This document shows positions 1 to 64,000 of a stretch of DNA of 64,000 bases, one piece after another. The position numbers were made by a program, and so were the translations under genes. The number at the start of each line of letters is the position of its first letter. The stretch's first letter is position 1. The stretch comes from Okamejei kenojei (lineage: Eukaryota): positions 19,778,001-19,842,000 of the forward strand of contig CM069147.1 in the NCBI GenBank assembly GCA_035221665.1. The letters run 5' to 3'. The notes under the pieces were generated by a model that did not search any database, had not been told where the DNA came from, and was given only the letters and a program-made list of their open reading frames with translations.

Positions 1-2040
1 TTGTCAGTGCCTTTGGGCAGTAAACTGGTCAGTAAAGGCCCTGAAGTGCCATTTGGTCGTTATCTGATGCTTGAAGTTGTCCTTTTGCTCATGTCATCAC
101 TCTTGGTCACACTTTTCCCTTAACTTGGGCCAGAGTAATGTGCAGATAATCAGGGCAGATTTCAAAGGTAATAACAGAGAATCTTATTTAAAAATACATT
201 GAGTATCATCGTAACTCCTCTGCAGATTGCAGTCGTAAAGCAGCAGTATGTGGCAAATATACAGGGTCATAGTATGGGTTGACAATGGAATCATTGGCTA
301 TGAGGGTTTTTCTGATGCAGTCTATGTCCTGGAATTAGACTGACTACTGTATTTATTTAGTGGTTCCCTGTTTGTTTCAAAAACGTCACATTCACCAAAG
401 TGCACATTTTTAAATGTATGGGATCCAAGAGAAAATAAGGGCTGTGCAGGCACAAAATTCACAAAAGCTGGATAGTTTAGAATTTTGTTCCAAAATATTT
501 TGTTGAGACAATCTGTTAAGAACCATTCAAAAATAATGCAAGCCGCTGTTGAATGAGCTGGTGGGTGGTAATGACAGTGTAGCAGATAAGCTGCAGACTT
601 GTTTGAGGTGGATACAGGAGGTGGTCTCAAAAAAACTTTCTAGTATATGGATATGTTTTGGGAAATAATGTAACTTTAAAATCTACGGGTGCAAAAAACA
701 GGTTTGGTGTACAGAGAAAATGTATGTGAAGTTCAAAAGAGAGCATGAGAATGTTTGCAAAATGTACAGTTAATTATAGTAGCATGATAAATTTGTCTAT
801 TAAAGCTTTCTATGACCTAATGCAAAGCACTGTGTACACTTGTGTACAATCCAATCAATCAAGTTACAACACTGCATATTTAAACCTGGCAGACAACATT
901 TTACTATTTACAAAGGAGAATGGGAAGGTTTCTGTTGAGCAAAATCCTTCCCTTGCACGTTAAATTAATTTTCTTAAACTGCATGGTGTGTGACTTTTCC
1001 AAATTTTGTTTAACAGATTATTTAACAGCAATCCCAGTTGGAATAGATTTGCTGCTTTTAACAGAGGCTGCAGAAAATCACTCAACAGTAACGGAACTTG
1101 ACTGCTTGCAAATCTCGTGCTGTCACTCTAAAGGCGGTGCCCTCAGAAGTATTTTGGGTTTTTTTTCCAAATTGTCTGAGCAATTGTTTTTTTTTTCTGA
1201 GCCCATTTGCTACAATGTAGTGCATGGAGTAGAGCAAAAGTGTGCTTCATTTTAACTGTGTACCAGTTGACCGAGTTATTTGTGTGGGGTTGGTGCGATG
1301 ATGTGATGTTCCAGTATATGGCACCTTCCATCCCGAAATCCAAGTTAACAAATCAATAATACATGGGGGGTATTGACATTTATACACACGTGTGTTTGGA
1401 TATTACAAATACTGTAACCTTTTTTAATTCAGAATAAAAAATTGATGAGCAAATATAAATATTCTACAGTTCCTTTGTCAAAGATGACTTAACTGATATG
1501 CTTTTTGCATTTGAACTCAAGTTTTGGAATGGCTTAAAGAATTAAGGATCTGAGTGAAACTGGAAGGAATTTTAACATTTTGAAGTTTCAATACTTGCCT
1601 GATATAATGACTGCAGTAATAAACCATGTGTTATGCGTCATACATTATAAATGATTCTCTACAAACTGCAACCGAGCAGCCGGGTAAAAGAAAGTTGTTT
1701 GCAGTTCTTCAAAATTATAAAGTACTGAAAATACTCGGGTAGCACATGTGAAGAGTAAGTTAATGGTGGAATAGGCTTGAGAAGCTGAAAGGTTGGCTCT
1801 TCCACCTATTTATAATTCTTGAAAATGAAATATTTTATTCCCAGAACTCTGCAGTTCTTTGGTTTACGATGACAATATAATTGCATGTAGCACGCAAAAT
1901 ATTCCTGCTCTTCACCTTTTGTGCACTATTTTGTTTTATAATTTACCAATTATATCAACTTGTAACCCATCTAATTTTCTGTGAAACTAGAGATATATGG
2001 CCTATTTATCCCTACCAAATCTGTTAATATTAAAGAATAT

Positions 2041-2250
2041 AGAAACAAGGAACTGAAAATGCTGTTTTACAAAAAAGACAGTGATGCAGTAACAGTGGGT
2101 CAGGCAGCATCACTGGAGAACATGGATATGTGACATTTCGGGTCAGAACCCATCAGTCTGAAGAAGGGTCCTGACCCAAAACCACCTATTCGTGTTCTAC
2201 AGAGATGCTGCCTGACCCGCTAAATTATTCCATTACTTTGTGTCTATTAA
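2041..2250. repeat. Palindromic element built from two inverted Penelope 3' tails
   Basis: Left arm gggtcaggcagcatc...tttcgggtc is the reverse complement of right arm gaccc...gatgctgcctgaccc. Confidence 0.7.
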
Positions 2251-2689
2251 TATTCCACACCTACATAAGGATTATGTTCAACATTTCAACATTTAAGGGG
2301 TGTGCCTGGGAAAGCCTACTTGTGGCCTAAATGTCCTGTCTGAAAAATAAATTCCCTTTTCTGACTGGCTGGAGTGTTCAATGTAAATTCTTGCTCCATG
2401 ATCTGAACTGACCTCATTCATGCTAACGTTTGGTAATGGAAAAGCAAATTTCACATGATGCTGTACTGTAGGATTTAATCCTCTTTGGTAATAATGCATG
2501 TTCTGTAATTCTTGGTCTGAGTCCCATAATGTTTTTGTAAAATGGGAATAGAGCATTTAATAGGCATCGTTTGCTGCTTAGGTTTGGCGAGGTCACATGG
2601 TTCAGAATACAAAGCTGCATTTATAGTGGATTTAGTGGGCCAGTCACGCCGCTGGCTTCTGAAGCACAAGCATAGCAGCAAATTTACAT

Positions 2690-3170
2690 ACAAGGAACTG
2701 CAGATGTTGGTTTACAAAAAAAAAAGAGAGTGCTGGAGTAATTCGGCAAGTCAGGCAGCAAGCATATCTGGCGAACATAGATAGGTGGCATTTTGGGTCG
2801 GCGCCCTTTAGACTGATTGAGGTTAGGAGGGGACAAAGTCAAATGATGTGATATGTGTGAAGGGGTGTTTTGGTTGGACAAGGGCCAGAGATGAAAAGAC
2901 AAAAATGTGAAGAGTCAGAATAGATGTGCGAAAGGTGAAGGAGATCGGGAGGGGAAAGGGAAAAATGGGTGCAGATCCAGCTGGGGCACAGGGAAGAGAG
3001 GGAGAAAAGGTGGGGAGGGAACGGGGTTGTGTTTGTAGGATAGTTATCTGAAACTGGTGAATTGAATGTTCATACCGTTGGGTTGCAAGTTACGCAGAAT
3101 AACAGGTGTTTTTCCAGTTTGCGTGTGACTTCATTCTGGTAATGGAGATGGCCCAGGACAGAAAGGTTGA
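2690..3170 (-). mobile_element. Degenerate Penelope-like element 3' fragment
   Basis: Same tail as other Penelope copies (aggaactgcagatg...) plus decayed end of the GIY-YIG ORF near 3050-3170. Confidence 0.65.
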
Positions 3171-4037
3171 ATGTAGTGACCCCAGCCTGTGAGAAATTAG
3201 CTACGCAACGAAGGGTCTTGACCTGGTGTATTCTGAACACAATTTATTGACAATATTACATCAGCCAATGAAACGTGGATATTGCAGGGCATACGGTTGT
3301 TAATAAGCAGAATCACGTTTTGTAGTGTTCCTTAATGGGCAAGGAAATGTTTTAAAAAATCAAGGCAATTTCTCCAGGAAAGATTACGTGGAATACAGTT
3401 GCGGAAATAGCGTCAATGGTATTTAGCAAGTAAGCCCCAGTCTTGCAAAGAGTTATCTAATTACATACTTTCACTTTTGCTGGTAACAGTTTTATCGCTG
3501 TTCAAGTGCGCCGTTAAAGTTCCCCATTAACTGTGCTATCTACATTTACCTTGGGAATTATTACTTTTTTTATTTTGTATAAAGTTGGACTCTCTGAACT
3601 GAAATATTTTAAATGGCCATTATAGTTAAATGTCAAGTGCTGGGATTTCCGGGTCAGCGGGTTCTTCCATCGTCTACAAGTCTCTTTTGTCTCCATATTT
3701 GAGTATCTCTCCGCTGTTAGACGTTGCACATCCGCTAAAATGTTTCCTGGCCCCAAAAGCGTAGCTAACACGTATCTGTTTGGTGTGAAACGAGTTTATT
3801 CCTGTTAGAACTTGAGGTATGTTTTTAAATAAAATACAATTTAATGAGTCACTCTGAAGTCAACCTACTGTAAGTTAGAAAATAAGTTGTGAAAATTGGC
3901 GGAACGCAGGCTTATATTCCCGGGGCATTGGTTGTCAGGCTACTACTAATTGATAGACACAAAATGCTTGAGTGACTGGCAGCAGCTCTGGATTGAAGGA
4001 ATGGGTGATGTTTCGGGTCGAGACCCATCTTCAGACT

Positions 4038-4590
4038 ACCATATAACCATATAACAATTACAGCACGGAAACAGGTCCTCTCGGCCCTTCCAGTCCGTGC
4101 CGACCATTTGTTTTCCCCTAGTCCCATCTACCTGCACTCAGACCATACCCCTCCATTCCCTTCACGTCCATATACCTATCCACTTTACTCTTAAATGTTA
4201 AAATCGATCCTGCCTCCACCACTTTTGCTGGAAGCTCATTCCACACGGCCACCACCCTTTGAGTAAAGAAGTTCCCCCTCACGTTACCCCGAAACTTCTG
4301 TCCCTTAATTCTCGTGTCATGCCCTCTTGTTTGAATCTTCCCTACCCTCAATGGGAAAAACGTATCCACGTCAACTCTGTCTATCATCATTTTAAAGACC
4401 TCAATCAAGTCCCCCCTTAACCTTCTGCGCTCAAAGAATAAAGACCTAACTTGTTCAACCTTTCTCTGTAACATAGTTGCTGGAACCCTGGCAACATTCT
4501 AGTAAATCTCCTCTGTACTCTCTCTATTTTGTTGACATCCTTCCTATAACTAGACGACCAAAATTGTACACCATACTCCAGAATTGGTCT
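4038..4590 (-). mobile_element. CR1 LINE 3' fragment (young subfamily)
   Basis: CR1 ORF2 C-terminus (RPILEYGVQFWS, RRLRGDLIEVFK, FFTQRVVAVWNELP); nearly identical to 46770-47395; preceded by a Penelope tail at 3955-4037. Confidence 0.9.
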
Positions 4591-5179
4591 ACTAATGGAC
4601 GTGATTTGTATGTGAGAATTTGAAATGGCATAAATTACTGCTACTGCTTTAAACAAGTTGAGGGACAGTGCAAATGACAATAATGTAAAGTAGTAAATGG
4701 ATATGGTTAAAATGTCACCTGTAGGCTAGGAGTGGTAGGAAGAATGTGAAGAGGGGTAACACGGGTGGGAAAAGTTAAAGAAAAGTGACGAAGTGCGGGC
4801 TTGCACTAAGGGAGTGGGAAGAGGAATAGACAGGATTACATTTGCTTGATATTGAGGGCGGGTGGGGGTGATTAAAAGAGCATGATACATCCTTGATAGA
4901 CAGGGTGTTTGATACCTGATGTAAACCAGCAGCTGCAGCTCCTTCCTATACACAATTAGAGCCTGGTGCAGTAGAGGGACCTTGTGAGACATGAAGTATT
5001 CCGTCGTTAGTGACGACTATTTGCATTTTCAATAGATAACCTCATCGTTTATTAAATGGCTGGTTAAGAGTGGTGTGAGTTTACCACAAAATGAGGGGAT
5101 AACATGACCCCCACTCCCTGTGGAATGGAATAGCATCTAAGGTCCCTCAGACAAGGAACAAAGCTCTGAATTTCCTGGG

Positions 5180-6640
5180 TTACACAAAAAGCTGGAGAAA
5201 CTCAGCGGGTGCAGCAGCATCTAAGGAGCGAAGGAGATGGGCGACGTTTCGGGTTGAGACACTTCTTCAGACTGGTCAGGGATCAGGGAAACGAGAGAGA
5301 TAGACGGTGATGTGGAGAGATAAAGAACAATGAATGAAAGATATGCAAAAAAGTATCGATGATAAAGGGAACAAGCCACTGTAAGCTGTGGTGTTTGTGG
5401 TGTGAAAATGAGAAGCTAGTGCAACTAGGGTGGGGGAGGGAGATAGAGATAGAGGAATGCCAGGGCCCGAGGGCTGAAGGAGAGGTGGGAAGGGGAGGAG
5501 ACAGCAAGGGTTAACAGAATTGAGAAAATTCAATGTTCAAGCGCAAAGGATGCAGACTCCCCAAGCGGAATATGAGGTGCTGTTCCTCCAACTTGCGGTG
5601 TTGCTCACTCTGGCCGTGGAGGAGGCCCAGGACCGAGAGGTCGGATACGGAATGGGAGGGGGAGTTGAAGTGCTGAGCCACCGGGAGGTCGGGTTGGTTT
5701 TTGCGGACCGAGCGGAGGTGTTCGGCTAAACAATCGCCAAGCCTCCGCTTGGTCTCACCGATATAGATCATCTGGCATCTGGAGCAGCGGATGCAGTAGA
5801 TGAGGTTGGAGGAGGTGCAGGTGAACCTCTGTCGGACCTGGAAGGACTGCTTGGGTCCCTGAAAGGAGTGGAGGGGGGAGGTGAAGGGACAAGTGTTGCA
5901 TTTCTTGCGGTTGCAAGGGAAAGTGCCCGGGGAAGGGGTAGAGCGGGAGGGGAGGGAAGAATTGACAAGGGAGTTGCGGAGGGAGCGGTCTTTGCGGAAG
6001 GCAGACGGGGGGAGATGGGAAGATGTGGCGGGTGGAGGGGTCACGTTGGAGGTGGCGAAACTGGCGGAGGACTATGTTGTATTTGCCAGCTGGTGGGGTG
6101 AAAGGTGAGGACCAGGGGGACTCTGCCCTGTTTGCGAGTGGGGGAATGGGGAGAGAGGGCAGTGTTGTGTGGTATGGAGGAGACCCTGGTGCGAGCCTCA
6201 TCAATAGTGGTGGAGGGGAATCCCTGTTCTCTGAAGAATGAGGCCATTTGTGATGACCTGGTGTGGAACACTTCATTAGAGATGGAGACTCTATAGAGGC
6301 GGAGACTCCCCCTCTCCGACACCGAACGGTCTGTCCTCAGAGGTCTTACCTTTGTTCCCCTCCGTCCCCACCTCAATGAGTTCCGCGCCCACAACTTGGA
6401 GCTCTTCTACCGTCGCCTCCGCCTGACACCGTTCTTCCATGGGAAGAAGTCCTCGCCCCCCCACTGATGATCCCTTTTCCTGTCTCCCACGTACCCCCTC
6501 CACTTGGACCCCCCCTCGTAGCTTTCCGGCTCCAGAACTATTTATCCAGAACTGCCGTCGGGACATCAACCGCCTCGACTTCTCCACTCCCCTGTCTCAC
6601 TCCAATCTCTTCCAGCCCTGAACGTACTGCCATCAACTAA
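5180..6640 (-). mobile_element. Penelope-like retroelement (GIY-YIG endonuclease), internally deleted
   Basis: ORF 5511-6044 has CNRKKCNTC, NLIYCIRC and IYIGETKRRL...EH motifs; hammerhead-type tail at 5241-5275. Confidence 0.9.
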
Positions 6641-6863
6641 ACTCCCCCTCTCTGAATTTCCTGGAGCGGACACCCGTGGCCGAAGGCCGTCAGTGCATCA
6701 GCTGGATTTGAAAATAACAATCTCAAGCTCAACTCCGTGCCAGGGAAACGGTATCCTGGGTGGACTCCTGGCCGCCGTGACCTTCCCCCAATGGTTCAGC
6801 TGCTCCCGTGTCCTCGCCCACGCTGCGCTGCCTTCGCCTTTCCATGGCAGCCGTGACTCCATA

Positions 6864-7010
6864 ACTGCAGATGGTGATTTAAACCGCAGATACACACAAA
6901 ATGCTGAAGTAACTCAGCGGGTCGGGCAGAAATGAGTGAAATGTCACCTATTCCTTTTCGCCAGATATGCTGCCTGTCCCACTGAGTTACTTCGGCATTT
7001 TGTGTCTCAC
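6864..7010. repeat. Inverted Penelope-tail palindrome with central deletion
   Basis: acacaaaatgctgaagtaactcagcggg ... cccactgagttacttcggcattttgtgt. Confidence 0.6.
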
Positions 7011-7311
7011 TCCAATTGTGTATGCTTGGTTTCCATGGCTGCATGCAGCCGCATTACTACCTTTTCGATATCCATTATGGAGCCTGTTGCTGGAAGAAGA
7101 CAGATGAGGAAGGTGTTGGAGGGAGATAATAATAATAATAACAATAATAATAATGACATCTTTTATTGTCATAACTTAAAATGTAGATACCCCGAGAAAC
7201 ATGATTTGTAAAAAAGAACAGTAAAACAGTCTTAAGTGCAAATAGGTCTGTGCCGGGTCGATGTGCGACGTGACATGGGGCGCACCCAGCACGGCCGGTT
7301 CAGAGCAGCTA

Positions 7312-8330
7312 TAGTTCCAACATTTTGAGATTTTAAGTCTGCAATTTATCCCATCAGATAAAGCATAAAAAGAAGTTTAATTTGACACCCAATTCACTTT
7401 CATATCTTAAGTATTTTAAAAAAAAGTTATGGCCATTTTCATACTCTTGTTCCCAATTGCTTTTCCATTGACGGCACAAAAGTTGTGATCGAGGACAGTC
7501 AAAAGCCCATAACTTTCTTAAAAATTATGAGAACTGAATGAAATTTTCAGTTATTATAGATTGAAGCATTCTGAAACAAATATGAAACAATCTTACTTGG
7601 ATGACCTGAAATTAAAGCATATAATTAGTTACTTAATTGTAGCTAATTACAAAATGCAATTACTAGATCTAAACATCTATCCATTTCTTAAGAAAATATT
7701 AACATCTTTAAATAGCCTGTGTCCAAATAACATTCACACAAGAATTCACAATATAACATGATTTTTAAATCTCATTGTCATGAATCTATAGGCCAAATGG
7801 AAGGAATTTAATGTTCAATTCCCGTAAATTAATGACTATTTAAATCATCTTGCGAGTGGGTTTTTGAGGAATACGATTGATTGGAACGTTGTGGTTGTAG
7901 TGAATTTGAACCCCATATCGGCAGGAAAAACACTGCCAGTTCGTATGGGGCCAAAACATTTTCGCCAATGAAATTTGGATTAAAGTCATCCTAAGAAGCA
8001 AGTTTATATGTAAAATATACGACTTACCTTATGTTTTGTCCCCTACATGAGATCCGTCCCGTTGTTGGCTTTGACGGCGTTAGAAGTCGCTTTTTTATTT
8101 TAATCCAGCGATTAAATTGTCCCTCGATTTTTTTAATTAAATTTCCGAGAACAAAAGTCGAAACGATTTTTCAGCATCAGCTAGCAGCCCGAGAAAATAT
8201 ATCTCGGACAGGAAGGAGAAAACGGCATTTTAATCCCGTCACACCACCCCCCAAAGGCGCCAAAGTCGCGCACACGGCCAGTGGCAGAACTGCAGCGCCG
8301 CTGAAGGTGAGTATTGTAACATACATACTA
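7312..8330. mobile_element. Probable non-autonomous DNA transposon
   Basis: Short imperfect inverted ends (gttccaaca.. / ..attgtaac), no coding capacity; family not determined. Confidence 0.35.
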
Positions 8331-8368
8331 TAGCTATATATTTGGGTAATTATCCAGTTAACCGAGTA

Positions 8369-9665
8369 GGCTGTGGGCCAAGGAGCTTTTTCGTTCAGGT
8401 TCATGACCCAACTCACGGAACTACCTAAATTTTTAACATATTGTGTAATAATATATAAATCATACCTGAAACTCGTCAAGACCAAAACCTGCACATTTTT
8501 TGGAAATATGAGAAAAAATGCATTTTCTGAGGTCGGATGCAAATTGACCAATCCCGCCCTTTGTTTTATGATCGCTAGGCAGCGAGGACCCTGGGATCAT
8601 GGCTGCCTCCTCATTACATCAAAACAATTACAAGGTTTCCAAGGGTAATGCTCACCTTGCTGATAATTTTGTTTTTTCATTTGATTTATCTTTATAAAGT
8701 TATGATATGAACTGTTAAATAAAAATTATAAATAACAAATGTAGTTAGGGTTAAGATTAGGGTTAGTCAGTCACTCGGTCAGTCTGTTGGTTGGGCTGGT
8801 CGGTAGGCTGATGGATGCTGTGGAGGATCGGTCGGGCCGCCGGCGGGCGGTGAGCATTGGGCCGGGCCTCCGGTGGGTGGTGAGAGCGGTTGGTCAGGCT
8901 GGGTCTCCGGAGGGTGGTGAACATTGGGCTGGGCCTCTGGTGGATGCTGCGAGGGGTCGGTCGGGCTATCAGGCTGCCGGTGTTGCAGCAAGCGTGCAGG
9001 CGGTCTGACGGAGCCGACACTATGGGGGTGCTGACGGCGGCCCGGGCGGCGTCCGGGGCAGTGCTGCTCCCCACCATCATCACCACCATAACAGCATGCT
9101 GGTAGAGGTGGACGCACTGCGGGGCCACACGTACGGAGCCCGCAGCCGGTCCCAAAGCGGCTCCAGCTCCAGCCGTGGGCAGCTCTGGAAGGGGGGTGAG
9201 TTAGGGTTAGTTATTTTCCTGTCAGTGGAAGGTACCTTAGCCTTCCCCCAGCCTGGCACTGCCCCTCCCACTTTAGCCGTGACCCCCACTCTGCACACTG
9301 CGGCAGTCTCATTAAAAAAAACCTCATAATTATATTCATTATATTATTTTTATATTTCATTATACATAATTATATATGATTACAGTCATATTCACAAGGT
9401 AAATATATAGTATTATATATGGTTTAGAGACTGCAACACGGAAATAGGCACCCATGGGTAATATTGGCACACTAGATGGCGACTACTTTTTCGATCTCAT
9501 TTTCTAATTAGTTTAATCAATTAATGTGCAACTTTTGGCACTGACGAGTAGTGACTTCCTTCTCAATTATATTTTATCTAAATCTGTGGAAAATTTCATG
9601 TAGTTCCAAGACATGGGTCACGAAAGATGATTTCTAGACACATTTTTCATGTTCAGCCCACAGCC
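8369..9665. mobile_element. Non-autonomous TIR transposon with a GC-rich repetitive interior
   Basis: TA|ggctgtgggc ... gcccacagcc|TA; subterminal inverted match ttcatgaccc..ggaactac versus gtagttcc..gggtcacgaa. Confidence 0.7.
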
Positions 9666-10030
9666 TAGAGCAACTCCAAAATGTGCAGGTAAGAGCATGG
9701 ACGATTCTTGGGTCCTTTGCTGAAAATATTTTAAATCCGGTGGTTAGCGGAGAGCCGACTGCAAAATCCCAGGCTATCTGCAGTTGCAGTGCACCATATA
9801 TATAATTTACTTTACAGGCATTAAACTGAAGGACCTGATATCCAAGAACTTCACGTCTGATCCTAAGTTTAGACTTATTGTCACGTGTACCGGGGTACAA
9901 TTAACTTTGTTTTGCATGCTACCCAATCAAAATCACACATATTATGCATAAATGCAATAAAACCAAACTCAAAGTACAATCGGTAGAGCAAAAGGAAAGA
10001 TACAGGGTACAGAATATAGTTCACAGTATT

Positions 10031-10657
10031 CAGGGCCGGATTTACGTATAGGCTAGACAAGCTTAAGCTTAGGGCCTCGAGATCTAGGGGGGCCTACTCA
10101 CCTCACTGGACCCGTCGAACCTCGCCGCCCCACTGATCATCCACCCACCAGGACCTCCTACTCTTTACCCGCTGACCCTGGCCACTCCACCGCCCTCCAG
10201 CAGCCCGCAGCCGTCGCCTTACCTGCAGCCTGGACTCAGCACCAGGCCTGAAGTTTCCATGCTGCAGATTCCCACTCCCCAGGTTTGACTGCGCTGGGTA
10301 CTAGTGCTAGTTTTCCTAACCCTGGTAATCTCAGTGGCTGTTCCACTGGGACTTCCCCATTCTCCTCAAACCATGTGACCTTAGCTCTTCCCCACCCACA
10401 CTACAGTCCTCATAACCCCTACCCCCTGACCACCCACTACCCCTCCAGGTAAAGCATCGCCCGCTCCACGCTGAATCCAATATGTATTTTAAAACCAACT
10501 GTTTAATGACAACATACAGTAGGATCTAAAAGTGTCACACTGTCACTGTCGGGTAGTCATGGTCCTCTAGTCGTGGGGGTGGGGGATTGGGAGGGAGGGG
10601 GAGCGGGGCTCACAAGTGAAATAGCTTAGGGCCTCTCTTCATCTAAATCCAGCCCTG
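10031..10657. mobile_element. hAT-type MITE
   Basis: TIRs cagggccggattta / taaatccagccctg; perfect 8-bp TSD acagtatt at 10023-10030 and 10658-10665. Confidence 0.9.
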
Positions 10658-10695
10658 ACAGTATTATAGCGCAAGAGTTCCAGAGACAAAGTCCA

Positions 10696-12850
10696 AGAGT
10701 CAAGAGTGTTTTATTGTCATATGTCCCAGATAGAACAATGAAATCCTTACTTGCTGCAGCACAGCAGAATATGTAATCATAATAAATAACAAAACTCAAA
10801 AAATCAAACAATAACAGTGCAATAATAATAATAGTCCATTGGTGTCTATTGTAGTTCATAGCTTATGAGGTTTTAGTGTTTAATAGCCTGATGGTTGTAG
10901 GGAAGAAGCTGTTCCTGAATGTACATTACAGTTCACAGGCTCCTGTTGCTTCTTCCCGATGGCAATGGTGAGATGAGTGTGTGATCAGGATGGTGTGGGT
11001 CTCTGATGATGTTAGCTGCCTTTTTGAGGCAGCGACTCCGATAAATCCCTTCGATGGTGGGGAGGTCAGAGCCAGTGATGGACTGGGCAGTGTTCACCAC
11101 TTTTTGCAGTCTTTTTCCACTCCTTGGACTTCAAGTTGTTGAACAGGCCATATTCTCTCCACTGTGATGCAACCAGTCAATACTCTCTCCACTGTGCACC
11201 TGTAGAAGTTCAAGAGAATCCTCTTTGACATACCGAATTCTGTAACCTTCTCAGGAAGTAGCGGCTCTGATGTGCTTTCTTTATAATTGCTTCAGTGTGC
11301 TGGGTCCAGGAAAGATTGTCGGGAATATGCACACCCAGGAATTTGAAGTTTTTGACTCGCTCCATCATTGATGTAAACAGGATTGTGGGTCCTCAACCAT
11401 CCTCTTCCAAAGTCCACAATCAGTTCTTTGGTTTTGCTGATATTGAGAGCCAGGTTGTTGTGCTGGCACCATGTGGTCAATCGGTCGATCTCACTTCTAT
11501 ACTCTGACTCTTCACCATCTGTAATTTGTCCCACAACGGTGGTGTCTTCGGCGAACTTGAAAATGGAGTTTGCACTATGTCCGACCACACAGTCATGAGT
11601 ATAGAGTTAGTATAGCAGGGGCCTGAAGTGCTCCCTTACTGATTATTACTGAGGGTGAAGCGTTTCTGCCAATTCAAACAGACTGTGGTCTGTGGATGAA
11701 GAAGTCGAGGATCCAATTGCAGTGGGATGTGCAGAGACCCCAGTTCCGTGAGCTTGGTAACTAGTTTTTTTGTTAATTAAAAAAAATCTAACCCCACCCG
11801 TACGGACGTAACCCCGGAAAAGGGGCACTTGGTAACCAGTTTTTTTTTTAATTAAAAAATGTATTCAATTATTAAAAACTAATATTTACACTACAATAAA
11901 ACAAGCCAGAACCCACCACCATAATACAATACAAACATATATCCATAATGAACTACTATACAACTATGTTACAATCCTTATTGATGATACATTCAACACC
12001 CTGCAGTCCCGGAACTCCCACAGGGTGCCCGTGGACAGGGCGTATTCCCTTTCTAACCCCACCCGGGCACGGACGTAACCCCGGAAAAGGGGCACCTGGT
12101 AACCAGTTTGGAGGGAATGATGGTATTGAACTCTGAGCTGTAGTCTATAAAACAACAGCCTGATGTAAGTTTTTATTGTCCAAGTGGTCCAGTGCGGAGT
12201 GGCAAGCCAGTGAGATCGCATCCTCCGTGGACCTATTGTGATGGTAGGCGAACTGTAGTGGGTCGAGATTCCTATTGAGGTAGGAGTTGATATGCCCCAT
12301 GACCAACCTCTCAAAGCACTTCATCATCACGGACGTTAGTGCCACTGGTCGATAGTCATTGAGGCACGTCACCTCACTCTTCTTGGGAACCGGTATTATT
12401 GATGTCCTCTTAAAGCAGGTGGGAACCTCAAACTTCAGCAGTGAGAAGGTTGAAAATGTCCATAAAAACCCCGGCTAGTTGGTCTGCACAGGTTTTGAGA
12501 ACTTGGCCAGGTATACCATTGGGTCCAGGCGTTTTCCAAGGGTTCACCCCCCTGAAGGATCCTCTGACGTCGGCCTCTATGACTGTAAAGTGACTGTGAC
12601 TGTAATACCATCAGGGCGTATGGGGGCTCGGGAAGGCACATCGGTGTTCTCCCTATCAAACCCTATCTACACAAAACGTGCGTAGAACGCATTGAGCTCA
12701 TCAGGGAGTTTTGCTGTCGCTTGAGCTGCCTCCTGATTTTGCCTTGTAGGAGGTGATGGCATTCAAGCCCTGCCACAGTTGCCGAACCTCCACCCCATCC
12801 TCCAGCTTTGAGCCTTTTGGCCTTTTTGATGGCCTTGTCAAGGTCATATA
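10696..12850 (-). mobile_element. Rex1/Babar-type LINE, 5'-truncated, degenerate RT
   Basis: [35 protein letters not shown](D)DTTVVG, WCQHNNLALNISKTKELIVDF. Confidence 0.85.
11768..12094 (-). mobile_element. Tx1/L1-type LINE 3' ends (two tandem units) inserted in the Rex1 element
   Basis: T-runs on + (poly-A tails); ORF2 end PLFRGYVRARVGLEREYALSTGTL; target (c)ttggtaaccagttt present three times. Confidence 0.75.
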
Positions 12851-14164
12851 GACTTCTTATAGACCTCTGCGTCTCGCGGTCGGACTATACCCTGCCTTAT
12901 AAGAGGGGAAGCCTGTTACGAGGGGAAGAAGCCGATCCTGTGATACTGAGCAGCCTTTGCTCACCTTTCATTGCTTCATATATTTTACAAATCTCAATAG
13001 GCATTTTGATGTTTTAAAGCATTTGAAAAACATTTTTAAAGCGTTTTAAAACTAAGATGACTCACAAGTTTACCTTTTATTATTCTGATTGTTGTTTGAC
13101 CTAAGGATAATTAAGTTTAAATTTAGATCTTAAGCATGATCAAATAACCTTCACCGTTCATCATCAATGCTCTCAATTAATCTGCATTAAAGTTGCTGGG
13201 AACGATAATAGATTTTTTTTTCCAAATTTTCGTTTATATGGTAATATTTGAGATTTGGGATATGGAGTTTGAACTTAGGGAGAAAGTGTGCAATCTTCCA
13301 ATTTGGCTCATTGTTAATTCAATGCTAAATTCAGCAATTTATGATGATCAGTAATTCCAGTTTTGTTGCTCGTTCCAGCATTCACTTTTACTTCTGTAAT
13401 TTCAGATTTCATTCATATATCCTTTTTGTAACTAACTCAAAACATAAATTTTGTAATTCCCTAGTCTTCATCACTCTCTTTCACCAACCTGTTAGTTCTT
13501 CTTTTCTTTCCTCTAGCAGTCCCCTGCTCTGTAACACAAAATGTGTTTAATTTCTAATTTTTGGTTCTGATGAAACCTGAAATATTAACACTCTCTCTGC
13601 CTGAGCTGTTGAGTATATTTCGGATTTTGAGTTGGACTCAACCCTTTGTTTCAAAACTGAAATTACAATAAAGTTAATGTACTTCTAATTATCCATCTTG
13701 GAATATTGTTGAAACTGACTGAGGAAATCTTATTTTTATAACTGCACCAAATTTAGAGATAAGAATCTTTATTACTGATTGTTCCTTTTCAACGTAGCAA
13801 TTGACATTTCCTCAAATTACAAATTATTGGTGAAAGTAATGCCTCTATAATAGCTTTAGAGAATCTATAATGGAACAAATGGTGAGAAAGTCAGATGAAT
13901 AAAATGTAACAAACGGATACTTTTTTCAAATAAGTGTCATTTTATGTATATGTTACTAAATATCTAACTGCAAAGTTGCAACTATTTTCATGCTTCATGT
14001 TCTGGTTTTACACCTGATTTGGAGTTAATCGATCTATATGTATTAAGCATGGAACATTGCAAATAAATACATTTGAATGTCTGTAAATATTCAGAATAAT
14101 TGTAACCATGTTCCCATAGAAACTTGTCCTATATCTATTTAGACTTGCTGGTGCTCAAAAATAT

Positions 14165-14797
14165 TGCTTTTTGTAATTGTAATTAATTTATTAGCCAAGT
14201 ATGTAAAACATACAAGGAATTTGATTTGCCATACAGTTATACCAAAAAAACAACAAGACACACAACTACATAAAATTAACATAAACACCCACCAAAGCGC
14301 ACTGTTTATGGAAGGCAACAAGGTATTATCTTCTTCCCTCCTTTTCTCCCACGGTCGGGGCAGTCGAACCACCCGCAGTCGGGGCGATCGAAGCTCCCAC
14401 GATCGGGGCAGTCGAAGCTCCTGTGGTTGGAGCTCCTGAAGTCGATCCCTAACCAAGGGACTGCGAGCTCCACGATGTTAAGTCCGCAGGCTCCCGCGGT
14501 TCGAGGTCCCAACGTCGATCCCTGACAAAGGGATCGCAAGCTCAATGATATTAAGTCCGCAAGCTCCCACGGTTGGAGCTCCCGAAGTCGATCCCCGGAA
14601 AAGGGACTGCCAGCTCCACGATGTTAGTGCGGAGGGAGATACGATACGGAAAATATCGAGGAAAGAGATTTAAAATGTTTCCCCCACCCCACACATAATA
14701 CAGAACTAAAGATACACTAAAACATACATTTAATAACAGACTAAAAACAACAAAAGAAGAAAAGGACGTGACAGACTGTTGGTTGAGGCTGCCATCA
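14165..14797 (-). mobile_element. Non-autonomous retroelement with internal minisatellite
   Basis: Tandem gtcgatccc/ggagctccc units; its 3' tail matches 63380-63470 in the opposite orientation. Confidence 0.6.
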
Positions 14798-15365
14798 TTT
14801 TAACCGAGATTACCTATTAGATATTTAAATTTCAAATAAACTGATATTTTGGAAAATATACGTGAAGTTCAGGCTGGCAAAGTGCATTGTTTTATAAAGC
14901 ACATTCAAAATTAAAAGTGTTTTTTTTTCTTATTGAGGATACATTAAATCGACACCTCCTTCACTGCTTAATCAGAGAGATTAAATGAATGCAATTCATT
15001 GATAACTTTTGACTTTTCATTAGTTCTCAAGCACCTCCCCTGGTCATTGACTGCTTCATAAGATGCTTTTATCAAATTCCTTTTGTGCCTTCAATAAAAG
15101 TTGCTTTCGACACCTCAGGTCGACATACCTTGGCACAACTATTTCAAATAAGTCACTCAAATGTCTTCCATTTACTGGGTAGTTTAACCTTTTGTCGTAA
15201 AGTATCAGCTGTCGTTATCTTAATGTGTATATTGTATATAGTTTGTCTTGCTATCCAATAGCATCAATTAAATGGTTACATATGAATATTTGATATGTTT
15301 GATTACGATCCCTGAACTGTGATCAGTGGTCAGTCAAACAGAAAACAGATATTTGCCTTAGAATA

Positions 15366-17008
15366 CAGTGCATTCAGAAAGTATTCAGACCCCTTCGCCT
15401 TTTCCACATTTCGTCACGTTACAGTACAGCCTTATTTTAAAATGGATTAAACTCTTTTTTTTTAATCATCAAACTACACACTATACCCCAGAATGAACAA
15501 GCAAACACAGGTGTTTAGAAGTGTTTGCAAAGTAATTAAAAATAAATAACTGAAATATCACATTTACAAAAGTATTCAGACCCTTTGCTGTGATACTCAA
15601 CATTGAGCTTAGGTTCATCCTGTTTCCATTGATTATCCTTGAGATGTTTCTACAACTTGATTGGAATCCACCAGTGGTAAATTAAATTGATTGGACATGA
15701 TTTGGAAAGGCAAACACCTGTCTATATAAGATCCCACTGTTGACAGTGCATGTCAGAGAAAAAACTAAGCCGTGAAGATGAAGGAATTGTCTGTAAGCCT
15801 CCGAGACAGGATTGTGTCGAGACACAGATCTGGGGAAGGATATAAAACAATTTCTGCAGCACTGCAGGTCTCGAAGAGCACAGTGGCCTCTGTCATTATT
15901 AAATGGAAGAAATTTGGAACCACCAGGACTCTTTCGCCGGGCGGCCAGCTCTATGAACTGAGCAATCGGGTGAGAAGGGCCTTGGTCAGGGGGGTGACCA
16001 AGAACCCGACAGTCACTCTGACAGAGCTCCAGAATACCTCTGTAGAGATGGGAGAACCTTTCAGAAAGACAACTATATCTGCAGCAGTCCGCCAATCAGG
16101 CCTTTAAGGTAGAGTGGCCAGATGAAAGCCACTCCTCAGTAAAAGGCACATGACAGCCCGCTTGGTGTTTGCCAAAAGGCATGAGAAACAAGATTTTCTG
16201 TTCTGATGAAACCAAGATTGAACTCTGGCCTGAATGCCAAGCGTCACGGCTGGAGGAAACCAGGCACTGCTCATCAGTTGGCCATCACCATACCACCTCG
16301 GCAATGGTGGATCCCACTGGCAGCATCATGCTTGGGGATTTTTATTTCGCCGGGCGGCGAAGGACACTTGGATCTGGACTAGTCACGATTGAGGGAAAGA
16401 TGAACAGAGCAAAGTACAGAGAGATCCTTGATGAAAACCTGCCGCAGAGCGGTTCTGGACCTAAGGCTGGGGCCTAGGTTCATCTTCCAACAGGACAACG
16501 ACCCTAAGCACACGGTCAAGACAAAGCAGGGAGTGGCTTCGTGACAAGTCTGTGAATGTCCTTAAGTGGCCCAGCCAGAGCCCGGACTTGAACCCGATCG
16601 AACATCTCTGGAGGGACCTGAAAATAGCTGTGCATCGACGCAGAGGATCTGCAGAGAAGAATGGGAGAAATTACCCAAATACAGGTGTGCCATGCTTGTA
16701 GCCTCACACCCAAAAAGACTTGAGGCTGTAATTGTTGCCAAAAGTGCCTCAACAAAGTACTGAGTAAAGGGTCAGAATACTTATTTAAATATGATATTTC
16801 AGTTATTTATTTTTAATTACTTTGGAAAAATTTCTAAACACCTGTTTTTGCTTTTTTATTATGGGGCATTGTCTGTAGATTGATAATAAAAAATATATAA
16901 CATTTATGAATTCCATTAGTTTCCATTTAAAATTCCATTTTAGAATAAGGCTGTAACTAACAAAATGTGGAAAAAGTGAAGGGGTCTGAATACTTTCTGA
17001 ATGCGCTG
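15366..17008 (+). mobile_element. Full-length Tc1/mariner transposon (IR/DR type), transposase frameshifted
   Basis: TA|cagtgcattcagaaagtattcagacccc ... ggggtctgaatactttctgaatgcgctg; inner DRs near 15570 and 16766; [24 protein letters not shown] and [11 protein letters not shown] motifs. Confidence 0.93.
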
Positions 17009-17275
17009 TGTGACTGAAGCCACCTTTACTGTACTAAATCCGGGTTGTGTTTCACTGCCATATCAGAGTTGTGATCAGCATACTCCAAAATTGCCCTGTT
17101 GAATTAAGTAAGGATTTTAGTAAACTCGAAGAACACCACAAGCAAAATCCTAAATGCAACTTACTGAGGAAGTTAGAGAAAATCAAGCCGACAGCTGCCG
17201 ACAGGAATGGATGTGCAGTAGGAAAGCAAGTGTGGTATAGAAAACAAAAACCATAAAATAAAATAAAGTTGTCTT

Positions 17276-17281
17276 TTTAAT
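17276..17281 (-). terminator. Candidate ATTAAA polyadenylation signal of the DGAT1-like gene
   Basis: ATTAAA 8 nt after the stop on the minus strand, followed by a U/GU-rich tract (reverse complement of 17241-17270). Confidence 0.3.
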
Positions 17282-17289
17282 AATGAATG

Positions 17290-17439
17290 TTATGCATTTG
17301 CCTTACGTTCATGATAAATATAGTAATCATGAATGTACATATGCACTAGTAAAGGAGGACCTAAAATAATGCAAATCCATACAATTGCATTTCCATAGAG
17401 TCCTCTTACATATTTATTTAGAATCCATGCAGTGGGAAC
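17290..17439 (-). CDS. DGAT1: DGAT1-like terminal coding exon (VPTAWILNKYVRGLYGNAIVWICIILGPPLLVHMYIHDYYIYHERKANA*)
   Basis: gactttttccacag|GTT...TAA; aligns to [40 protein letters not shown]; stop at 17290-17292. Confidence 0.96.
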   Translation of the reverse strand, partial: VPTAWILNKYVRGLYGNAIVWICIILGPPLLVHMYIHDYYIYHERKANA

Positions 17440-18198
17440 CTGTGGAAAAAGTCAAAAACAGCATTAGTCAAGTATGGAAGATATTCAGCGAGAAAAAAAG
17501 GCATTACTATAAGTACATTAAAAGTAGCCAATGTTACAGCTAGATTATCTTCTGAAGATCAAAATCTAGTCATAAATCATTGCAACATAAACTTCCATTT
17601 TGGCAAAGTTTTATTCAGTTTAATGAATAAATGGCCTTTAGCCCTACTCTCCAATTCAATTTCCATGCTGATTCTGCCTCATGTAATCACCATATTGACT
17701 GATTACATTTTTGTTCAAATGTCTATCTATATCAACCATGAATATAATCAGCGATTGACAGCCGTTTGCAGCAGAGGATTGCAAAGTATTCCAACCCTTA
17801 TAAAGAAATGTAATTCTTCTCAAATCATTCCACAATAGCAGCCAACTAATCTGAGATAGTGCCAACCAGTGGTGTGTGATTCTGCAGAGAGCTTAGACTA
17901 GCAACACAAAACATTTCTGATGACCACATACACAAGCATGGAATTCTAAACCTCTTGAGAGATCTTCATCTGTGTGTAACTCTGTCACAGCAAAACAATG
18001 GAATAATGGAATTCAAAAGCAAACTATCAACATACTGCTATTTCCCAGCAGTTATTTGGGAAATCTGCATGCTAAACCCATATCAGTTTGGATCTAGTAC
18101 ACATTCAATGACTCATTTCAATAAAGAAGAATGGTTCTGAGAGAGAGATGAATAATTTTTCTGTGATTTAGATTTTGTAAATGCTATCTTAAATTGAA

Positions 18199-18855
18199 GA
18201 GCAGTGAAGAAAGCGAATGGCATGTTGGCCTTTATAACAAGAGGAATCGAATATTGGAGCGAAGAGGTCCTTCTGCAGATATACAGAGCCCTAGTGAGAC
18301 CACACATGGAGTATTGTGTACAGTTTTGGTCCCCAAATTTGAGGAAGGACATTCTTGCTATTGAGGGAATGCAGTGTAGGTTTACAAGTTAATTCCCGGG
18401 ATGGCGGCACTGTCATATGCTGAGAGAATGGAGCAGCTAGGCTTGTACACTCTGGAGTTTAGAAGGATGAGAGAGGATCTCATTGAAACATATACGATTG
18501 TTAAGGGTTTGGACATGCTAGAGGCAGGAAACATGTTCCCGATGTTGGGGGAGTCCAGAACCAGGGGCCACAGTTTAAGAATAAGGAGTAAGCCATTTAG
18601 AACGGAGAAGAGGAAATACTTTTTCTCACAGTGAGTGGTGAGTCTGTGGAATTCTCTGCCTCGGCGGCGGAGGTGGGTTCTCCGGATGCTTTCAAGAGAG
18701 AGCTAGATAGGGCTCTTAAAAATAGCGGAGTCTGGGGATATGGGGAGAAGGCAGGAACGGGGTACTGATTGGGGATGATCAGCCATGATCACATTGAATG
18801 GCGGTGCTGGCTCAAAGGGCCAAATGGCCTACCCCTGCACCTATTGACTATTTAT
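18199..18855 (+). mobile_element. CR1 LINE 3' fragment
   Basis: KKANGMLAFI, LVRPHMEYCVQFWSP and TRGHSLRI motifs plus CR1 3'UTR. Confidence 0.9.
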
Positions 18856-18944
18856 TGTAATACTAAATTAATTGTATTTAAAGATCTTGAGTTTTTCTTG
18901 GATCTTGTTTTTTTTAAATGATGAAAGAACAAAAGAGGTTATAA

Positions 18945-19370
18945 AAAATGGCGAACAATGCCTGGTTTATCACGGGTACTGACCTCCTCACCATCAAAGG
19001 GATCTATAGGAGGCGCTGCCCCAAAAACAGCCAACATCAAGAACCCACACCGCCCTGGCCATACTATCACTCCTGGCATCGGGAAGAAGGTATAAAAGCC
19101 TGAAAATCATGACATCCGGGTTCAGGAACAGCTTCTACCCAACAACCATCAGGCTATTTAACACTACAAACGCTAACTAAATTCTGAACTACCAACTGTC
19201 TTGGTTGCAACTAGGGTTTGTTTCGATTTGCACTATATTGAGTTTTTAATTTATTGAACTTTTTTGTTTATGTTATCTATTAAGTACTGCGTTTACAAAC
19301 TTGTGCTGCTGCAAGTAAGAATTTCATTGTTGCGTTTGAGTACATATCACAATTAAACACTCTTGACTCT
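18945..19370 (+). mobile_element. Rex1/Babar LINE 3' end
   Basis: Matches the reverse complement of the 10696-11100 tail (ttcaggaacagcttc...cactcttgactct). Confidence 0.65.
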
Positions 19371-20119
19371 TAAATTTCTACATGTAGTTTAAAAAAAACA
19401 AATGTTTTATAATATTAATTTGTAGTAGTTGTTGAATGTTTGTGTCAAAGGCATTTACAATCAAAGGCTTTTGAAAAGGTTATTCCAGGAAGCTGGGCTT
19501 ATTATTTATCATTAGGCCTAAATAGAGTGGATGTTTCCAGTAATGAGAGTCTGGAACCAGACATTGGCCACAATTACTGTAGGGTTTACTTGATCGTGGA
19601 AATGCAGTACAAATGCAAATCATTATTTTTGCTTTTGACATATGATTAGAGCCAGGATGTTTAGGCACTAAAAAACACTGACGTATTCAGGCAAAAAGGC
19701 ATAATAAAATTACAAAAAGGCACGAAAAAAGGCATTTATTGACAAAAAAGGCATGAAAGGCATTTATTTCCACCACCAAAATATGGCTAAAAATGATAAT
19801 ATAAAGGTATATTGCATTAAATGAACAGTTGCCTGGTTGCACAAAGTTACAAACATTATTTTCAAATAATCAGCTGTTAAACTATGTCGTCTGTCATGCA
19901 GAATATGCTTCAGTTGTGAAAAACTCCTTTTTCCCTTAGCTGAGGTCACTGGTGCATACCCGAAACATGCTACAGACTTTATATTCATGTCGATAGCTTG
20001 TGGCATTACAACTACTTTTAAGAACTTTAGCTATGTTTTCTATTTCTTCAAGATCTTTGTTAGCTAAAATCACTCTCTCACATTTTCCTTGCATGTCTTT
20101 ACCTACATCGCCAGGAACA

Positions 20120-20720
20120 AAACCAACCTACAGCCATTATGCACATTACAAAAAAGAGCAATAAGAATCATCAATAACGTTGATTATCTTGAACATACCA
20201 ATTTATTATTTTAAAGTCACATACACTGAAGATCACCGATCTGGTTAAATTTAAGACTGCACAAATCATGTACAAAGCAAGAAATAATTTACTTCCGGGA
20301 AACATACAAAAACTGTTTATGGAAAGACAGGACGGGTATAATTTGAGATGGGAACTTAATTAAAAAAAACTCAATGTCAGAACAACTGTTAAAAGTATGT
20401 GCATAGCAATCTGTGGGGTGAATTTGTGGAATAGTTTGGAAAAGGAGATAAAACTTAGCACAAACACAATTCCATTTACAAAGATGTACAAAAACACTTT
20501 TTTTAAAAGATATTTAGATGAGGATAAGTGATTTTGAGTGGGATATTTGTTATACTGATTGCATTGGGAAGTGATTATAGGGTGATGGGTTGTATATATG
20601 ATTAAGAGATACTGTATAGTACATGAGGATTTTTTCTTTTTTTTCTCTCTTTTTTGTATGGCTTTGTAAATATTTGATTACTGTATAAATCTAAATAATT
20701 TGGTGTACATATGGAAATAG
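20120..20720 (+). mobile_element. L2/Crack/Daphne-group LINE 3' fragment nested in the hAT
   Basis: + frame LQKRAIRIINN..YLEHTNLLF..., GVNLWNSL, typical of ORF2 C-termini in this group. Confidence 0.65.
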
Positions 20721-20727
20721 GTGCTTA

Positions 20728-21595
20728 TCTATATTACTAAACGTCTGATCTTGACCACCTCCTGTTGTTCTGTATATTGATTTTAGAAAAAACGCTGCCA
20801 CTTACGGCTGTGATTTTTGGCCATCTTACTCAGTCCCCCTCCGCTGCGCAGGACAAGAGGATTTTTCCCATCGATTAAAACAAGAGTTATTAGTGTTTAA
20901 AAAATGTTGAGATTCTCTCTCCTGAAGGCCACGCCCCTTCCAGAGGGACTATAAAACCCAGAAGTATTGAGTGCCTCAGTCAGTCTCTGCAAGATGGGGG
21001 AGCGAGAGGGTCACGTCTCTCAGTCTGAGCTGTGAAAAACACTGAACACATGTCTACTGAACTGCGAGTGGTTTTGCTGACCTGTCAGTGCCCTTAATGT
21101 GGTTTGAAAATATAGCTTGGAAATGCTAAAGCTGTGTTGCCTTTGGTTTGGAAATGCGAAAGCTGTGTTGCCTTTGGTTTGGAAATGCTAAAGCTGTGTT
21201 CCCTAATTAAAGTTGCCTTGCCTAATTAAAGTTGCCTTGCCTAATTAAAGTTGCCTTGCCTAATTAAAGTTGCCTTGCATAATTAAAGTTGCCTTGCCTA
21301 ATAAAAGTTGCCTTATGTTCCATATAATTAAAAGTAATCTTGACCACTTCCTGTTTGCGCTTTATATTGATTTTAGAAAAAATGCTACCATGTACGGCTG
21401 TGATTTTTGGCCATCTTACTCGGAGTCCTCCTCCGCTCATCAGGTGCTGAGGATTTTTCCCATCGATGAAAAATAAAGGTTATCAGTGTTTTAAAAATGT
21501 TGTGATTCTCTCTCCTGTCAATCATGCCATGAATGCCACGTCCCTTCTGGTGGGAGGGGGGGACTATAAAACCCAGAAGAGTGGGCGTGGCAAAA
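20728..21595 (+). mobile_element. Non-autonomous Helitron, 5' part
   Basis: Starts a|tctatattactaaa; internally duplicated; 19-bp (ctaattaaagttgccttgc) tandem array; homologous to 24980-25690. Confidence 0.7.
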
Positions 21596-22589
21596 TAAAT
21601 AATTAAATTTAAAATTAATTAATTAATTAAAACATGTTATGAATATCGTCAGTTACTTAGTTGAAAACCTGCAAGTTATTCACTAATGTTTCGCCACGTT
21701 TCTCAAGAGAAGTGATAGATTGTGGGAAGTTTGCAAAATTGGAAGCAGTAAACACAAGACCATGGTGGAGGGACTTTTTCTGCATGATTTCACTGAACGA
21801 TCCTGACTGCAGCAGATTCTTCTTCTTCAAAACAGTTGATGATTTATTTTACCTTTTCAAAATTTGCAGCATAGTAGAGTACAGCGGAGAGCCATGTACC
21901 CCACCTAGTCAAAACGGGCTGAGGAGGTAGCGGAATCTAGGGTGCCATTTCTTTGAACAACTGCACACGTGACGGTGCTTTGTGGAAGATTTTCTTGACA
22001 TTGGAAACTAGGCGATCAACATTTGGAAACAAGCTACGTATGTGGTTGGTTTGAATGGCAATTCTATGAAGTCTTTGAGCTAAGCATGACAAATGCAACA
22101 TTTTGGGGAATAAAGCTGTAAGTCACAAACAGAAGAACATTCTTGTGTTTTATACCTTCTGGCCAAAGTACAGCAACTGAAGATGTAAACAACTGAGCAA
22201 TAGTTGAGCTGTTTGACTTCTCCAATGTTTGACTTCTGATGTCAACAAATACTTCTTTGATGGTTGACTTGCCTCCAGTGCATCGATGACCACATTGGCA
22301 ACATATCTCCCCACAGCATTGGTTGTCTTGTCTATTGAGATCCATATTTTGTTGCATGCAACTTCATCTCTAATTTTCTGCACAACAATGTTGAAGTTGC
22401 TGTCAACATAATTTTTCCGTAATGATGATTCACTTGGTATATGTTCCTCTGTGTATTTCTCTAAAAAATCTCTGAGAGATTTGTTTTCCAATTTCCACAC
22501 TGAAATTCCAGGATCAATGAATGCACAAATCACTCGAAAACTCAGATTTGCGACTGAAGCCAGCAGTAAATGTAGTGAGGAGAGAAGCT

Positions 22590-23035
22590 TTGGTATTTCG
22601 CTTGGGTAGTCTACACCCGAGCAGTATCAACATTGACTTCTCTACTTTTAGATAACCTTTATCTTCTCCCTCCTCCCCTCCCCCGTCCCAGCTCTCTTTC
22701 TGGTCCTACTGTCTCAGCCTCTTCCTTTTTTTCCCCGCCACCCCCCCCCCATATCAGTCGGAAGAAGGGTCTCGACCCGAAACGTCGTCTATTCCTTCTC
22801 TCCATAGATGCTGCGTCACCCGCTGAGTTTCTCCAGGGGGTGAAAGATTGCAACTTTCATGTGGTCCACCCTGTTTTGAGGAATGCAATCATCCCGGCGT
22901 GCACAATCAAATAAGATCAAATAGAACATGTTGTCCTACAACTTTAGGCTGTGCACGCCATATGCAAGAAGATGTTTCTCTGGTATTTTTTGACTACCTT
23001 CGATTTTTTTGAGCATCTGCAGTTCTTTCTTAAAA
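22590..23035 (+). mobile_element. Penelope-like 3' fragment nested in the hAT
   Basis: ORF end (tttcgcttgggtagtctacaccc...aacattgacttctct) plus hammerhead-type tail at 22755-22790. Confidence 0.75.
22837..22972 (+). mobile_element. Older, degenerate copy of the ribozyme-headed retroposon
   Basis: Collinear with 42819-42960 from the same 5' GGGGTG start; inserted in a Penelope tail with a degenerate TSD (gtttctccag / gtttctctgg). Confidence 0.8.
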
Positions 23036-23500
23036 AGATCTTGGAGAAGAATGAACCAGCGGGCAGCGGCACGAACGAAAGAACCGACGATGGTGCCCCC
23101 GGTGGTGGAAATTTTCTTGTAAGTTATACTATGTTAACACGTTAATAATAACATTAATATTAACGTGTTAGCATAGAGAACATCATTGCAATCACGGTAC
23201 AACTGGAGAAAATAGCACGATCTTTTGGCAAAACAGCCAAAAAAGGCTGATTTAGGCACTCAATTATTTTTAATGATTATCCTGGAGAAATCGTCAAAAA
23301 AGGCATGAAAAGGCACATGGCATTTAAGGCAAAATCCTGGCTCTACTTATGATTATGTTTGCAGTGTAGTTGTCCTCGACCCTTGGTGTGTATGTTGGTG
23401 ATAGGACTTTAGGTGTAATTTACAACTGGAAGTTACTAATGTTTACTTAAAATAATGAATAACATATAACAAAGATCACAAAAAAGTTAAGTAGCCTTAC

Positions 23501-23563
23501 CTGCAATATCATCTCCAGAAACATCCAGAAACGGAACATGCCAAGTGGCGCTGCAAACAGATA
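23501..23563 (-). CDS. DGAT1: DGAT1-like exon 16 equivalent (YLFAAPLGMFRFWMFLEMILQ)
   Basis: ttggatatag|TAT...CAG|gtaagg; 63 nt; aligns to [21 protein letters not shown]. Confidence 0.94.
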
Positions 23564-24059
23564 CTATATCCAAATAAAATATGTAGCGTATAGTTATTTA
23601 TTACATAAGCTGAAATAATTCATTTATATTTTGTTTAGTTCAAAAACACATTTAGAAAAGTCTATTTATACTAAAGCCAGCTCTTGCCAGTAGAAATAAT
23701 CATATCAATTACAGTTCTTTGTAGAGACACAAAACCATTGATTTTTCCACTGAATCTTCATACTGTTAATTTTTGATGGAATGTTTTTGCCATTTCTCGT
23801 CGAGCAAATTCATCTTCAATGATCTGCAGCTTCTGCCACAAAACTGACTAAATGAGTAAAAGAACCAACAAGTATTTTCATTCATTGTAATTAGGGTATT
23901 TTTATTCATGTGGGTTTAAGGTGACATATCTGTGAAAATATTCAAGGTTTAACAGCCAAAACATTAATAGAACAGTTATTAGAGATAAATTGGAGGCCAT
24001 ATGCAGCTTAATCTTCCTCCTTCATCACTGCACTCACCACTGAGTCACAGAACAGAGAG

Positions 24060-26172
24060 AACATAGAACTGTAGAGCACAGGAACAGGCCCTTCGGAAAC
24101 AATGTCTGCGCCAAACATGATGCCACTGTAAACCAATCTCATTTGCCTGCACACTTCCCATATCCCTTAATTCTCTGCATATCCATGTACCTATCTAAAA
24201 ACCCATTAAAGACTACTATCGTATCTGCTTCCACCACCCTGTCAACATGGTCCAGGCACCCAATACCCTTTGTGCAAAAAGCCTGTCCCACATATCTTTA
24301 AACTTTGCCCCTCTCACTTTAAAACTATGCCGTCTAGTCTGACATTTCCACCCCGCGGAAAAATGTTCTGGCTGTCTACCCTATCTATGCCTCTCATAAC
24401 TTTATATACTTCTATCAGGTCAACCTCTTCCCTCAACCTCCGATGCTCCAGAGAAAATTATTTGTGTCTGTCCAATCACTCCTTATAATTAATACCCTCT
24501 AATCCAGGCAGCAGTCTGGTAGACCTCTACTGCACCTTTTCCAATGCCTTCACTAATCTTCCTGTAACAGGACCACGTGTAATATTCCAAATGTGGCCTA
24601 ATCAAAGTGTTACAGTGTTGCATCACAACTTCCCAACTCATACTCATTGCCCCAGCCACTAAAGGCAAACATACAATATGCCTTCTTTACCTTTCTACTT
24701 GAGTTACCACCGTGAGGGTGTTATGGACATGGACCTCAAGATCCTTCTGTACATCGAAGCTGTTAATTGCCTTGTCATTCACTGTATACTTTCTGCGTAC
24801 ATTCCTCCTCCTAACGTGCAACACCTCAAACTTCCTTGAACTAAACTCTGCCATCTTCTGCCAATTTCTGAAGGTGATCTATATCCCGCTGTTACTTGGC
24901 AGCCTTCCTCACCAATAATCATGAAATCTGCAAAGTTACTAACCAATCCATTTATATTTATGTCCAAGTCACTTGTATATCTATATTACTAAAAGGCTGA
25001 TCTTGACCACTTCCTGTTGTTCAATGCTGCCACTTACAGCTGTGACTTTTGGCCTCCCCCTCCGCTGCGCAGGAGAAGAGGATTTTTCCCATCTGAGATT
25101 CTCTCTCTCCTGAAGGCCACGCCCCTTAGGGACTATAAAACCCAGAAGTGTTTGAGTGCCTGTCAGTCTCTGCAAGATCAAGAGGGTCACGTCCCTCAGT
25201 CTGAGCTGTGAATTACACAGAACACATGTCTACTAAACTGAGTGGTTTTGAAATGCCAAAGTTGCCTTGCCTTTGGTTTGGAAATGCTAAAGTTGCCTTG
25301 CCTTTGGTTTGGAAATGCTAATGTTGCCTTGCCTAATTAAAGTTGCCTTGCCTAATTAAAGCTGCCTTGCCTAATTAGAGTCGCCTTGCCTTCTAAATAA
25401 TTAAAAGTCTAATCTTGACCACTTCCTGTTTGCACTTTATATTGATTTTAGAAAACACGCTACCACGTACAATGGTGATTTTTTTCCATCTTACTCAAAG
25501 TCCCCCTCCGCTCATCAGGTTCCGAGGATTTTTCCCATCGATGAAAAATAAAAGAGCTATTAGTGTTCAAAAAAAATGTTGAGATTCTCTCTCATGTCAA
25601 TCATGCCATGAAGGCCACGCCCCTTCTGGTGGGAGGGAGAGGGAATGTAAAACACAGAAGTGTGGGCGTGGCTCAGTCTCTGCAAGATGGAAGAGGGCGA
25701 GGTCACGACTCGCTGTCTTTAGCGGCCTTGCACCGTGCTTGAAATGATATGAAACTGCACTTGAATTTGGTGGCCTTGCACCCTGCTTGAAGTGGTAAGA
25801 AACTGCACTTGAATTTGGTGACCTTGCACCCTGCTTGAAATGGAATTTCAAGGGATAGCTGTGAGTCAACTGCCAGCCCACCAGCCGTGAGTGACTGTGC
25901 TGCCAGCACAACAGGCTTGAGTGACCAGCCCAATAATCCATTCAGTCCACAATGTCCCTACTAGCCCTCTGGGAACCAGTCCCACAACACCCATACTAGC
26001 GTTCCAGAAATCCCCCCCCTAACCCCCCCCCCCCCCCACTGGCCACTGATATTGGAATTGGTGGAGGGGTGGAATATTGCGTTGGGGGACCAGTCCTCCT
26101 GTGTGATGCTGGGACCCAACAGGTCCCACAGGCAAGTAACTTATAAAACTCTGTGGTTTTATAAGTTACTAG

Positions 26173-26242
<70 letters not shown>

Positions 26243-29130
26243 TTTTCACATGTGATTCACATCTGCTTGAATAGGCCAACGCGGTAACATTTTTACGTTT
26301 TCCGGTTGAGATTTACCGCATGATTTCAAAAATCCCCTCATCTGAAAATTTGAATAATTATTTCCCGAGTTTCTTTAGTAAAATTGTTCAGCAATGACAT
26401 CTTTTTAAAATCTAACTGCTGACCTCGAAAACCCGATGCAGTAACGGTGAAATGTTTACATATTCCGGTAGAGATTTACCTCATGATTTCAAAAATCCCC
26501 TCATCCCTTCATCCGTCCCCTCAACCATGCGTTGAGGGGACGGGACCCAACGGGTCCTCCTTGGTCTAGTATATATAACCCACAAACAACAGAGGTGGCA
26601 GCGCAGATCCCAGTAGAATTCCAATGGTCCCAGAAGAACACACTTCCCCTATAAGACTGTCTTCTATGAATAAGCCAATTCTGAATGGATATGACCAAGT
26701 CACTGTGAATCCCGTGCCTACCATGGGAGACTTTATCAAATGCCTTACTAAAATCCATGTAGACAATATCCACTGTCCTGCCCTCACCGATCGTCTTTCT
26801 CATCTTAAAAAACATGATCAAATTAAAAATACATGACCTGCCTATGTACAAAGCTATGCTGACTGTCCCCAATTAGCCCATTCTTTTCCAAATGGGAGTA
26901 AATCCAATCTCAAAGAATTCCTAACACTGACGAGAGGCTTACCAGCCTATAATTCCTTGGATTCTCTCTAATTCTCATTTTAAACAAGGGAACAACACTG
27001 GATACGCTCCAGTCCTCTGGTCCTTGTGTATGACTAGAGTAGGTACAAATATCTTCATCAAAGTCCTTGCAATCTCACCTCTCTTAATATCCTTGAATAG
27101 ATAGATCCCCAGACCCTGGGGATTTATCCATTTTGATGCTCTTCAAGACCCCCAACACCATCTCCTTGATCTCAGATTGCCCTTGAATATATTAGTATTC
27201 TCCACACTGATTTCACTTATCCTCCATATCTTTCACCTTGATGATTACATATGCGAAATATTTGTTTAGTATTTCGTCTACATACTCAGAGTCCAAGCAC
27301 AAATTCCCTCCTCTATCCTTGAGAGGTACTACCTTCTCCCTGTTTTCCTTTTGTTTTTAATGCAGGTGTTAAAGGCCTTGGGATTTTCCTTAATCAGTGT
27401 GGTCTGAAGAAGGGTCTCGATCCAAAATATCACCCATTCCTTCTATCCAGAGCTGCTGCCTGTCCCGCTCCAGCACTATATGTCTAACTTTTGTCAAAGA
27501 CAGTTCATGACCTCTTCTAAGCATTGATTTCATCTTCTTAAACCTTCCTTTTTATTTTTGATGCTATTTACCTCATTGGTCATCCAAGGTTTGTATACCT
27601 TGACATCCTTATTCTTCCTTACTGGAACATGCTGGTGTTGTATTTTGATCAGCTGGCCTTTAAACAACACCCACATACCAGATGTGGATTTATGCAATAA
27701 CTGATCCCAAGTAATTGTCCCTTGCTCCTGCCTAACAATATTGTAATCTGCCTTAATCCATTTTAGCACCTTCCCAAAGGTCCAGACTCATTCCCATTCA
27801 AAACAATCTTAATATTTATGCTGCGAGTTATGTTCACTATCCCAAAAATGTTTCTGGCCTGGCCAGGCTCAATTCCCAATACCAGGTCCAGTATCGTCCC
27901 TCCTCCAGTTCAACTGCCCACAAACTTATAGGAAACCCTCTTGCATACATCTAACATATTCTGCCCTGTCTAGGTCTTTAGCACTGTAATTCCCAGTCAA
28001 TATTGGGGAAGTTAAAGTACTCAACTACAACAGCCCTGTTGTTTTCATAAATTAATTAGTGATTGGAGTAGAATTAGGCCTCTCGGCACATCAAGTCTAC
28101 TTCACCATTCAATCATAGCTGATCTATCTTTCCCTCCTAACCCCGTTCTCTTGCCTTCTCCCAATAACCACTGACACCCGTACTAATCAAGAATCTATCT
28201 ATCTCTGTCTTAAAATATCCATTGACGACCTCCACAGCCTTCCGTGGCAACAAATTCCACAGATTCACCACCCTCTGACAGAAGAAATTCCGAATTTCCT
28301 TCCTATAGGAACATCCTTCGATTCTGAGGTTATGACCTCTGGTCCCAGACACTCCCGTAAGTGGAAACAGCCTCACCACATCCATTCTATCCAGGCCCCA
28401 GTTTTTGCGTAATTCGGTGACCTGCCCAAATATCCGATGCTCTATCTCTCGCTGGCTATTGGGAGGCCTTTAGTCTCATTGGAGTGATTGCACATTTCTT
28501 ATTTTTGAGCTCTACCCTTTTGTCTCGGTAGACAAACCCTTCAGTATGTCCTCTCTGAGTGCCGCTGTGGCATTCTCCCTGATTAATAAAGCGACCCCAC
28601 CACCTTCCTCTCTATTGTGTCTGAAACATCGAAACCCGGGAACGTTAAGCTGCCAGTCATATCTCTCTGGTACCCAAGGCTACATTTATTCTTCCAAACA
28701 TTGAACCAGGCTCTAAGTTCATCCACTTTACCCATTTATCCCTTGCATTGAAGTAAAGGCCATCAGTTTCACCAATGTTCATTAACCTAATTTGCCTGTC
28801 TTCCTCTGAGACTCACCGATCCTAACCTTTACCTTCACATCAGTCCTTTCATTTGCTGTCCTCTTTTTCCAGTTCCCTTAGTTTTTCCAAGAAATGTCAT
28901 CAAGACCTTCCAAGAGCAGTGCCTCGAATCTGCTGCCAACATTTAGTTGCCTCTCCAGTTTAATCATTTCTGACTAGCAACAGCGAACATTCCTGAAAGG
29001 ATATTGGGTCCCCTCCAGTTCAAGTGCAACTTGTCCCTCGTGTACAAGTCCCGTCTGTCCCATAAGAGATACGAATTATCCAAAAATGAGAATTCCCCAT
29101 TCCTGCATTAACTTCTCAGTCATGCATTCA
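24060..29130 (-). mobile_element. Long degenerate CR1 LINE with nested insertions
   Basis: Minus-strand remnants VDIVYMDFSKAFDKV and GLVSNFAD; interrupted by a Helitron (24980-26569), a Penelope tail (~27400) and another CR1 (28055-28400). Confidence 0.75.
24980..26569 (+). mobile_element. Complete non-autonomous Helitron
   Basis: A|TC start; 3' hairpin ggaccc-aac-gggtcc then CTAG|T; inserted at AT with no TSD; contains (TG)n at 26175-26240. Confidence 0.85.
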
Positions 29131-29134
29131 TCTA

Positions 29135-29822
29135 AGATAGACACAAAAATGTTGGAGTAACTCAGGCAGCATCTCTGGATAGAAGGAATGGGTGACGTTT
29201 TCGGGTCGAGACCCTTCTTCAGACTGAGTCAGGGGAGAGGGAGATAGAGATATGGAAGTGTAAGGTGTGAAAACGAGATGAGTTAACCAGTGACCCAGAC
29301 CGTTCCCTCCATAACTCCCTGGTTAACTCGGCCCTTCCCACCCATACCACCCCCTCCAGGTACTTTCCCCTGCAATCGCAGGAGATGCAACACCTGTCTC
29401 TAAACCTCCCTCCTTGATTCCGTCCAAGGACCCCAACAGTCTTTTCAGGTGAGGCAGAGGTTCACGTACCTCCTTCAACCTCATCTACTGTATCCGCCTG
29501 TTGCAGGAGTGGACTCCTATATATCAGCAAGACCAAGCGCAAGCGAAGCGATCGTTTCGTTGAATACCTCTGCTCAGTCTGCCTAAACCTACCTGATCTT
29601 CCGGTTGCTAAATACGTTAACTCCCCCTCCCATTCACACACTGATCTTTCTGTTCTGGGCCTCCTCCATTGTCAGAGTGAGACCCAGCACAAATTGGAGG
29701 AACAACACCTCATATTTCGCTTGGAATATAAAAGCTTACACTCCCCCCCCCCCAGCAGTAAGAATATTGACTTCTCTAACTTCAAGTAACCCTTGCTTTC
29801 TCTCCGTCTCCATCCCTCCCCC
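29135..29822 (+). mobile_element. Penelope-like insertion with inverted 5' tail copy
   Basis: Minus-oriented tail (29135-29280) followed by + oriented, decayed GIY-YIG region (29300-29790). Confidence 0.75.
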
Positions 29823-30039
29823 CATTACACTATATATTAATGATTTACAAGAAGGGATTACAAGTAACATTAGCAAATTTGCAGATAACACAAAGCTGGG
29901 TGGCAGTGTGAAGTGTGAGGAGGATGCTATGAAAATGCAAGGTGACTTGGACAGGTTGGGTGAGTGGCAGATGCAGTTTATATGTGGATAAATGTGAGGT
30001 AGATAAATAGGAAGGCATATTTTATCTAAATGGTGTCAA

Positions 30040-33000
30040 ACACGTCCGGTGATGCCATGACAGTGAAGGCTGTGTAATCGACCTGCTCTCCGGAAGGCCC
30101 TCTTCAAACCAGCCATAAGAAAGAAAAAGACTGTGACTTACGAGGAGAAAGGAGTGCTAACGGCTGTCTGAACATGATGGGTCGACATAAGGCGTCCGAG
30201 CGCGGAGAAAAAGGAAAGAATGAAGGTCAGAAACTGACAGACTCCCTGCAAGATAACGCCCAGTCCGACAAGGAAAGCCCGTTAATTCTCTCTGAGTTGA
30301 GAGAGTTGAGAAAAGAACACAAAGAAGCCTCAGAAGATACCAAACAGAGATTAACGAGAGTGGAGGATAAATTGAAGGATTTAACAACTCGAATGGAAAA
30401 GTTGGAAGAAAAATTGAAGGAAACGGAGGTCAAAGTTCAACAGAAGATAAGGAAATGAGACACGAGAGACTGATTAACTACCTGTTTCAGAGAGAAGCTA
30501 AGTTAGCAGAGAAATGCCTGGACCCGGAAAATCGAGCGAGGCGTAAAAATGTGCGGATATATGGAGACAAAGAGGGAAAGGAAAAAAAAGGACATGTTCC
30601 AGTTTGTAAATGAACTGTTGAGGAATTCTCTAGAACTCCCAGAAGATTTAACTATTAATATAGAGAGAGCGCACAGGTCCTTCGCACCAAGATCTATAAT
30701 AGTCAGATTTTTAGACTATTATACGAAAGATCTCGTGTTGCAACAGGCTTGGAAGCAGCGAAAGATAATATATGATGGGGACGGAGTGTATTTTGATCAA
30801 GACTACTCACCAGAAGTCCAGAGAAAGCGTAAGGAGGTACGACAGGTGATTAAGCAACTGCGGGAGGAAAATATTAAAGCCAAGTCTCCATTCCCTGCAC
30901 AGCTCAAGATCTTCCTAGATTCTGGAGGTTAAATCCTTCAGCACATTGACTGAGGCAGTACCTACACTGGAGAAGATGGGGATTTACATCAGATTGGAGT
31001 CCAGAGGTGTGTTGAATAGAGAACTGCTGCGAGGCCAATGGTCAGGGGGAACGAATAAAGCAAGCGGCCAGAGAGGATTGGCAAATCTGTCAGAGGAAGA
31101 TCTTCGCACCATACTGGGTATCAAAGGAGATGGACAAGTTTGAAATAACCACAGAAACGTGGGTCATATGTGCAAATGGTAAAATGTCTGAAAGAGACCA
31201 TTGAGTTAATGAAGTGGACAATTAACATCTATACAATCAGAAAAAGTATAAGATGAGACAAATAATATGTACATAGCTTGTACATATACTCTCTGGTCTT
31301 GTTTGTTGTCTTGATGAAGGGTAATTATGCCACGTTTTAGAGCACATATACGGTTGGTTTTGTAATGTATTATATTTTCTAATTGATTTAAATGTACTAT
31401 CAAAGAGAGGGATTGAGGGGAGCTCTCTCGGGTGGGGGGGAGATACCTGCCATTTATTTTTTGTTTATAATTGTAATTCAAAAGTCCCAAAGTGGGATTT
31501 AGAGCAACCTTACTGTAGTTGCAACCACACATAAGTGGGCTACCCAGGAGAGACCTAGTCACATCTCTTCGCCTTTTTATGAGGAGCTGGTACACCAGTT
31601 AGTTCAGGTTGTGCAGGTCCTATGTGTAAAGTTTTATTGTATATTGATTAAATGCTTTGTTTATTGTTTATCGATTTGTTAGTTGGGCAAATGTTTTTCA
31701 TTGTTACATCGCATCCTAGTAAATTGTATTTTGAGTACAGTGGATATTCACAGGCTAACCAGAGCAAGAAAAAAAAATGGTATAGAAAGCAACAAGTAGA
31801 TTACACAACGTGGGATAATGACTAATTTAAAGAAAGTAATTTAAAGTTATAACATCCATGGTTTAAATCACCCCATAAATATGAGAATAATTCTGAGCCA
31901 ACTCAAAAATTTAGGATGTGGAGTTGCATTGATTCAGGAAACACATCTGGTGGAAACTGAACATAAAAAGCTTAGAAGAGAGTGGGTTGGTGAGGTATTT
32001 AGTGCCTCCTATGGGAAAAGGAGAGGAGTGGCTATCCTTTCCAATAGAAATGTAGTTTTCTCTGTGGAAAAAGTACTCCAAGATACATTGGGGAGATATG
32101 CAATGGTAATTGGTACAATAAGTGGGATGGTAGTATCGATTATAAATATTTATGCACCAACGGAAGATGATTACTCTTTCTTTAGAGACATTGCAAATAT
32201 AATTGCAGAAAATGCCAAAGGTATGATAATACTAGGTGGTGATTTCAATGCGGTCCTTGATGGGAGGCTGGATAGATTACCAGATGAGTACAACCAAACA
32301 AAAATAAATAAATAAATAAATAAATAATATACTAGGGGAGTTAGGATTAGTTGACTCGTGGAGATATAAAAATCCAAGGGGGAGGGATTATAGTTTATTT
32401 TCGAACGTGCACGGGAGTTACTCACGTATAGACATAATAAAATCAAAATATTATGAGAAGGCAAATAGGGTTAGTTGCCTTCTGGCATTTCAGTTGCGTA
32501 AGGAGCAAGCTAATCGAGTAGTTTCCAAAGTTCTACATCCGATTTCTAGAAATTTATTTTCACAACCACGAGAAATTACAGAAGCGTTTGCATCCTTCTA
32601 TGAACAGTTATATGACTCTCCTGAAATCATAGATAAAGAGGAAAAGATCAGAACTGTCTTTTCTGGATTAAAAATGCCCTGCCTTTTTCAAGAAGAAGCG
32701 AGAAATATGACAACACAAATAGAAGAGCAGGAAATAAAAGAAGTAATAAAAAAATGAAAGAACAACAAATCCCCAGGGACGGATGGGATTCCAGGAGAGT
32801 TTTATAAATATTTTGAGAACGAGCTTTCTCCGATTCTGGCTAGAAACTATAATTATGCGTTGGCTGAAGGTAACCCACCGAGATCATGGGCCGAGGCTAT
32901 AATCTCTGTTATTTATAAGGAAGGGAAGGATCCCACAGGATGTGAAGGCTACAGACCGATAAGTCTCTTATGCAATGACTTTAAGATACTCAGTGCTATA

Positions 33001-34954
33001 TTAACCAAGAGAACCCAAAAATTATAAAACAATTGATACATCCTGATCAAATAGGATTCATACTGGGCAGACTGGGAGCCAATAATATTGGGCAGGTCCT
33101 GAATATCATGACATGTGCAAAAAGGAAGCATCAGACTTCAATGTTATTAAGTTTAGATGCTCAAAAGGCTTTCGACAGAGTAGATTGGATCTATCTTGAA
33201 TTTACACTCGATAAAATGGGGTTCCACACAAAATGTATTAATTGGGTGAAAACATTATATTTAAATTCAAAGTCAAGAGTGAGGGTAAATGGATGTTGCT
33301 CTGAGTTTTTTTAATTAAAGAGGGGAGTGAGACAGCGAGACAGTTTGAGTCCCCTCCTTTTTGACCTATGTTTAGAGCCGCTTGCAGAAACTATTAGGCA
33401 AGATGACTATATTGAGGGCATTAAAGATGATCGGGGGGGGGGGGGGGGGGGGGAACAAAAAATTTCACTATTTGCAGATGATGTTATGATCTGAGTAATC
33501 CTATTTCCTCAGTGCCTCGCCTAATGCAAGTCTTACAGGAATATGGAGAAATATCGGGATATAAAATAAATGACTCAAAATCAGAAGCAATGACGCTGTC
33601 AGGTCTGTGGCCCTTGCAATTAAATGATCAGGTCAGGTTCCATTGGTCTCGGGAGGGTTTTAGATATTTAGGTATTGTTATCACTTCCTCTATCACCGCA
33701 TTGTATGAAGCTAACTATGGTAAATTACTCAAGAAAATTAAGGCAGACATGCACAGATGGGATATTCTCCCTTTATCTCTAATTGGTAGAATGGAGGTTG
33801 TTCGAATCAACATTTTGCCCCGACTGCTTTTCTTATTTCAATCTTTACCAGTAGGGGTCCCTGGCGTGGCATGAGACAAAGAGTTAACAAGATTTGTGTG
33901 GCAACATAAGAGACCCATAGTCAGACTTACGACACTGTTGTTATCGAAACAAAAAGGGGGCCTAAATATGCCCAACTTTAAATATTATTATTGGACAGTG
34001 CAGCTGAAAACCTTGATAGCATGGTTAACGAATGATGAGGAAACGGGATGGGTGAAAATAGAACAAAATGCATGTCCTTGTATTGCCCTGGCTGGGCTCC
34101 CATTTCTAACTCAAGTAAATTGGAAGAAATTAAAAGTAGATAACGATTGGATTAAATTCACGATGAAAACGTGGTTAGCTATCAGAAAGCAATTAAATCT
34201 TTTTAATTCGATATCTAAAGCAATGAAGATAGCTGCTAGTCCCAATTTTATACCCAGCAAAATTGATAAGGGATTTAGAAACTGGGCCAATAAAGGGCTT
34301 ATTACTGTGGACCAGCTTTTTTGTGGGGGTCTTGAAATCTTATGAGCACTTGCAGAATGAATTTGGACTGTCAGGGTAGGATTTCTTTAGGTTCCTCCAA
34401 ATACGGCATATTTTTTGGGATTGTCCCAAATTGTACCAATACTGGAGAGACATCCAGGTAGAGATTAAATTAATTCTGGGAGTGGATCTACCTCTGGAAC
34501 CGGCTTGTTTTATACTAGGAGATACTCCAGCAGTGACAGATATTCAAAATCAGAAATATTTGCTTGGGGTGATGCTGTTGATTGCTAAAAAGATGATAAC
34601 AGTGCTATGGAGAAAGGTAATGCCACCAAATGTTCAACAGTGGAGGGAAAGATTGAAAAATGTATACTTGATGGAATGTATAACTGCTAAACTCCAGTTG
34701 AGGACTGATGCCTTTAATATTATATGGAAACTGGTACAATTACCAATGCCAAGATTGATTGAGGATATGAATGGATGAGCTTGCTCTGGTGCCTGTGAAT
34801 AAGATGCTTCTATGATAGAATGTTGAGGATTTGATGCAATGCTAATAGAGGTTAGGTGATTTGTATTTTGTCATTTTGCGATTGTCTTTTGTGTGTCTCT
34901 TTGTTTTGTCTGTATATGTATTTTGTTATGTCAATAAATGTTGAGTTAAAAAAA
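30040..34954 (+). mobile_element. L1 LINE with both termini (ORF1 plus APE-RT ORF2), degenerate, inserted in a CR1
   Basis: TSD aaatggtgtcaa at 30028-30039 and 34955-34966; AATAAA and poly-A; ORF1 IERAHRS..PRSIIVRF; ORF2 LIQETHL, GGDFN, SPGTDG, LSLDAQKAFDRV, LFADD, FRYLGI. Confidence 0.92.
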
Positions 34955-35705
34955 AAATGGTGTCAAGTTGGGAAAAGGGGAAGTACAACAGGATCTGGGG
35001 GTCCTTGTTCATCAGTCAATGAAAGTAAGCATGCAGGTACAGCAGGCAGTGAAGAAAGCGAATTGCATGTTGGCCTTCATAACAAGAGGAGTTGAGTATA
35101 GGAGCAAAGAGGTCCTTCTGCAGTTGTACAGGTCCCTAGTGGGACCACACATGGAGCATTGTGTGCAGTTTTGGTCTCCAAATTTGAAGAAGGACACTTT
35201 TACTATTGAGGGAGTGCAGCGTAGATTCACAAGGTTAATTCCCGGGATGGTGGGATTGTCATATGCTGAGAGAAAGGAGCGCTTGGCCATGTATACTCTG
35301 GAATTTAGAAGGATGAGAGGGGATCTTATTGAAGCATATAAGATTATTAAGGGTTTGGACACACTAGAGGCAGGAAACATGCTCCCGTATGTTGGGGGAG
35401 TCCAGAACCAGGGGTCACAGTTTAAGAATAAGGGTAAGCCATTTAGAACGGAGATGAGGAGACACCTTTTCACACAGAGTTGTGAGTCTGTGGAATTCTC
35501 TGCGTCAGAGGGCTGTGGAGGCAGGTTCTCTGGATACTTTCAAGAGCGAGCTAGATAGGGCTCTTAAAGATGGCAGTGTCAGGGGATATGGGGAGAAGGC
35601 AGGAACGGGGTACTTATTGTGGATGATCAGCCGTGATCACATTGAATGGTGGTGCTGGCTCGAAGGGCCGAATGGTCTAATCCTGCACCTATTGTCTATT
35701 ATCTA
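34955..35705 (+). mobile_element. CR1 LINE 3' part (continues 29825-30039 across the L1)
   Basis: ISKFADNTKLGG upstream of the L1; DLGVLVHQS..KKAN..LVGPHMEHCVQFWSP downstream. Confidence 0.9.
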
Positions 35706-36605
35706 TTCCCAGTTCTCCAACATCTGACAGTCCTCGTTTACATTTTATCTGTTTGCTTTGTTGTTACCTTCTCCTTGCTAACAATGATCTATTCTACATT
35801 TTTCCTTGATCTCCATCCCGTCTTGTTTTCACGCCTTAAACTTTCTTATCTCTGAATCTCCCTCTCCCCCTTCTTCACTCAGTCTGAAGGGTCTTGACCC
35901 GAAATGTCACCCATTCTTTCTATCCAGAGATGCTGCCTGTCCCACTGAGTTACTCCAGCATTTTGTGTCTATCTTTGGTTTAAACCAGCATCTGCACTTC
36001 CTTCCTACACCATGCATTCATCTGTCCCATCTTCCTTTTCCTATCCTCAATAGCATGTTACACTGGGAGTAATCCAGAGATTACTGCTGATGTCAGCTAA
36101 TCTACATCGGTGAGACCAAGCGTAGGCTTGGCGGTCGTTTCGCCGCACACCTCCGCTCGATCCGCATTAACCAACCTGATCTCCCTGTGGCTCAGCACTT
36201 CAACTCCCCCTCTCATTCCGAATTCAACCTTTCGGTCCTGGACCTCCTCCATGGCCAGAGTGAGCACCACCGGAAATTGGAGGAGCAGCACCTCATATTC
36301 CACCTGGGGCAGTTTGCACCCTAGCGGCATGAACATTGACTTCTCCAATTTCCGGTAGCCCTTGCTGTCTCATTCCCTTCTCAGCTCCCCCTCAGCTCTC
36401 GGGCTCCTCCTCTTCCTTTCTCTTTTCTTCTTCCCGCCTGACCCCCCCCCCCCCCCCCACCCCCACCCTAGATCAGTCTGAAGAAGGGATTTGGCCCAAA
36501 ACTTTGCCTATTCCCTTCGCTACATCGATGCTGTCGTACCCGCTGAGTTTCTCCAGCATTTTTGTCTACCTTTGATTTTCCAGCATCTGCAGTTCCTTCT
36601 TAAAC
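35706..36605 (+). mobile_element. Penelope-like fragments
   Basis: Tail copy 35706-36010; IYIGETKRRLG...KLEEQHLIF region 36097-36358 followed by its tail. Confidence 0.8.
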
Positions 36606-37833
36606 ACTACCCTCGAGGTCCTGCTTATAAATCTATTGCCTAACTCTCTATATTTACCCTGCAGGACCCCTGATCTTGGTCCCTGGCACCAGGGAGGCAA
36701 AATACTATTCGATAGTCGGTGTTTGTTGCCACATAATCCAGCACAAAACACGTATCCTAAACTGAAGGGCAGGATGCATTTCATAACCAGCCTTGAGCTT
36801 TACGCCAGCCTTGGCTGCCATAAGTTGCATGATTCCATTTATTTGAACAGATCATAAATCTTGATTGGAAAGGTAAATGTACTCAGTGGTTTGTTTATTA
36901 TGTTCCTTATGTATTAATTAATTTCTGGTAGTGTAAAGTGTTATAAAATACTACTATCCAGGACCTTCCAGGGACTGTGCCTAGAATCTGCTGCCTGAGC
37001 CGAGGTTTAGGTTTATTGTTGGGAGTACTAACATGGCAGAACCTACACAGTGGATGGTAGGGCTCTGGGGAGTGTTGAGTGTTGGAGAGTACAGGTCCAT
37101 ACTTAATTGAAAGATGATCAAAAAGGCTTTTGGCACATTCGCTTTCATCAGTTCAGAGCATAGAGTATATAAATTGTAAGGTTATGTTACAGTTGTAAAA
37201 GACGTTGGTGAGGCCACATTTAGAATGTTGTGTTCAGTTTTGAGCACCATGTTGTAGGAAAGATATTCTCAAGCTGGAAAGAGTGCAGAGAAGGATTTAC
37301 GAGGATGTCGCCATGACTCGAGAGCCTGAGCTATAGAGAGAGGTTAAGCGGGCTAGAGCTCTATTCCTTGGAGCACAGGAGGATGTGCGGTGATCTCACA
37401 GAGGTGTACAAAATAATGAGAAGAATAGATCGGGGTAGACTCTGAGTCTCTTGCCCAGAGTAGGGGAATTGAGAACCAGAGGACATAGGTACAAGCTCAG
37501 GGGGGGAAGGATTTAATAGGAACCCGATGGGTAACTTTTTCAAAGTCCGCAATATGTTCAGAGGTGGATCAGACAGCACCCTAGTGTAGAGAAGGTACAC
37601 AGACACCTTAAAGCCTTCACTACTTTATTAAGCATACATTATATATAGCCCTGGCTGTACGTGGTCTGTCACGATCACTAGAGAGAGAGCTAGGGGCGTG
37701 TGGGTTACAATTATACTAACTGGTGGGGGAGTGGTTAGCATGGACATCGTTACTATCAATTAAAGGTGTACACACATATCATCTACATCCTTCCTCTACC
37801 AAAACAAACAGTGAGTGACAGGGCGACCACATC

Positions 37834-40678
37834 TCATGCGTTAGGGTAAATGCAAACAGTAAAGCACAGGAATACAGGATCACACGTAATCGCCGTAACG
37901 GACCGGCGGCCTGACCAGGCGACCGGACCGGGTCCGCACCTTGCCATCACCTCCTTCCCCGACGGGAATAAGCGGGGATGCTGGGGCATGGTGGGGGCTA
38001 CGGATAGGAGAACCCTTTGGCGACGAAGGCATCGGGGGGAACGGCGAAGTGAAGGGCAAGGAAGCCGGAGAAAGCGGGACTGCAGCCGGGAGGCGTTCAG
38101 GAGGAGGACGAGGGGAGGTTGGCCCCAGAGGAACGGGCAATACATAGGGCCGCGACAGTGGCAGCGGGGGGGCATACGGAGCCGCCGGGGGAGGGAGAGG
38201 TGCTGGCAAGACCGGCGGTACACCCTTCCGTCGTGGTTGACAAGGTACGAACGAGGGGAACCGGCAGAACCGACGACCACGGCCAGCTTGGAACGGCCAG
38301 AAGAGGACCACATACGGACGACCTGGCCGGGGAGAAGAGGGCGGAGGACACGGCAGGACCTGTCGTGGGAACGCTTCTGGATACTGTGTTTTTGGGCAAT
38401 GCGTTCCCGGACCAAGGCAGGTTTAAAGACGGAGGGGGACAGGGACTGCTGAGACACCGGGACCGTGGGCCTCGTGACTCGGGACATGAGTCGCTGATCC
38501 GGGGAGCCCAGGGAACGGTCGCGGGAGATGTTGCGGAGGTTCAACAGGGCCAGGTAGATGTCGGAGCGGGATAGGCGACAACGTTCCAACAATCCTTTGG
38601 CACTGCGGACCGCGTGCTCGGCCAGTCCATTGCGGGTATTCCGGGCTGCTGGTGTAATGACGAAAGTTCCATCGTTCAGCAAAAGCGCGGAATTCGGCAC
38701 TGGTGAACTGGCTGCCGTTGTCCGACTGCAGGCTGACCGGAGACCCGAAGGTGGCAAAGTGGTGGCGCAATTTCTCGATGACCGCGGAGGAAGAGAGGGA
38801 GTGGAGCTGGTCAACTTCAAACCAGCTGGAGTAAGAGTCGACAAGCACCAGGAAGTGCTTTCCGTGCCACTCGAAGATGTCGGTTGCTAGCGCAGACCAT
38901 GGCAGGTCAGCAGCTGGCTGCTGCAGGAGCGGCTGCCGCTGTTGCTGTGGAGCGAGGCAGTTGCAGGTAGGGCACGCGGAGAACCTATCCCGGAAGTAGC
39001 GAGACATGTCGGGCCAGAAAAACTGGCTCTGAGCGATGGAAAGGGTCGCCTCAGCCCCAGGATGGCCACGATGAGCGGTTTCGAAGTATTGTTCTCGTAG
39101 TGCTTCGGGCACCACCACCTTGGGCCCCTTCACAATCACACCATCAAGCAGCACCAACTCGTCACGAACCAAGAAGTAAGGCACCGCTGCGGCCGGCAGG
39201 GAAGAACGGCGGTCTGGCCAACCCTGCTTGATGTTCGCGGCCAGCTGCTGTAGCGAAGCATCTGCTGCCGTGTGCTTGGCCAGGGACTGCAACTGACCGG
39301 AGGGCACGAAGTTAACGTTTAGGACTATCAGATCAGACGTCTCGTACGGATGTCGGGTTGTGGATGAGAGAGGCGCCCGAGACAGCGTGTCAGCAACAAA
39401 CATGTCCTTGCCCTTGCGATAAACCACTGTGAAAGTGAAGCGTTGTAGCTGGAGCATCATGTGCTGGAGCCGGGAGGAGGCCATGTGTATCGGCTTGTTG
39501 AGGATGGTGACCAGAGGCTGGTGGTCCGTCTCGACAGTGAAGCAGTTGCCCAGGATATAGTCTTTGAATTTGGAGCAGGCAAAGACAACCGCCAGCAGTT
39601 CTTTCTCAATCTGGGCATAGTTTTGTTCAGCGGTCGTCATTGTGCGGGATGCGTAGGACACAGGCAGTTGCACCCCGTCAAGGATCTGCAGGCAGGCGGC
39701 CCCGAGGCCAAACTTAGATGCATCATACGTGAGAACGTTGGGGCGCTGGAGGTCGAAGTACTTCAGTGAACGCACGCTGATCAGCTTAGATTTGAGGGTG
39801 TCAAATGCTCGCTGGTGCTGCGGGAACCAGGCCCAGGCAGTGTCCTTTTTCACCAGATCCCGCAGAGGGGCACTCAGTTCGCTCAGGTCGGGGATGAACT
39901 TTCCCAGGTAGTTGACCATGCCCAAGAAGCGCTGCAGGCCAGGCACATCAGCAGGTGCAGGCATCTCGGATATTGCGGCCGTCTTCTGCGGGTCGGGCTT
40001 CAGCCCCGATGCCGTGAAAACATGCCCTACGTAGGTGACCTCAGGGACCCGGAATCGGCACTTCTTCGGGTTGAGCTTCAGGTTGACCTCCCGGGCCCGC
40101 TGCAGCACCTGGCGAAGGTGGTGGTCGTGCTCAGCGACATTCTTCCCATAAACCAGGATGTCGTCGACAATGATGGCACACGGAAGTCCGGCAAACAGTT
40201 GTTCCATGGTCCTTTGGAACACCTCGCTGGCAGAGTTGATCCCAAACGGCATGCGGAGGAAGCGATACCTGCCGAAGGGCGTGCTGAAGGTCGTCAGGTG
40301 CGAGGATTGCTCGTCTAGAGGTATCTGCCAGAACGAACTCTTGGCATCAAGAACCGAGAACACGGTGGCAGGGCCGACCCGTGCAGCAACATCCTCCACC
40401 GTCCGCATGGGATAGTGCGGGCGCCTGATGGCCAAGTTTAAGTCCTTAGGGTTGATGCAGATCCGTATTTCGCTCTTGTCTTTCTTCGCAGCGACAGCCA
40501 TAGTAGAAACCCACCGGGTGGAGTCCGTTACTGGTTTCAGGATGCCCGTGGCCACCATCTCGCGAAGAGCAGACTCGACCTTGCCCCTCATGGCAAAGGA
40601 CACACGGTGCGGGGGACGGACGACCGGTGTGATGTCGGGATTGAGGGCAATCCTGTAGCTGCAGGGCAACTTCCCCAG
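37834..40678 (-). pseudogene. Gypsy Pol (RT-RNaseH-integrase) with an integrase frameshift near 38630
   Basis: RMPFG, IIVDDILV, DASKFGLGA, YAQIEKELLA, HRGHPG..CPTC, SDNGSQF; YPQ(S)NGLAE is split across frames. Confidence 0.88.
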
Positions 40679-41959
40679 CTACGAGTCAAACCGGTCCGGG
40701 AATTCAGCAAGTGGGTTCAGGGGTGCCTCTACCAGGTGGACATCACTGTGGAAGCTCACCAATCCGAGGTCCTGGCAGGCCTCCACGCCGAGCAGGGGGT
40801 CACATTTACCATCTAGCAGGAAGAAAGAGAGGGGCCGAGTGGTCTTCAGCACCTTGCAGTGGAGAGTTGCCCTCCCCACAGGAACAAGTATGCCACCCCC
40901 ATAGGCACGCAAAACAGCACTGTCTGTGGAAACGGGCTCATTATTTCTTATCTTCCTGAACAGGCTTGTTGGCATAACATTGGCAGCAGCCCCCGTATCG
41001 ACCTTAGCAGAGAAGGCCATGCCATTCACCGTGACTCGGACGGTCGGGTCCGTTATCAGAGCAGCTGCACCTCGCAAGGAAAACACACTCAGCTCGCTCT
41101 GGGAAGAGTCAGGGTCAGACGGGGAAAGATCATCGTGCTGGAGATGGGAACCAGACGCTGAATCATCACGTGTCAGGTAGCGAGACGGTTTCTGCTGTGG
41201 CAGTGCAGGGTTCCCACGGGAATGGCATGAAGCCGAGAAGTGGTTGGGCATGTTACAGAAATTACAGGTTTTCCCCAACGCCGGGCACACATTAAAACGG
41301 TGTGAGACAAAGTTACAATTTGGACATCGTTGAGGCAGTCTGAAGCCCTGCAGTGGTCTTACCCTCTGTCGCCGGGGAGCATTGTACTGGGGACCAGCGA
41401 GACTGGCTGTGTGGACCACAGGGTCAGGTACAGCGGAGGAGACGGCCTCAGCTAAACGAGAGGCATGCAGCGCCTCATCGAATGTCAGATCAGGCTTACG
41501 CAGCAGCTCAGAGCGCAGCTTATCATCCCGTAGACCAAAGACCAAGATGTCACGGGTCAAAGTATCAGGGGTCAGAACATGCAGGTCACATCGGCGAGCC
41601 AGTTGTCGCAGCGCGGCCACGAAATTGTCAATAGATTCCCCAGGGTTCTGGCGTCTGGAGAACAGTTTAAAACGCTCTAAGATGTGGTTAGTGGGAAGGT
41701 CACACAGCGCCATAAATTTAGCAAGCAGGCAATTAGGGTCCAGGATACTCTCACCCGGTCCATAGATGAACGATTCTGAACGCTCGAGTGCTTCGGGACC
41801 AGCCAGGTTAAGCAGCAGGGAAGCCTTGACAGCGGGGGCCACAGCAGGGTGAGCAATAGTAACATAGTGCTCAAAGTCCCGTCGGAACACACTCCAGCGA
41901 TGAGTGATGTCTGCATCAAAGACTAGGATGTCAGGTTTACGACAGGCAGAAGCCATCAC
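40679..41959 (-). CDS. Gypsy Gag-protease
   Basis: Zn-knuckle-like CPNC..H...C and CNFC..PNHF...C; protease VDTGA; ends at an in-frame TAG. Confidence 0.85.
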   Translation of the reverse strand: MMASACRKPDILVFDADITHRWSVFRRDFEHYVTIAHPAVAPAVKASLLLNLAGPEALERSESFIYGPGESILDPNCLLAKFMALCDLPTNHILERFKLFSRRQNPGESIDNFVAALRQLARRCDLHVLTPDTLTRDILVFGLRDDKLRSELLRKPDLTFDEALHASRLAEAVSSAVPDPVVHTASLAGPQYNAPRRQRVRPLQGFRLPQRCPNCNFVSHRFNVCPALGKTCNFCNMPNHFSASCHSRGNPALPQQKPSRYLTRDDSASGSHLQHDDLSPSDPDSSQSELSVFSLRGAAALITDPTVRVTVNGMAFSAKVDTGAAANVMPTSLFRKIRNNEPVSTDSAVLRAYGGGILVPVGRATLHCKVLKTTRPLSFFLLDGKCDPLLGVEACQDLGLVSFHSDVHLVEAPLNPLAEFPDRFDS

Positions 41960-42818
41960 GGCACAGGTAGGGGGTACTGGGACTAAGAAAATAAAGCGCG
42001 ATAGACCGGAGACGCAGAAAGAAGCACTTCTGACGCCATGTAGAGAAGGTACACAGACACCTTAAAGCCTTCACTACTTTATTAAGCTACATTATATATA
42101 GCCCTGGCTGTACGTGGTCTGTCACGATCACTAGAGAGAGAGCTAGGGGCGTGTGGGTTACAATTATACTAACTGGTGGGGGAGTGGTTAGCATGGACAT
42201 CGTTACTATCAATTAAAGGTGTACACACATATCATCTACACCTAGCTTGTGGAATGACCGTTCAGAAGCCTGATAACAGAGGGGAAGAAGCCGTTCCTGT
42301 GTCTGTTGATGTTTTCAAATGTTTTCCTGTTGGAAGCAGGGAGAAGAAGGACTGACAGCGAGGGACACATCTTTGATTATGTTGGTTGCTTTTCCGAGGC
42401 AGTGTGAAGTGTAGATGGACGAGTAATAGGAATTGGGATCCTTGGATAATAGGATCTTTGTTAGGATAGGGCTCAATTTTCATGAATAGATGGATCTGAG
42501 ATTCATGTGGCACCAAATAAAGCTAGGTTAGAATGTAATGTTCTGCTCTAAGGTTAATATTTAAAGTTTGCTGTAATATTTTATAGAAAAGCACGATTGT
42601 TGTTTAACATTCTGAGGGATCATCCAGTGAAGCTATGTGCGTACAACTGAGAAATAAGAATAGGGTGTTCACTCTAATGGGATTGTACTAAAGGCCTCCA
42701 ATAGTCAGTGGGAATTAGAGAAATAAATATTAGGGAAATCACAAATAGCTGCAAGAAAAATGTTTGTAACTGTGGGAGATTTTAACTTTCCAGATACAAA
42801 TGGGATCAAGTGTATCGT

Positions 42819-42872
42819 GGGGTGGAAGATTGCAACCTTCACGTGGTCCGCCCTGTTTCGACTAATGCAATC
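42819..42872 (+). ncRNA. Minimal HDV-like (double pseudoknot) self-cleaving ribozyme
   Basis: P1 GGGGTGG/CCGCCCT with G-U at position 1; P2 GATTGCA/TGCAATC; P3 ACC/GGT closing L3 TTCACGT; G42855 for P1.1; 1-bp P4 with TTCG loop; J4/2 CTAA with catalytic-position C42862. Confidence 0.8.
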
Positions 42873-42960
42873 AACTCGACGTGCACTAACGGAAGTTCAA
42901 ATAGAACAAGTTGTCCAACGACTTTAGGCTGTGCACGCCACACAAAAGAAGAAGAAGAAG
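42819..42960 (+). mobile_element. ~140-nt ribozyme-headed non-autonomous retroposon (SINE-like) with (GAA)n tail
   Basis: Flanked by direct repeat aagtgtatcgt(ggg) at 42808 and 42958; ends in gaagaagaagaag; a second copy lies at 22837-22972. Confidence 0.85.
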
Positions 42961-44179
42961 TGTATCGTGGGACATTGTGGAAAGATAGAGAAGAAATTGT
43001 GGTGCCACAAACAGGTATTTGTATCAACGGTAAGAACAGGTATGATACTGGAAGGTGGCTAATGTTGTACTTCTATTTAAGAAAGGCAAAGAAAAGCTTG
43101 AGAACTATAAACTGGTGAACTTAACATGAGTAATGGGTAAATTATTGGAGGCAAATCTGAGAGACAAGATATACAAGCATTTGGAAAGGCTAGGTCGATT
43201 AGGGATAGATAGTCATCATGGCTTTGTGTATGGGAAATCATGTCTCACAAATTTAACAAGTTTTTGAAGAGGTGCCCAAGAAATTCAATAAGGGAAATAC
43301 AGTAGATGTTTTCTCCATCAACCTTAGCAATGCATTTGACTGGTACCTCATGGTAGACCGGTCTGGAAATTTGGATCAGATGGGATCCAGGATGTTAGCC
43401 AATTTGTTACAAAAATGGCTTGTAGGAAGGAGACAGAGGGTGACTCTCTTTTCTGCATAGAATGGGAGGGTGAGTGGTTACCTTATAGAGGATTATAAAA
43501 AGTAATCGTGATGAGCCGCAGTTTTTTCCCCTAGATGGGTTAGTTTGAAACTACAGCATGTAGGTTAAGGAGAGAGTGAAAAGATTTAAACAGGACCTGA
43601 GGGTCAAATTTTTCCACACAGAGAGTGATGGGTATATGGAATGAGTGGTCAGAGAAAGTGTGGAGGTGGGTACAATTATGTAATTTAAAAGACACTTGCT
43701 AGGAAAGAGTTAGAGGGATAGGGGTCAGGCAAAGTAAGCAAGACTTGTTCATTTAGGCAACTTGGTTGGCTTGGAGGAGTTGGGCCAAATGGCCTGATTG
43801 CATGTTGTATAGCTCTATGACTTGTTTATATGGTAAATATCACCGGTGTTTCCTAAAAACAACTTGGTTGCCATGTTTTCTATACTAAACAGGAGCTATA
43901 TCAAAAGTACTTCATTGATTGAGAAGTACCTTGGCACATCCTGAGATCACGAATGGTGCGATGTAAATGCAACACTTTGTTCTTGCTAGGTGTTATTTGT
44001 GCAGGACTGCTAATGTCGGCACTGGGAAGATAAAGCCTCACAAGTCACCTGGTAATTTTATAATCCATTCCTAGTGGATAAATTGGAAGGACAGTTAATT
44101 AGAGGCCAAGAATGGATCAAAAGAAGATGGCCTAAACATTTTGCCCCTTCACTAACCCTGTGCAACTGTTTTCATTTAC

Positions 44180-44267
44180 CTCGTGGTATAATGTTGATAT
44201 TAGGAATACTGAGGCTTGTCCTTCCCATTTTGAATAACCATTCTCAACCAGTGGTCTATAAATATGT
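44180..44267 (-). CDS. DGAT1: DGAT1-like exon 15 equivalent (R-HIYRPLVENGYSKWEGQASVFLISTLYHE), includes catalytic His
   Basis: gttattcaacag|ACAT...CACGAG|gtaaat; 88 nt; aligns to [30 protein letters not shown]. Confidence 0.95.
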
Positions 44268-44779
44268 CTGTTGAATAACAAAAATAAGAATCATTGTTGT
44301 AGCAAACTACTTATTAGTCTGATTATGCAACTACCTTTGCACTAAAAGTTACAATTATCAGCTTGTTACTTAATAGTATTTAACTTTTAATGTAGGTGGA
44401 ACCTTACACCTGCCAAAAATAAGACTACATGCTAATTGTCCGATGTCACTGCAAATTATAATTACAGTGATGGTCTGATGATTGGATAATGATTAACTAA
44501 CTCCATCAGTATTCTGAAGGAGAGATTCAAAATATTTGATTATTTATTCATGGTTCTTCCTTCTCTGAACATGTTTTCCATCAACATACAGAAAATTATG
44601 GTTTAATAAATTGGATCATTCTTGTAAGTATGTTGTGCTTGAGTTAGCCCTAAAAGCTATAAAAATGAATGGTAGCCTGCAGGAAAAATCTGTTTTTGTA
44701 GAGACAATTTAAAAGATATTTGGACAGAAATATGGTTGGGAAAGGGTTAGAGGGTTAGTGGCAGTGTGAACTGTCTGGT

Positions 44780-45675
44780 GGCAGTGTGAACTGTGAAGAG
44801 GATGTTAGGAGGTTGCAGGGTGACCTGGACAGGTTGAGTGAGTGGGCAGATGCAGTATAATATAGATAAATGTAAGGTTATCCACTTTGGTGGCAAAAAC
44901 AAGGGGGCAGATTGTTATCTCAATGGGATTAGGTTAGGTAAGGGGAAGGTACAGCGAGACCTGGGTGTCCTTGTACACCAGTCACTGAAAGTTGCCGTGC
45001 AGGTACAGCAGGCAGTGAAGAAAGCTAATGGAATGTTGGCCTTCATAACAAGAGGATTTCAGTATAGGAGTAGAGAGGTTCTTCTGCAGTTGTATATGGC
45101 TCTGGTAAGACCATATCTGCAGTATTGCGTACATTTTTGGTCTCTTAATTTGAGGAAGGACATCCTTGTGATTGAGGCAGTGCAGCGAAGGTTCACGAGA
45201 TTGAACCCTGGGATGGCGGGACGGTCACATGAGGAAAGATTGAAAAGACTAGGCTTGTAATCACTGGAGTTTAGAAGGATGATGGGGTATCTTATAGAAA
45301 CATATAAAATTATAAAAGGACTGGACAAGCTAGATGCAGGAAAAATGTTCCCAATGTTGGGCGAGTCCAGAACCTGGGGTCACAGTCTTAGAATAAAGGG
45401 GAGGCCATTTAAGACTGAGGTGAGAAAACACTTTTTCACCCAGAGAGTTGTGAATTTCTGGAATTCCCTGCCACAGACGGCAGTGTAGGCCAAGTCACTG
45501 GATGGATTTAAGAGAGAGTTAGATAGAGCTCTAGGGGCTAGTGGAATCAAGGGATATGGGGAGAAGGTCAGGCACGGGTTATTGATTGGGGACGATCAGC
45601 CATGATCACAATAAATGGCGGTGTTGGCTCGAAGGGCCAAATGGCCTCCTTTTTGCACCTATTTTCTATGTTTCT
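44780..45675 (+). mobile_element. CR1 LINE 3' fragment
   Basis: ORFs 44838-45260 and 45279-45488 carry CR1 ORF2 motifs; ttctatg-repeat tail. Confidence 0.9.
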
Positions 45676-46769
45676 ATGAAAATGTGCCAAATGCAAGAAA
45701 ATATGTCTTGCTTAGATTGGGAGTCTTGCTTAGATTGGGCATCTTGGTCGGCATGGAAATGTTGCACTGACGGGACTGCTTCCGTACTGTATGACTCTGT
45801 GGCTCGAGAAGAAACTAAGCACAGGCAGATTAAAGAGTTATATAGGAAAGAAATTGCTAAAAACTCTGGGGTTAGTTTCAGGCAAGAAACATGCATTCTA
45901 TGAAGAAAAAGGCTACTTTTACTGAAGATCAAAAGAATCAGAATGGTTATAGGACAGAAGTCAATCATCCCAACATGTTTATTAGTTACGCCAGCACTTT
46001 GTGTTCTACACAGAATTCCTGCATCTGCAGTTCCTTTTGTCTCAAAGTTGTAGTGAAGCTTTATACAACACTGGTTCTTCCTCAACTGCAATATCGTGTT
46101 GAGTTTGGGCACTACACAATACTTAATATGGATACAGAAGAGTTTTACCAAAATTATTTCAAATATGAAATATTTACGCAAATGCACGTGTATAGTTTGG
46201 CTTGGTGCTCTGAGATGTCACTAAAATGCCTTTGAAAAAAAGGTTGTACTTTCTAAACTCTATTCAGAATAATAAGCAGGTAATCTAGGATTAAATTGAA
46301 ATAATTTACTTAAGTTGATTGTAGAGATTGGCTGCTCTCTATAAGTCAGAGGAGTTGCCTGGAAACCTTATAGATGTATTTCAAACTATAAAAGATTAGG
46401 TAGTGATAAGGTTTTTCCATTAACATGAAAATCAAGAACTGGGGTACATGAATGCCATTGGTACGTGAACCAAAAATGACACGAGGGTAAATTTATTTTG
46501 GTTGTAAGTAGTTAGGATCTGGAATAATAGCGAAGCTGGAACAATATTGAAGATGGATTCAATTGTTGTATCCAAAAGGGAACTGGAAAAGTATCTGTAA
46601 AACTTACAATGCTTTAGGGGTCTGTGGGGAGGTGGGACTTGCGAGATTGTTTATATAATGCTGGTAAGGACATAATGGGCTCTTTTGATGCAGTAAGATT
46701 CTGTAATTCTATAATTTCCACTCTCTTCACCTATTTCTCCTCAGGTCACTATTTTTCTGGATCTATTAT

Positions 46770-47395
46770 TTTTATAAATCAGAGCATTGAATATAGGAGT
46801 AGGGAAGTAATGTTAAAATTGTACAAGGCACTGGTAAGACCAATTCTGGAGTATGGTGTACAATTTTGGTCGCCTAGTTATAGGAAGGATGTCAACAAAA
46901 TAGAGAGAGTACAGAGGAGATTTACTAGAATGTTGCCAGGGTTCCGGCAACTATGTTACAGAGAAAGATTGAACAAGTTAGGTCTTTATTCTTTGGAGTG
47001 CAGAAGGTTAAGGGGGGACTTGATTGAGGTCTTTAAAATGATGAAAGGGATAGACAGAGTTAACGTGGATACATTTTTCCCATTGAGGGTAGGGAAGATT
47101 CAAACAAGAGGGCATGACATGAGAATTAAGGGACAGAAGTTTTGGGGTAACGTGAGGGGGAACATCTTTACTCAGAGGGTGGTGGCTGTGTGGAATGAGC
47201 TTCCAGCAGAAGTGGTGGAGGCAGGATCGATTTTAACATTTAAGAGTAAAGTGGATAGGTATATGGACGTGAAGGGAATGGAGGGGTATGGTCTGAGTGC
47301 AGGTAGATGGGACTAGGGGAAAACAAATGGTCGGCACGGAATGGAAGGGCCGAGAGGGCCTGTTTCCGTGCTGTAATTGTTATATGGTTATATCT
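46770..47395 (+). mobile_element. CR1 LINE 3' fragment (young, frame open to stop)
   Basis: ORF 46624-47316 from IEYRSREV onward; near-identical inverted counterpart at 4038-4590. Confidence 0.9.
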
Positions 47396-48439
47396 CACCT
47401 TTCAAGCGCTTAGAAATCTATTTTTATCTTCATTGGAGCAAGAGGAAGTTTTGAATATTAGAAAATCTTGGATTTATGGTTGATTAGATCTTGGATCTCC
47501 TGGTTATTCTCAATAAAATTGATCCTAGTGTTTTCAGGAAGAGAAGCGAATGGTTTGACAAATACTGTACAAACATAACCAACCAAGCAACTTCTCCCCA
47601 GATTTAGGGGGTCACACTGTCAGAGAGGCCTGTGATCATCAATCACATGTTGGCTGCCTTACCTATTCAACGTTCCTCTCCTCTGAGACATCTTGTCAAA
47701 ATTGTTGGATCACCCCATTGATCTCCTCCATTGATTGGGGCTCCCTTATGCCACAGAGGGTAGTTGAGGCCAGTTCATTGGCTATATTTAAGAGTGAGTT
47801 GGATGTGGCCCTTGTGGCTAAGGGGATCAGAGGGTATGGAGAGAAGGCAGGTACGGGATACTGAGTTGGATGATCAGCCATGATCATATTGAATGGCGGT
47901 GCAGGCTCGAAGGGCTGAATGGCCTACTCCTGCACCTAATTTCTATGTTTCTATGTTTCTATATCTTCCTTAAACTAATAATACAAATTCTCGTAGTAAT
48001 GTTAAGACATAATGATCGTTACTCGGGAAGAAGCAATAAAGATGTATGGTAAACTTCTTTCTGATTATGCCTGTCTATACAAGTAACATTATTTACGCAA
48101 ATGCACGTGTATAGTTTGGCTTAGTGCTCTGAGATATCACTAAAATGCCTTTGAAAAAAAGGTTGTACTTTCTAAACTCTATTCAGAGTAATAAGCAGGT
48201 AATCTAGGATTAAATTTAAATGTAGTGGTGACAGGCCATTTCAATATTGGAAAGTGGTGCATGAGGTAAGATTTAATACTGAATTTTGCCAAATTGTAGA
48301 TGTGTATTAGGGGAAATAATGTTGTTACTTATATAGACTGGCATAATAAAAAGGAAATCCACCATACAACTTCATTGCTTCTTCCCCAGTAATGATTATT
48401 ATGTCAATACTGTATTTCCACTAGAATTTGTATTATTAT

Positions 48440-48890
48440 GTTCATAAATTATAGGAGCAGAATTATGCAATTCAGCCCATCAAGTCTACTCCGCCATTCA
48501 ATGATGGCTGATCTATTTTTCCCTCTCAACCCCATTCGCCTGCCTTCTCCCCATAACCCCTGACATCCATCCTTTTATTCTGAGCCTATGGCCTCAGGTC
48601 TTAGACCCCAGACTCTCCCACTAGTGGAAACATCCTCTCTACATCCACTCTACCCAGGCCTTTCACTGTTCGACAAGTTTCAATGAGGTTCCTCATCATC
48701 CTTTTAAACTTCAGCGAGTACAGACCCAGTGTAGTCAAACACTCACCATATGTTAACCTACATGTAATCATCCCTGAGATCATTCTCGTAAACCTCCTCT
48801 GGACCCGCTCCAATGCTAGCATATCCTCCCATATGGGGTTCAAAACTCCAAATACTCATAATGCTCCAAATGCGGTTTGACCAGTGCCTC
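48440..48890 (-). mobile_element. CR1 LINE 3' fragment
   Basis: LALERVQRRFTRMI...MFPLVGES. Confidence 0.8.
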
Positions 48891-49440
48891 AGTATTAGTA
48901 CATTTGGTAATTTTACATTTATTAGCACATTTATTTATTATTCCATTCATTAGTACATTTTAAGGGAGATATAACATAAGAGAGGAAATGGAGCCCCAAT
49001 CAATGAAGAAAATAGATCGGGCAAGCCAAAAACATGGCCTGGAAATCTTAGATAAGTTATTAAACAGAGTCTCTACTAGGATGCATGGATCTTTATGGTG
49101 TTTAAAGAAAGTTCTACTGAGGAACTAGTTTACATTTTTTTAATAAGGTCACCTGAAACTTCTTGTTTAACTAATGTTCTGCTTAAGGGGTCTTGCTGCA
49201 CAGAAATTTGTTCATTCTATTGCCCCTTTAAACACTAATATTGCACTTTGAAAGCAATTAATTGCATGTATACATTTTGGACAACTCTAAGGATGAGATA
49301 AAATAAAGTATAATTCTTATTTCTGCAATCAAAATGAATGTGCCGTGGCCATTCAAGATTTCATAGATGAGAGCTCAGACCGACAGTGACTTTTAGATAA
49401 GTTTAAACTACAGCTAGCAAAATTCAGTTTTAAATCTTAC

Positions 49441-49506
49441 CTCATGCACCAGGTATGAAAAATAACATTTGAATTTGACCAGAAGTAAATGAGAGTCTCT
49501 GAGTTC
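49441..49506 (-). CDS. DGAT1: DGAT1-like exon 14 equivalent (W-NSETLIYFWSNSNVIFHTWCM-R)
   Basis: tctgtgcag|GAAC...ATGAG|gtaaga; 66 nt, phase 2/2; aligns to [23 protein letters not shown]. Confidence 0.95.
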
Positions 49507-50340
49507 CTGCACAGAATATAAAAGTTTTGAAAGCTTCAATTTTACCTTGACTTGAGGAGAATTTCAGTTACTATTCACAAATACATTGAGGTTACAGTAA
49601 TGATAACAGTACATTTCAGAAAATCATATATTGACCATAGGAAGTGAAAAATAAATTAAGGACTTATCCAACAATAATCTGTTCAGTAAACCCATGTCAT
49701 ACAGCAATATATTTTCAGATTTATCACCAGGGTGTGATTTTCTAAAGATCAATGCCTCTTTTCAAATGAAATGCACTTTTCTTAGAACATGGGTTAAATA
49801 ATATGTACTTCTCATCATGGTGGATGATAGATATTACAAATGCAGCTATTACAAATGATAAGTTGAGTAAATGATATTGGGGCATGATGGAGTCGCACAC
49901 AAGAACATAATGCAATACAGTAGGAATAATGCAAAAAAAAAACACTATATGGAAAACTTACTTGCACCTTTTAAGTATACTGGATTGAGACAGGATCAGC
50001 AGCTAAATTTGAGATTCCTAGGCTGAGAAATGTGAGAGTGAGATTGGATTATGGAGAACAAGTAGGATAGGGGTTGTGCTGCCAGATGAGAGTAGTTGGA
50101 GGGAGAAAATAAGAAAAAGGGAACGGATAGATTGGTCTGGCCGCATTTATAGTATTATGTTCAGTTCTGGGCACCATGTCATTGGAAAGATGTTGTCAAG
50201 CTGGAAGGGTACGGAGAAGAGGGTCTGAGCTATAGGGACTATAGTCCTTGGAGCACAAGAGGATGAGGGGTGATCTTAAAGTGGTGTATAAAATCATGAG
50301 AGGAATAGATCGGGGAGATGCACAGTCTCTTGCCCATAAG

Positions 50341-51600
50341 AGGTGTCACTCCAACCCTAGCAACAGGGAAGAAATGGACTCCAGCAGCAGTGGTACTGGA
50401 CGCAAAATCCGCCCTCCAACACCAGGACATGGTGGGCCATGTCAAACAAGGCCGAGGAGGCTTTGGCCGGAGAGCAATGAAACCTACCTGGCAAAAGGCT
50501 ACTCCAGCTGAACGTCGGCACCTGGTGGTGGGAGGTGCGCCACCAAGAAGAAGCAGCCAGGTGTGCCAAAGCCATATCCTAAGCCAAACAAGGCCGCTGG
50601 ATGACGTTGAGAGGAGGAAGATCACATGGAGAGAGCTGTGGACCATGGAGTCAAATAAGTTGAGCTTCATTATCAGAGCCACATATGACGTCCTTCCCTC
50701 TCCCAGAAAATTTATAAATGTTTGGCTGGGAGAGGATCCAGCCTGCCCCCTGTGTGCAGTTCCAGCAAACCTCAAGCGCATCCTGGTCGGTTGTAAGACC
50801 AGCCTAACACAAGGCAGATACACCAGGCGACACAACCAGGTGCTGAGGTATTTGGCCGCTGAACTCGAGTGCAAGAGAGTTACCACCAACGCCATGCCTA
50901 TCAATGCCCAGATAACATTCCCGCAAATACCATCCTTCATCCGGGAAGGAGAGAAATGGAGGACTAACCCCTCGCCTCTCAACTCATGCCCACTGAACGC
51001 AGCCAGGGACTGGGAAATGCGTGTTGACCTAGGCCAGAGGCTTTCGTTCCCAGTTGAAATCGCAGTTCTCTGGTCCAACTCCTGTCGGCGTGTTTTCATC
51101 ATTGAGCTGACGGTCCCATGGGAGGAGGCTGTGGACGAGGCTTATGAAAGGAAAAAGCAGAGGCAGAGGAGAGAGGTTGGAGGATAACGGTGTGTCCAGT
51201 GGAGGTGGGGTGCAGGGGCTTTGTAGCCAGTTCCACTGCAAGGCTCCTGAGGGAAGTAGGAGTCAAATGGCAGGCACAAAGGAGGGCAATAAAATAACTT
51301 GCCAATTCCGCCGAACGGAGCAGTCACTGGCTGTGGCTGAAGAGGAAAGATGCTGTCTGGGCTGCCACGTGACCATCTAGAGGCTAATAATAAGACACAC
51401 ACCCAGGTCTGATCAACCTGCGGTGGGCCTGCCTCGACTGAGGGTGTCTTGTGATAAATGGCCGAAACACTCAGTGACGTTGAGGTACACAACTGAAGAT
51501 GTGTCTGATTGTTAGCAAATTCACCTAGTGGTCATACCCAAGAATGTCAATTGTAGTGAAATCTTAGGAAGTTGTAACACCCAGTCCTATTAATCAACCA
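50341..51600 (+). mobile_element. R2-superfamily (HERO-like) non-LTR element, 3' fragment with restriction-like endonuclease
   Basis: ATYDVLPSP, CPLC....C Zn finger (H to R), RHNQVL, IIELTVPWE; inserted within a CR1 3' end (50140-50340 and 51601-51880). Confidence 0.85.
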
Positions 51601-52907
51601 CAGTAGGTGAATCGAGGACCAGAGAACATAGGTTTAAGGTGAAGGGGAAAATATTTAATAGGGATCTTAGGGGTAACTTTTCATACAAAGGGTGGTGGGT
51701 GTATGGAACAAGCTGTCAGAGGAGGTAGTTGAGGAGGGACTATCCCAATGTTTAATAAACAGTTAGACAGGTACATGGATATGGACCAAATGTAGGCAGA
51801 TGGGACTAGTGTAGCTTGGACATGTTGGCCGGAGTGGGCAAGTTGAGCCAAAGGGCCTGTTTCCACGGCGTATCACTCTATAACTATGATTCTAAGCCTC
51901 TCTGCAAGAGAGATGAGAGGAGGCTGAGCTGCTGGGCCTGGGGTAGACGGCCTCAAATTGCAATAATCTGTTTGGACTGAAATGGTCAGGGCTGGTTGGC
52001 TGATAGGCAACAGCTGGACTCCTGGTGACTGACAGGAATGGACATAAGCATCATATTCAGAGAACAACTGCCATTTATCTGGATGGTACTTCAGCAATTC
52101 TACTGATAGCTAGCGTTCAGTTAGATGAACTGATATGAAGCCCTGGAATTTTATTTGAAATGTATCCAGAATCACAAGAGAGATTCCCCTGCATCAATCA
52201 GGCCTTTGATGTACATTGTTGTGTTGCAATGAAAGCTTTACTATTGGCCACCAGACCCTCCCGTTGAGTACCACAGCTGTGCAAATGGAAATCACCACAC
52301 ATATGATTATTTTAAAGGATAGGGGCCAAATTTGTGTGCAAAATCATTTCCAATGTTGAAACCAGACTCCACTACGCTCCTTGAATTTATGTGTTGGATT
52401 TCTGGCAGGTTGGATTTCTGTTATTTCCCCCAAGAACATAATTCTGTGCAACAGAACTAATGCGCAATCTCGGTCTCCAGCACACTATGTTTTTACCCTG
52501 TAAACTAAAAGTTGCCTCATTGTGTTCAGACTGCTCCTCTACCAGGCTCTGCATTATGAGATATCAATCTCAGTGCTGATTTGTCCAAATGTAAGATCAG
52601 GACAATGTTGCTTCAACTTCCATTTTCTCACTTTATAGCTGAGAAGATTCCAGTACTTTGGCAGAAAAATGAAAAAGTAACTAAGGCTGAATGTCTAGAG
52701 GAGGGAATTGGTAAGTGTGTAATTATACCCTCAGCAAGCTGAATCAGAAGATTCTGAGTGAAAAGGGAAGTGATGCAGAAAACCCATCATTTAACATAAT
52801 CCCAACCAGCAGCCTCAGTGGTACCTGTTCTCATCATGATTCACATTTTCTTCTCCAAGGGGAGGAATCATGTGCCAGTGCCTGTCCTACACAATACATT
52901 ACTCCCC

Positions 52908-53190
52908 TAAGAATAAAGGAGAGGCCATTTAAAACTGAGATGAGAAAAAACTTTTTCACCCAGAGTTGTGAATTTGTAGAATTCTCTGCCACAGAAGGCA
53001 GTAGAGGCCAATTCACTGGATTAATTTAAAAGAGAGGTAGATAGAGCTCTAGGGGCTAACAGAATCAAGGGATATGTCGGAGAAGGCAGGCACTAGTTAC
53101 TGATTGTGGATGATCAGCCACGATCACAATGAATGGCGGTGCTGGCTTGAAGGTCCAAATGGCCTCTTCCTGCACCTATTTTCTATTAGA
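52908..53190 (+). mobile_element. CR1 3' end
   Basis: Matches 45388-45670. Confidence 0.8.
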
Positions 53191-53965
53191 AAATGCATGG
53201 AAATTTGTTTTTGTGCCAATAAAAGTTCTGTGAATATATTTTGTGTGAATTCATCATTGTATTTGCATGCACGTTGTTACCGTGGAGCTCTCCCACATGA
53301 TAATTGTGTAATGGCGAGGAAAGACCTCAAAAGGGTTGAGTACTAATTGATAGATTCTTCAAATAGAGTCATTGAGTGCAATGGATTGAGCATTAGATAA
53401 ATATTGTAATGCATTCAGTAGAGATGCAGCATTTGCTGACTAATGTTAACAACTCATATTTTATGGAATCCTTTTCATGGATTGCTTTTCATTTCTTGAA
53501 ATATCACCTGTTATTAACTTCGGCAGCACCTTATGCTCAATCTCATGGGCACATATCTGAAGGCTCTTCTTACCTTCTGTGGCTTTAGTATCTAACTCAT
53601 CATGACTTGGACTATTTATCAAAAAGCACTATCTTGTATCTGCAACCATTGTTAAAAGTATCAAAGCACATATTTACTTTTTAAATGGCTCCAACAAACA
53701 TAATGCACCTCCTATTCAAGAACACAAACTGCCGTTAAGCAGTGATGGCCATTTATGACACCAGGCTTCCAATGAAGCATGCAAATTATAAACAGCAGGG
53801 GTTTGACTGGCAGCCTGACGCAATCAGACACTACAAATTTAACCCACTGCCTGAAACATGATGAACAGGTGAATCAGAGTTCCACATACCCATTTTCAGG
53901 AAATTCAACAATTCTCAAGTAACAATTTAAGTCTAATGAATTAAGTCACAGTTGTTAATTAGTGA

Positions 53966-55062
53966 CTAATCTTCAGAGAACGGGGATTCCCCTCCCCCAC
54001 TATAGATGAGGCTCGCACCAGGGTCTCCTCCATACCCCGCAACACTGCCCTCTCTCCCCATTCCCCCATTCGCAAACAGGGCAGAGTCACCCTGGTCCTC
54101 ACCTTTCACCCCACCAGCCGGCAAATACAACACATAGTCCTCCGCCAGTTTCGCCACCTCCAACGTGACCCCTCCACTCGCCACATCTTCCCATCTCCCC
54201 CCCTGTCTGCTTTCCGCAAAGACCGCTCCCTCCTCAACTCCCTTGTCAATTCTTCCCTTCCCTCCAGCTCTACCCCTTCCCCGGGCACTTTCCCTTGCAA
54301 CCGCAAGAAATGCTACACTTGTCCCTTCACCTCCCCCCTCCACTCCTTTCAGGGACGCAAGCAGTCCTTCCAGGTCCGACAGAGGTTCACCTGCACCTCC
54401 TCCAACCTCATCTACTGCATCCGCTGCTCCAGATGCCAGATGATCTATATCGGTGAGACGAAGCGGAGGCTTGGCGATCGTTTGGCCGAACACCTCCGCT
54501 CGGTCCGCATTAGCCAACCCGACCTCCTGGTGGCTCAGCACTTCAACTCCCCCTCCCATTCCGCATCCGACCTCTCGGTCCTGGGCCTCCTCCACGGCCA
54601 GAGTGAGCAACACCGCAAGTTGGAGGAACAGCACCTCATATTCCGCTTGGGGAGTCTGCATCCTTTGGGCTTGAACATTGAATTTTCTCAATTCTGTTAA
54701 CCCTTGCTGTCTCCTCCCTTCCCACCTCTCCCTCAGCCCTCAGGACCTGGCATTCCCTCTCTCTCTATCGCCCTCCCCCACCCTAGTCGCACCAGCTTCT
54801 CATTTTCACACCACAAACAGCTTACAATGGCTTGTTCCCTTTATCATTGATACTTTTTTGCATATCTTTCATTCATTGTTCTTTATCTCTCCACATCACC
54901 GTCTATATTTCTCGTTTCCCTGATTCCTGACCAGTCTGAAGAAGGGTCTCGACCTGAAACGTCGCCTATCTCCTTCGCTCCTTAAATGCTGCTGCACCCG
55001 CTGAGTTTCTCCAGCCTTTTGTGTACCCTCGATTCTCCAGCATCTGCAGTTCCTTCTTTAAC
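53966..55062 (+). mobile_element. Penelope-like retroelement 3' part (GIY-YIG), young
   Basis: Near-identical inverted counterpart of 5180-6240; IYIGETKRRLGDRLAEH; tail with an intact hammerhead core. Confidence 0.9.
54933..54966 (+). ncRNA. Minimal hammerhead ribozyme motif in a Penelope tail
   Basis: CTGAAGA-A-GGGTC-TC-GACCT-GAAA-CGTC: conserved core, stem II, palindromic ACGT in place of stem III. Confidence 0.6.
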
Positions 55063-55546
55063 ACTAATATTTACATATCGATTTTCTACTCCCAATATTT
55101 TCCCTTCTCATTTTCTGCAATAGGTTTTGACAGTGCTGAAAATGGATGTCAGAGGGATTGGGAAGAACACAGGAGAACCCGGCGTGGGGAACTGCCGTGA
55201 GGAGAGAAGGGGGGGGGGGGGATGCGCAATGATGGACCTGGTGTGGGATACTTTGTAACTTTGTCAGCATCCTTTCTATGGTGACTATTTGCATACCTTG
55301 GGTATGCAAACAAATAATTTCACTGTAACGTGTCACATGTGGCAATAAAATATTCAAATCAATTGAATGCTTCAAATGCAATCTGAGAAAATGGCCCACA
55401 AGAGGTTACCAGTTCCAAAACCACTTAACCTTTTCCAAAACCACCTAATCGCATTCTGAAATGCCAAAGGTAAACATTTTCTTCAATTTAAACAGTATTT
55501 GGTAATTCCTCTTCACACAGGATGTTTTGTGTGACTAGACACCCAC

Positions 55547-55659
55547 CACCAATCTCGATAAAACCTCCGATCTCCAAATCGCATCAGCTCAGCAAGAAGG
55601 TTCAAAGTTGAGTGAAAGAAGCCATGGAAAAATATGATCCACATGAAGTGATTTGGTAT
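55547..55659 (-). CDS. DGAT1: DGAT1-like exon 13 equivalent ([38 protein letters not shown])
   Basis: cttccacag|ATA...TG|gtgggt; 113 nt; carries PNH, AELMxFGDR and the FYxDWWN motif of DGAT1/SOAT. Confidence 0.96.
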
Positions 55660-55727
55660 CTGTGGAAGTATCCAAATATCAATTAATATTCCTCAATTAA
55701 CAAATTAGTAATTTCTACACTGTAGAG

Positions 55728-55821
55728 ACAATTTTAGACCAGAATATATGATCCACCAACCAGTAGACAGAATTGTAACTGTCTACCGGTTGGTGGATCG
55801 TATATTCTGGTCCAAAATTGT
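55728..55821. repeat. 43-bp inverted repeat with 8-nt loop
   Basis: Arms 55728-55770 and 55779-55821; 40 of 43 positions complementary. Confidence 0.9.
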
Positions 55822-56505
55822 AACTATTTTATGTTTTTTTTCCTCAGAAGATGTGCCGAATGACTGAATTACTTCCAAGTTGGCATTCCTCTGTCCACCT
55901 GCTCATTGGTTCCTCACCATGCCATTGGGAATATGTTATTTGCTCTTCATCGTGCATCAGTTGCCCTCTGCTGGCACTGATCCACGATCTGTCAGGATTG
56001 CTTTGTCATGCATGCAGCGCTGAGTGAACAGGAGATACCCCTGGATGAGTAAGATACAAGGAAGGGCCAGACACATCAGATTCTTTACTGCAAAGCTTGA
56101 TAAATTGAGGTGTAATAGGTCAAGGCAAAGAGACTGGGCATGAATCAACACTGACTCAAATTCTGCAGATGAAGAGCAATGGGACTCAAAGTCGTTTGGT
56201 TTCTATATCAGTTTTCCTTTAAAGTTTAGTTTTCAGTGGCATGAAGTGGGTGTGGGTTCCTACTGCTCGTGTGATACCAATGACTCATGAATGTAGCAAT
56301 CTATAGACAAAATAATATCCAAAAAAAGTGTTCATAAAATAACATAAATTGGCAGTTTCATTTGTTTTACTACTGTTCATTCTACTGAGTTGTGCAAAAA
56401 CCAAGTTGTACAGATTTCTAAAATTATTTAAAGGCCTGCCATATTAAAATTTAATGAAATAAGAAAAATATTGATAAAGAATTACCTAATCAACTTTATT
56501 TTGAA

Positions 56506-58170
56506 CTAGACCATGTGTGGACCAATTGGGCCTGTCCCCCAAGACAATATTCCACCACTGACTCATAGCCCCCCAACTGCGCAGGCGGGGCAGAGGGGTT
56601 CCTGTTGTGATAGAGCTAATAGTCAAATCCAATATAGTTTACAAATTGGAGTTGTTCTTCTACAAAAGCATGGTCTAGTAGAACAAAAGAATGGCTTGGT
56701 ACCAAGGAACACAATATGGAGGGCAGGTTGTCTTTTTAATAAAGACATTAAGATGGAAACCTGCGTAATAACATGTGCTTCTTTCAAGGCCATTAAGAAG
56801 CCAAGATTGAAAAAATAGCTGACGCTCCAGAGATAAACAATAACTTGTTATTGGATGAGCTTGATTTGGACCCATCTGTTCCTATATTCTGAAAGGGAAT
56901 AGTATCTTTCAAGCATGCCATATTCAGGCTTGGTAGGAGTGTATTACTGATAAGAAAAATATATAATTGCACTACTTTTCGTTTGTTCAGTGAGTGGAGC
57001 CCCAGGTGCACTGAGCAACGTTTGTGCTCTATGTAGATCTTGCCACTCCTGTCTGATAAATCGATTAAAGATTGGCTTGGTTTACCTATAACCAGTTTGT
57101 TGTTGGCTGCTTTTAAGAAACAAATTTTGACATTTGTAATGCCAGAGATCCCTCCTCATCACCCTCCCTCCTCTTTCCCCTCTCATCCTCCCCTCCCCCA
57201 TTGCTTCCCTCACCTCTCCCTCCCTCGCCTTTCCGCTACCCTCAGTCACTCGTACCCTCACTGCATAACCTCTCTCCCCTCCCTACTCCCCGCCTCTCCC
57301 TCTATCTCCTTGCTCCCCAACTCCTTACCTCCCCCTATCTCACTCCACCATTCTCTCTCCTTGCCCCCCACCACTGCCCTCCTCTCCCTCTATACCACTC
57401 TCCCTACCTCCCCCCTCCTCTCCCTTTATCCCCCCTCCTCCCACACTCTCCCCTCCTCACCACCCCCACTTACCCCTCCCAATACTCCCCTCCTCTCCCT
57501 CTATCCCCATCTCTGCTACTCCTCACCTCCCCCAATCCCACCCCCGACATTGAAAATCACAATGTTTTATTTAAAAATGAAACCTCCTCTGTATTCCACC
57601 CCCCCACAATGAAAATCATGATGTGTTTTGTAAAATGAAACTTCCCCTCTATCCCACCCCCCTCCCCCAAAATGAAAACCGCAATTTTTCTTTAAAATAA
57701 TCTAAACACAATGTTAGCTGTTAATGAAAATGGACGATTTTGATTAAAACGTTTTTTTTTGTTGAAAATCGTGATTTTTTTTATGGTAATGAGATTCGGG
57801 ATCCCATTGTGCTGGGAGCACATGGGCACACAGACAGAATCACAAACAAGATGAGAGTTTTAGTAATTTACTAGACCAAGGGGGACCCATTGGGGGAGGG
57901 GGGGCGGCCTTCGGCATCACACACACATAGACGGCGAAGGCCTTCGGCGTCACACACACACTAACCACCCCCCCACACACACATTACCCCCCCTTGATAT
58001 TATATTAATATTATTCATTCGCTCCTTTTACCCCATCCCCCGCCCTATCCACTCACGCATAACCCCCAACTGCGCAGGCGCGGCTGGAGAAGGGGGGTGG
58101 AGAGGGTGGGGGATAGAGAGGGAGAGGGAGGGGGTAGAGACTGAGGGGTGGGGGGCGCGGCGTCCCAGGG
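56506..58170 (-). mobile_element. Helitron-like fragments (tandem, minus strand)
   Basis: Reverse-complement CTAG ends with hairpins near 56506 and 57871; Helitron-type 5' motif (attactaaaactctcatcttg) near 57850-57870; low-complexity interior. Confidence 0.45.
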
Positions 58171-58282
58171 GAACATTGCACTGTACCTAGGCACATGTAA
58201 CAATAAAGTATCATTGAATTGAATCATTGAATCGCCTCGGTTCCGAATATAAGCACAATTGATAAAGGATGACGTTACTCAC

Positions 58283-58327
58283 TGCTATCAGAAACAGCTG
58301 GTGAATCATTACAGTCAGCTTCATCTC
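58283..58327 (-). CDS. DGAT1: DGAT1-like exon 12 equivalent (EMKLTVMIHQLFLIA)
   Basis: ctaatttcag|GAG...GCA|gtgagt; 45 nt, 93-nt intron from the previous exon; aligns to DMDYSRIIERLLKLA. Confidence 0.85.
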
Positions 58328-58420
58328 CTGAAATTAGTTTAAATACAACAAAGTTAATTAAAAGTTAAGTTAATCAAATAATTCTAAAAGTACAAAAGCA
58401 AATTTGAAAGGCTTACTCAC

Positions 58421-58462
58421 AACAAACGGCATCATTTGATGATGAGTCACTGGTAAAACCCA
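58421..58462 (-). CDS. DGAT1: DGAT1-like diacylglycerol O-acyltransferase (MBOAT), exon equivalent to exon 11 (WVLPVTHHQMMPFV)
   Basis: Minus strand ttatttttatccag|TGG...GTT|gtgagt; 42 nt, phase 0/0; aligns to DGAT1 WMVPTIQNSMKPFK with the same exon length. Confidence 0.85.
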
Positions 58463-58576
58463 CTGGATAAAAATAAATATTTTTTATAATTGTTGTCAGA
58501 TAAAACTATAGAAGCATAGCATTGATAATGTAAGTAAAATTTAGCAATATTAAATACTATATATGAATATATATAT

Positions 58577-61240
58577 TGTAGCGTGACGATAATCCCAAAA
58601 TGAAGGCGAGGAGCCAGGTGTTTCGGGAGGTATTTTAATTGCTGTCCTTCTCCTGACCAGACAAGTCTGCAGGAGGGAGGTTGCACCTAAACCCCTGCCC
58701 TTTATCCCTGTAACTATCCCTGTACCCCCATGTCCAACACAAGGTTTGCCTGTCCGTGCTCCAGCACCCAGAACGTGCCCTCATACGGCATCTGGAGCGG
58801 CGTCCAGTGGGCATCACGGTGCAGGAACACAAAGGGGCAGTCCCGGAAGGCTGATGCACATGCGGGCGGAATGTCCCATGGTGGGACGTCGGCACGGGCA
58901 CGAGCCTGCCAACTCGCTCACGAAGGCGCTGTAGAGTGGATGAGGGCGTTCCCTGCTGCCCCAGCGCTGACGTCACAAATTCCCCGAGCACCGTGAGTGG
59001 CGACCCGTAAACGAGCTTTGCTGAGGATGAGGCCAAGTCTTCCTTAGGCGCAGTTCGGATGCCCAGCAAGACCCACGGCAGTTCGTCCATCCAGTCCGGG
59101 CCGGAGAGTTGTGCCTTCAGCGCTGCCTTGAGCTGCCGGTGGAACCTCTCCACCAGGCCGTCTGCCTGTGGGTGATAGGCCGTGGTGTTGTGCAGCCACA
59201 CACCCAACAAGTGAGCCATGGCCGACCACAGCTCAAAGGTGAACTCAGGCTCCCGGTCCGAGGAGGTATCCACTAGCACCCCAAAGCGAGCAATCCAGTG
59301 CGCGGACAACGCACGAGCGCACGTAGCCGTTGAAGTATCGGCAAGCGGTATGGCCTCCAGCCACCGCGTGAAGCGGTTCACCATAGTGAGGAGATGGGTG
59401 ATGCCCTGGGACGGCGAGAGAGGCCCCACAATGTCCACGTGGAGATGGTCGAAATGCTGGCGTGGTAGAGCGAAACGCTGGCGTGGTAGAGCGAACTCCT
59501 GGAGGGGCGCCCGGACATGGCACTGGATTTTCGCCATTTGGCACGGAATGGAGGTGCGGGCCCAGTGGCCCAGTGGCCAACCTGCTTGCGCAGACCGTGG
59601 CACATCAACCGAGCAGCCACAAGTGCCATCGTCGCCCGGATGGGTGGGTGAGCCAGGCCGTGGATCACATCGAAAACCCTCCAGGAAGTAGCGGAAGTGG
59701 CGCACCGCCAGGTACAGAGCCAGGAGCTCGCGGTCGAAAGCGCTGTACTTCGTCTGGGCGTGGTTGAGGTGCCAGCTGAAGAAGGCCAGGGGTTGCCAAC
59801 CCCCGTCCGTCAGTTGTTCCAGCACGGCACCAACCGCCGACTCCCGACCCCTTCTCGGTGGCCGGGGGGTCTGCGAGGAAGTAAGTGACCTCTCCGGCCG
59901 TGTCCTGGTCGAGGGCCCCCATCAGGTAGTAGTAGCGGGTGTCATCCGCTGTAATGCCACCGTAAGGGTATCTTCCCGCGGGTGCACCAGCAGTGCAGCC
60001 CGAGCAAGGACCTCCTTCACGCCGATTATGCTGCCACCGCCTTGTTGGTCCACTCGACGTCCTTACGCCCACCCGCCAGAAGTTGATACAGCGGCCACAT
60101 GATGTGGGCCATGGATGGTACAAAACAGTGATAAAAAGCCACCATCCCGATGAACTCCTGTATATATGGCGTCGACCCTGTACTGCACCATGCAAAGTCA
60201 CGCGGTGGCCGAGGAAGTCGATGGTGGTCACCCCAAACCGGCACTTGGCGAGGTTCACAGCCAAACCATGCTCGCTGAGCCGCTGACAGAGCTGCCGGAG
60301 GTGGGCACCGTGCTCCAGCCGCGAGCGGCTGGCCACCAAGATGTCGTCGAGGTAGACGAACGCAAACTTGAGGCAGCGACAAACCCCATCCATTAACCGT
60401 TGGAATGCCTGCGCGGCGTTCTTAATGCCAAACGGCATCCGCACAAACTCGTACAGCCCAAACGGCGTAATGATTGTCGTCTTGGGCACATCCTACGGGT
60501 GGACCGGGATTTGTTTGAAACCCCGCACCAAATCCATTTTGGAGAAAATAGTAGCCCCGGCCAAATGGGCGTTGAAGTCCTGGATATGGGGTCCGGGGTA
60601 TCGGTCTGCGGTGGTAGTGGCATTCAGCCGCCGATAATTCCCGCAGGGTCGCCAGCCCCCGCTTGCTTTAGGGATCACGTGGAGTGGGGACGCCCATGGG
60701 CTGTTTGAAGGGAGGACGATCCCCAAGGACTCCATCGTGCGGAACTCCTGCCGTGCCAGTCGTAGCTTATCCGGCAGCAGTCGGCATGCTCGTGCGTGGA
60801 GAGGTGGCCAGAAGTCGGTAGAAATTAACCTGGAGCAGGAGCTCCTTAAGGCTGAGGTATTTCTCGGTGGCCGGGGGGTCTGCGAGGAACTAAGTGACCT
60901 CTCCGGCCGTGTCCTGGTCGAGGGCCCCATCAGGTAGTAGTAGCGGGTGTCATCCGCTGTAATGCCCCGCAGCAGGAATTGGGACTCCGCCTGCTGAAAC
61001 CAGGCGCGAGGCTGGGCGGTCTAGAAGGTAGGTAATTTAATAGAGACCGCGTCGAGAGACAGGGCCCGGTCGGCCTGTGAGGTCGGGCAGCTCTGTCTTT
61101 TGCCTCCATCATGATGACAATGGAGCGTCAGGGTTACCAATGTAAGCGCGACGATAATCTCGAAATGAAGGCGAGGAGCCAGGTGTTTCGGGAAGTGTTT
61201 TAATCGCTGTCCTTCTCTCACCAGACGAATCTGCTAGAGG
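58577..61240 (-). mobile_element. Degenerate, heavily deleted Ty3/Gypsy element (CsRN1-like)
   Basis: Diverged LTRs start at 58577 and 61141; PBS TGGTAACCCTGACG (tRNA-Trp type); RMPFG, YLDDILV, FDRELLA and YHPQADGLVERFHR motifs. Confidence 0.85.
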
Positions 61241-61243
61241 GAT

Positions 61244-61975
61244 GGGCCTGTCCTACTTAAGCAACTTTTTAGGTAACTGCAGGAGACTCTACGCTCGCAA
61301 CTTGTTTGCTGGTGGTCTCTGGTGAGTCTCCGTCATGGTCGCGAGGAGTTCCCGCATTCTGGGAACTAGCCACGGACTCAGTATGGTCGCTGCAAATTTT
61401 CAACACGTTGGTCGCCATGGAGATAAACGATAATCCTGTAGTCATAGGTGCAGTTGCAGTGGGGTTGCCATGTAGTTGTAGGTAGTCGAGGTAGCCGTAG
61501 GTAGTTTTAGTTAATCGCCTTTGCTGACCGATCATTTTCATTGGCTCATTGGGGAAAAAAACATAAGCAGGAGTTTTCAGAACCAAGGATAATCGACCGG
61601 TAATGTTAAATGTCCGCCAAACGTCACAGCTGTGAATCTCTGGCTTATTAAAAGTTGTCTGGCTTCTTAAAAGTTGCCTCCACTCCTTCTCCCCCCCTCC
61701 CACCTCTTTTAAAGGACTTACCGTACACTGAGCTCGCCGTCTTAATTACAGCGCCAACCTTCCTGCTCATCGCGGCGTGTGTCTGTATCACATTGGCTTT
61801 GCACCGTGGGAATTTTTTAGACAGTGCTCCCCCACTTGCCCTGGCCCCCGCCTTTGCGATGAGTTTGTGTGTTCCACTCTGACAGTTGCCGTTCCAGTTC
61901 CCGGTTTTTCAGCTGACTGCTGACAACTTGACAGTCGCCGGCAATCCGCTGCAAAATCGCCTGTGGGACAGGTCC
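61244..61975. mobile_element. PIF/Harbinger-like MITE inserted in the Gypsy 5' LTR
   Basis: TIRs gggcctgtcctac / gtgggacaggtcc. Confidence 0.65.
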
Positions 61976-62289
61976 ATAAAGGTAATGTAAAGTAATGTAA
62001 AATATGTCACTGATTACTTTACATTAAGGGCAAAAAGGGAAAAGGAGATAGCTCTGTCAGATAATATTAAAGATAATCACATGAGATCATAAGTACATCA
62101 AGGGAAAAAGGGTCACCAGAGAGAGAATAGAGCCCCATAGGAATTAAAACTGTCAAATCTGTCTGGAGCCACAGATGGGCAAGGTCCTCAATGAGTATTT
62201 CTCCTGTTTGTGCTGTGGCGAGAAATATGAGGACCAGGCGCGGTCAAAGGAAGTGTCTTGAGGGCAGTCAGGATTACGGTCTTTAATTT

Positions 62290-62580
62290 TTAGTTTAGTT
62301 TAGAGATACAGAGCAGCAACAGGTCCTTTGGCCCACCGAGTCCACACCGACCAGCGATCCCTATACACTAGCACTATCTTACAAACTAGGATAATTTACC
62401 ATTTTTACCAGTCAATTAGCCTACAAGCCCCTATGTCTTTGGTGTGGAAGGAAACCAGAGCACCCGGGGAAAACCCAAGCAGAAAACGTACAAGCTCCAT
62501 ACAGTCTGCACCCATAGTCAGAATCAAACCCAGGTCTCTGGCTCTGTAAGACAGCAACTCTACCGCTGCGCCACCATTCC
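62290..62580 (-). mobile_element. tRNA-derived V-domain SINE with CR1 tail (HE1-like)
   Basis: Minus strand ggtggcgcagcggtagag (A box), gggtttgattct (B-box-like), V-like core ccgggtgctctggtttccttccac; inserted in a decayed CR1 (62100-63115). Confidence 0.75.
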
Positions 62581-63499
62581 ACCCTGGGTTGAGGAGGTGC
62601 TGAAGATCCTGATGCGTACGAAGGTAGACAAATCTCCCGGACCTGATCAAATGTATCCGATGACATGGATTTCAGCAAGGCATTTGACAAGGTTCCGCAA
62701 GGTTAGATCGCATGGGATCCAAGGAGAGCTAGCTGACTGGATAGAAAATTGGCACAGCATACACACTGAAGGGAAGGGGTCTGGGGAGTGTTGTAGAGCA
62801 GAGGGATCTAGGAGTGCAGGTACTTAGTTCCTTGAAAGTGGTGTCACAGGTAGATAGGATAGTCAACAAGGCTTTTGGCACATTGCCCTTCATCAGTCAA
62901 AGTACTGAATATAGAAGTTTGGAAGTCATGTTACAGGTGTACAGAACATTGGTAAGGCCGCGTTTAGAGTATTGTGTTTAGTTTTGGTCACCTTCTTATA
63001 GGAAATATGTTGTTAAGCTGGAAAAGGTGCAGAGAAGATTTACGAGGATGTTGCCAGGGCTCGAGAGCCTGAGCTACAGGGAGAGGTTGTGCAGGCTCAG
63101 ACTTCATTCCTTGGAGGTTTCGACCAGCCCCAACCTGGGGTAAATCGCACCCGTGTGGGGAGCTGAGATTCCCCGATGCAGGAGCTTGATCGCCCCAACA
63201 CGGAGCGCCCACCGCCGGCGACTGGAGTCAAGATCATCCCGTCAACGGAAGGCTCGAGGCCCCCGACCACAGGAGAACAAAGAAGGGAAGAGATTGAACT
63301 TTTTTTAACCTTCCATCACAGTGAGGTATGTTGAGGAGTCACTGTGGTGGATGTTTATGTTAAAATGTATTTTGTGTGTTGTTGCTTGTTATTGGAATGA
63401 CTGTACGGCAAATCAAATTCCTCGTGTGTTGCAAAACATACGTGGCTAAAGTAATTATGATTATGATTGGAGCGTAGGAGGATAAGGGATAATCCCATA

Positions 63500-64000
63500 G
63501 AAGGTAGACAAAAATGCTGGAGAAACTCAGAGAGTGAGGCAGCATCTATGGAGCAAAGGAAAGGGTGACATTTCGGGACGAGACCCTTCTTCAGACTGAT
63601 GTGGGGGTGGGGGTGGGGGCGGGAAGAAGAAAGGAAGAGGCGGAGACATTAGGCTGTGGGTGAGCTGGGAAGGGAAGGCGAAGGAGGGAGAAAGCAAGGA
63701 CTACCTGAAATTGGAGGTCAATGTTCATGCTGCTGGGGTGTTAACTACCCAAGCTAAATATGAGGTGCTGCTCCTCCAATTTGCAGTGGGACTCACTCTG
63801 GCCATGGAAGAGGCCCATGACAGAAAGGTTGGATTCGGAATGGGAGGGGGAGTTGAAGTGCTGATCCACCAGGAGATCCGTTTGTTTAATGCGACTGAGC
63901 AGAGGTGTTGGGCAAAGCGATCACCAAGCCTGCGCTTGGTCTCGCCGATGCAGAGCAGTTGACATCGATGTGGTGCAGGTGAACCTCTGCCTCACCTGGA
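63500..64000 (-). mobile_element. Penelope-like 3' fragment
   Basis: Minus-strand GETKRRLGDRFAQHL...KLEEQHLIF; tail with hammerhead core at 63565-63597. Confidence 0.85.

Follow-up and report, generated by a model that had tools for sequence, protein, structure and literature searches.

A short retroposon of Okamejei kenojei headed by a predicted P4-less HDV-like ribozyme, with both ends derived from one Vingi-like LINE

A repeat of about 140 nt in the genome of Okamejei kenojei begins with a sequence that can be folded into a small ribozyme of the HDV-like type. How such a unit arose, and how it is spread, is the question raised by this locus. The repeat resides in a stretch of 64,000 nucleotides (assembly GCA_035221665.1, contig CM069147.1, positions 19,778,001 to 19,842,000), the whole of which is called here the window. 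A sequence-only reading had assigned it to an independent SINE-like family which borrows the reverse transcriptase of a LINE, possibly of the RTE type. Loci analyzed elsewhere in the genome are denoted by L numbers, and public runs by X numbers.

The element and the fold of its head

The features of the element are listed in Table 1. The flanking duplication had been measured at 11–14 bp, with the first GGG of the element overlapping it. The duplication is present, but the G run opens nearly all other copies and is part of the element; the TSD therefore measures 11 nt (42808-42818 and 42958-42968), and GGG at 42969-71 is flanking DNA. The GAA-type tail described earlier was found as an (AAG)n run. 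A 3' stem enclosing two hairpins had also been drawn: the stem (42880-86/42931-37) is predicted again, whereas the near-consensus copy L009 folds without the first inner hairpin. The folding energy of the whole element, calculated with a program unable to form pseudoknots, gave no signal against shuffled sequences (z 0.06, -0.01 and -1.7), the 3' part reaching z -1.5. As read by eye, part of the junction region is a short tandem duplicate of the 5' segment's end, and most of the differences between subfamilies are found in this region. A second, older copy in the window is decayed, has the catalytic C replaced, and sits inside another repeat.

Table 1. Coordinates of the element, of its predicted ribozyme and of a second copy in the window
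Feature	Position	Strand	Basis or remark
5' TSD copy, 11 nt	42808..42818	+	identical to 42958-42968
Predicted P4-less HDV-like ribozyme fold, derived from the LINE family D 5' end	42819..42872	+	parse, cross-family covariation, RNA reads at the L009 equivalent
Predicted cut	5' of G42819 (G1)	+	HDV-like fold
P1	42819-25/42848-54	+	G1.U pair at predicted cleavage site
J1/2	42826-27	+	sequence parse
P2	42828-34/42866-72	+	sequence parse
P3	42835-37/42845-47	+	sequence parse
L3, 7 nt	42838-44	+	sequence parse
P1.1, 1 bp	C42840-G42855	+	sequence parse
Putative catalytic C, first base of 4-nt J4/2	C42862	+	sequence parse
ATG at J4/2-P2 junction	42865..42867	+	in frame with parent APE-RT ORF; few codons in short element
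Remainder of LINE-derived 5' segment, including stem 5' arm 42880-42886	42873..42890	+	LINE D matches, duplex prediction
Junction region, ~20 nt	42891..42910	+	by-eye reading; no LINE match
LINE-derived 3' segment: last ORF codons, TAG stop (42925-27), ~20-nt 3' UTR, terminal motif	42911..42945	+	LINE 3'-end matches
3' arm of long-range stem	42931-37	+	within 3' UTR
(AAG)n tail	42946..42957	+	same tail on LINE families A-D
3' TSD copy, 11 nt	42958..42968	+	first bases continue tail repeat
Second copy, older subfamily	22837..22972	+	82% identical over 136 nt

The segment 42819-42872 parses, on the plus strand, as a nested double pseudoknot of the HDV-like type from which P4 is missing. Every helix of the minimal double pseudoknot proposed earlier was found in place, including the G-U pair at the cut, the single P1.1 pair formed by G42855, and C42862 at the catalytic position of J4/2. 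One detail is read differently. A P4 reduced to a T-A pair around TTCG had been suggested; the sequence is better read as devoid of P4, the place of U42856 being that of the U.U in P1.1, an arrangement known from CPEB3 (PMC4836649). As only 7 nt separate P1 from the catalytic C in the descriptor match described below, no P4 domain is present. L3 and P1.1 are laid out as in CPEB3, with one G-C pair plus U.U, and U20 and G25 in L3.

A generic HDV descriptor, which was made after the site had been seen and allows 0–30 nt in J1/2 and 4–60 nt in the place of P4, matched the 64-kb window exactly once, at 42819-42872, and had no match in 40 out of 40 dinucleotide-shuffled windows. The Rfam scan of the window yielded no match reaching the gathering score; HDV models expect P4, which the element lacks. 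RF02682 (HDV-F-prausnitzii), the best of the ribozyme models, aligns exactly to 42819-42872 below threshold (16 bits, E 2.2, gathering 44), an alignment which by itself is no evidence for a ribozyme, and the copies L009 and L035 of the short element gave no Rfam match up to E 5. The HDV-like fold is confirmed as an observation made on sequence; cleavage itself is predicted.

A classical SINE head of tRNA, 5S or 7SL origin was not recognized: the head is LINE-derived, and neither a tRNA gene nor an Rfam match was found in the window. Four T in a row do not occur in the element, and A and B boxes were judged by eye only.

Support for the fold comes from the LINEs described below, as all five families (A to E) begin with it. 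In a MAFFT alignment of nine heads of A–E, 97% of the cells of P1, P3 and P1.1 are paired, and 6 of 11 pairs exhibit changes on both sides, including P1.1, which is changed from C-G to U-A in family A; this count excludes P2, the rows are related, and the structure was taken from one of them. None of 500 shuffles reached the observed pairing, controls with slid structures gave 42–55%, and only 7 columns are invariant. A script gave the P2 parse for B, D and E; in A and C, P2 and J4/2 were assigned by eye. The generic descriptor recovered 5 LINE heads among 26 loci and missed all A and C heads; the LINE heads L227 and L247 have the same parse as 42819-42872. With RF02682, family B heads scored 32.7 and 31.6 bits; the RF00094 score of one C head was 27.2 bits. 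All these values lie below gathering. Families A, B, C and E have 17–55 nt in the place of P4, and family D alone lacks it. The compensatory changes in four sister LINE families support the predicted HDV-like fold. The covariation expected earlier is thus seen between families, but not from copy to copy, as is expected for neutral copies.

The surroundings of the element are rich in other repeats. The insertion sits in a decayed CR1-like LINE (window 42700-43400; RT match at about 43049-43390, 43%, E 5e-18), with an endonuclease-like motif, seen by eye, just upstream. An LTR element, which its motifs lead us to take as Gypsy-like, occupies the minus strand of 37585-42240; its terminal repeats measure 203 bp and are 99.5% identical, and it has long frames resembling gag and pol. 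Likewise from their motifs, two copies 95% alike (5178-6237 and 53970-55028) are presumed to be Penelope-like, 30078-34778 a broken L1/Tx1-like LINE, and 50309-51187 an RLE-type LINE fragment.

Copies, parent LINE and sister families

A multi-copy retroposon with a common 5' end had been anticipated, and was found. A 139-mer run against the 2.76-Gb genome gave 1303 first-look candidates, the best 40 of which are 96–100% identical. Exact matches number 10,080 for a 3' 18-mer and 9,563 for a 5' 22-mer (reversed controls 0), and cross-matching of the end patterns (12/30 and 13/30, the samples being taken within the first 7 Mb of a single contig) led to an estimate of about 23,000–24,000 copies. 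Thirty loci were picked solely by the 3' pattern, and 29 were retained after removal of one segmental duplicate. In this set, chosen by 3' end, 27 copies start at position 1, which is the predicted cleavage G, one starts at position 2 and one is truncated. A TSD adjoins G1 in 19 of the 29, and measures 11–15 nt in 18 and 6 nt in one. C44, A46, A47 and G37 are invariant in all 29 copies; U20 is found in 28, G25 and G1 in 27. A catalytic C opening J4/2, U20 and G25 in L3, and a purine-pyrimidine pair at G1 are features of HDV-like ribozymes (PMC10879173, PMC4836649). Variation in the head mostly falls at tolerant sites (A or G in J1/2, the second J4/2 base, CpG sites); U29C, which breaks the outer P3 pair, occurs in 7 of 29.

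The sequence is nearly unchanged (share 0.89–1.00) in 20 of 24 listed public runs, which come from 12 studies, 8 organisms and a metagenome, one run being on record as RNA; presence in these runs denotes spread, not expression. Four copies selected by their 5' end and followed by odd DNA (L100, L102, L106, L116) were considered as LINE heads and rejected, being copies interrupted or cut by later events. A segmental duplication (L069/L072, 98.5% over 1.6 kb) includes one copy of the element, and the pairs L187/L188 and L233/L234 resemble it.

The partner LINE was searched by two routes. Loci retrieved with Pfam PF14529 were CR1-like, Nimb-like or of other CR1-group types, and the head or tail of the element was found in none of 50. 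At L159, one of the loci analyzed, lies an apparently recent LINE whose two long open frames measure 401 and 1276 aa, and which we take to be Nimb/I-like. With a degenerate pattern built from the Ingi/Vingi endonuclease motif, 114 matches were obtained (15 with the control), and these fell into at least five families (A to E).

The short element corresponds to the first ~75 and the last ~45 nt of the 3.1-kb family D LINE. Its head matches the D copies L203, L204, L206 and L207 at 87–92%, through nt 72–77; its 3' segment matches the 3' ends of L201, L205, L206, L210 and of most of L251-L280. L205 spans 3.1 kb, with the element head at one end and the element tail, including the ORF stop, at the other. 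The dependence on a LINE sharing the 3' stem and tail, postulated earlier, thus finds its partner in the same genome, while the notion of an independent family is abandoned, since head and tail both come from one LINE. Only the two termini of one autonomous LINE are present, without the ORF, and the TSD, the shared tail and the dispersed copies are marks of TPRT. The short element is accordingly classified, from sequence comparison, as a non-autonomous, bipartite internal-deletion derivative of the Vingi-like LINE family D. Longer internal-deletion derivatives with both ends were also seen (L206, L210, L216, L223), measuring ~0.5–0.9 kb in D and ~460 nt in B.

Family D yielded 754 first-look candidates for the 3' region vs 41 for the 5' region. 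Of 30 D loci, 3 start at position 1, 5 at 2–5, 8 at 7–13 and 14 further in; the 8 copies starting at nt 7–13 (among L221-L250) begin just beyond P1's 5' strand, in contrast to the short element, which is nearly always complete. Non-CpG divergence from consensus is 3.1% in family D, a figure biased by the use of best hits, and 3.3% and 4.3% in two subfamilies of the short element, so that LINE and derivative seem of like age. All the family D copies seen are decayed, and none has an intact ORF.

RT was found in D (RVT_1, E 9e-29), APE and RT in fragments of B and C, and no RNase H match in ten LINE fragments. The close relatives are proteins of ~1000 aa, with APE and RT in 6 of 7 and without RNase H in 7 of 7; the next relatives, single-ORF proteins of 1260–1300 aa, have RNase H in 3 of 3. 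In an RT tree, families A–E and the close relatives form one clade of 12 rows (support 100/99), apart from RNase-H-bearing, Nimb-like and CR1-like rows, in a set without named Vingi or RTE elements. A PDB search retrieved distant RTs only, and the names of relatives were uninformative. The parent LINE is called Vingi-like for its architecture (compact single ORF, APE plus RT, no RNase H), and an RTE partner, suggested earlier from the tail, does not fit it. Vingi elements devoid of RNase H beside RNase-H-bearing relatives are the pattern reported for Vingi and Ingi in a review (PMC13708176).

Two family B copies, L215 and L217, are 98.8% identical over 2.1 kb; this younger Vingi-like family, which has the same terminal motif and tail, is a possible second driver. 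A second ribozyme-headed short element of ~195 nt (L155:5351-5549, minus strand) derives from a B-related LINE, with ~25 nt of its 3' end. Allowing 2 mismatches, 560 heads of the B type were counted, and 469 with the variant J1/2, numbers far above that of the B copies having the endonuclease motif. A second abundant, family-B-related miniature is therefore likely, the L155 copy being the one short element identified among B-like heads.

RNA ends, proposed mechanism and alternatives

RNA reads were aligned to L009. In three of three raw RNA runs loose read ends lie directly before G1 (L009:1501), with a consensus corresponding to a template-switch adapter. The runs (X21, X23, X24) come from 2 studies on one organism, possibly of a species other than that of this genome, and few loci may dominate them. 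The adapter precedes G1 in 1349 of 3720 reads of X21 (agreement 0.78, median 31 nt), 449 of 2992 of X23 (0.42) and 571 of 2982 of X24 (0.45), the last two being mixed with genomic flanks; the contig run X17 had no adapter row before G1 among the rows listed. Three G of the adapter are retained in the loose-end consensus besides the four G of the element, which argues against strand invasion. X21 reads are sense-biased, about 3 to 1, and carry oligo-A right behind the terminal motif, a possible trace of priming at the AAG tail. Part of the element RNA is read-through, as denoted by the reads whose flanks are long and unrelated (255–310 per listed row), and no pile of bare read starts at G1 appeared among the rows listed. 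Many RNA 5' ends are thus located at G1, with a blur of 1–3 nt caused by the G run and the adapter Gs, and are compatible with cleavage or initiation. Lopsided CpG decay at the catalytic C (in X21, G45A 14%, C44U <5%) was considered as a sign of selection and discarded, other CpG pairs being equally lopsided.

The reading which we regard as probable is that the element is transcribed from host promoters, cleaves itself at G1, and is reverse transcribed at a nick by the family D protein. An internal deletion would have joined the first ~75 nt of LINE D (ribozyme and first codons) to its last ~45 nt. A copy lying within a host transcript would fold and cut 5' of G1, shedding the upstream RNA; the APE-RT, supplied according to the sequence relationships by family D, would bind the 3' end, nick the DNA, and prime on the AAG tail by micro-homology to the target, a step which would yield the 11–15-nt TSDs. 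As a short RNA with a fixed 5' end, it would give rise to copies nearly all complete and able to act again as sources, and this, it is proposed, is why the short element is about 30 times as numerous as its parent, most copies of which are truncated. The passage from fold to cut, and that from RNA to protein, we infer by analogy with R2, L1Tc and NARTc (PMC6765202, PMC4035085, PMC3414825).

In the foremost alternative, which has the same bipartite origin and to which we give a small but real weight, G1 would chiefly be the point where transcription initiates from an internal promoter of the head, as in Pr77, cleavage playing a minor part or none. This case predicts template-switch reads and uniform genomic 5' ends just as well, the element has no four-T run, and loose words resembling A and B boxes can be read by eye in its head; Pr77 of L1Tc and NARTc is moreover promoter and ribozyme at once (PMC4035085, PMC3383444), so that the two functions could coexist here too. 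Unlike a promoter, the heads of families A–E conserve pairing and not sequence, as the few invariant columns denote, the start coincides with the first P1 pair in families of differing sequence, and the head is not tRNA-like.

It is quite improbable, in our opinion, that the short element retains the fold only as an inactive relic, and that the ends at G1 are left by blocked 5' exonucleases or stopped reverse transcriptase. The frequency of U29C and the presence of P4 in the other four families, and not in D, would suit this idea, as would the protection from 5' exonucleases ascribed to the R2 ribozyme fold (PMC13708176). P4-less ribozymes are, however, active in vitro (PMC10879173), the key residues C44, A46, A47 and G37 are kept in all the copies sampled, and a reverse transcriptase reaching G1 would already have unwound P1. 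An independently arisen ribozyme-headed SINE borrowing an RTE reverse transcriptase, brought to mind by the AAG tail and by RTE elements reported with such ribozymes (PMC5786205), is largely refuted and very improbable, since head and tail match one LINE family and the RT groups (100/99, in a tree without an RTE reference) with ~1000-aa APE-RT proteins, RNase-H-bearing single-ORF proteins coming next, according to the Vingi/Ingi pattern (PMC13708176).

To self-cleavage followed by mobilization in trans, a more tentative step may be added, in which the sequence behind the ribozyme would pair with the 3' UTR and close the RNA, the duplex being recognized in part by the protein. Scored in a duplex matrix, the 40 nt from the 3' strand of P2 onward have the cognate last 32 nt as best partner, by row in 5 of 5 cases and by column in 4 of 5. 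Cognate energies are -19.0 (A), -19.9 (B), -16.3 (C), -14.6 (D) and -11.2 (E) kcal/mol; the family D head pairs with the tail of the short element as well as, or better than, with its own. Against shuffles, p did not exceed 0.05 for A, B, C or the short element; D copies gave mixed values (0.10 and 0.003) and E gave 0.25, with windows and test chosen after the pattern was noticed, and a palindrome contained in the D arm. The 3' stem noted earlier is the family D version of this duplex. The ~195-nt element of L155, known from one copy, has both arms changed and the pairing retained (p 0.001–0.014), and a duplex of -14 or better is formed in 17 of the 21 scorable copies of the short element (9 of 30 were unscored).

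Families A, D and E have the AUG of the ORF at the J4/2-P2 junction; it is absent there from B and C, which use later AUGs. In 6 of 11 A, 2 of 2 E and 1 of 3 D copies, the junction AUG lies in the frame of the ORF, which stays open as far as the APE motif; in A and E this AUG is the sole element-derived one there. The 3' UTR of family A pairs with the P2 strand which holds the AUG. The small RNA head of A, D and E may switch between cleaving, translating and templating, or the AUG may lie at the junction by chance, AU being common there in the fold. As a broader model, to which we would give somewhat less than even weight, RNAs of Vingi-like LINEs may be closed by a 5'-3' clasp made, in family-specific sequence, by 20–35 nt behind the ribozyme and the ~25 nt of 3' UTR before the terminal motif, with one head possibly serving all three functions; the P4-less ribozyme would have arisen by loss of P4 in family D, and been then amplified to some 23,000 self-cutting sites within transcripts of the host. 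If RT needs the clasp duplex, this would explain the spread of only two-ended derivatives, left open in PMC5786205, as well as the use of both UTRs on engineered Vingi templates (PMC13708176).

Relation to known systems

In the literature searched, we found no description of the short-element family, of a Vingi ribozyme or of the 5'-3' duplex, and no P4-less ribozyme in an animal genome nor an animal library with RNA ends at a cut of this kind. A screen of eukaryotes for minimal HDV-like ribozymes covered human, mouse and protists (PMC10879173). P4-less HDV-like ribozymes, tied to gut phages, and called unexplained as to origin and function in the same paper, would gain a plain job in an animal genome, and Vingi-like LINEs would join the ribozyme-headed clades. 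About 23,000 copies of a 54-nt putative self-cutter represent a natural mutagenesis library, and copies in sense orientation could cut host pre-mRNAs. Five families of differing sequence make the clasp and the AUG-in-core ideas directly testable. Vingi proteins serve as gene-insertion tools, and a natural template of 140 nt marks the minimal cis-elements.

The architecture as such is already known from NARTc, R2 SIDEs and bipartite Vingi elements. NARTc/NARTco and RIME, derived from L1Tc and ingi, are likewise made by the 5' and 3' ends of Ingi-group LINEs joined by internal deletion, and carry a ribozyme of the HDV-like type at the very 5' end, that of NARTco having been shown to be active (PMC4035085). 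Elements of the NARTc kind are trypanosomatid, and their ribozyme has P4 and a promoter role; the element described here resides in an animal, measures ~140 nt, lacks P4, ends in an AAG tail and is repeated ~23,000 times. Drosophila R2 SIDEs also combine a ribozyme with the parent 3' end, and are mobilized in trans, but are rare, rDNA-specific, and depend on an RLE-type parent, in contrast to the dispersed, abundant repeats and the APE-type parent found here (PMC3414825). Vingi-1_EE, a non-autonomous Vingi, is similarly bipartite, and comes from a compact single-ORF APE-RT LINE without RNase H (PMC5786205).

As to the ribozyme, CPEB3 has the same P1.1, made by one G-C plus U.U, with U20 and G25 at the same positions of L3, but is single-copy, intronic and provided with P4, whereas the present fold is multi-copy, dispersed and P4-less (PMC4836649). 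Theta features, such as a phage genome and a tRNA 3' end at the cut, were not found: the context is that of a retrotransposon, and the window holds no tRNA. Minimal P4-less HDV-like and theta ribozymes share with it the lack of P4, a catalytic C at the first position of J4/2 and the cut at G1; about 99% of them reside in gut phages, beside tRNAs, while the fold described here heads an animal retrotransposon whose sister families have P4 (PMC10879173).
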